From: a virus | Taxonomy: Duplodnaviria; Caudoviricetes | Length of the DNA: 29,661 nucleotides | Reading direction: 5' to 3' (one strand) | IMG/VR virus record: IMGVR_UViG_3300030372_001141 | Coordinates: 1-29,661 of that record | Part shown: piece by piece, positions 1 through 29,661 of the stretch | Position numbering within the stretch: the first letter of the stretch is position 1 | How the letters are laid out: every line of letters begins with the position of its first letter | Program-made: the position numbers and the translations under genes | Notes under the pieces: model-generated | Told to the model about the DNA's origin: nothing | Databases searched by the model: none | Seen by the model: only the letters and a program-made list of their open reading frames with translations

Positions 1-98
1 GGCAAAGCAATCACAAAAAACAAAAGTAATACAGTGGCTAAAATCAGGTAAAACATTAACACCATTAGAAGCATTGCAAAATGGAATGGGTATGCGAC
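1..98. repeat. Terminal direct repeat, copy 1 (98 bp; circularisation overlap)
   Basis: GGCAAAGCAATC...GGTATGCGAC at 1-98 is identical to 29563-29660; base 99 (T) differs from 29661 (A). Confidence 0.97.
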
Positions 99-262
99 TC
101 GGTGCAATAATACACACGCTAAGGCATGAAGAAGGCATGAATATTATTAACAAGAACAAAACTGGTGAAGACAGGTATGCAGAATATGAATATGTAGCAG
201 AAGGCGAAGAACAAAGCACTTTAGATTTAGGAAATACTACTAGATTTAAATACCCTGATTAA
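1..262 (+). CDS. Winged helix-turn-helix protein (HTH_39-like), 87 aa; true start is ATG 29561 across the circular junction
   Basis: Reading through the junction gives MAKQSQKTKVIQWLKSGKTLTPLEALQNGMGMRLGAIIHTLRHEEGMNI..., which fits the phage wHTH pattern (LxxGxxLTxLEA...RLxAxIxxLRxxGxxI). SD AGGAGG at 29551-29556. Confidence 0.8.
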   Translation, partial: AKQSQKTKVIQWLKSGKTLTPLEALQNGMGMRLGAIIHTLRHEEGMNIINKNKTGEDRYAEYEYVAEGEEQSTLDLGNTTRFKYPD

Positions 263-293
263 ATTATATTAACAATAAGGATAGGAGCAAAAT

Positions 294-1130
294 ATGAGGA
301 ATAGAATCTTGCAAAAGACATTTTGGACATCTGATGAGATACTTGAGCTAGAGCTATATGAGAGATTATTATTCTTAGGCATGACTAACTATGCAGATGA
401 TGAAGGCATAATTAAGACATCGCCAAAAGGCTTAAAAGCAAAGATATTTCCTGCTGATGAGATTGCAATAGTAAAAATATCAGAGTCGCTTGAAAAGATG
501 GCTAGTTTAGGTTTAATTAAGTTTAATGAAGACAAGTCACTCTGTAGGTTTACAAAATGGCATGACCATCAAAAAATCAATAGACCATACCCATCAAAAT
601 TTAATTTTATAGACGAGAACAATGATGATTCAGTGAATGTTCAAAGAATAATCACAAATCATTCACCTGCAAATAAGAATAATAATAAGAAAAAGAATAG
701 TAAAAAGAAAAAGAAAGATAATAATGAGTTTCGTGTGTGGTATGATATTTATCCTAGAAAGATAGCAAAGCCAAAAGCTGAACATAGTTTTAATGCTATG
801 ATGAATAAGTATGACCTAGAAGAAATAATGGACGGCACTACAACATGGGTGGAATATTGGGAAAACGCACATACAGAAAAAAGATATATACCTCACCCTG
901 CTACATTTTTAAACCAAGAGAGGTTTTTAGATGAACCTGATGAGTTAGAGACAGAGGTATTGTACAAGCTAGATACAACAGGTCATTTTTATGTGGGATT
1001 CTGTGCTAAATGTAAAAAATCAGGATTTTACAAAAAAGAAGAACTAAGTCAAGACTCTAAATGTTGTAAGAGTAAAATATTACCTAACAGAGATGTTAAT
1101 TTAATACAAGACGTTAATGCAGAAGCATAG
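294..1130 (+). CDS. Phage replication initiator (replisome organiser / O-like) with Cys-rich C-terminal extension
   Basis: N-terminal FW..D...LLFLG..NYADDEG domain; K/N-rich linker; C-terminal WYDIYPRKIAK...YIPHPATFLNQERF motif typical of phage initiators. SD AGGAG at 283-287. Confidence 0.8.
   Translation: MRNRILQKTFWTSDEILELELYERLLFLGMTNYADDEGIIKTSPKGLKAKIFPADEIAIVKISESLEKMASLGLIKFNEDKSLCRFTKWHDHQKINRPYPSKFNFIDENNDDSVNVQRIITNHSPANKNNNKKKNSKKKKKDNNEFRVWYDIYPRKIAKPKAEHSFNAMMNKYDLEEIMDGTTTWVEYWENAHTEKRYIPHPATFLNQERFLDEPDELETEVLYKLDTTGHFYVGFCAKCKKSGFYKKEELSQDSKCCKSKILPNRDVNLIQDVNAEA
624..726. other. Putative replication origin inside the initiator gene
   Basis: Four degenerate 11-bp tandem units with TCA at 630, 641, 652 and 663, directly followed by an A/T-rich tract at ~671-726. 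Same layout as origins inside lambdoid O genes. Confidence 0.45.
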
Positions 1131-1224
1131 ATTTATAGAGCAGTCACTTGCTCCTCCTTGTTCGTGTTCCCAACAACACCGAACATACTCACCTATAACT
1201 CCAGTAGTGAGGGCTGCTCTATAA
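1117..1224 (+). CDS. Possible 35-aa bridging ORF (MQKHRFIEQSLAPPCSCSQQHRTYSPITPVVRAAL)
   Basis: ATG 1117 overlaps the end of rep by 14 nt; its TAA (1222-1224) overlaps the next ATG (TAATG). No clear SD. Confidence 0.3.
   Translation: MQKHRFIEQSLAPPCSCSQQHRTYSPITPVVRAAL
1133..1224 (+). ncRNA. Candidate structured regulatory (antisense / anti-RBS) RNA
   Basis: Perfect 11-bp closing stem TTATAGAGCAG (1133-1143) / CTGCTCTATAA (1214-1224). Inner hairpin TGTTCGTGTT-CCCAAC-AACACCGAACA (1159-1185). TCACT/AGTGA pairing. Segments are complementary to the early leader at 28066-28096. Confidence 0.55.
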
Positions 1225-1457
1225 TGCACGTACTTGAAAGCTATTTTATGGCACTGGTTTTATTTCAGCCAATAGAAGAATTATACACCTGCAATCACCC
1301 TAACACCATAGACAACAATCAACAATTTTTATGCAACTGGGTAGATACAGATTTCATTAGAAATAGAAACGGAGACAGGGTGTTAAAAAAATACAATCAA
1401 GATGACAATTTTATAAAAGCATATTACAGACGTAAATATTGGAGTAGGAATGACTAA
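1224..1457 (+). CDS. Hypothetical protein (77 aa from ATG 1224)
   Basis: ATG 1224 is preferred over TTG 1158, which lies inside the hairpin; the ORF overlaps the next gene by 8 nt. Confidence 0.6.
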   Translation: MHVLESYFMALVLFQPIEELYTCNHPNTIDNNQQFLCNWVDTDFIRNRNGDRVLKKYNQDDNFIKAYYRRKYWSRND

Positions 1458-1671
1458 ACTAGATAGATTTGTAGGACAAAGAAACATAGAGAAGTCAAGA
1501 AAATACAAGGAAAGTTTTGTAGATGGTGGCAAGATATGCAGCAAATGTAAAGAAGTAAAACCATTAGAACAATACAATAAGAGACAAGGTGGAGTAACAG
1601 CTAATTGCAAATCGTGCATTTATGAATATAACAAAAAACGATGGGCAAGAACTAAACAACCATTATGGTAA
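1450..1671 (+). CDS. Small zinc-finger protein
   Basis: KICSKCKEVKP...NCKSC (two CxxC pairs), resembling the Zn module found N-terminal to phage HNH/EndoVII nucleases. No catalytic domain follows. Confidence 0.65.
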   Translation: MTKLDRFVGQRNIEKSRKYKESFVDGGKICSKCKEVKPLEQYNKRQGGVTANCKSCIYEYNKKRWARTKQPLW

Positions 1672-1680
1672 GGAGTTAAT

Positions 1681-1929
1681 ATGAAAATAGCAAGAATGAC
1701 TAGAGGTAGTTGGGGTAAGATTGTAGCTTTTTTTGATGTAGAGCTAAGTGGTATGACAGTAAAAGGATTTAAACTTATAAGTGGGCAAGATGGCTTGTTT
1801 GTAGGGGTACCATCAATAAAAAAAGAAGACGGCACATACGATAACACAGTATTTGTAGAAAAAGAAAAGATGCCAATGCTAAATCAAATAGCTAGCATGG
1901 AATATGACAAAGTTCCTAATCAAGGTTAG
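1681..1929 (+). CDS. spoVG: SpoVG-family nucleic-acid-binding protein
   Basis: AFFDV...VKGFKLISGQDGLFVGVPSIKKEDGTYDN matches the SpoVG signature (GxxGLFVxMPSxKxxDGxY); 82 aa; SD AGGAG. Confidence 0.8.
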   Translation: MKIARMTRGSWGKIVAFFDVELSGMTVKGFKLISGQDGLFVGVPSIKKEDGTYDNTVFVEKEKMPMLNQIASMEYDKVPNQG

Positions 1930-2311
1930 ACCAAAGCCACAACAGCGACACAGGCACAGCGGTCGTTATCAATATGACCCATCAGCAAAGGACAAAAAAG
2001 ATTTTGTGCTCTTGTCAAAAGAATACGCACCTAAAAAGCCAACAGCAAGAAACATAGAGATGTATTTAACATTTTGTTATAAAAGACCAAGAAACCACTA
2101 CACATCTAAAAATAAAATATTGAAACTAAAGCCTGACGCTCCAGTATATAGAGCAAGTACCCCTGATTTAGATAATTTGGAGAAGTTTGTGCTTGACAGC
2201 TATGAAGGAATATTTTATAAAAATGACTCGCAAATAGTAAGATTGTCATCAGAAAAGCTGTATGGGGAAGAAGACTATGTGTACATTAAAATGTTGTATA
2301 CAAAGAAATAA
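1904..2311 (+). CDS. rusA: RusA-family Holliday junction resolvase
   Basis: PDLDNLEKFVLDS...FYKNDSQIV...EKLY catalytic motif; N-terminal PKPQQRHR. Confidence 0.9.
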   Translation: MTKFLIKVRPKPQQRHRHSGRYQYDPSAKDKKDFVLLSKEYAPKKPTARNIEMYLTFCYKRPRNHYTSKNKILKLKPDAPVYRASTPDLDNLEKFVLDSYEGIFYKNDSQIVRLSSEKLYGEEDYVYIKMLYTKK

Positions 2312-2346
2312 TTAGAAATCAAAGAAAAAATATTATAAATTAGGAC

Positions 2347-3423
2347 ATGAAAATAGTAAATAAAAACATAGATTCGTTAATATTTGCAGAATATAATCCA
2401 CGACAACTTACAGATGAGCAATATCAACAGCTAAAAGATTCAATTACTAGATTTGGCTTGGTAGACCCAATTATTGTCAATGAACATATAGACAGAAAGA
2501 ATATTATAGTGGGTGGACATCAACGAGCAAAAGTAGCGAAAAAATTAAACATAGAAGAAGTGCCTTGTGTATTTGTAAACCTACCTTACGAAAAAGAAAG
2601 AGAATTAAATGTTAGGTTGAATAAGAATACAGGTGGTTGGGATTATGATATACTAGCAGATATGTTTGATTTAGATGAGCTTATTGACTGGGGATTTAAA
2701 GAAGAAGAACTCGTAGGATTTGATGCAGAGATAGAAGTAGAAGGTAAGATAGATGATGACGAGATACCTGAAGATGTAGAGCCAGTATGTAAGCTAGGCG
2801 ATATATGGGAACTAGGCAATCATAGGTTATTATGTGGCGATGTTCTAAAAAGTATAAATAAATTACCAAGCGATTATGATGCTGTGATAACAGACCCACC
2901 ATATGGAATGAGTGCAGTGCAGTCATCAGGAGTTTTAAAAGACAAATATAAAGAAGTTTTAAATGATGAAAATAATATTGTTGCAATAGAATCTTTTGAA
3001 TTATTAAAAACAAATAAACCATCTGTATGGTTTGGAGCAAATTATTATTCTTATACGCTACCTAGTCAAAGTTGTTGGTTGGTATGGGATAAAAATAACG
3101 GTGCAAGCGACCAAATGGATTGCGAATTAGCATGGACAAACCTAAAAGGTGTAACAAGGCAATTCACACAAGCATCTGAAAAGAAAAATAGGGTGCACCC
3201 AACACAAAAACCAATAGAGTTGATTGTATGGGTATTAGAAAAAGTTAATGAAAAAATAATACTTGACCCTTTTTTAGGTAGTGGCTCAACATTAATAGCG
3301 TGTGAAAAAACAAACAGAGTATGTTATGGAATGGAATTAGACCCACACTATTGCGACGTTATCATTAATAGATGGGAACAATACACAGGAAAGGAAGCAA
3401 AGTTATTAAATGGCTCGACCTAA
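2347..3423 (+). CDS. ParB-like N-terminal domain fused to an N4-C/N6-A DNA methyltransferase (beta class)
   Basis: YNPR...SITRFGLVDPIIVN...IVGGHQR (ParB/Srx fold); TDPPYG (motif IV), HPTQKP, DPFLGSGSTLIA (motif I), YCDVIINRWEQYTG. Confidence 0.92.
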   Translation: MKIVNKNIDSLIFAEYNPRQLTDEQYQQLKDSITRFGLVDPIIVNEHIDRKNIIVGGHQRAKVAKKLNIEEVPCVFVNLPYEKERELNVRLNKNTGGWDYDILADMFDLDELIDWGFKEEELVGFDAEIEVEGKIDDDEIPEDVEPVCKLGDIWELGNHRLLCGDVLKSINKLPSDYDAVITDPPYGMSAVQSSGVLKDKYKEVLNDENNIVAIESFELLKTNKPSVWFGANYYSYTLPSQSCWLVWDKNNGASDQMDCELAWTNLKGVTRQFTQASEKKNRVHPTQKPIELIVWVLEKVNEKIILDPFLGSGSTLIACEKTNRVCYGMELDPHYCDVIINRWEQYTGKEAKLLNGST

Positions 3424-3721
3424 GAAATATGATTTAGATACAGACCAAGTAGAAAAGTTAGCAGGGTTTGGCTGCACAAACACAGAAATAGCTAGTTTCT
3501 TTGGGTGCGATGAGTCTCTTATTCGCAAGAGTTATTCCGAATTTCTTACAAAAGGTAGAGAAAAAGGTAAAATACGACTTAGGCAACTACAATGGCGTAG
3601 TGCAGAAAGTGGTAATACATCAATGTTAATTTGGCTTGGTAAGCAACTATTAGGGCAAACAGATAAGCAAGAGGTAGAACATATTAGACCAATAGAAGAA
3701 ATAGAATTTAATGGCATCTAA
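3410..3721 (+). CDS. terS: Terminase small subunit
   Basis: MARPKK, HTH (GCTNTEIASFFGC) and MLIWLGKQLLGQTD; overlaps the terL start. Confidence 0.8.
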   Translation: MARPKKYDLDTDQVEKLAGFGCTNTEIASFFGCDESLIRKSYSEFLTKGREKGKIRLRQLQWRSAESGNTSMLIWLGKQLLGQTDKQEVEHIRPIEEIEFNGI

Positions 3722-4973
3722 ACTTACACTACACAAAGAAGATTATTTGCCACACCAATGGGATTTTATAACTAACGATAAGCCAATAAAAGCATTAGTG
3801 GGCGGCTTTGGCTCAGGTAAGACATACGCATTTCTTCATAAAACATTTATAAATCACGTTACCAAATTAAACGGTAACGATATGTCAAATGGATGGGTAA
3901 TATATCCAACGTATGAACTGGCAGAGGAACTATTTGTAGAGCCAATGCGTGAAATATTTGAAAGAAATGGTATAAACTTTACATATAATGTGCAGAAGCA
4001 CAAGTTTACAACGCCCTATGGAATGATTAAGATTTATCAGCTACAAAAACCACAAAGAATTGTAGGTGCAGAGCTTACCTATATTGGCTTTGATGAGTTT
4101 GATGTTGAATCGTGGAAGAATTGCGATGTAGCGTACAAGAAAGCTATTGGTAGAATGAGAGGTAGTGAAAACTGCGAGATATACATAGTAACATCACCTG
4201 AAGGCTTTCATTACACGCATCATCAATTTGTAGAGAATAGTAGCGAAGGCAAAGCATTGATACACGGAAAGACTACAGATAACCATTACTTGCCTGATGC
4301 TTATATAGATTTATTAGAACAGAACTATGATAGTGCGATGCTAAAAGCATATAGAGATGGTCAGTTTGTAAACATCTCTGCATTATCAACATATCATTCA
4401 TTTGATAGGAGTAAAAATGTACAAAAATGTGAATACGACAGAAGCAAGCCAGTCAGGTTGGGACTCGACTATAATGTGGACCCCATGTGTTCAGTTCTTT
4501 TCCAAATCTACCCAAACGAACCAAAAGTCAGAATCTTTGATGCAATATCATTATCACATCAAGGTCGAGGGGACTTATTAAGTGCTAGAATGTGTGCAGT
4601 AATTAAAGATAAATATCCTAATAGTCAGTATATAGTATATCCTGATGCTAGTGGTTTTCAAAGGCACACGTCAGCTATGTTTAGTGATATAGATATTTTA
4701 AAACAAAATGGATTTAAAGTTCAGGTCAGGAAAACAAATCCACCTGTGACTAACAGAGTTAATTCGGTGAACAAAATGTTGGAGGGAAACATCATTATAG
4801 ACCCGAGATGCAAAGCGTTAATACAAGACCTAGAAAAAGTAACAAACAAGCAAGGCACTAGAGATATAGATAAAAGCAATAAGTTATTAACACACATGAC
4901 AGACGCTCTCGGATATGCAATAGAATGGAACTTCCCAATCATTAAACCAACACTAGGAGCAATACAGAGATGA
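3711..4973 (+). CDS. terL: Terminase large subunit
   Basis: Walker A GGFGSGKT, Walker B IGFDE, motif III TSPEG, nuclease GLDYN and HMTDALGY. Confidence 0.95.
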   Translation: MASKLTLHKEDYLPHQWDFITNDKPIKALVGGFGSGKTYAFLHKTFINHVTKLNGNDMSNGWVIYPTYELAEELFVEPMREIFERNGINFTYNVQKHKFTTPYGMIKIYQLQKPQRIVGAELTYIGFDEFDVESWKNCDVAYKKAIGRMRGSENCEIYIVTSPEGFHYTHHQFVENSSEGKALIHGKTTDNHYLPDAYIDLLEQNYDSAMLKAYRDGQFVNISALSTYHSFDRSKNVQKCEYDRSKPVRLGLDYNVDPMCSVLFQIYPNEPKVRIFDAISLSHQGRGDLLSARMCAVIKDKYPNSQYIVYPDASGFQRHTSAMFSDIDILKQNGFKVQVRKTNPPVTNRVNSVNKMLEGNIIIDPRCKALIQDLEKVTNKQGTRDIDKSNKLLTHMTDALGYAIEWNFPIIKPTLGAIQR

Positions 4974-6310
4974 TACCGAACATAGGCAAACTTTTAATTG
5001 AAAATAGTAAATTTGATGCACAACAAAATGAAAAAAATTTATGGAGCGAAAGAAGGTTTGTTGCTAGAGATTATTATGACGGCAAAACAAGCGGCTACAC
5101 TAAAAACTATTTCAGCGACGCACTTACAAGAAAAATACCTATTTCAAATGTAAATATCACAAAGCGTATTATAGATAGAATAAGTCTAGTGTATATGAAA
5201 CCACCAACAAGAGAATACAGCAACGAAAATTTTCCAATGTTGTTGCATGGCAAAGATTTTAAATTGCAACGTGCAGAGCGTATGACTAATTTGTTAGAAC
5301 ATATTCTTATCAAGCCCACATGGCGAAACAATGTATTAGACTATGACATAATAATGGATTTTGAAGCACAGTTTGAAGATGACCCATTAAGACCAAGTTC
5401 TATAACATATCCGTTGGCAATGAAAGCATCAGTGATGGACAATACTCCTGAGTTGAGTGCGTATTGGGACGCAGAGAACACTTTTATTTATGATGAAAAT
5501 GGTAAAATATTAGACGACCCTGACAATCCTGACCACATAAATCCTTATGGAGTATTGCCGTTTATAGAATGTTTCAGAAATGGAAGACCTGAGTATTCAT
5601 ACATAGACACTTCGCCTGCTATGGACATACTGGCTACTAATCTAGAAGTTAATGTGTCAGAGACAAACAGCAACGCAAATACTATGTTTCAGTCTTTCGG
5701 ATATATGTATGTAAATGGTAGTCAAATAGAAAAAGACACACTAGAAGTAGGGCAAGATAAAATTAGTTTTTTAGGTATAGACGGGACTATGAACATTGTA
5801 AGTCCACCCAATACAGTAGAAGCTCTAGCTAGTTCTATTGAGCATAGCTATAAATTGTTAGCACAAAACTACAATCTTAACATTGCTTTTGTAGAGGGTA
5901 GTACAGCAATGAGTGGTGTTGCACTAAAACTGAGAAACACCGAATTGCAAGACGCACGTATTAGTGATGTCATTAGATGGAAAGAAATAGAACAAAAATT
6001 ATTTGAGCTTGAGTCTATAATATTAGGCGTAGAAGCTAATATAAATGCAGGCGAGCTTTTAAAAGTAGACTATGAAGAATCTATGGAGATACTATCTGAT
6101 GAAGAACAAAGAGAGAAATGGGATTGGGAGCTAGCAAATGGTCTTATAGATAGAGCAGACATATTAATGCAACGTGACCCCGATAGATTCCCTGACAGAG
6201 AAAGTGCACAAGATTATTTATTTGAAAGAAGTGAGCAAGACATAGATGAAGCTGATGAAGATGAACAGCCACAAGATAGTCTATTGCAAGCATTAACAAG
6301 ACCAGTATAG
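4970..6310 (+). CDS. Portal protein (SPP1-like)
   Basis: Follows terL (ATGA overlap); 446 aa; DYYDG, NPYGVLPF and SGVALK motifs; acidic tail. Confidence 0.88.
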   Translation: MIPNIGKLLIENSKFDAQQNEKNLWSERRFVARDYYDGKTSGYTKNYFSDALTRKIPISNVNITKRIIDRISLVYMKPPTREYSNENFPMLLHGKDFKLQRAERMTNLLEHILIKPTWRNNVLDYDIIMDFEAQFEDDPLRPSSITYPLAMKASVMDNTPELSAYWDAENTFIYDENGKILDDPDNPDHINPYGVLPFIECFRNGRPEYSYIDTSPAMDILATNLEVNVSETNSNANTMFQSFGYMYVNGSQIEKDTLEVGQDKISFLGIDGTMNIVSPPNTVEALASSIEHSYKLLAQNYNLNIAFVEGSTAMSGVALKLRNTELQDARISDVIRWKEIEQKLFELESIILGVEANINAGELLKVDYEESMEILSDEEQREKWDWELANGLIDRADILMQRDPDRFPDRESAQDYLFERSEQDIDEADEDEQPQDSLLQALTRPV

Positions 6311-6318
6311 GAGGAAAC

Positions 6319-6450
6319 ATGGCAAAAAAAGTAAGTTGGTTGTACGGAGGTAAAAGATATTACGGAACATTAATACGAGAAACAAAAGCAGCTAAATTTG
6401 CAAGAACTGCAAGTGGTAAAATTAAAAAAATATTAAAGAAAAGAAAATAA
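6319..6450 (+). CDS. Small basic protein, 43 aa (not in ORF track)
   Basis: SD AGGAGG, then MAKKVSWLYGGKRYYGTLIRETKAAKFARTASGKIKKILKKRK; TAATG-coupled to the next gene; fills the gap exactly. Confidence 0.85.
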   Translation: MAKKVSWLYGGKRYYGTLIRETKAAKFARTASGKIKKILKKRK

Positions 6451-6635
6451 TGCCAAAAACAGATTACGTTAAAGGGGTAAGCATGGCAGGTCTAACAAAA
6501 AGACAAAAAACAGCTATGCGTAGACATAAAACACACCACACTGCAAAACATTTACGTTCAATGGTTACTGCAATGAAACGTGGGAGAACATTTACACAAT
6601 CACACAAGTTGGCAATGAAAAAGGTAGGAAGGTAG
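6450..6635 (+). CDS. Small basic His-rich protein
   Basis: LTKRQ...RRHKTHHTAKHL...GRTFTQSHKLAMKKVG; coupled to both neighbours. Confidence 0.8.
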   Translation: MPKTDYVKGVSMAGLTKRQKTAMRRHKTHHTAKHLRSMVTAMKRGRTFTQSHKLAMKKVGR

Positions 6636-6931
6636 TGGCAGAATATCAAGGCAAAAAAGTGCAGCTAGACAAGCCAAGCAGAATACAAAAAGGCGAAGCA
6701 GGGTATGGACGCAAGAAGTTTAAAGTCTATGTGAAAGATGGAGACAAGGTTAAAAAAGTAATGTTCGGTGACCCAGTTAGAAAAATTAAAAGCAATATTA
6801 AGAAAAATAAAAAAAATTTTAGGTCTAGATTTAACTGTGATAGCAATCCACCTAAAGACAAAACAAAAGCAAGATATTGGGCGTGTAAATTTTGGTCATC
6901 AAAATCAGTAACAGAGTTGTTGCGTGGCTAA
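6635..6931 (+). CDS. Basic conserved phage protein
   Basis: AEYQGKKVQLDKP...KKFKVYVK...KVMFGDP...FRSRFNCD...ARYWACKFW; from recall, resembles uncharacterised proteins of T4-like marine phages. Confidence 0.8.
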   Translation: MAEYQGKKVQLDKPSRIQKGEAGYGRKKFKVYVKDGDKVKKVMFGDPVRKIKSNIKKNKKNFRSRFNCDSNPPKDKTKARYWACKFWSSKSVTELLRG

Positions 6932-7631
6932 TCAAAACTATATAGACACAGTAGCAGAAAAAATAGCAAGTCAAGTAGAGCAATTACAAACAGAAATGGT
7001 TAGAGATTTGCTCAAACTATCTAAAGACAGACGATTTAGAAACATTAATGAGTTCTTATTTGCTATGGAGCAGATAAATATTGAGCAACTTGTTACGATA
7101 AAAGCACAAAACATACTAACTGGATACACAACAGCACACACACAAATTCTTAGCGACATGACGCTATTTGGAGAGATTACAGAAGATACGCTAAGAGCTG
7201 TGACAAACTTTAGTACATCTAGTTTTGCAGATACTTTAGGAAGAATGTCAGGCGTTATGAAAACAGAAATAATAAAAGGCGTTATAGGTGAATCAACTGA
7301 AAGAGGTATTTTACAAGCAATACAACAGCAAGCAGGCTTATCAAATGCACAAATGCAAACATTGGTCACTACAGGTCTAAACGATTATAGTGCATCAGTC
7401 GGCAAGATTATGATAGATACAAGCCCCGTAGCAACTAAATTTAGATACGTAGGTGCACAAGATGACAGAACGAGACCTGTGTGCAGAAGACTATATGAAG
7501 CAGGCGAAATGACAAGAGATGAAATTAAAAGAGAGTTTGGTGCAGATGTGTTTGTCAATAGAGGTGGATATAATTGTAGACATCAATGGTTTCCAGTAGA
7601 AGCATCAGAAAAAAGTAAGAATGTTAGATAA
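6924..7631 (+). CDS. Minor head morphogenesis protein (Mu gpF / SPP1 gp7-like)
   Basis: C-terminal YVGAQDDRTRPVC...GGYNCRH motif; located after the portal. Confidence 0.8.
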   Translation: MANQNYIDTVAEKIASQVEQLQTEMVRDLLKLSKDRRFRNINEFLFAMEQINIEQLVTIKAQNILTGYTTAHTQILSDMTLFGEITEDTLRAVTNFSTSSFADTLGRMSGVMKTEIIKGVIGESTERGILQAIQQQAGLSNAQMQTLVTTGLNDYSASVGKIMIDTSPVATKFRYVGAQDDRTRPVCRRLYEAGEMTRDEIKREFGADVFVNRGGYNCRHQWFPVEASEKSKNVR

Positions 7632-8049
7632 AAAGTTTTTTACATCATTAGCAAACAAAATGCGTAAAGACTACGTAGACCATATTTTTGAAAAAGGTAT
7701 AGATGTAAATGGAAGCAAGTTTAAAAGTTATAGCACAAAATATGGCATAAGAAAAAGGCAAAACAAATTTAAAAGACAATCAGCATCGTTTGCTAATACA
7801 ACATCACCTGTATTGACTGGCGATTTAATGAACGATGCAAAACCTAGCAGCACAACAAATTCTGCAAAAATAAGATTTGCAGCACATGGTGGCAAAATTA
7901 ATAATCTTGCTAAGTTAGGCAGGGTGCTTACTAGCGATAAACAGCCATTACCTACAAAAGTTATTTCAATGATAGATAGAGAAGTAGAGAAAGAAATAAA
8001 ACTAAAGCTACCTAAAAGCAAAAGATTTAAATTTAAATTTGGAAAATAA
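7621..8049 (+). CDS. Virion morphogenesis / neck protein (Mu gpG-like)
   Basis: GIDVNGSKFKSYSTKY...PVLTGDLMN motif; basic protein. Confidence 0.6.
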   Translation: MLDKKFFTSLANKMRKDYVDHIFEKGIDVNGSKFKSYSTKYGIRKRQNKFKRQSASFANTTSPVLTGDLMNDAKPSSTTNSAKIRFAAHGGKINNLAKLGRVLTSDKQPLPTKVISMIDREVEKEIKLKLPKSKRFKFKFGK

Positions 8050-8061
8050 ATATTTTTTATA

Positions 8062-8090
8062 TTGACTTTAATGTTTAATATATGTATAAC
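8062..8090 (+). promoter_or_regulatory. Sigma70-type promoter for scaffold/capsid genes
   Basis: TTGACT (8062-8067), 17 nt, TATAAC (8085-8090) in an AT-rich intergenic gap. Confidence 0.65.
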
Positions 8091-8124
8091 GATTTTGTTA
8101 AAATAACTCACAAAAGAGGTACAA

Positions 8125-8655
8125 ATGTCAGAACAAAACGAAACACCCATCGTTGAACAAAACAACGCAAAAAATGAGGACACACAAGTTCAAACAAATG
8201 AAAACATGATACCACAAAGCAGATTCAATGAAGTTAATGCTCAGAAAAATCAATTAGCTGAAAAACTAGCTAACATTGAACAAGCACAAGAACAGCAAAG
8301 AAAGGCTGACCTTGAAAAACAAGGCGAGTACAAAACCTTGCTTGAAGAACAAGGCAGAGAGCTTGAAAAATACAAAGTTGATTCTAATGCGTGGAATGAA
8401 TACAAAACCAAAAAGCGAGCATCAATCATGGAAACAATAACAAATGATGAAGATAAACTAATTGCAGAAGATTTATCACTTGCGAAATTGGAGACGTTTG
8501 CGAGCAGGGTGACGCAGACAAATACGGTAAGCACTCCTAACAATAGACCTGCGAATAGTTCAAAGGGTACTGGTGAATTTGGTGGGTATAGTTCTTGGAC
8601 AGAATTTGCTCAAAACGACCCAGTGGGTGCAGATAAAGCATTGAACAAATTATAA
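8125..8655 (+). CDS. Capsid scaffolding protein
   Basis: Acidic N-terminus, IPQSRFNEVN, coiled coil with EKQGEYKTL; lies directly before the capsid gene. Confidence 0.85.
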   Translation: MSEQNETPIVEQNNAKNEDTQVQTNENMIPQSRFNEVNAQKNQLAEKLANIEQAQEQQRKADLEKQGEYKTLLEEQGRELEKYKVDSNAWNEYKTKKRASIMETITNDEDKLIAEDLSLAKLETFASRVTQTNTVSTPNNRPANSSKGTGEFGGYSSWTEFAQNDPVGADKALNKL

Positions 8656-8671
8656 AAAGGTAGGTATTTAA

Positions 8672-9637
8672 ATGAATGTGTTAAATAACATACAAGGTTG
8701 GACTCAAAATGGTTATGCAGGTAACCATAAGATGGGCATAACCGATACAGATGTTGCTTTAGGACAAGCAGCAGGTATTACAACAGCGGCGGCTATTGTA
8801 CAATTTAATAAGGCAGCTGTTGTACCACAAACAGTAACAATGGCAGCAGCAGCAAAAGGTGCTGTGAGTGTATCATTTCCAACATTTACAAAGGTTGCAG
8901 CAAGTTCAGTGGAGTCAGATGCAGCAGGAGCAGAAGGAAGTGACTCACCTTTAGTTGATATTGGTTCAGCCGCTAATACAGTAGAAATTCTTAGAAGAAG
9001 TATTGCAGCAGGCGTTACAGACCTAGTTTCTCATGGAAGCAGTGACAATATGTTGGTGCAGACTGGTCAAATTCTAGGAAATGCTGTTGCAGCAGCTGTA
9101 GACAAAGAAGTGATGGCATTATTTGATGGCTTTAATACTGTAAAAGGTACAGCAACAGATGGTTTAAAGTTTCTTGATATTATGGACTGTATTGCATCTC
9201 TTGAAGCAAATGATGCTCCTAGACCTTATAGTGCAGTATTACACCCATTGCAAATGTACGGCTCATTTGGCTTGTCAAATGAATTTGGTGCAAGTGCTGT
9301 GCAGGGTAGTAACTCAGCATTTAATGGACTTGGAGGTTCAGGTGGAGTTGCAGACCAGTTTATAGGTGCAGGGTTTGTTACAAGCATTGCAGGAATAAAC
9401 TTCTACACATCTCCACAAGTGCTAGCAAATTCAGACCAACATAAAGGTGGAGTATTTGCTAAAACAGCTCTTGGAGTTGGATTCATAGACCAAGGCGGCG
9501 GAAGTTTGCTTGAGGTTAAATCTGACAGAAACGAGCTTGGAGCACAAACCGAACTAGTAGCAAATTCTTACTACGCAGCTACAGAACTTGTAGACCTGCA
9601 CGGTGTAGAGCTAACTACAGAAACAAGCACAGCTTAA
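8672..9637 (+). CDS. Major capsid protein (HK97 fold); alternative start at 8732
   Basis: 321 aa, Ala/Gly-rich; VSFPTF, GNAVAAAVDKEV, AVLHP, IAGINFYTS; follows the scaffold gene. Confidence 0.88.
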   Translation: MNVLNNIQGWTQNGYAGNHKMGITDTDVALGQAAGITTAAAIVQFNKAAVVPQTVTMAAAAKGAVSVSFPTFTKVAASSVESDAAGAEGSDSPLVDIGSAANTVEILRRSIAAGVTDLVSHGSSDNMLVQTGQILGNAVAAAVDKEVMALFDGFNTVKGTATDGLKFLDIMDCIASLEANDAPRPYSAVLHPLQMYGSFGLSNEFGASAVQGSNSAFNGLGGSGGVADQFIGAGFVTSIAGINFYTSPQVLANSDQHKGGVFAKTALGVGFIDQGGGSLLEVKSDRNELGAQTELVANSYYAATELVDLHGVELTTETSTA

Positions 9638-9654
9638 TATACAAGCTAGGCATT

Positions 9655-9677
9655 ATGGGGGAGCTTGTCTCCCCCAT
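9655..9677 (+). terminator. Strong hairpin after the capsid gene (attenuator/stabiliser; no U-tract)
   Basis: ATGGGGGAG-CTTGT-CTCCCCCAT, a perfect 9-bp stem. Confidence 0.55.
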
Positions 9678-9685
9678 GTGTATAT

Positions 9686-9961
9686 ATGAAAAATATTATT
9701 AAAAAAAATAAAACAAAAAAAGATATAGGGAATTTAAACAACAAAACGTTTGGAGTAAACCTAGACCCTAAGAATGATTTATGTTTATCAGAAAATGGAG
9801 ACAGGGGGCAAGAAGCAACATACAAAGGCACTAAAATGAAATATATGGATTATATTGCTGAAGTTACAGATAGGATTGAAAAAAACAAAAAAGGCAAAAC
9901 TGTTGAAAATGTTGGAATGTTTAGTGGCGTAAATTTTGACAAAAATGGTAAAATACTTTAA
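9686..9961 (+). CDS. Hypothetical protein
   Basis: ATG 9686 is preferred because TTG 9665 lies within the hairpin; 91 aa. Confidence 0.7.
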   Translation: MKNIIKKNKTKKDIGNLNNKTFGVNLDPKNDLCLSENGDRGQEATYKGTKMKYMDYIAEVTDRIEKNKKGKTVENVGMFSGVNFDKNGKIL

Positions 9962-9975
9962 TACTAGGAGAGCAA

Positions 9976-10149
9976 ATGGCTGAAACAAAAAAAATATCAA
10001 AAAAAAATAACAAAAAGCCTGCAAAACCTGCAAGCAAAAACATAAAATATAAAATAACAAAGCAAAATGGAAATGTTATGTACAGAGAAAATCTTGGTGA
10101 ATATGTAAAAATTTACGAAAGCAAAGGCTATAAAGTAGAGGAGATTTAA
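9976..10149 (+). CDS. Small Lys-rich protein, 57 aa (not in ORF track)
   Basis: SD AGGAG at 9966-9970; MAETKKISKKNNKKPAKPASKNIKYKITKQNGNVMYRENLGEYVKIYESKGYKVEEI; fills the gap. Confidence 0.85.
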   Translation: MAETKKISKKNNKKPAKPASKNIKYKITKQNGNVMYRENLGEYVKIYESKGYKVEEI

Positions 10150-10151
10150 AT

Positions 10152-10460
10152 ATGGCGATATTTACACCTATAACAACAGAAGCTGCATTAGGTACAGATG
10201 ATTCAGGTTCATCGAACATAAGCAGCAGTGAATTTGTAAGATTGTTTAATTCTGCCGCAGCAGGGACAGAACATTTAGTTACTTTAAACAAAGCAGATGG
10301 GACAGATGTGGGTACTTTTTCTTTAGATGGGCACGAGTCTGTAATAATACAAAAAACAAGTACAGATAAACTATTTGCTGCAAACGCAGCTGTGTTAGCG
10401 TGTGGAGTGCAAATTATAGAAGTTGAGCAACCTCGCAAATTTTCAAAAGCAGGACATTAG
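10152..10460 (+). CDS. Hypothetical protein, possibly a small virion/decoration protein
   Basis: 102 aa rich in A/S/T/G; SD GAGGAG. Confidence 0.7.
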   Translation: MAIFTPITTEAALGTDDSGSSNISSSEFVRLFNSAAAGTEHLVTLNKADGTDVGTFSLDGHESVIIQKTSTDKLFAANAAVLACGVQIIEVEQPRKFSKAGH

Positions 10461-10870
10461 TGACGAGCACGCTAATAGAAGCAGTAAAGCTGTCAGAAGG
10501 ATTTAGAGACAGAGTATACAAGGACACTCTTGGCATAGATACAATAGGTTACGGCTTCGCTATAAAGGATTTGGTTATAGACGAAGATATAGCAGAGATG
10601 ATTCTACGCAGGAAACTAGAAAAGTTAGTTGAGGACACTAACCGTCGATTTTCTTTCCTTAAAGACCTACCTGAGCAAGCACAAGACGTTATATATGAGA
10701 TGTGCTATCAACTGGGTATAACAGGAGTGTCAAAATTTAAAAAGACCTTAGCATATTTAGAGAACTTTGAATATAAGATGGCATCAAAAGAGATGTTGGA
10801 TTCTAAATGGGCAAGGCAAACACCAAACAGAGCTAAAAAACTTAGTGACGTAATAAAGTCGCTTTTTTAA
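10460..10870 (+). CDS. Endolysin, T4-lysozyme-like muramidase (GH24)
   Basis: EGFRDRVYKDTLGIDTIGYG gives the E-x8-D-x5-T triad; EMLDSKWARQTPNRA. Confidence 0.93.
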   Translation: MTSTLIEAVKLSEGFRDRVYKDTLGIDTIGYGFAIKDLVIDEDIAEMILRRKLEKLVEDTNRRFSFLKDLPEQAQDVIYEMCYQLGITGVSKFKKTLAYLENFEYKMASKEMLDSKWARQTPNRAKKLSDVIKSLF

Positions 10871-10885
10871 AATGAGAGGGGGTCT

Positions 10886-12103
10886 GTGCTAGACATACAC
10901 CCTAGTAAATTAGTTTGTCCACATTGCTACCACATAGGTATGAGGAGAGAGGGCAAAGACAGGCATGGAAAGCAACGCTATTTATGCAAAAGGTGTAAAA
11001 GTAAAACAATCTACCCTATTTGCGATGCAGATTTAGATATAGTAAGAGAGAATGTTAGGCTCTCAAAACAGAAGCAGAGAGCACAAGACAAAAACAGAAT
11101 ACATAACAAGGCATTTAGAGAGCACGCTAGAATAGAAAATGCCATTGAAGAATACAGTAAAGAATTAATTACGCTTTTTGAAAATAATAAATTAAGTTGC
11201 ACAACAACTAAACACAAAGTCAATAATAAGGCTGTAGGTGTTATACAGTTTTCAGATGTCCACTTCAACGAATTGGTGAATTTAGAAAACAATAAATATG
11301 ATTTCAAGGTTGCGTCAGCTAGGATACAATACTTTGTAAATAGGGCTAAATTGTACTTTAAAACAGCTAATGTGAGCAATGTAGTTGTCGCTTTGACTGG
11401 CGACATGATGAATAGCGATAGACGCTTAGATGAACTTTTAAATCAAGCTACAAACAGGGCTAAAGCAACATTTCTTGGGGTGGATATACTACAGCAAGCA
11501 ATATTGGACATGAACAAAGACTATAACGTAACTGTTGCATCTATAGTAGGAAACGAAGGCAGAGCAAATAAAGAAATGGGTTGGAGCAATATAGTAGCTA
11601 CAGACAATTATGACTATACTATATTTCAATGCCTAAGATACTTATTTAAGGATAGTGACATAGAGTTTGTGCATGGTGACCCATCAGAGCTTGTTATAAA
11701 TGTTGCAGGGCAAAATTTACTGATGTTGCACGGTCATGGCTCAATAAGAGGAAAGCTAGAAACAAGTATAAATCAAATTGTTGGCAGATATTCTTTGAAG
11801 GGCGTAAAAATAGATTATGTTATTTTTGGACACGTTCACAGTGCAAGGGTCGGAGATAACTTTGGAAGGTCGTCATCACTGGTAGGTGCGAACGACTATG
11901 CAGAGAAAGCACTTAATCTCAATGGTAGGGCTAGTCAAAACTGCTACGTGTTTTATAGCAACGGGAACAGGGACGGGATTAAGGTGGACTTGCAAAACGT
12001 AGATTGCGAAGGGTATGACATAGACTCATCACTTGAAGCATACAATGCAAAGTCACACGGCAAGACAAGAAAACAAAAGACAATATTTGAGGTAGTAGTA
12101 TAG
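10886..12103 (+). CDS. Zn-ribbon fused to a calcineurin-like metallophosphoesterase
   Basis: CPHC...GKQRYLCKRC, then SDVH, GDMM, GNEG, HGH and GHVH motifs. Confidence 0.85.
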   Translation: MLDIHPSKLVCPHCYHIGMRREGKDRHGKQRYLCKRCKSKTIYPICDADLDIVRENVRLSKQKQRAQDKNRIHNKAFREHARIENAIEEYSKELITLFENNKLSCTTTKHKVNNKAVGVIQFSDVHFNELVNLENNKYDFKVASARIQYFVNRAKLYFKTANVSNVVVALTGDMMNSDRRLDELLNQATNRAKATFLGVDILQQAILDMNKDYNVTVASIVGNEGRANKEMGWSNIVATDNYDYTIFQCLRYLFKDSDIEFVHGDPSELVINVAGQNLLMLHGHGSIRGKLETSINQIVGRYSLKGVKIDYVIFGHVHSARVGDNFGRSSSLVGANDYAEKALNLNGRASQNCYVFYSNGNRDGIKVDLQNVDCEGYDIDSSLEAYNAKSHGKTRKQKTIFEVVV

Positions 12104-12400
12104 ATGGATATATTTGAACTAATTAAAGAGTATGGCGTTAGCTTAGTAGGCTTGGTGGCTTTGGCTTACTATGTTAAAACGCAAAATGATTGGATTACAA
12201 ACGAGCTACAAACAGAGCTTAGAGAATCATTTACAAGATTAGAAGGGATTGTCATTAAGTTAATAGACAACTCAAAGAAAGTAGAAATTAAACAATCAGA
12301 AATAAAAGCTAGCTATAGAGCGATAGTAGAAATACTAGCTAGCATGAGTGGCAATGGACTTAAAGAGAAGTTCATGCGTAAACAAGACAAACATTTTTAA
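12104..12400 (+). CDS. Putative holin (single N-terminal transmembrane helix)
   Basis: YGVSLVGLVALAYYV hydrophobic segment followed by a coiled coil and basic tail; near the endolysin. Confidence 0.5.
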   Translation: MDIFELIKEYGVSLVGLVALAYYVKTQNDWITNELQTELRESFTRLEGIVIKLIDNSKKVEIKQSEIKASYRAIVEILASMSGNGLKEKFMRKQDKHF

Positions 12401-12412
12401 AGAGGAGACAAT

Positions 12413-12709
12413 ATGTTAGAGAATATATTAGGAGCAGTAACAGGTAACTCAGGAATTTTAGTTGGTGGAGGAGCATCAGCAGTAGTGTTATGGGTATTAA
12501 AAAAGATACCAAATGAAAGTATTTGCAGTGTAGTAGAAACCACATTTGAAAGTCTAGGCAAGGTAATGACACTTGGTCTAGGTAAATGGAGCGTAACAAA
12601 AGGAGTGTGGAACAAGACAATAGAGCCATATTTTATAGACCTTGTAGACAACGTATTTGGGTCTTTAGTGCGTGGATTTATTAAAGGACTAAGGAGCGAT
12701 AACAAGTAG
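12413..12709 (+). CDS. Hydrophobic/amphipathic membrane protein (possible lysis accessory)
   Basis: GILVGGGASAVVLWVLKK and amphipathic helices; SD GAGGAG. Confidence 0.55.
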   Translation: MLENILGAVTGNSGILVGGGASAVVLWVLKKIPNESICSVVETTFESLGKVMTLGLGKWSVTKGVWNKTIEPYFIDLVDNVFGSLVRGFIKGLRSDNK

Positions 12710-12909
12710 TGAATTTAATCCCTGTATTAAAACTTTTATCAAAAGCAAAAGAAATACATGATTATGTTAAAAAACCAAATAATCTTGATTTGCAAAATGA
12801 TATGCTTTTAACACGCTTGCAAAAATTAGAAGAAAAGATTGAAAAGGTTGAAAAGACATTGAAGAAAAAAAAGAACATAGCAAGTGAATACAAATGGGGC
12901 AAAGATTAG
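12709..12909 (+). CDS. Small coiled-coil protein
   Basis: RLQKLEEKIEKVEKTL; TAGTG coupling to the upstream gene. Confidence 0.6.
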   Translation: MNLIPVLKLLSKAKEIHDYVKKPNNLDLQNDMLLTRLQKLEEKIEKVEKTLKKKKNIASEYKWGKD

Positions 12910-14147
12910 TGGGCACGGGGTTTAAAAAAATAAAACCTACACAAGCAGGAGTAAAACGCAATCTTGCTTTAGATGACCCATTAGACCAACACTACAAGCC
13001 AATAAAAGTAGAGGGTTTTAATACAGGGCTACAAATAAAAAAAGACACTGATGTACGCATAGAAGGTGATTTAAAAGTTACAGGCGATATATCTTTAGAA
13101 GGTGGTGATATAAATTTTGATAAAGTAGCTACAGAGCAAATTAAACTAGGTGACAATACAACAATACAATCAGAAACTACAGACCTTTTATCAATAGAAA
13201 GTACAGGGCTAGTTGTAAGTGGCGTACAACAAGCAGCTCAAACTACTGTCGGCATATTAACTCAAAGTGGACAAGACTCTAAGTATGCTTTATATAATGG
13301 AGCAACATTGCGATGGACTGTAGGAAACGATGCAGATGATTCTAATAAATTAAAGATAGATTCAGATAATCTTACTGTTGGTGGTAATACAAAGCTAACA
13401 TTAGATTCTAGTGGGAATTTAACAGTTACAGGTAATGTAGTGAGCTCTGCGGGCACACTCGGTGCAGGTGGTGCTAGTGCTTTAAATGATTTGTCTGATG
13501 TCACGTATTCTAGCGGTGATTTAACAATAAGCAGTTTAGATAAAATTATAGCAGATGATTTTGTTATAGATTCAGGTGCTAGTATAGAGCTTGACTCTAA
13601 TAATGGTAACTTTGTTGCAAAGAAAGCAGGCACAGAGTTTAGTGCAACAAATAGTGCTTATGCAGGCATGATATTAGGCTATACATATTTACACCCTACA
13701 GATGGAACAGTTACACACGAAATACAAAACAGCATGACAGTTGAAGATAGCACACATCAAATATCTTTTAAAACACCACCAAGCGAATTTGTAGAAATTG
13801 AGCTCAGTTGCTTTATTAATGTGAGTAGCACAGACACAAATATAGATGTGGGTCTTAGTGACAACAGCACATATAATTCAATAGGTGGTCAATTTGAATA
13901 TGATTTTGCAGGGGTGTATTTTACAGACGATGAAGTCGATGATGATATATTGACAGTAAAATGGGTTTTAAGTGCAAGTGAACTAGCATCTATAGGGTCA
14001 AGCAATACATTTTATATTGGATTTTCAACAGCAGGTGCAACAAAAACTGCCAACATATCTTATGGCTTAAGAAGTTCGCATGGAGTTAGTCACCCTCCAT
14101 TTGTAATTAAAGCAACAGCATTGCCTGCAACTATATACACAGGATAA
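12894..14147 (+). CDS. Fibre/spike-like virion protein
   Basis: Beta-rich G/S/T/D composition; LTLDSSGNLTVTGNV and GASALNDLSDV repeats typical of fibres. Confidence 0.6.
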   Translation: MGQRLVGTGFKKIKPTQAGVKRNLALDDPLDQHYKPIKVEGFNTGLQIKKDTDVRIEGDLKVTGDISLEGGDINFDKVATEQIKLGDNTTIQSETTDLLSIESTGLVVSGVQQAAQTTVGILTQSGQDSKYALYNGATLRWTVGNDADDSNKLKIDSDNLTVGGNTKLTLDSSGNLTVTGNVVSSAGTLGAGGASALNDLSDVTYSSGDLTISSLDKIIADDFVIDSGASIELDSNNGNFVAKKAGTEFSATNSAYAGMILGYTYLHPTDGTVTHEIQNSMTVEDSTHQISFKTPPSEFVEIELSCFINVSSTDTNIDVGLSDNSTYNSIGGQFEYDFAGVYFTDDEVDDDILTVKWVLSASELASIGSSNTFYIGFSTAGATKTANISYGLRSSHGVSHPPFVIKATALPATIYTG

Positions 14148-14159
14148 TTAAGGAGAATA

Positions 14160-14948
14160 ATGAGCATTATAAATAAATCACCGACGCAAATTTATAAAGA
14201 TTTATTGCAAATGGATAACAATAACACTGGGGTTACAACAAGTTCAGTGCAAGTTAAAGATGGAGAAGGTACAGCGTCTGCACTTTATTTGTCAGATGAT
14301 GAAGTCAAAGTCGCACCAGTAAATGATGATACTAGCTCTGCGTTTAAAGTTAGCACTAAAAGTGGCACAGACGTTTTAACAGTAGATACGACAAATCAAC
14401 TAGTCGTTGCATCAGGTAATAAAATAAATACGCAATACTCTACATTTAGCATTGTTAATTCAGAGTCAGCTAGCTTTGCAGATGATACTCATCAAGCAAT
14501 CCCATTTAATCACGCTAATTATGGTGATTCATCTAATCCACCTGCATTTGGTACTGGTACAGACCCTGCTACTACTTTTACAACGGCTGAAGGCAATGGA
14601 ACTAGAGCAAGTGATATTATACCATGTCTATGGTATGTGCCTGATGCGATAACGATTGACGCTGTGTATTCTTTAGAGGGTGCAGACACTGCGACTGGTG
14701 ACACAACACGTATGCATTTATTTAGTTACAATTTTAGCAATGGCTCAACATCTATGTTGTCATCAGGAACACTGTTAGCACATAACAGCGATGTTACAAA
14801 CGCAGGAAGCGAACAAGGTTATTTTTCTTCATGGACTGTAGATAGTAGTGCAGTTGCAGCAGGCAGTATGATTTTAGCTTTTTTTAAAAGTGACAGTATA
14901 AACTCGGACTATTCATTAAACATTACAGTGAAATACCATCTTACTTAG
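14160..14948 (+). CDS. Fibre-like virion protein
   Basis: Ser/Thr-rich; AFKVSTKSGTDVLTVDTTN shaft-type motif; SD AAGGAG. Confidence 0.55.
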   Translation: MSIINKSPTQIYKDLLQMDNNNTGVTTSSVQVKDGEGTASALYLSDDEVKVAPVNDDTSSAFKVSTKSGTDVLTVDTTNQLVVASGNKINTQYSTFSIVNSESASFADDTHQAIPFNHANYGDSSNPPAFGTGTDPATTFTTAEGNGTRASDIIPCLWYVPDAITIDAVYSLEGADTATGDTTRMHLFSYNFSNGSTSMLSSGTLLAHNSDVTNAGSEQGYFSSWTVDSSAVAAGSMILAFFKSDSINSDYSLNITVKYHLT

Positions 14949-14957
14949 GAGCAAATT

Positions 14958-16511
14958 ATGACAATGAAAAAATCAAGACAGCAGCCATATAATCGTGGCG
15001 ACAATAGAAACAGGAGAGACCGTGATAAGTTTGCAACGCCGATTGCTACAATTAAAAAATCTTTAACATATAGTGCAGATACACCTGATTTGCTATTAGA
15101 TGTAAATGCAACAGCAAGTGCAACTGCGTCAAAAGCAGGCACAATTAGTGCTATTAAAGTTAAAAATGACGGATACGTTCCTGCACTAGCGTCATTTGTT
15201 TACAACTCATACACAGCAGAAGGCACAATAGATTCAGATGCTAGTGGATTGAGGTATGTAAAATATTTATTAAATCCGAATGAAGAAATTATGATGCCAA
15301 CAACAAGAGCAATTATTGGTGACGCTGTAGGTGAATATGATGGAACAGCAGTAGATAGTGCTTCTGTGACAACAGCAGAGTCGTTAGATTCAGGTGCAGA
15401 TGTAGACACAGCAACTTCAAACGATATAACATCAGATGCAACTATTACAACAATACACCTTGAAGATGGGCATAGTAAATATTTTTATGCAGGAGATTTG
15501 ATAAGGATAGATACTGAAATATTAGAAGTTTTATCGGTAGGGACAGGTGCAGACTTAGCAAATAGCACATTGACTGTAAAAAGAGGTGTTATGGGCTCAA
15601 CAGCAGCAACTCACAATGATGACAGAGCAGTACACTTACCATTTTTTAATATGCATCATAAATATGTATCAGCAGGCAATGAAAAAGGAAAAACGACAGA
15701 CAGTAGAGGACGTTGGAAATCAATGAACTTTTTTGGGTATGGTCGTTCGGCAGGTGACCAAGCAGGGCTTACAGCGGGCTCTATAGCTATACAATTTTAT
15801 GAAGCAGGTTTTGCAAAAGCTAATTTGTCTGATATAACTGCTGACACAGAAAGTGGACTAGCAGCAAGTACAGCATATGAGTTTGATATAACGGTAGATG
15901 GAGGTACTACATTTGATAATCTCACATTCACTACTGACGCTACAAACTTGAAATTTGGTGGTTCTACTGGAATCATTAAAAAAATACAAGATGCTTTGGA
16001 TACGCAATACTATACATCGGGCAATTTGTTTGAAAAGAAAGTAACAGTAAATCTAGAAAATGGTGACATAGTGTTTAGGAGTGGTTCATTCCTATCTACA
16101 TCAGCAATAGCAATAGGTGCGGGTTCAACTGGTGCGGCAGAGTTTTTAGGTACAGGTAGAATACCATCTGCATTTGAATCAGTAGACGCTAGACTGCAAA
16201 CAGAAACAGAGTATGACCCAATAACAAACGATGCTATCTATAAAGAAATATTCATCAGAGACGATGGAAATGGTAATTTAATATGGAAGAATGAACAAAG
16301 AGTCGGTGAGGTTAATTATGAAACAGGTGCAATTTCTTGGACATTATCTGAAAGACCAAATGCTGAATTTGTAGTTAGTGTTTTACACACTGGACCATTT
16401 AGTGGTAAATTAGACGCAACGCAAAGCAATAGAAGAAACTCACTTAGACAAATTTTAGGCAACACTCCACAGCAAAAATGTGAAGCACAGCTTACAATTA
16501 CAACATATTAG
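14958..16511 (+). CDS. Multi-domain virion structural protein
   Basis: IDTEILEV...LTVKRGVMGSTAATH barrel motif and DDGNGNL...GEVNYETG motif, both typical of virion proteins. Confidence 0.6.
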   Translation: MTMKKSRQQPYNRGDNRNRRDRDKFATPIATIKKSLTYSADTPDLLLDVNATASATASKAGTISAIKVKNDGYVPALASFVYNSYTAEGTIDSDASGLRYVKYLLNPNEEIMMPTTRAIIGDAVGEYDGTAVDSASVTTAESLDSGADVDTATSNDITSDATITTIHLEDGHSKYFYAGDLIRIDTEILEVLSVGTGADLANSTLTVKRGVMGSTAATHNDDRAVHLPFFNMHHKYVSAGNEKGKTTDSRGRWKSMNFFGYGRSAGDQAGLTAGSIAIQFYEAGFAKANLSDITADTESGLAASTAYEFDITVDGGTTFDNLTFTTDATNLKFGGSTGIIKKIQDALDTQYYTSGNLFEKKVTVNLENGDIVFRSGSFLSTSAIAIGAGSTGAAEFLGTGRIPSAFESVDARLQTETEYDPITNDAIYKEIFIRDDGNGNLIWKNEQRVGEVNYETGAISWTLSERPNAEFVVSVLHTGPFSGKLDATQSNRRNSLRQILGNTPQQKCEAQLTITTY

Positions 16512-16520
16512 GAGGTAAAT

Positions 16521-16619
16521 ATGCCATACGGAAAAGGAACTTACGGCAAAAAAAGAGGTAGACCGAAACTAAAAAGAAATATGAAAAGAAAGCGAATCAC
16601 TAAAAGAAAGAGGAAATAA
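16521..16619 (+). CDS. 32-aa highly basic AT-hook-like peptide (not in ORF track)
   Basis: SD AGGAGGT; MPYGKGTYGKKRGRPKLKRNMKRKRITKRKRK; stop abuts the next ATG at 16620. Confidence 0.85.
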   Translation: MPYGKGTYGKKRGRPKLKRNMKRKRITKRKRK

Positions 16620-17618
16620 ATGGCAACTGATTTCAAATATGCAAGTCAAAGTGATTTAAATAGATATGTTGGTGATATTGTAACTGATGCTGATAGTAAA
16701 AGACAAGTATATGGTTGGACATTATTGTCATCAAATAAATATATTGCAGATAATACAGGAAATATATCTCAGCTATTTATGGACGGTGCAGATTTAGGAG
16801 CAGCACAAAGCGACGCAGCTAGTGTAAATTCTAACTATAAATGGTATTATTTGGCATCAGATGATAGAGTGTATTTATACAATGACGCTGCTGACCCTAA
16901 TGATTTAATTATAGAAGCAGGATTTGACAATGCTACTTACTATGACCAAATGTTAGTGGACGCATCAATGGAGTTAAATAATTTGCTAGATGCACGTTAC
17001 CCTACCCCATTACCAAAAGTTGCTCAAATAGACCAAAATACAGCGTCAAATAGCCAATTAAAAGAATATGATGCATTAGTTATTAAAATGACTTGTTATT
17101 TATGTGCATCAAACACGCTTAGAGCTATAGGAGAGTTAGAGCAAGCAGATTATTACTACAATCAAGTCAGTAATGCAGAAAGAACGGGCATGGCAGATAG
17201 ATTGAACGCAGGAGAGTTTAAGTTATCTTATGAAGTAGATGCTAAAGATAGACTTGGCAAAGTAAACAACAAAAGCGTTTCAGGTTCTATGGATATTGTA
17301 GAGACGGGTGGTAGCTATGTAGGTGAGCCATACGATATACTAAGAATAGTCTGCACAAATTCGGGGGCTTATGGTGTGGCAAAGGCAAAAGTGCAGTATT
17401 ACGGAGATGACAAGTTATTTGGTCAAGAATCAGACCCCGATATTATTACAGGAGGTTTGCAAACAATATCAGGTCTAGGCGGTTTGCTTGTAAGATTTCA
17501 AGGAGCTTCAATGACAGCAGACGATTCGTGGGAAATAGAAGTCGCAAGCGAAGATAGAAAAATAACAAATGCTCAATCTAGTTCTATAGACTTAACAAGG
17601 CGAGGGTATTCATACTAA
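16620..17618 (+). CDS. Head-tail adaptor (Mu gp36-like) with inserted/extra domains
   Basis: YASQSDL...LVDASMELNNLLDARYPTPLP pattern; precedes the tail genes. Confidence 0.65.
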   Translation: MATDFKYASQSDLNRYVGDIVTDADSKRQVYGWTLLSSNKYIADNTGNISQLFMDGADLGAAQSDAASVNSNYKWYYLASDDRVYLYNDAADPNDLIIEAGFDNATYYDQMLVDASMELNNLLDARYPTPLPKVAQIDQNTASNSQLKEYDALVIKMTCYLCASNTLRAIGELEQADYYYNQVSNAERTGMADRLNAGEFKLSYEVDAKDRLGKVNNKSVSGSMDIVETGGSYVGEPYDILRIVCTNSGAYGVAKAKVQYYGDDKLFGQESDPDIITGGLQTISGLGGLLVRFQGASMTADDSWEIEVASEDRKITNAQSSSIDLTRRGYSY

Positions 17619-18058
17619 TGGCTGTTGATTACGATAAAATTTCATACGATTTAATAGAAAAAGGGTTAAAAACTATTATAAATAATGAATTTAAAAACGT
17701 GTATATTTCGCCTGAATTTAAAATGCGTGGCACAGAGTGTATTAGGATTGCTGTAGAGTCAAGCGAAAACGAAGAAACGACCAATGCGTATGAGCGAAGA
17801 ATATTTAATGTTGTTGTTAGATACTATCAAAAGGGAAATGTTGGCTCTGAGCGTGCATATGCAGGCATGAGAAGGAAAGCAGACAGGTTGCGTAAACATT
17901 TAATAGATAATCAAACTGCTAATACATCAACAGCTAAATGGGTAGCGTTAGACATAGATACAATAAATTTTAATATACAAGACGAAGAAAATGAAGAAAT
18001 TGATAATTTAAACATAACGGAGTTTTTATTATCATTAACACATCACAATCCGTTATAA
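17618..18058 (+). CDS. Putative tail terminator/completion protein
   Basis: 146 aa between adaptor and tail tube; assigned mainly by synteny. Confidence 0.5.
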   Translation: MAVDYDKISYDLIEKGLKTIINNEFKNVYISPEFKMRGTECIRIAVESSENEETTNAYERRIFNVVVRYYQKGNVGSERAYAGMRRKADRLRKHLIDNQTANTSTAKWVALDIDTINFNIQDEENEEIDNLNITEFLLSLTHHNPL

Positions 18059-18071
18059 GGAGTAAGAACTA

Positions 18072-19082
18072 ATGGCTCAAGCAACAAATTATTTTTCAAG
18101 CCAAGATGTTTCTGTGTTTATACAAGATGAATCAGTAGTTGGAACAACGCCTGATGATGCAAATTTAACAAGATTACAGGCGACATCTTTTACAATACCC
18201 GAAGCATCTGTCCCACTAGAGTTTTCATCAGCAAGAAGTGGGCAATATACAACAACAGCAACACAAGCACATCACTCACAAGGTACAAAGCTATGGACGT
18301 TTGACACTGTGTTACGAGGAACACCATTCTCAGTTTTAAAAGCGTGTCAAGCAGTTTTTGAACAAGGCTCGTCTACAGCAGAGCTAGACAATGACTATGT
18401 GTTTGACACAGCGGGTTATAACGTAGGAACTGGCTCAGGTGCAAAAACGCATGATATTAGGTTTATAAATGGAGGTGCTGACACTACACTTCATAATATT
18501 GAAGTTAAAGGCTGTATAGGTACAGGGTTCACTTTGTCTTCTGACATTGGTAGTGAAGGGGGAGAACTTGTATGCACTATAAATTGGGCTACGGGTTTTA
18601 TGCCAGTACACTCGTCAGATGATATTTCGTCACCTGCTTACGATGAAGGAACTCCAAAAAATATTAGAAATATAGCATTGGCAACAGGAGAGCTTGGCAG
18701 TGACAATGACATGGTCATACAGTCTTATGAATTATCAGTGCAAAGAACAATAGAAAGAGTGCATTATTCTGATATCACAGACGGCTCATTCGCTCCTTTT
18801 GGGTATGTTATGACATCACCGTTTGAAATTACAGGGTCACTGACTGTAATAAGAAATGACGATGTGCATGACTTACTTGCTAACTTTCATAACAGCACAA
18901 GTGTAGCTTTAAAAATTGCAGAAGCGTCAGGCTATTCTATAGACGTACCAAAAGCAGTTTTGGGTGAATCGTCAGTAGACAACGGCGGTGCAGTCTTAAT
19001 GCAGACAATACCTTTCACTGGTGTAGCTGATGAGGACATTGGTGGTAGTAATGAGCAAGTATTAGGAGTCACAATAGCATAA
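18072..19082 (+). CDS. Major tail (tube) protein
   Basis: 336 aa acidic beta protein; FEITGSLTV and QTIPFTG; lies directly before the chaperones and tape measure. Confidence 0.78.
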   Translation: MAQATNYFSSQDVSVFIQDESVVGTTPDDANLTRLQATSFTIPEASVPLEFSSARSGQYTTTATQAHHSQGTKLWTFDTVLRGTPFSVLKACQAVFEQGSSTAELDNDYVFDTAGYNVGTGSGAKTHDIRFINGGADTTLHNIEVKGCIGTGFTLSSDIGSEGGELVCTINWATGFMPVHSSDDISSPAYDEGTPKNIRNIALATGELGSDNDMVIQSYELSVQRTIERVHYSDITDGSFAPFGYVMTSPFEITGSLTVIRNDDVHDLLANFHNSTSVALKIAEASGYSIDVPKAVLGESSVDNGGAVLMQTIPFTGVADEDIGGSNEQVLGVTIA

Positions 19083-19351
19083 TGAAGCAAAAAATAAAAA
19101 GCACGACAAGTGGCAAAGATATAACGTACGACTTAATAGATTATACGCAAAGCGAGCGGGAACAATTTCACGATGCTTTTACAGAAGCAGAAGCTAGCAC
19201 ACCACAAAAATTTAGTTTATGGTGCAAATGTGTAAGAACTATTACTAATTTAACAGATGAAGAAATGTTAAAAATGACTGACCTTGATATTATACAAGTT
19301 GCAGTAGACGCATATCTTTACACAAATAATAAAAAAAAAGACAAGAAATAG
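19082..19351 (+). CDS. Tail assembly chaperone (gpG-like)
   Basis: Between tube and tape measure; ends at an A9 slippery run. Confidence 0.75.
   Translation: MKQKIKSTTSGKDITYDLIDYTQSEREQFHDAFTEAEASTPQKFSLWCKCVRTITNLTDEEMLKMTDLDIIQVAVDAYLYTNNKKKDKK
19333..19339 (+). promoter_or_regulatory. Programmed -1 ribosomal frameshift site (A AAA AAA)
   Basis: A9 run at 19331-19339; the -1 frame is open from 19333 to 19758 and is closed immediately upstream by TAA at 19330. Confidence 0.8.
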
Positions 19352-19758
19352 AATTACGTCTTAACGTGCAAATATCGTTAAATGGTTTACAGGGGAACTA
19401 CAGTCTACCTGAAAAGTTTCCTTACGAAGCCGTGAATCCGATGACAGCAAAAAAACAGACTTTTGAGAGTTTAGATGATGTGTATGAAGTCTTAGAGTCC
19501 TGTTATGACAAATGTGTAGAAAAGGGTTTTAATAAATTAGGAGAAGCATTGTATCAACAGTCTTTATTTGTAATTAATGACTATATGCTTGTAGATAAAG
19601 CAAAGCAAGACATGATAACACAATACAGGTTTTGCAAAAAATTCAATGCTCCTCCATACCCCTCTTTGCAAGACACTCCTGAAAGAATAATAAAAGCATT
19701 TACAATAATAGATGATGAGATAGAAATGTACAAATCAAAGGCAAACAATGGCAAATAA
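19333..19758 (+). CDS. Tail assembly chaperone gpT part (expressed as a G-T frameshift fusion)
   Basis: -1 frame relative to the 19082 ORF; GTG 19366 has no SD. Confidence 0.75.
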   Translation, partial: KKRQEIELRLNVQISLNGLQGNYSLPEKFPYEAVNPMTAKKQTFESLDDVYEVLESCYDKCVEKGFNKLGEALYQQSLFVINDYMLVDKAKQDMITQYRFCKKFNAPPYPSLQDTPERIIKAFTIIDDEIEMYKSKANNGK

Positions 19759-21478
19759 AACAGTATACGAAATAATAGCAAAAGCTATAGGATTTGGCAA
19801 AACAGATAAATCTGTTAAGACTTTAAGTGGTAGCATGAAAAGATTTGCAACAGGTCTTGTTACAACAGCAGCAGCGTACAGAGGTTTTACTGAAGCTGTA
19901 GAAGCTGTAAAGTTAGCAGGTAAACTAGAGGGTGTTGAAAACGCTTTTAATAATTTAAGAAAAGAAGCAGGGTTTTCGATTGGGACATTTAACAAATTAG
20001 ACAAAGCATTAAATGGAACAGCTGACAGATTAACTATTATGGAACAAGCAAACAATGCAATGCTTCTAGGCATAGCAGATTCAGAAGAACAAATGGCTGA
20101 AATGTTTGATATAGCACAAAGATTATCACAAGCTCTTGGCAACACAGCAGAGTTTGGTATAGAATCGCTTGTGACTGGACTGGGTAGGCAATCTAAATTA
20201 ATGCTTGACAATTTAGGTATTATGGTAGACGTAGAAGGTGCAAACAAAAACTATGCAGAATCATTGGGCGTGACTGCATCACAATTAACTGATTCACAAA
20301 GAAAACAAGCATTTATAAATGAAGCATTACAACAAGGTAAAAATCTTGTAGAAGGATTAGGCGAGGAGCAATTAACTACAGCACAAACAATAGAATCGCT
20401 TATAGCAAATTTCACAGATTTAAAGGTAGCTATAGGTGAAGCATTAGTAGACATAGGTGCTATAGATTCAATTAATACATTTGTTACTGCACTCAAAGGT
20501 TTACTAGAAATTAGACGAAATGAAGCACAAATTGCAGAAAATGCTACAACAAAATACGGTAATCAAACAGAAATCATAAAAGAACTAGAAGCCCAATACC
20601 AATTTTTGGTACAACAGCAAAATCTTTTAAAAAATTCAACTATAGAAGTTGGAACAGGCATACGTAGTTTTAGCACAAACGCAGATGCTGCAAGAGAAGC
20701 TCTTGATAAATACAACATGGCAAACAAAGAAAATACTGAGTTAATGGAAGAAAACAGAAAAGAGATGGAAATGTTGCAAGATGAAATAAAACTCAGAAAA
20801 GACAGAGCCGAAGAAATAGCTGAAATAGAATCAGATATAGCACGAAGGAAAAAAGAAGAAGCAGAAGCACAAATACAAATAGAACAAGAACAAGCGGCGA
20901 TATTAGCAAAACTAGAAAAAGAAGCAGACAAAAGAGAATTAAAAAGACAAAAAAGAGTCAAAGATAGAATTGCTACCGAAAAAGAAAATAAAAAAATGAT
21001 ATTGCAGACGTTAGATTCTATGAAAATTATAAGTGACCAATTAGGAATAGACAACAAAGCATTAGAAAAAGTAACTATTGCACACGCTGTTGCTAATACT
21101 TTTGCAGGTGCAACAAAAGCACTAGCACAAGGTGGATTGAAGGGATTTGCAGGTGCAGCAGCTGTAGTAGCAGCAGGTATGCAAAACGTAGAAAGAATAA
21201 AACAAAGCTATCAATCATATGAAGAAGGTGGTCTTATTGGGGGTAACAGGCACTCACAAGGTGGCACAATAATAGAAGCTGAACAGGGTGAGTTTATAAT
21301 GAGCCGTAATGCTGTAGAAAATATTGGTGTAGATACTTTAGAGACAATGAACGCAGGTGGTGGCAGTGTTGTTGTAAATGTTACAGGTAACGTAATGTCA
21401 GAAGATTTTGTAGAAAATGAACTTGCAGACAAAATATCTATAGCTGTCAAAAGAGGAGTAGACTTCGGCATAGTATGA
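19748..21478 (+). CDS. Tail tape measure protein
   Basis: 576 aa, helical, no proline; GLGRQSKLMLDNLGI; C-terminal GGLIGGNRHSQGG...GEFIM. Confidence 0.92.
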   Translation: MANKTVYEIIAKAIGFGKTDKSVKTLSGSMKRFATGLVTTAAAYRGFTEAVEAVKLAGKLEGVENAFNNLRKEAGFSIGTFNKLDKALNGTADRLTIMEQANNAMLLGIADSEEQMAEMFDIAQRLSQALGNTAEFGIESLVTGLGRQSKLMLDNLGIMVDVEGANKNYAESLGVTASQLTDSQRKQAFINEALQQGKNLVEGLGEEQLTTAQTIESLIANFTDLKVAIGEALVDIGAIDSINTFVTALKGLLEIRRNEAQIAENATTKYGNQTEIIKELEAQYQFLVQQQNLLKNSTIEVGTGIRSFSTNADAAREALDKYNMANKENTELMEENRKEMEMLQDEIKLRKDRAEEIAEIESDIARRKKEEAEAQIQIEQEQAAILAKLEKEADKRELKRQKRVKDRIATEKENKKMILQTLDSMKIISDQLGIDNKALEKVTIAHAVANTFAGATKALAQGGLKGFAGAAAVVAAGMQNVERIKQSYQSYEEGGLIGGNRHSQGGTIIEAEQGEFIMSRNAVENIGVDTLETMNAGGGSVVVNVTGNVMSEDFVENELADKISIAVKRGVDFGIV

Positions 21479-24400
21479 TAAATATAAATCCTAATTTATT
21501 AAAATCTTTAGAGTCAAATGTAAGTAATTATTACGTAGCATATCATATAACAAACAATGACAAGACATATTATTTGTCTACATATCCATTTACATTGCCA
21601 CTAGACGAAAGCGGAGATGCTGTTTTTTGGAATGATTTAGTCATGAAAACTAGCAATATCAAAGAGTCTATAGATTTACGTACAAAAAAAATAAAGCTGT
21701 CAGGAACTACGCTTACAATAAACAATGCCAACCAAGAAGGACAAAGATTTTCTGACACTATAGATGGGGAGATGCATGGTGCTTCTGTAGATGCGTATTT
21801 AATAACACCTGACTGCACGTATGTCAAGCAAGGCGTTAGATTGTCGTCACTTAGTATTGTAAAGATAAAGCACGACGAGCTTAGTGTAGTATTAACGTGC
21901 GATGATAAATACATTGATGAATATCATAAAGAGTTGCCATTAGAAGAAAACACTTTATACGAAGGACAAAACACATTTGCAGGCGACAATGAAAAAAGAA
22001 TACCTATACTATATGGACATTTAAAACACGCTCCTGCTGTTGCTTATATTCGTAATAGTGAGACAGAGTCTGCGTTTATAGATAATAATGTTTTAATTTT
22101 ACCTGACAAGGCACACTTAACCACAGGAACAGACAATGAGTACGATATTATAGGCATAAGACCAATAAGTCCATACACGCTTATAGAATCAAGACCAAAT
22201 CAATTAATACACCCTAAATGCTTATATTTAGGATTAGGAGATGGATTTGCAGATGTATACTCAAACAAACCTGATAGGGTCAATAAATGGATAGTGGAAG
22301 GCAATCCACTAGCAGACGATGAGTTTAAAAGCAAATGGATTTCGCAATTTGAGGTTTCTGAAGATGGCAATTATATAAATTTGCTGACTGATTCCATGCA
22401 AGACAATTCTCCATATATATCTTCAGGTCATTTGTTGTGTGGTGAAGTGTCTAGGTTAATTAATGTAAAAACGCACAAGGTTAGAGTTTGGAGACATGAA
22501 TCAACGGAAATTGGGGGATTATTTGGTTTGTCGCTAAAACACTATACAGAATTTGACACCAGTTTAAATTCTAGTTCACCAAATCCAAATAATTACGACA
22601 TGTTAGGCTTGCCTGCATTTATTGTAGATGACATGAATAGTGAAACAGGAGATATTGAAAATGGTGTGAGATTAGAAATAAACACACAAAAATATTTAAC
22701 TTTGTTGCAAGACACTGGTGATGTTACGCCTGACATTTCACTAGGAACGCAAAACAATTTTGACATTGTTACTATAGAGTTAGAATTTGAAAGTCTAAAG
22801 TCATCTGCTGACAAAAGCACAGGAGCAGAAAGAGAAACATTTACAGACGCAAACATTGTAGGTCAATTTAAAAAAGAAGACAAGGCTATTAATTTTGGCA
22901 ACATAACTCATTCTGAATGTCCATATTGGATTATGGGTTTTGTTCCACAACAAGGCACACAAAAAGGAGACGAGGGCTTAAACATTCCTTATTATGAAGA
23001 TGCATCGAGCAATAGCCCTGATGGATATTTAAATGTATCGCAAACCATTTTAGGCATACCAAGCTATTCAACAAATAGACATAGTAGCCCATTTGACGAG
23101 GACTACGATTCTGAGGGAGATTGGGACGATTACGCTAGTTTAGATGACAGCGTAGGCAATAATTTAGAAAGATTTATAATGCATTTAACAAGTGGCTCTC
23201 CAGTTGTAGTCTCAAATTATTACAACGGAAATCAAGAGTTAAATACAGATTATAGGCACACGTTTCATTCAACAGCACAAGACTCTTTAAATGCATTTGC
23301 AAACACTTGGCGAGTGTCTAAAAATCACGTACATAGGACAGATTTTACATCGCAAAACGTGTGGACTGGACTATTTTTTCCATATGTAGATACTCAAAGC
23401 GATGGCATTGAATCAAGTAACTTTATTGACCAAGCTGTCAAATTAACATTTGGAGGAATGTCTTTACGTAGGTCGTGGTATCAACAAGAATCTTTTAAAA
23501 ATAAATTTTTTGTTAATGCTAAAGGCAAATATGTTACACAAGAAAACGATTTGCTTGATGATTATCCAAGACATATGTATGTCGAAAATCTTTCTTTAAT
23601 TGTTTCGTCTGACGCAGATGATACGCTAGAACAAAGAGAAACGCAAGACTACACGCTATTTAACGTAATAGATTATTTAACTAAAGATAGATTTGAGTAT
23701 TACAATGAAAACGGCAAAGAATACAAAAGAGTGTTGTCTGTAATTAATGCTGCTAACGAAATAGAAATGTTGTTATATGATATTGATATTATAGATTTAA
23801 AAACACAAAAAATAACAGACGCAGGGATTGATTACAACTTTACATTAAATGCAAAAATATTTAGATTTGTTTCAGGTTCTACGTTTTGGGATTATGATGA
23901 TAATGACTATGCGTTTGACAATTTATCTATAGAGTATGCAAGACCTATACGTCAAAATAATACTAATATTATAAATAATTGGAGTTTTTTAGAGCAAGAT
24001 GAAAACACAACAGGCACGCCGTTTACTTGGACAAATCCTGAAACTTTAGAAATAGTAAACACACAAAGCATACCATTAGGATACAATCCGTCAAGCAATC
24101 AAGTAGTGCATCTTTGGTTTAGTGACAGAGCGTACAATTTAGACAATAGTGCTGCTTATATACCTCCGACAGTATACACAGACTTTGATTCCGTTAGAGA
24201 ATTGATACGCAGACCATCGCACATAGTAAATGACATATTGAAAAAAGAATTAAATCAAGATTTTAATATTATTGCAAAAAATGTAAACGATGATAAATAT
24301 AAATTAGATTTTTCAGTAGACGAAGCAGTAGAAGGTATAGAAGTCCTTGAAGAAATAGCTAGATGCTCACCTTTTTATTATTTAACAAGTATGCACGACA

Positions 24401-26241
24401 ATACTCCATATTTAGTAGGTTTAAAAAATATATATCAAGAATCAGATGTAGATAGGCGTATAAATGTAAATCAAATTTTAAAATACAAATACAATAAAAC
24501 AAGCAAATCAGATATTGCAACAAAAGCAAAAGTAAAATACGGATATGATTATAACAAGCAAGAATATACACAAGAAACAGATTATGTTAGTCATGATGAT
24601 GAAAACATATTGTTTTATGATGCTAGTCTTAAAGAAATGTATTTTGATAGATATGACATAGAAGACGAAAATGCATATGAGCACGTATTAGAAGCTAAAT
24701 ACATACAAGACAGTGTAACTGCTGAAATGTTAGCAAAACATATATTTGAGTCACACAAAAATCAACACTTAACTGTAGACTTTGAATTGTCCCTAAAAGA
24801 TGGATTAGACTTGCAAGTTGGAGACACTATTAGTTTTGTAGATAATAATGGTAATTTAACTAACATAAACAATACAAAGCCATATGGGCTAGATATGTCA
24901 ATAACAAATATGATTATAGACCAAGCTGTTTTGCCGTATTTTATGGTGACTTCTATAGTAAAAGATTTATCTAAATTAAAAATACAGGTGACACAGTTGC
25001 ACGAATTAGCACCATCTGCTTATGATGATTGGCAAGTACAAAATGAAATATACATACCCAATATAGCACCTACAATACAAGCTGAACAGCTAAGCAATGA
25101 TTATTTATTAGTAGGAGAATATTTCTTATTAAACGTGTATGCAAATGACCCTGACGGAATTATAGTTAATGTTGAAGCAGCTCTTGAAACTAGAGTCGGA
25201 GCACAAGTTATATTTACGCAAACTAGTGATTTAACTTTCAATCCAAGTGCAAATGCGTATAGATTGACGCTTCAAGCAACTGGTGATATATTTAACCAAA
25301 TTGCTGAAGATTCATATGAAACAACATATAATATAAAAGCATTTGATGATGATGGAGATGCAAGTAATCAAATAACTGGGTCATTTAGTGTTAATTATGT
25401 AAATGAACCTCCTATAGCAAATATAAAAGTAGATGACGTAGTAGCACCAAGTGCTAATCCATTGTACTTTGAACAATTTCCCGTAACAATAAATGCAGAC
25501 ACTGTGACTACCATAGATTGGTCAAATTCATATGACGGCAATCAAATAGGACAAGGCATTTCCATTTCACCGTCAGGAGACACGTTATTAAATGGCATAA
25601 AAAGTTTTGAAGTAAATATAGAAGGAGACGCATCAAATATAGTTTATAATCAAGCATATGCAGACAATAATTTTAATTTTCCAACATCTGTAGAAATTAC
25701 AGCTGAAAGTTTGCCAATAGGTTCAGATTTTGGCGAAATAACAGCAACAATAACAATGACAGACAGGTATGACGACACAACAACTGCTATAGTAAAATAT
25801 CTTGTGCGTCCTGAACAACCAATACTATATGCAAAACCACGTGTGCAAATGAACACAAACTCAACACCAGGATTTATAACGCTAGAACCATCAATACAAC
25901 AAGGAACGACGACGTATTATAATGTCTCCCCATTTGTACCCGGTGAAATTATAATTTTACAATTTGGTATTGATTTAGTAGATGAGCTAGGCAATATTGT
26001 TGAACAATTATTCGAAGACAATTATGTGGCTACAAACATTTCTCAATCAAGTTCGGATACTGGAAATTTGACAAGTTTTGATTCAAATGAGTATAACATG
26101 GCTTGCTCTGGGTTTTATCCATCTTTAATGTTTTCTCAAAATCCTGTGGTTAGAATAGATGCTTATATTAGAGCTAACGACGACAATGATACTGAATACG
26201 CAGGACAAAATATTATAGTAAGACTATATCAATATGAATAA
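21475..26241 (+). CDS. Large tail-tip / central fibre protein with C-terminal Ig-like modules
   Basis: 1588 aa after the tape measure; IPILYG, hub-like LQVGDTISF, NIAPTI...ANDPDG...AFDDDG and NEPPIA (PKD/Ig-type motifs). Confidence 0.75.
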   Translation: MININPNLLKSLESNVSNYYVAYHITNNDKTYYLSTYPFTLPLDESGDAVFWNDLVMKTSNIKESIDLRTKKIKLSGTTLTINNANQEGQRFSDTIDGEMHGASVDAYLITPDCTYVKQGVRLSSLSIVKIKHDELSVVLTCDDKYIDEYHKELPLEENTLYEGQNTFAGDNEKRIPILYGHLKHAPAVAYIRNSETESAFIDNNVLILPDKAHLTTGTDNEYDIIGIRPISPYTLIESRPNQLIHPKCLYLGLGDGFADVYSNKPDRVNKWIVEGNPLADDEFKSKWISQFEVSEDGNYINLLTDSMQDNSPYISSGHLLCGEVSRLINVKTHKVRVWRHESTEIGGLFGLSLKHYTEFDTSLNSSSPNPNNYDMLGLPAFIVDDMNSETGDIENGVRLEINTQKYLTLLQDTGDVTPDISLGTQNNFDIVTIELEFESLKSSADKSTGAERETFTDANIVGQFKKEDKAINFGNITHSECPYWIMGFVPQQGTQKGDEGLNIPYYEDASSNSPDGYLNVSQTILGIPSYSTNRHSSPFDEDYDSEGDWDDYASLDDSVGNNLERFIMHLTSGSPVVVSNYYNGNQELNTDYRHTFHSTAQDSLNAFANTWRVSKNHVHRTDFTSQNVWTGLFFPYVDTQSDGIESSNFIDQAVKLTFGGMSLRRSWYQQESFKNKFFVNAKGKYVTQENDLLDDYPRHMYVENLSLIVSSDADDTLEQRETQDYTLFNVIDYLTKDRFEYYNENGKEYKRVLSVINAANEIEMLLYDIDIIDLKTQKITDAGIDYNFTLNAKIFRFVSGSTFWDYDDNDYAFDNLSIEYARPIRQNNTNIINNWSFLEQDENTTGTPFTWTNPETLEIVNTQSIPLGYNPSSNQVVHLWFSDRAYNLDNSAAYIPPTVYTDFDSVRELIRRPSHIVNDILKKELNQDFNIIAKNVNDDKYKLDFSVDEAVEGIEVLEEIARCSPFYYLTSMHDNTPYLVGLKNIYQESDVDRRINVNQILKYKYNKTSKSDIATKAKVKYGYDYNKQEYTQETDYVSHDDENILFYDASLKEMYFDRYDIEDENAYEHVLEAKYIQDSVTAEMLAKHIFESHKNQHLTVDFELSLKDGLDLQVGDTISFVDNNGNLTNINNTKPYGLDMSITNMIIDQAVLPYFMVTSIVKDLSKLKIQVTQLHELAPSAYDDWQVQNEIYIPNIAPTIQAEQLSNDYLLVGEYFLLNVYANDPDGIIVNVEAALETRVGAQVIFTQTSDLTFNPSANAYRLTLQATGDIFNQIAEDSYETTYNIKAFDDDGDASNQITGSFSVNYVNEPPIANIKVDDVVAPSANPLYFEQFPVTINADTVTTIDWSNSYDGNQIGQGISISPSGDTLLNGIKSFEVNIEGDASNIVYNQAYADNNFNFPTSVEITAESLPIGSDFGEITATITMTDRYDDTTTAIVKYLVRPEQPILYAKPRVQMNTNSTPGFITLEPSIQQGTTTYYNVSPFVPGEIIILQFGIDLVDELGNIVEQLFEDNYVATNISQSSSDTGNLTSFDSNEYNMACSGFYPSLMFSQNPVVRIDAYIRANDDNDTEYAGQNIIVRLYQYE

Positions 26242-26250
26242 AACTAAAAA

Positions 26251-26745
26251 ATGATAGAATTAAGACAATACACAAACGCAATATTTGTAAGCAATTTAAA
26301 AAATGTAAAATGTTTACGTATTAATTATTTAGGGACATTTACTGCAAATATACATCACAACACAGCAGTTAAAATACAAAATGATAATTTGTTTATAGCA
26401 TACAATGAAATAGCACAAAATGAACATTTGATGGACTATAATGGTCAATTTATAATAAAAAAAATAACAGCACATGATAGCGAATATAAAAAAATAAAAG
26501 TCACAAAATATGCTATAGATGATAGGCTTGGAAATTTAAACTGGAAATTTGGCGAAGAAACAAAAAAATTAATTGAATTCAATCAAATAATTAACGCACA
26601 CAAAACCGCAAGGACTGTAGTGTCTTATGAAAAAAATAATAGAACATACTTAAAAAACTCTAAAAATAAATTAATAAGTCCAAAAATATTAACAAAAAAA
26701 GAAGCACTATACATAAACAATAGAGGAAAATATGGCATTAAGTAA
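26251..26745 (+). CDS. Hypothetical protein (basic, very AT-rich)
   Basis: 164-aa ORF overlapping the next gene by 14 nt. Confidence 0.7.
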   Translation: MIELRQYTNAIFVSNLKNVKCLRINYLGTFTANIHHNTAVKIQNDNLFIAYNEIAQNEHLMDYNGQFIIKKITAHDSEYKKIKVTKYAIDDRLGNLNWKFGEETKKLIEFNQIINAHKTARTVVSYEKNNRTYLKNSKNKLISPKILTKKEALYINNRGKYGIK

Positions 26746-27913
26746 AAATTCATTTAACAGAGTAGCAAAACCTAGAATATATCTTGACATTATAGAGTAT
26801 GCAAAAGCAATTGGTTACGTAAAAAGTTTTTCAAATGTAAATCAAACTCCAATAAATGGTGATAACAACTACCCTAACGTGTACAATTACAATCCGACCA
26901 ACGTAGTTTCATATATAGCAAATGGTGAATTTCCTGTTACAGGTGGCAATATAGAAAGAAGTAACAATCAATTATATATGGGTTGGAACTGCAAATTTAA
27001 AAACTGGGATAATGAAAATAGAAATTGGGCTATGTTACTTAAAAGAATAAACTATGTCGCTGTGCTTGGACATAATATGCAAACGTGTGACCCTAGTTTT
27101 CACAAATTTACTGTTACTTGCAAAGGTTCAGGAGGACAAACAACAATACCTACAGGCTACACATCTTTAGTAGGAAACAATGAGTCATGTGGTAACGGTT
27201 ACACTGTAGTAGAAATAGATAAATGGAATCAATCAGACCCTGAATATTTTGAATCATTTAATTTTAATATATTGTCTGACAGTGATAATGACGAATATTT
27301 TCAAAGTAACTCAACAACAGTAAACATAGGTGCTGTTTCAGCAGGAATGTTTTATGATTTTCCACACAACACTGACATCGATGTTAAAATTAATTACAAC
27401 TATGACGGCATTAAATCTAAAAACACAATATCAGGAAGAACTCTTACAAATGTAAATTATTACAAATCACCTGATTGGGGCAACTATCCTAAGTGGACAC
27501 ATATTCCTAAAGCTACTCTTAATAATGGTAATTATATAGGAGATTCATGGCTAGATGATATGGACATGAAACCAGTAAACGCTACGGGTAGAAGGTCATA
27601 TGATGTTAATTTTTCATTTTTATCTAAGTCAGATACGTTTAATAAATCAATGGAAGGCAATATGTTTGCGTACAACATGGAAAATAATATATCTTTAGTA
27701 GCAGCAGACACGCCTAGATTTGGAGTCACAAAAGATAATTTAATGACAACGCTAAATGTGTTGAGTCTAGGTGGTAACATACCATTTATATTTCAGCCTG
27801 ATAGCACTAAACAAGAATTTGTAAAAGTTAAACTAAATCAGAAAAACCTATCTATCACACAGACAGCTCCTGAGCTTTATTCTGTTAAATTAAGATTGAC
27901 TGAAGTTTGGTAA
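26732..27913 (+). CDS. Putative distal tail / tail-tip protein
   Basis: GRRSYDVNFSFL...PFIFQPD...YSVKLRLTEVW resembles Dit-type beta architecture; last late gene. Confidence 0.5.
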   Translation: MALSKNSFNRVAKPRIYLDIIEYAKAIGYVKSFSNVNQTPINGDNNYPNVYNYNPTNVVSYIANGEFPVTGGNIERSNNQLYMGWNCKFKNWDNENRNWAMLLKRINYVAVLGHNMQTCDPSFHKFTVTCKGSGGQTTIPTGYTSLVGNNESCGNGYTVVEIDKWNQSDPEYFESFNFNILSDSDNDEYFQSNSTTVNIGAVSAGMFYDFPHNTDIDVKINYNYDGIKSKNTISGRTLTNVNYYKSPDWGNYPKWTHIPKATLNNGNYIGDSWLDDMDMKPVNATGRRSYDVNFSFLSKSDTFNKSMEGNMFAYNMENNISLVAADTPRFGVTKDNLMTTLNVLSLGGNIPFIFQPDSTKQEFVKVKLNQKNLSITQTAPELYSVKLRLTEVW

Positions 27914-27956
27914 AGTTTCCCTCCAACTAATCGAATAACACTCGACTAGTAGGCAT

Positions 27957-27993
27957 AAAAGAGCCCTTTTCTTAATCGTTAAGGGCTTTTTTT
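27957..27993 (+). terminator. Rho-independent terminator ending the late operon
   Basis: AGCCCTT (27962-27968) / AAGGGCT (27981-27987) stem followed by a T-run to 27993. Confidence 0.85.
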
Positions 27994-28027
27994 ATTGTCA
28001 GAAAAACACTTTTTTAAAATAAAATGC

Positions 28028-28057
28028 TTGCTTTTTAAATATAAAGTGTAATATATT
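28028..28057 (+). promoter_or_regulatory. Putative early sigma70 promoter
   Basis: TTGCTT (28028-28033), 18 nt, TATATT (28052-28057), with an AT-rich UP-like region upstream; sits directly after the terminator. Confidence 0.55.
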
Positions 28058-28102
28058 TATTTAAGGTTGTTGGGACTTTATAACATAAACAAGGAGTTAA
28101 AA

Positions 28103-28303
28103 ATGAAAAACACAAAACTATCAAATACTGTAGAGCTTGTATTAGAGACACACTTTATGCGAATTGCAAAAGTTATTTCTGGTTGGGACAAAGGAGCTAT
28201 TTTAATTCAAAATAGAGCTACGTCTTTCGAGGACTGGAGCACACCTATTAGAATGTCTAAGAATGACCTTGACATTTTTTTAAGCAACTTAAATAACGAT
28301 TAA
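28103..28303 (+). CDS. Early hypothetical protein
   Basis: SD AAGGAG at 28091-28096 supports ATG 28103 rather than TTG 28067. Confidence 0.75.
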   Translation: MKNTKLSNTVELVLETHFMRIAKVISGWDKGAILIQNRATSFEDWSTPIRMSKNDLDIFLSNLNND

Positions 28304-28305
28304 GC

Positions 28306-28602
28306 ATGAATCAAGAACATCAATACATAGACGGAGTGCAGTGCGACAATCAGGATTGCTATGCCTGTGCTAAGATGAAAGATTGTAATAGGTTAGATGA
28401 GTTAGATAAACAAAACAAGGAGAACAAAATGACATACAAGGGAAAAAAGGGCGGAGATTCGTGGTACGAAAAGTATGAGTCTGTAACAATGCCTTCTACA
28501 GTATTCTGTTGGGATTGTGCTAAACCTTTACCAAAAGGCGTAGAAATTTCTACTAAATGTCCATGTCATACAAAAAAAAATAAAAAAAAGGGAGATGCGT
28601 AA
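28306..28602 (+). CDS. Cys-rich early protein; strong internal start at 28429
   Basis: CDNQDCYAC and CWDC...CPCH clusters; AAACAAGGAG precedes the in-frame ATG 28429. Confidence 0.65.
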   Translation: MNQEHQYIDGVQCDNQDCYACAKMKDCNRLDELDKQNKENKMTYKGKKGGDSWYEKYESVTMPSTVFCWDCAKPLPKGVEISTKCPCHTKKNKKKGDA

Positions 28603-28868
28603 TGAACTATATAACAGAGCTGTGTGGCAGTGTATTTGGGTCAAATACGCAAGAATTACTAGAGTCGCATGATAAGCATAGCAAAGATAAAACCTTGCTT
28701 AAAATCAAAGAAAAGATTAAACTTATCGGTTGGGGTGGGTATCATATTGTCGGCTATATAAACGGACATAAATACTACAAAGTCAAATTGCATGATGGGA
28801 CATTAATCACAATGGAAAAGAATGGACGTGTCATGCACATATTACAAGATAAAACAAGGAGGGCATAA
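28602..28868 (+). CDS. Early hypothetical protein
   Basis: TAATG coupling on both sides; SD GGGAG. Confidence 0.7.
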   Translation: MNYITELCGSVFGSNTQELLESHDKHSKDKTLLKIKEKIKLIGWGGYHIVGYINGHKYYKVKLHDGTLITMEKNGRVMHILQDKTRRA

Positions 28869-29356
28869 TGCCAGTTAAAATACATGGTAAGGAATATTAC
28901 ACAGTAGCAGAACGATTAAACGAATTAAATAAACATACTGAGGGACAATACTCTTTAGAGTCAGAAATGGTTTATTTTGAAAACGGTATGGTCGTTTTTA
29001 AAGCGACGCTGCAAGTTGGTGACAGCACTTACGTTGGACATGCGATGGAAAAAGAAAGTGCAAACATGATTAACAAAACTAGTTATGTTGAGGTAGCAGA
29101 GACTAGTTCATGGGGTAGGGCACTTGCAGCAGCAGGGTATATAGGAACTGAGGTCGCATCGGCTGAAGAAGTAGCAACAGCTATATTCAATCAAGAGCCT
29201 AGCAAACAACTAGCTACAGACAAACAAAAAAACTACATACGCAATCTATGCCAAGCAAAAGGTGTAGACGCTGATGAGTATGTGATGGAAGACATGACAA
29301 TGCAAGAAGCTAGTGACAATATAGAAGCACTACAGAATATAAAAGTGGAGGTGTAA
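28868..29356 (+). CDS. Single-strand annealing recombinase (Rad52/Sak-like)
   Basis: GKEYYTVAERL...GHAME...EVAETSSWGRALAAAG; C-terminal ATDKQKNYI...EASDNI helix module. Confidence 0.7.
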   Translation: MPVKIHGKEYYTVAERLNELNKHTEGQYSLESEMVYFENGMVVFKATLQVGDSTYVGHAMEKESANMINKTSYVEVAETSSWGRALAAAGYIGTEVASAEEVATAIFNQEPSKQLATDKQKNYIRNLCQAKGVDADEYVMEDMTMQEASDNIEALQNIKVEV

Positions 29357-29357
29357 A

Positions 29358-29552
29358 ATGGTAATACATGAAGTAGAGTTTACAGGTACAGGGCAAACGC
29401 AATCGGCTTACTTTTCTAGTAAGTCGAAAGCTGACAAGTTTATATCATCAAACGCAACACATATAAACGTCAAGAGCGTCAAAATACATACGATGGAAAA
29501 GACTAAGCAGCAAATTATTAAGTTTTTAAATCGTAACAATGGAATAGGTTAG
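29358..29552 (+). CDS. Early hypothetical protein
   Basis: SD GGAGGT; 64 aa. Confidence 0.7.
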   Translation: MVIHEVEFTGTGQTQSAYFSSKSKADKFISSNATHINVKSVKIHTMEKTKQQIIKFLNRNNGIG

Positions 29553-29560
29553 GAGGATAT

Positions 29561-29661
29561 ATGGCAAAGCAATCACAAAAAACAAAAGTAATACAGTGGC
29601 TAAAATCAGGTAAAACATTAACACCATTAGAAGCATTGCAAAATGGAATGGGTATGCGACA
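29561..29661 (+). CDS. 5' part of the wHTH gene (continues at 1-262)
   Basis: AGGAGG followed by ATG 29561; same sequence as the window start. Confidence 0.75.
   Translation, partial: MAKQSQKTKVIQWLKSGKTLTPLEALQNGMGMR
29563..29660. repeat. Terminal direct repeat, copy 2
   Basis: Identical to 1-98. Confidence 0.97.

Follow-up and report, generated by a model that had tools for sequence, protein, structure and literature searches.

Does the short gap that follows the replication initiation gene (rep) of this phage encode a small RNA directed at the phage's own early genes? The DNA examined here (the window, meaning the whole stretch of 29,661 nucleotides) was the subject of a preliminary description, which proposed that this gap specifies a structured RNA complementary to the 5′ leader of the early operon. 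Stem covariation and RNA-leader covariation in relatives bear out this core idea. The conserved RNA-like element is real, and the comparative evidence, drawn from sequence, that it pairs with its own early leader is strong. It is probable that the element yields a processed small antisense RNA that represses early and rep translation as negative feedback.

Genomic setting and predicted fold

The window corresponds to a circular phage genome of ~29.56 kb with a terminal repeat of 98 nt, in which the plus strand carries the long ORFs; besides the replication initiator, these encode RusA, a ParB-methyltransferase fusion, terminase, lysozyme and tail proteins. In agreement with the earlier claim that this phage has no recognizable CI repressor, neither an integrase nor a CI-type repressor was recognized among the 43 proteins scanned in the window. 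PF00589, PF01381 (HTH_3) and PF00239 were each found in 0/5 of the relatives rated 98-100% complete. The winged-HTH gene that precedes rep in the window could be a protein regulator, which counts against a reading based on RNA. A SpoVG-like gene (PF04026) is located 3′ of rep at 1681-1929, and most relatives carry one too; by analogy, its product could be an ssDNA-binding protein or an RNA chaperone for the element RNA. No tRNA was found with ARAGORN. The gap at 16512-16619 holds a short basic ORF with a Shine-Dalgarno (SD) sequence and an ATG at ~16521, under the 40-aa cut-off.

Searches of GTDB returned only distant Kitasatospora/Streptomyces matches (23-32% identity) and no close prophage; consequently, neither host nor prophage was identified. 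A close relative was not found among cultured phages. Relatives (L numbers below) were gathered with rep, tail-end, RusA and downstream-ORF queries. Three of four further contigs looked unrelated, and the fourth, L308, stops before rep. Several relatives carry TARA labels, and the habitat of the phage group is therefore likely marine.

The arms of the closing stem, TTATAGAGCAG (1133-1143) and CTGCTCTATAA (1214-1224), form 13 pairs when G-U pairs are counted, and the inner hairpin (1159-1185) presents the loop CCCAAC. In the predicted ensemble, the inner stem buries part of the window's seed, and the 5′ anti-RBS box is partly single-stranded. The closing stem, the loop and the pairing segments of the preliminary description are all present where it placed them; a third box, absent from that description, is TAACTCC, the complement of GGAGTTA at 28093-28099. 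The plus-strand fold of 1133-1224 has a predicted energy of -31.7 kcal/mol (z -6.04) that 0/200 shuffles equaled, and the minus-strand fold has a z of only -2.66. Rfam contained nothing relevant to the window (E ≤ 5) or to 1080-1280 (E ≤ 10) and gave 0 gathering-level matches across 9 relative loci. No U-run follows the closing stem in the window, and no terminator was found in its early region. Table 1 collects the features.

Table 1. Features of the element and its predicted targets in the window.
Feature	Position	Strand	Basis and remarks
Secondary site AGGAGCAA, rep RBS	283..290	+	8-nt match; predicted
rep (replication initiation protein gene)	294..1130	+	PHROG 270, E 7.9e-26; element directly 3′
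Structured element, predicted small antisense RNA	1133..1224	+	Fold, stem covariation, position; 62-102 nt in 13 phages
Closing stem, 5′ arm	1133..1145	+	Begins 3 nt past rep stop codon
5′ anti-RBS box TTGCTCCTCCTTGTT	1148..1162	+	Complementary to RBS regions 28088-28096, 28414-28422, 28853-28862 and 283-290
Specificity seed TCCCAACAAC	1168..1177	+	CCCAAC unpaired, inner hairpin loop
3′ anti-RBS box TAACTCC	1196..1202	+	Matches 28093-28099 and RBS of ORF 1681
Closing stem, 3′ arm	1212..1224	+	Ends on the A of the following ATG (1224)
Small conserved ORF of no assigned function downstream of element	1224..1457	+	ATG A is the last base of the stem 3′ arm
Terminator-like hairpin and U-run, end of late genes	27962..27993	+	Upstream of early promoter
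Inferred early promoter TTGCTT-18-TATATT	28028..28057	+	Own scan; missed by consensus scan
Target box A GTTGTTGGGA	28066..28075	+	~8 nt past inferred -10 box; complements seed
Target box B, RBS region of first early gene (ATG 28103)	28088..28099	+	Complementarity
Secondary site AACAAGGAG before internal in-frame ATG 28429	28414..28422	+	Complementarity
Secondary site AACAAGGAGG, RBS of ORF 28868	28853..28862	+	10-nt match; predicted

An Atlas search with the downstream ORF gave no usable match. A link between this ORF and the element was considered and rejected, as ORF homologs were found without the element and the element was found without ORF homologs.

Conservation of the element and predicted pairing with the early leader

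A closing stem scoring at least 28 was found within 25 nt of the rep stop codon in 28/33 distinct post-rep sequences, compared to 1/1763 for a random-start control. Two of the five misses (the L004 type and L159) have an inserted gene that moves the element ~590 and ~275 nt away, respectively. In the others, the L144 contig ends inside the element, the stem of L157 is weaker (22), and no element is present in the distant L215 group (33% identity). In L224, the element lies behind a rep-position gene without a match to the rep of the window. The 3′ end of rep itself (1117-1130 in the window; codons for NA.A plus stop, with a small ATGC..GCAT hairpin) is kept in L173 and L230, where the remaining rep diverges. 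When the closing stems of 33 elements were aligned, 97% of 362 cells were paired (41-50% in slid controls), and compensatory double changes occur at 11/11 closing-stem pairs, so that the stem covaries among relatives; these stem statistics are inflated by the choice of elements, each of which was taken as the best stem 3′ of rep. G-U pairs make up 94/493 stem pairs and the minus-strand stem is weaker in 12/12 phages, which together indicate that the plus-strand RNA is the folded form. Both observations argue for the plus strand and against a duplicated leader with minus-strand transcription, the alternative raised with the initial proposal.

A search with an alignment-built model of the element (83 sources, 963 kb) gave at most one plus-strand copy per source, and its sole match outside the clade was weak (E 0.33). 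A 14-nt pattern scan was also tried; the best 120 of ~480 stretches were taken as chance matches and set aside. Literature searches, mostly of openly readable papers, found none on this element, and sequence look-ups turned up nothing resembling it. Four supplement files of PMC10690425 gave no match to the motif or the contig, and the motif could be among the 10,006 candidates of that work.

Several other motifs were seen at these loci. A two-hairpin motif with GTCGAAAAG between the hairpins is conserved in L003 (6948-7025), L127, L131, L132, L134, L138 and L159; it follows the element in one subgroup, stands apart in L224 (5236-5318), is not present after the window's element and had no relevant match in Rfam. 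An apparently non-coding insert of ~330 nt in the early leader of L147 (4440-4785) has a 10-bp closing stem (z -2.8), is flanked on both sides by target-box copies and likewise had no relevant Rfam match. In L004, a direct copy of the early leader (6858-6901) lies ahead of the gene inserted between rep and the element, and this gene consequently carries the target boxes too. Following the last tail gene, a near-invariant TTCCCTCCRAC (anti-SD-like) precedes a variable hairpin and terminator (27916-27993 in the window); it was seen in 13 aligned loci that had been chosen for having the motif, and the region may represent another small RNA, or else a signal for processing or protein binding. The window, L001 and L002 have different first early ORFs (28103-28303 in the window) but almost unchanged leaders and elements, which counts in favor of the antisense reading.

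Boxes like TTGCTT-18-TATATT are found upstream of the leader in most relatives. In the window, CTCCTTGTT (1154-1162) can pair with 28088-28096 and CCCAACAAC (1169-1177) with 28066-28074, the latter extending to 10 nt when T1168:A28075 is counted. The element-leader duplex of the preliminary description has a predicted energy of -29.5 kcal/mol with accessibility ignored. Co-folding of element and leader gains -9.3 kcal/mol, a value reached by 0/500 shuffled leaders. The leader did not emerge as the top target in the genome: 11/2942 scan windows score at least as well as the leader, three of these being the leader itself, and the best score is -39.4 vs. -31.9 for the leader. The pairing evidence from one genome by itself is not decisive. 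The target hairpin that had been suggested (GTTGT/ATAAC) was not recovered, as the leader is predicted to fold into a different, non-significant hairpin (-4.1, z 0.87). A conserved target hairpin as a general feature was rejected.

Co-variation of the RNA interior with the leader was examined across phages. Sixteen loci hold both the element and an early leader, and 13 were used after L134, L129 and L163 were dropped for near-duplicate leaders; the element of L144 is incomplete, and the leader of L147 was set by hand to its promoter-proximal 58 nt. The match was measured as the longest perfect run against the 5′ 36 nt of the leader, with the SD excluded. Among the 13 leader types, cognate pairs have a mean run of 8.69 nt and non-cognate pairs one of 5.30 nt, a difference reached in 0/100,000 permutations. 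For the SD part of the leader the corresponding values are 7.92 and 5.96 nt (7/100,000 permutations). The cognate leader is best by run length in 11/13 phages with ties included and in 8/13 strictly, and by duplex energy in 5/13. With an accessibility penalty, the leader ranks 1-11 of 127-163 scan windows in 13/13 phages (a set in which L134 replaces L144) and is first in 3/13; the window's leader ranks 11 of 163.

Eight phages align in register on a GTT/AAC core and present six distinct target octamers: GGTTAGAC (L147, L173), GGTTAGGC (L003, L134), GGTTATAC (L150), CGTTAGAC (L144), TGTTGGGA (window) and TGTTCGTA (L133). The octamer pairs with its own element at 8/8 positions in seven of the eight phages. 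The eighth, L134, combines the leader of L003 with an RNA of the L147 type, and pairing is kept through one G-U. The element loops of L139 and L151 predict the leader box AGACGTAGGA; in both cases the leader lies outside the contig. The compared phages are relatives, among which L141/L230 and L147/L173 are not independent, and evolutionary events were left uncounted because the trees of tail-end and RusA sequences resolve only in part. The longer cognate runs and the in-register double changes provide the covariation of RNA and leader for which the preliminary description proposed a test. They also bear on the idea that a pyrimidine-rich loop matches purine-rich leaders by chance. The interior is C-rich and G-poor, and other scan windows in one genome score equally, as this idea would have it; however, non-cognate leaders of the same composition match far less and the double changes fall in register, such that chance complementarity is disfavored and appears extremely improbable.

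Arrangement of the boxes, candidate additional early targets and proposed mechanism

The preliminary description envisioned a single collinear duplex. The order of the boxes fits one duplex in the window, L128, L133 and L173; it is reversed in L003, L134, L150, L152 and L004, and the collinear duplex does not hold generally. Consequently, two short helices represent the more general model. The reversed order also argues against the proposal that the element is an inverted copy of the leader acting at the DNA level, either as a protein site or minus-strand leader, with a hairpin for replication or termination. The element does adjoin a replication gene, and leader duplications do exist (the direct copy after rep in L004 and the two box copies of L147). 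However, the G-U-rich stems would function on the plus strand only, no U-run follows the window's stem, and G-U intermediates keep RNA pairing in L134, L141 and L230, although the tally is tiny (2 G-U, 0 A-C, 2 other). Taken together, these observations make a DNA-level role very unlikely.

Box A is located 20-40 nt upstream of the first ATG and a few bases past the inferred -10 box, and in most pairs box B extends over the SD or the spacer between SD and AUG. The position of box A, near the inferred start site and outside the SD, together with the weak hairpins around it in some leaders, would suit a trans-acting RNA with a positive or stabilizing effect, in which pairing at the extreme 5′ end shields the early mRNA or alters its structure. 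Coverage of the SD region by box B argues against such a role. Furthermore, leaders fold weak hairpins or none at all, and the SD is mostly left exposed, so there would be little for a protective RNA to relieve, and we regard this reading as distinctly unlikely.

The leader as the single target, which had been supposed, is not supported, as other early RBSs, including that of rep, match the interior too. Matches of at least 8 nt occur in 18/99 early start regions and 1/98 late ones, and the excess of cognate over non-cognate matches is +0.54 nt for early and -0.14 nt for late regions (p 0.0008). For the rep RBS, the cognate and non-cognate values are 6.82 vs. 5.73 nt over 17 distinct classes (25/100,000 permutations); loci lacking a complete homologous rep start (17) were skipped, and the rep-RBS match is just 4 nt in L133 and L160. 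At the rep and ORF 28868 sites of the window, nested co-folding gave neither a gain nor a stable complex; the secondary targets are therefore less certain than the leader.

In the nested co-fold of the window's element with the leader, the closing stem is lost. This result suggests a switch in cis, in which the leader, either part of the same transcript or present as a short RNA, invades the element in the uncut mRNA and unfolds its closing stem, so that the start codon of the following gene becomes free. In the window, L128, L150, L152 and L173, that gene's ATG lies against or within the 3′ arm, and the activation of orf45 by IsrK, as described in PMC4825925, offers a precedent. However, opening of the stem in the co-fold may reflect the model's ban on pseudoknots, and in the class of L003, L127 and L131 the stem is followed by another structure and no gene start. 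Additionally, the gene downstream is not constant, homologs of it exist without the element, and such a model has no need of the matches to other early RBSs. We therefore consider a switch in cis unlikely, albeit the least unlikely of the four alternatives considered here.

The favored reading remains that of a processed antisense RNA acting as a negative feedback repressor. Comparison of the relatives establishes, for the sequences themselves, a conserved position, a covarying plus-strand stem and an interior that co-varies with the phage's own leader and early RBSs. The element would be transcribed by read-through from the early promoter, as suggested by displaced copies that follow unrelated gene ends and by the lack of an evident dedicated promoter. 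A nuclease recognizing the 13-21 bp stem would then release the RNA from the early transcript, just 3′ of rep, and the RNA would act in trans. Its phage-specific loop seed may catch the 5′ end of new early transcripts, while the anti-RBS box would pair with leader box B and several early RBSs and block the ribosome; repression, as opposed to activation, is suggested because the boxes cover SD regions. By analogy with OppZ, polarity could silence the rest of the operon. The spacing of 2.6-6.4 kb between leader and element would function as a delay, such that the repressor appears only once rep has been transcribed. A near-consensus promoter (TTGACT-17-TATAAC, 8062-8090 in the window) lies ahead of the scaffold and capsid genes, and the structural genes, with this candidate promoter of their own, could escape repression.

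More tentatively, in these phages lacking a recognized integrase or CI, control of replication and immunity might be exerted by RNA alone, through throttling of the early leader and of rep translation, with the phage in a plasmid-like carrier state and the seed-leader pairs acting as immunity or incompatibility groups that diversify by paired mutation kilobases apart; this extension is possible but doubtful. If it is true that the RNA confers superinfection immunity or copy control, it would offer a route to persistence without integration. The relatives supply ready-made RNA-target pairs, cognate as well as non-cognate, and specificity and cross-repression are therefore directly testable. To our knowledge, co-variation of a trans-encoded RNA with a distant target is seldom so visible.

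Comparison with known RNA regulators

RNA repressors have been described for a few enteric phages. In satellite phage P4, the CI RNA is described as a short processed RNA that silences the phage's own replication genes via two sequences, and its targets seqA and seqC flank CI upstream and downstream (PMC4825925). Like P4 CI, the element is predicted to give a short phage RNA that pairs at two boxes with the phage's own early and replication genes. In contrast to P4 CI, the targets found here are upstream, the main one is 2.6-6.4 kb away, and the RNA follows rep; additionally, no 3′ CCA is conserved and lysogeny genes were not found.

The two boxes of C4 RNA are short and differ between heteroimmune phages. 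Similarly, the short complementary boxes of the element vary between related phages. The C4 RNA of P1/P7 is reported to be a structured RNA processed from the operon that it controls (PMC8198154, PMC5499578), and processing of CI and C4 is attributed to RNase P (PMC5499578). As in these systems, the element is co-oriented with the leader, 2.6-6.4 kb downstream of it, in 13/13 phages, which suggests co-transcription. The RNase P route needs a 3′ CCA after the closing stem, and the 3′ flanks start with CCA or NCCA in 0/13 phages, which argues against this route here. In contrast to C4, neither a c4-icd-ant operon nor a C1 repressor was recognized in the window, and the predicted targets comprise the first leader together with several early RBSs, that of rep among them. 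A search with the Rfam covariance models gave no relevant match to RF01695 (C4) or another family.

OppZ and CarZ of Vibrio cholerae are described as RNAs that arise from downstream in an operon and block translation of their own transcript in a negative feedback (PMC7398697, PMC12360218). Similar to these RNAs, the element has predicted complementarity to RBSs of its own operon. However, OppZ and CarZ are derived from 3′ UTRs in an RNase E-dependent manner, whereas the element is located mid-operon and is followed at once by co-oriented genes. Furthermore, the element is closed by a long stem, is encoded by a phage and has seeds that vary between relatives.

The plasmid copy-control RNAs RNAI and CopA are countertranscripts that are fully complementary to their targets, so that both partners change together automatically. 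In contrast, the element occupies a separate locus, kilobases from its target, and uses boxes of 6-12 nt, such that each change takes two mutations or a recombination. I-complex RNAI is described as an antisense control of rep translation in which loop bases set specificity among relatives (PMC10724649). The element shares with it rep as a predicted target and a predicted loop-based specificity that differs between relatives, a pattern reminiscent of plasmid incompatibility RNAs. The element thus resembles P4 CI, C4 and OppZ in its proposed action and is a member of none; membership in the CI, C4, OppZ and plasmid RNAI families is denied because some defining tests of each came out negative. 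It represents a separate family of RNA-like elements outside Rfam, in uncultured phages with no recognized repressor or integrase.
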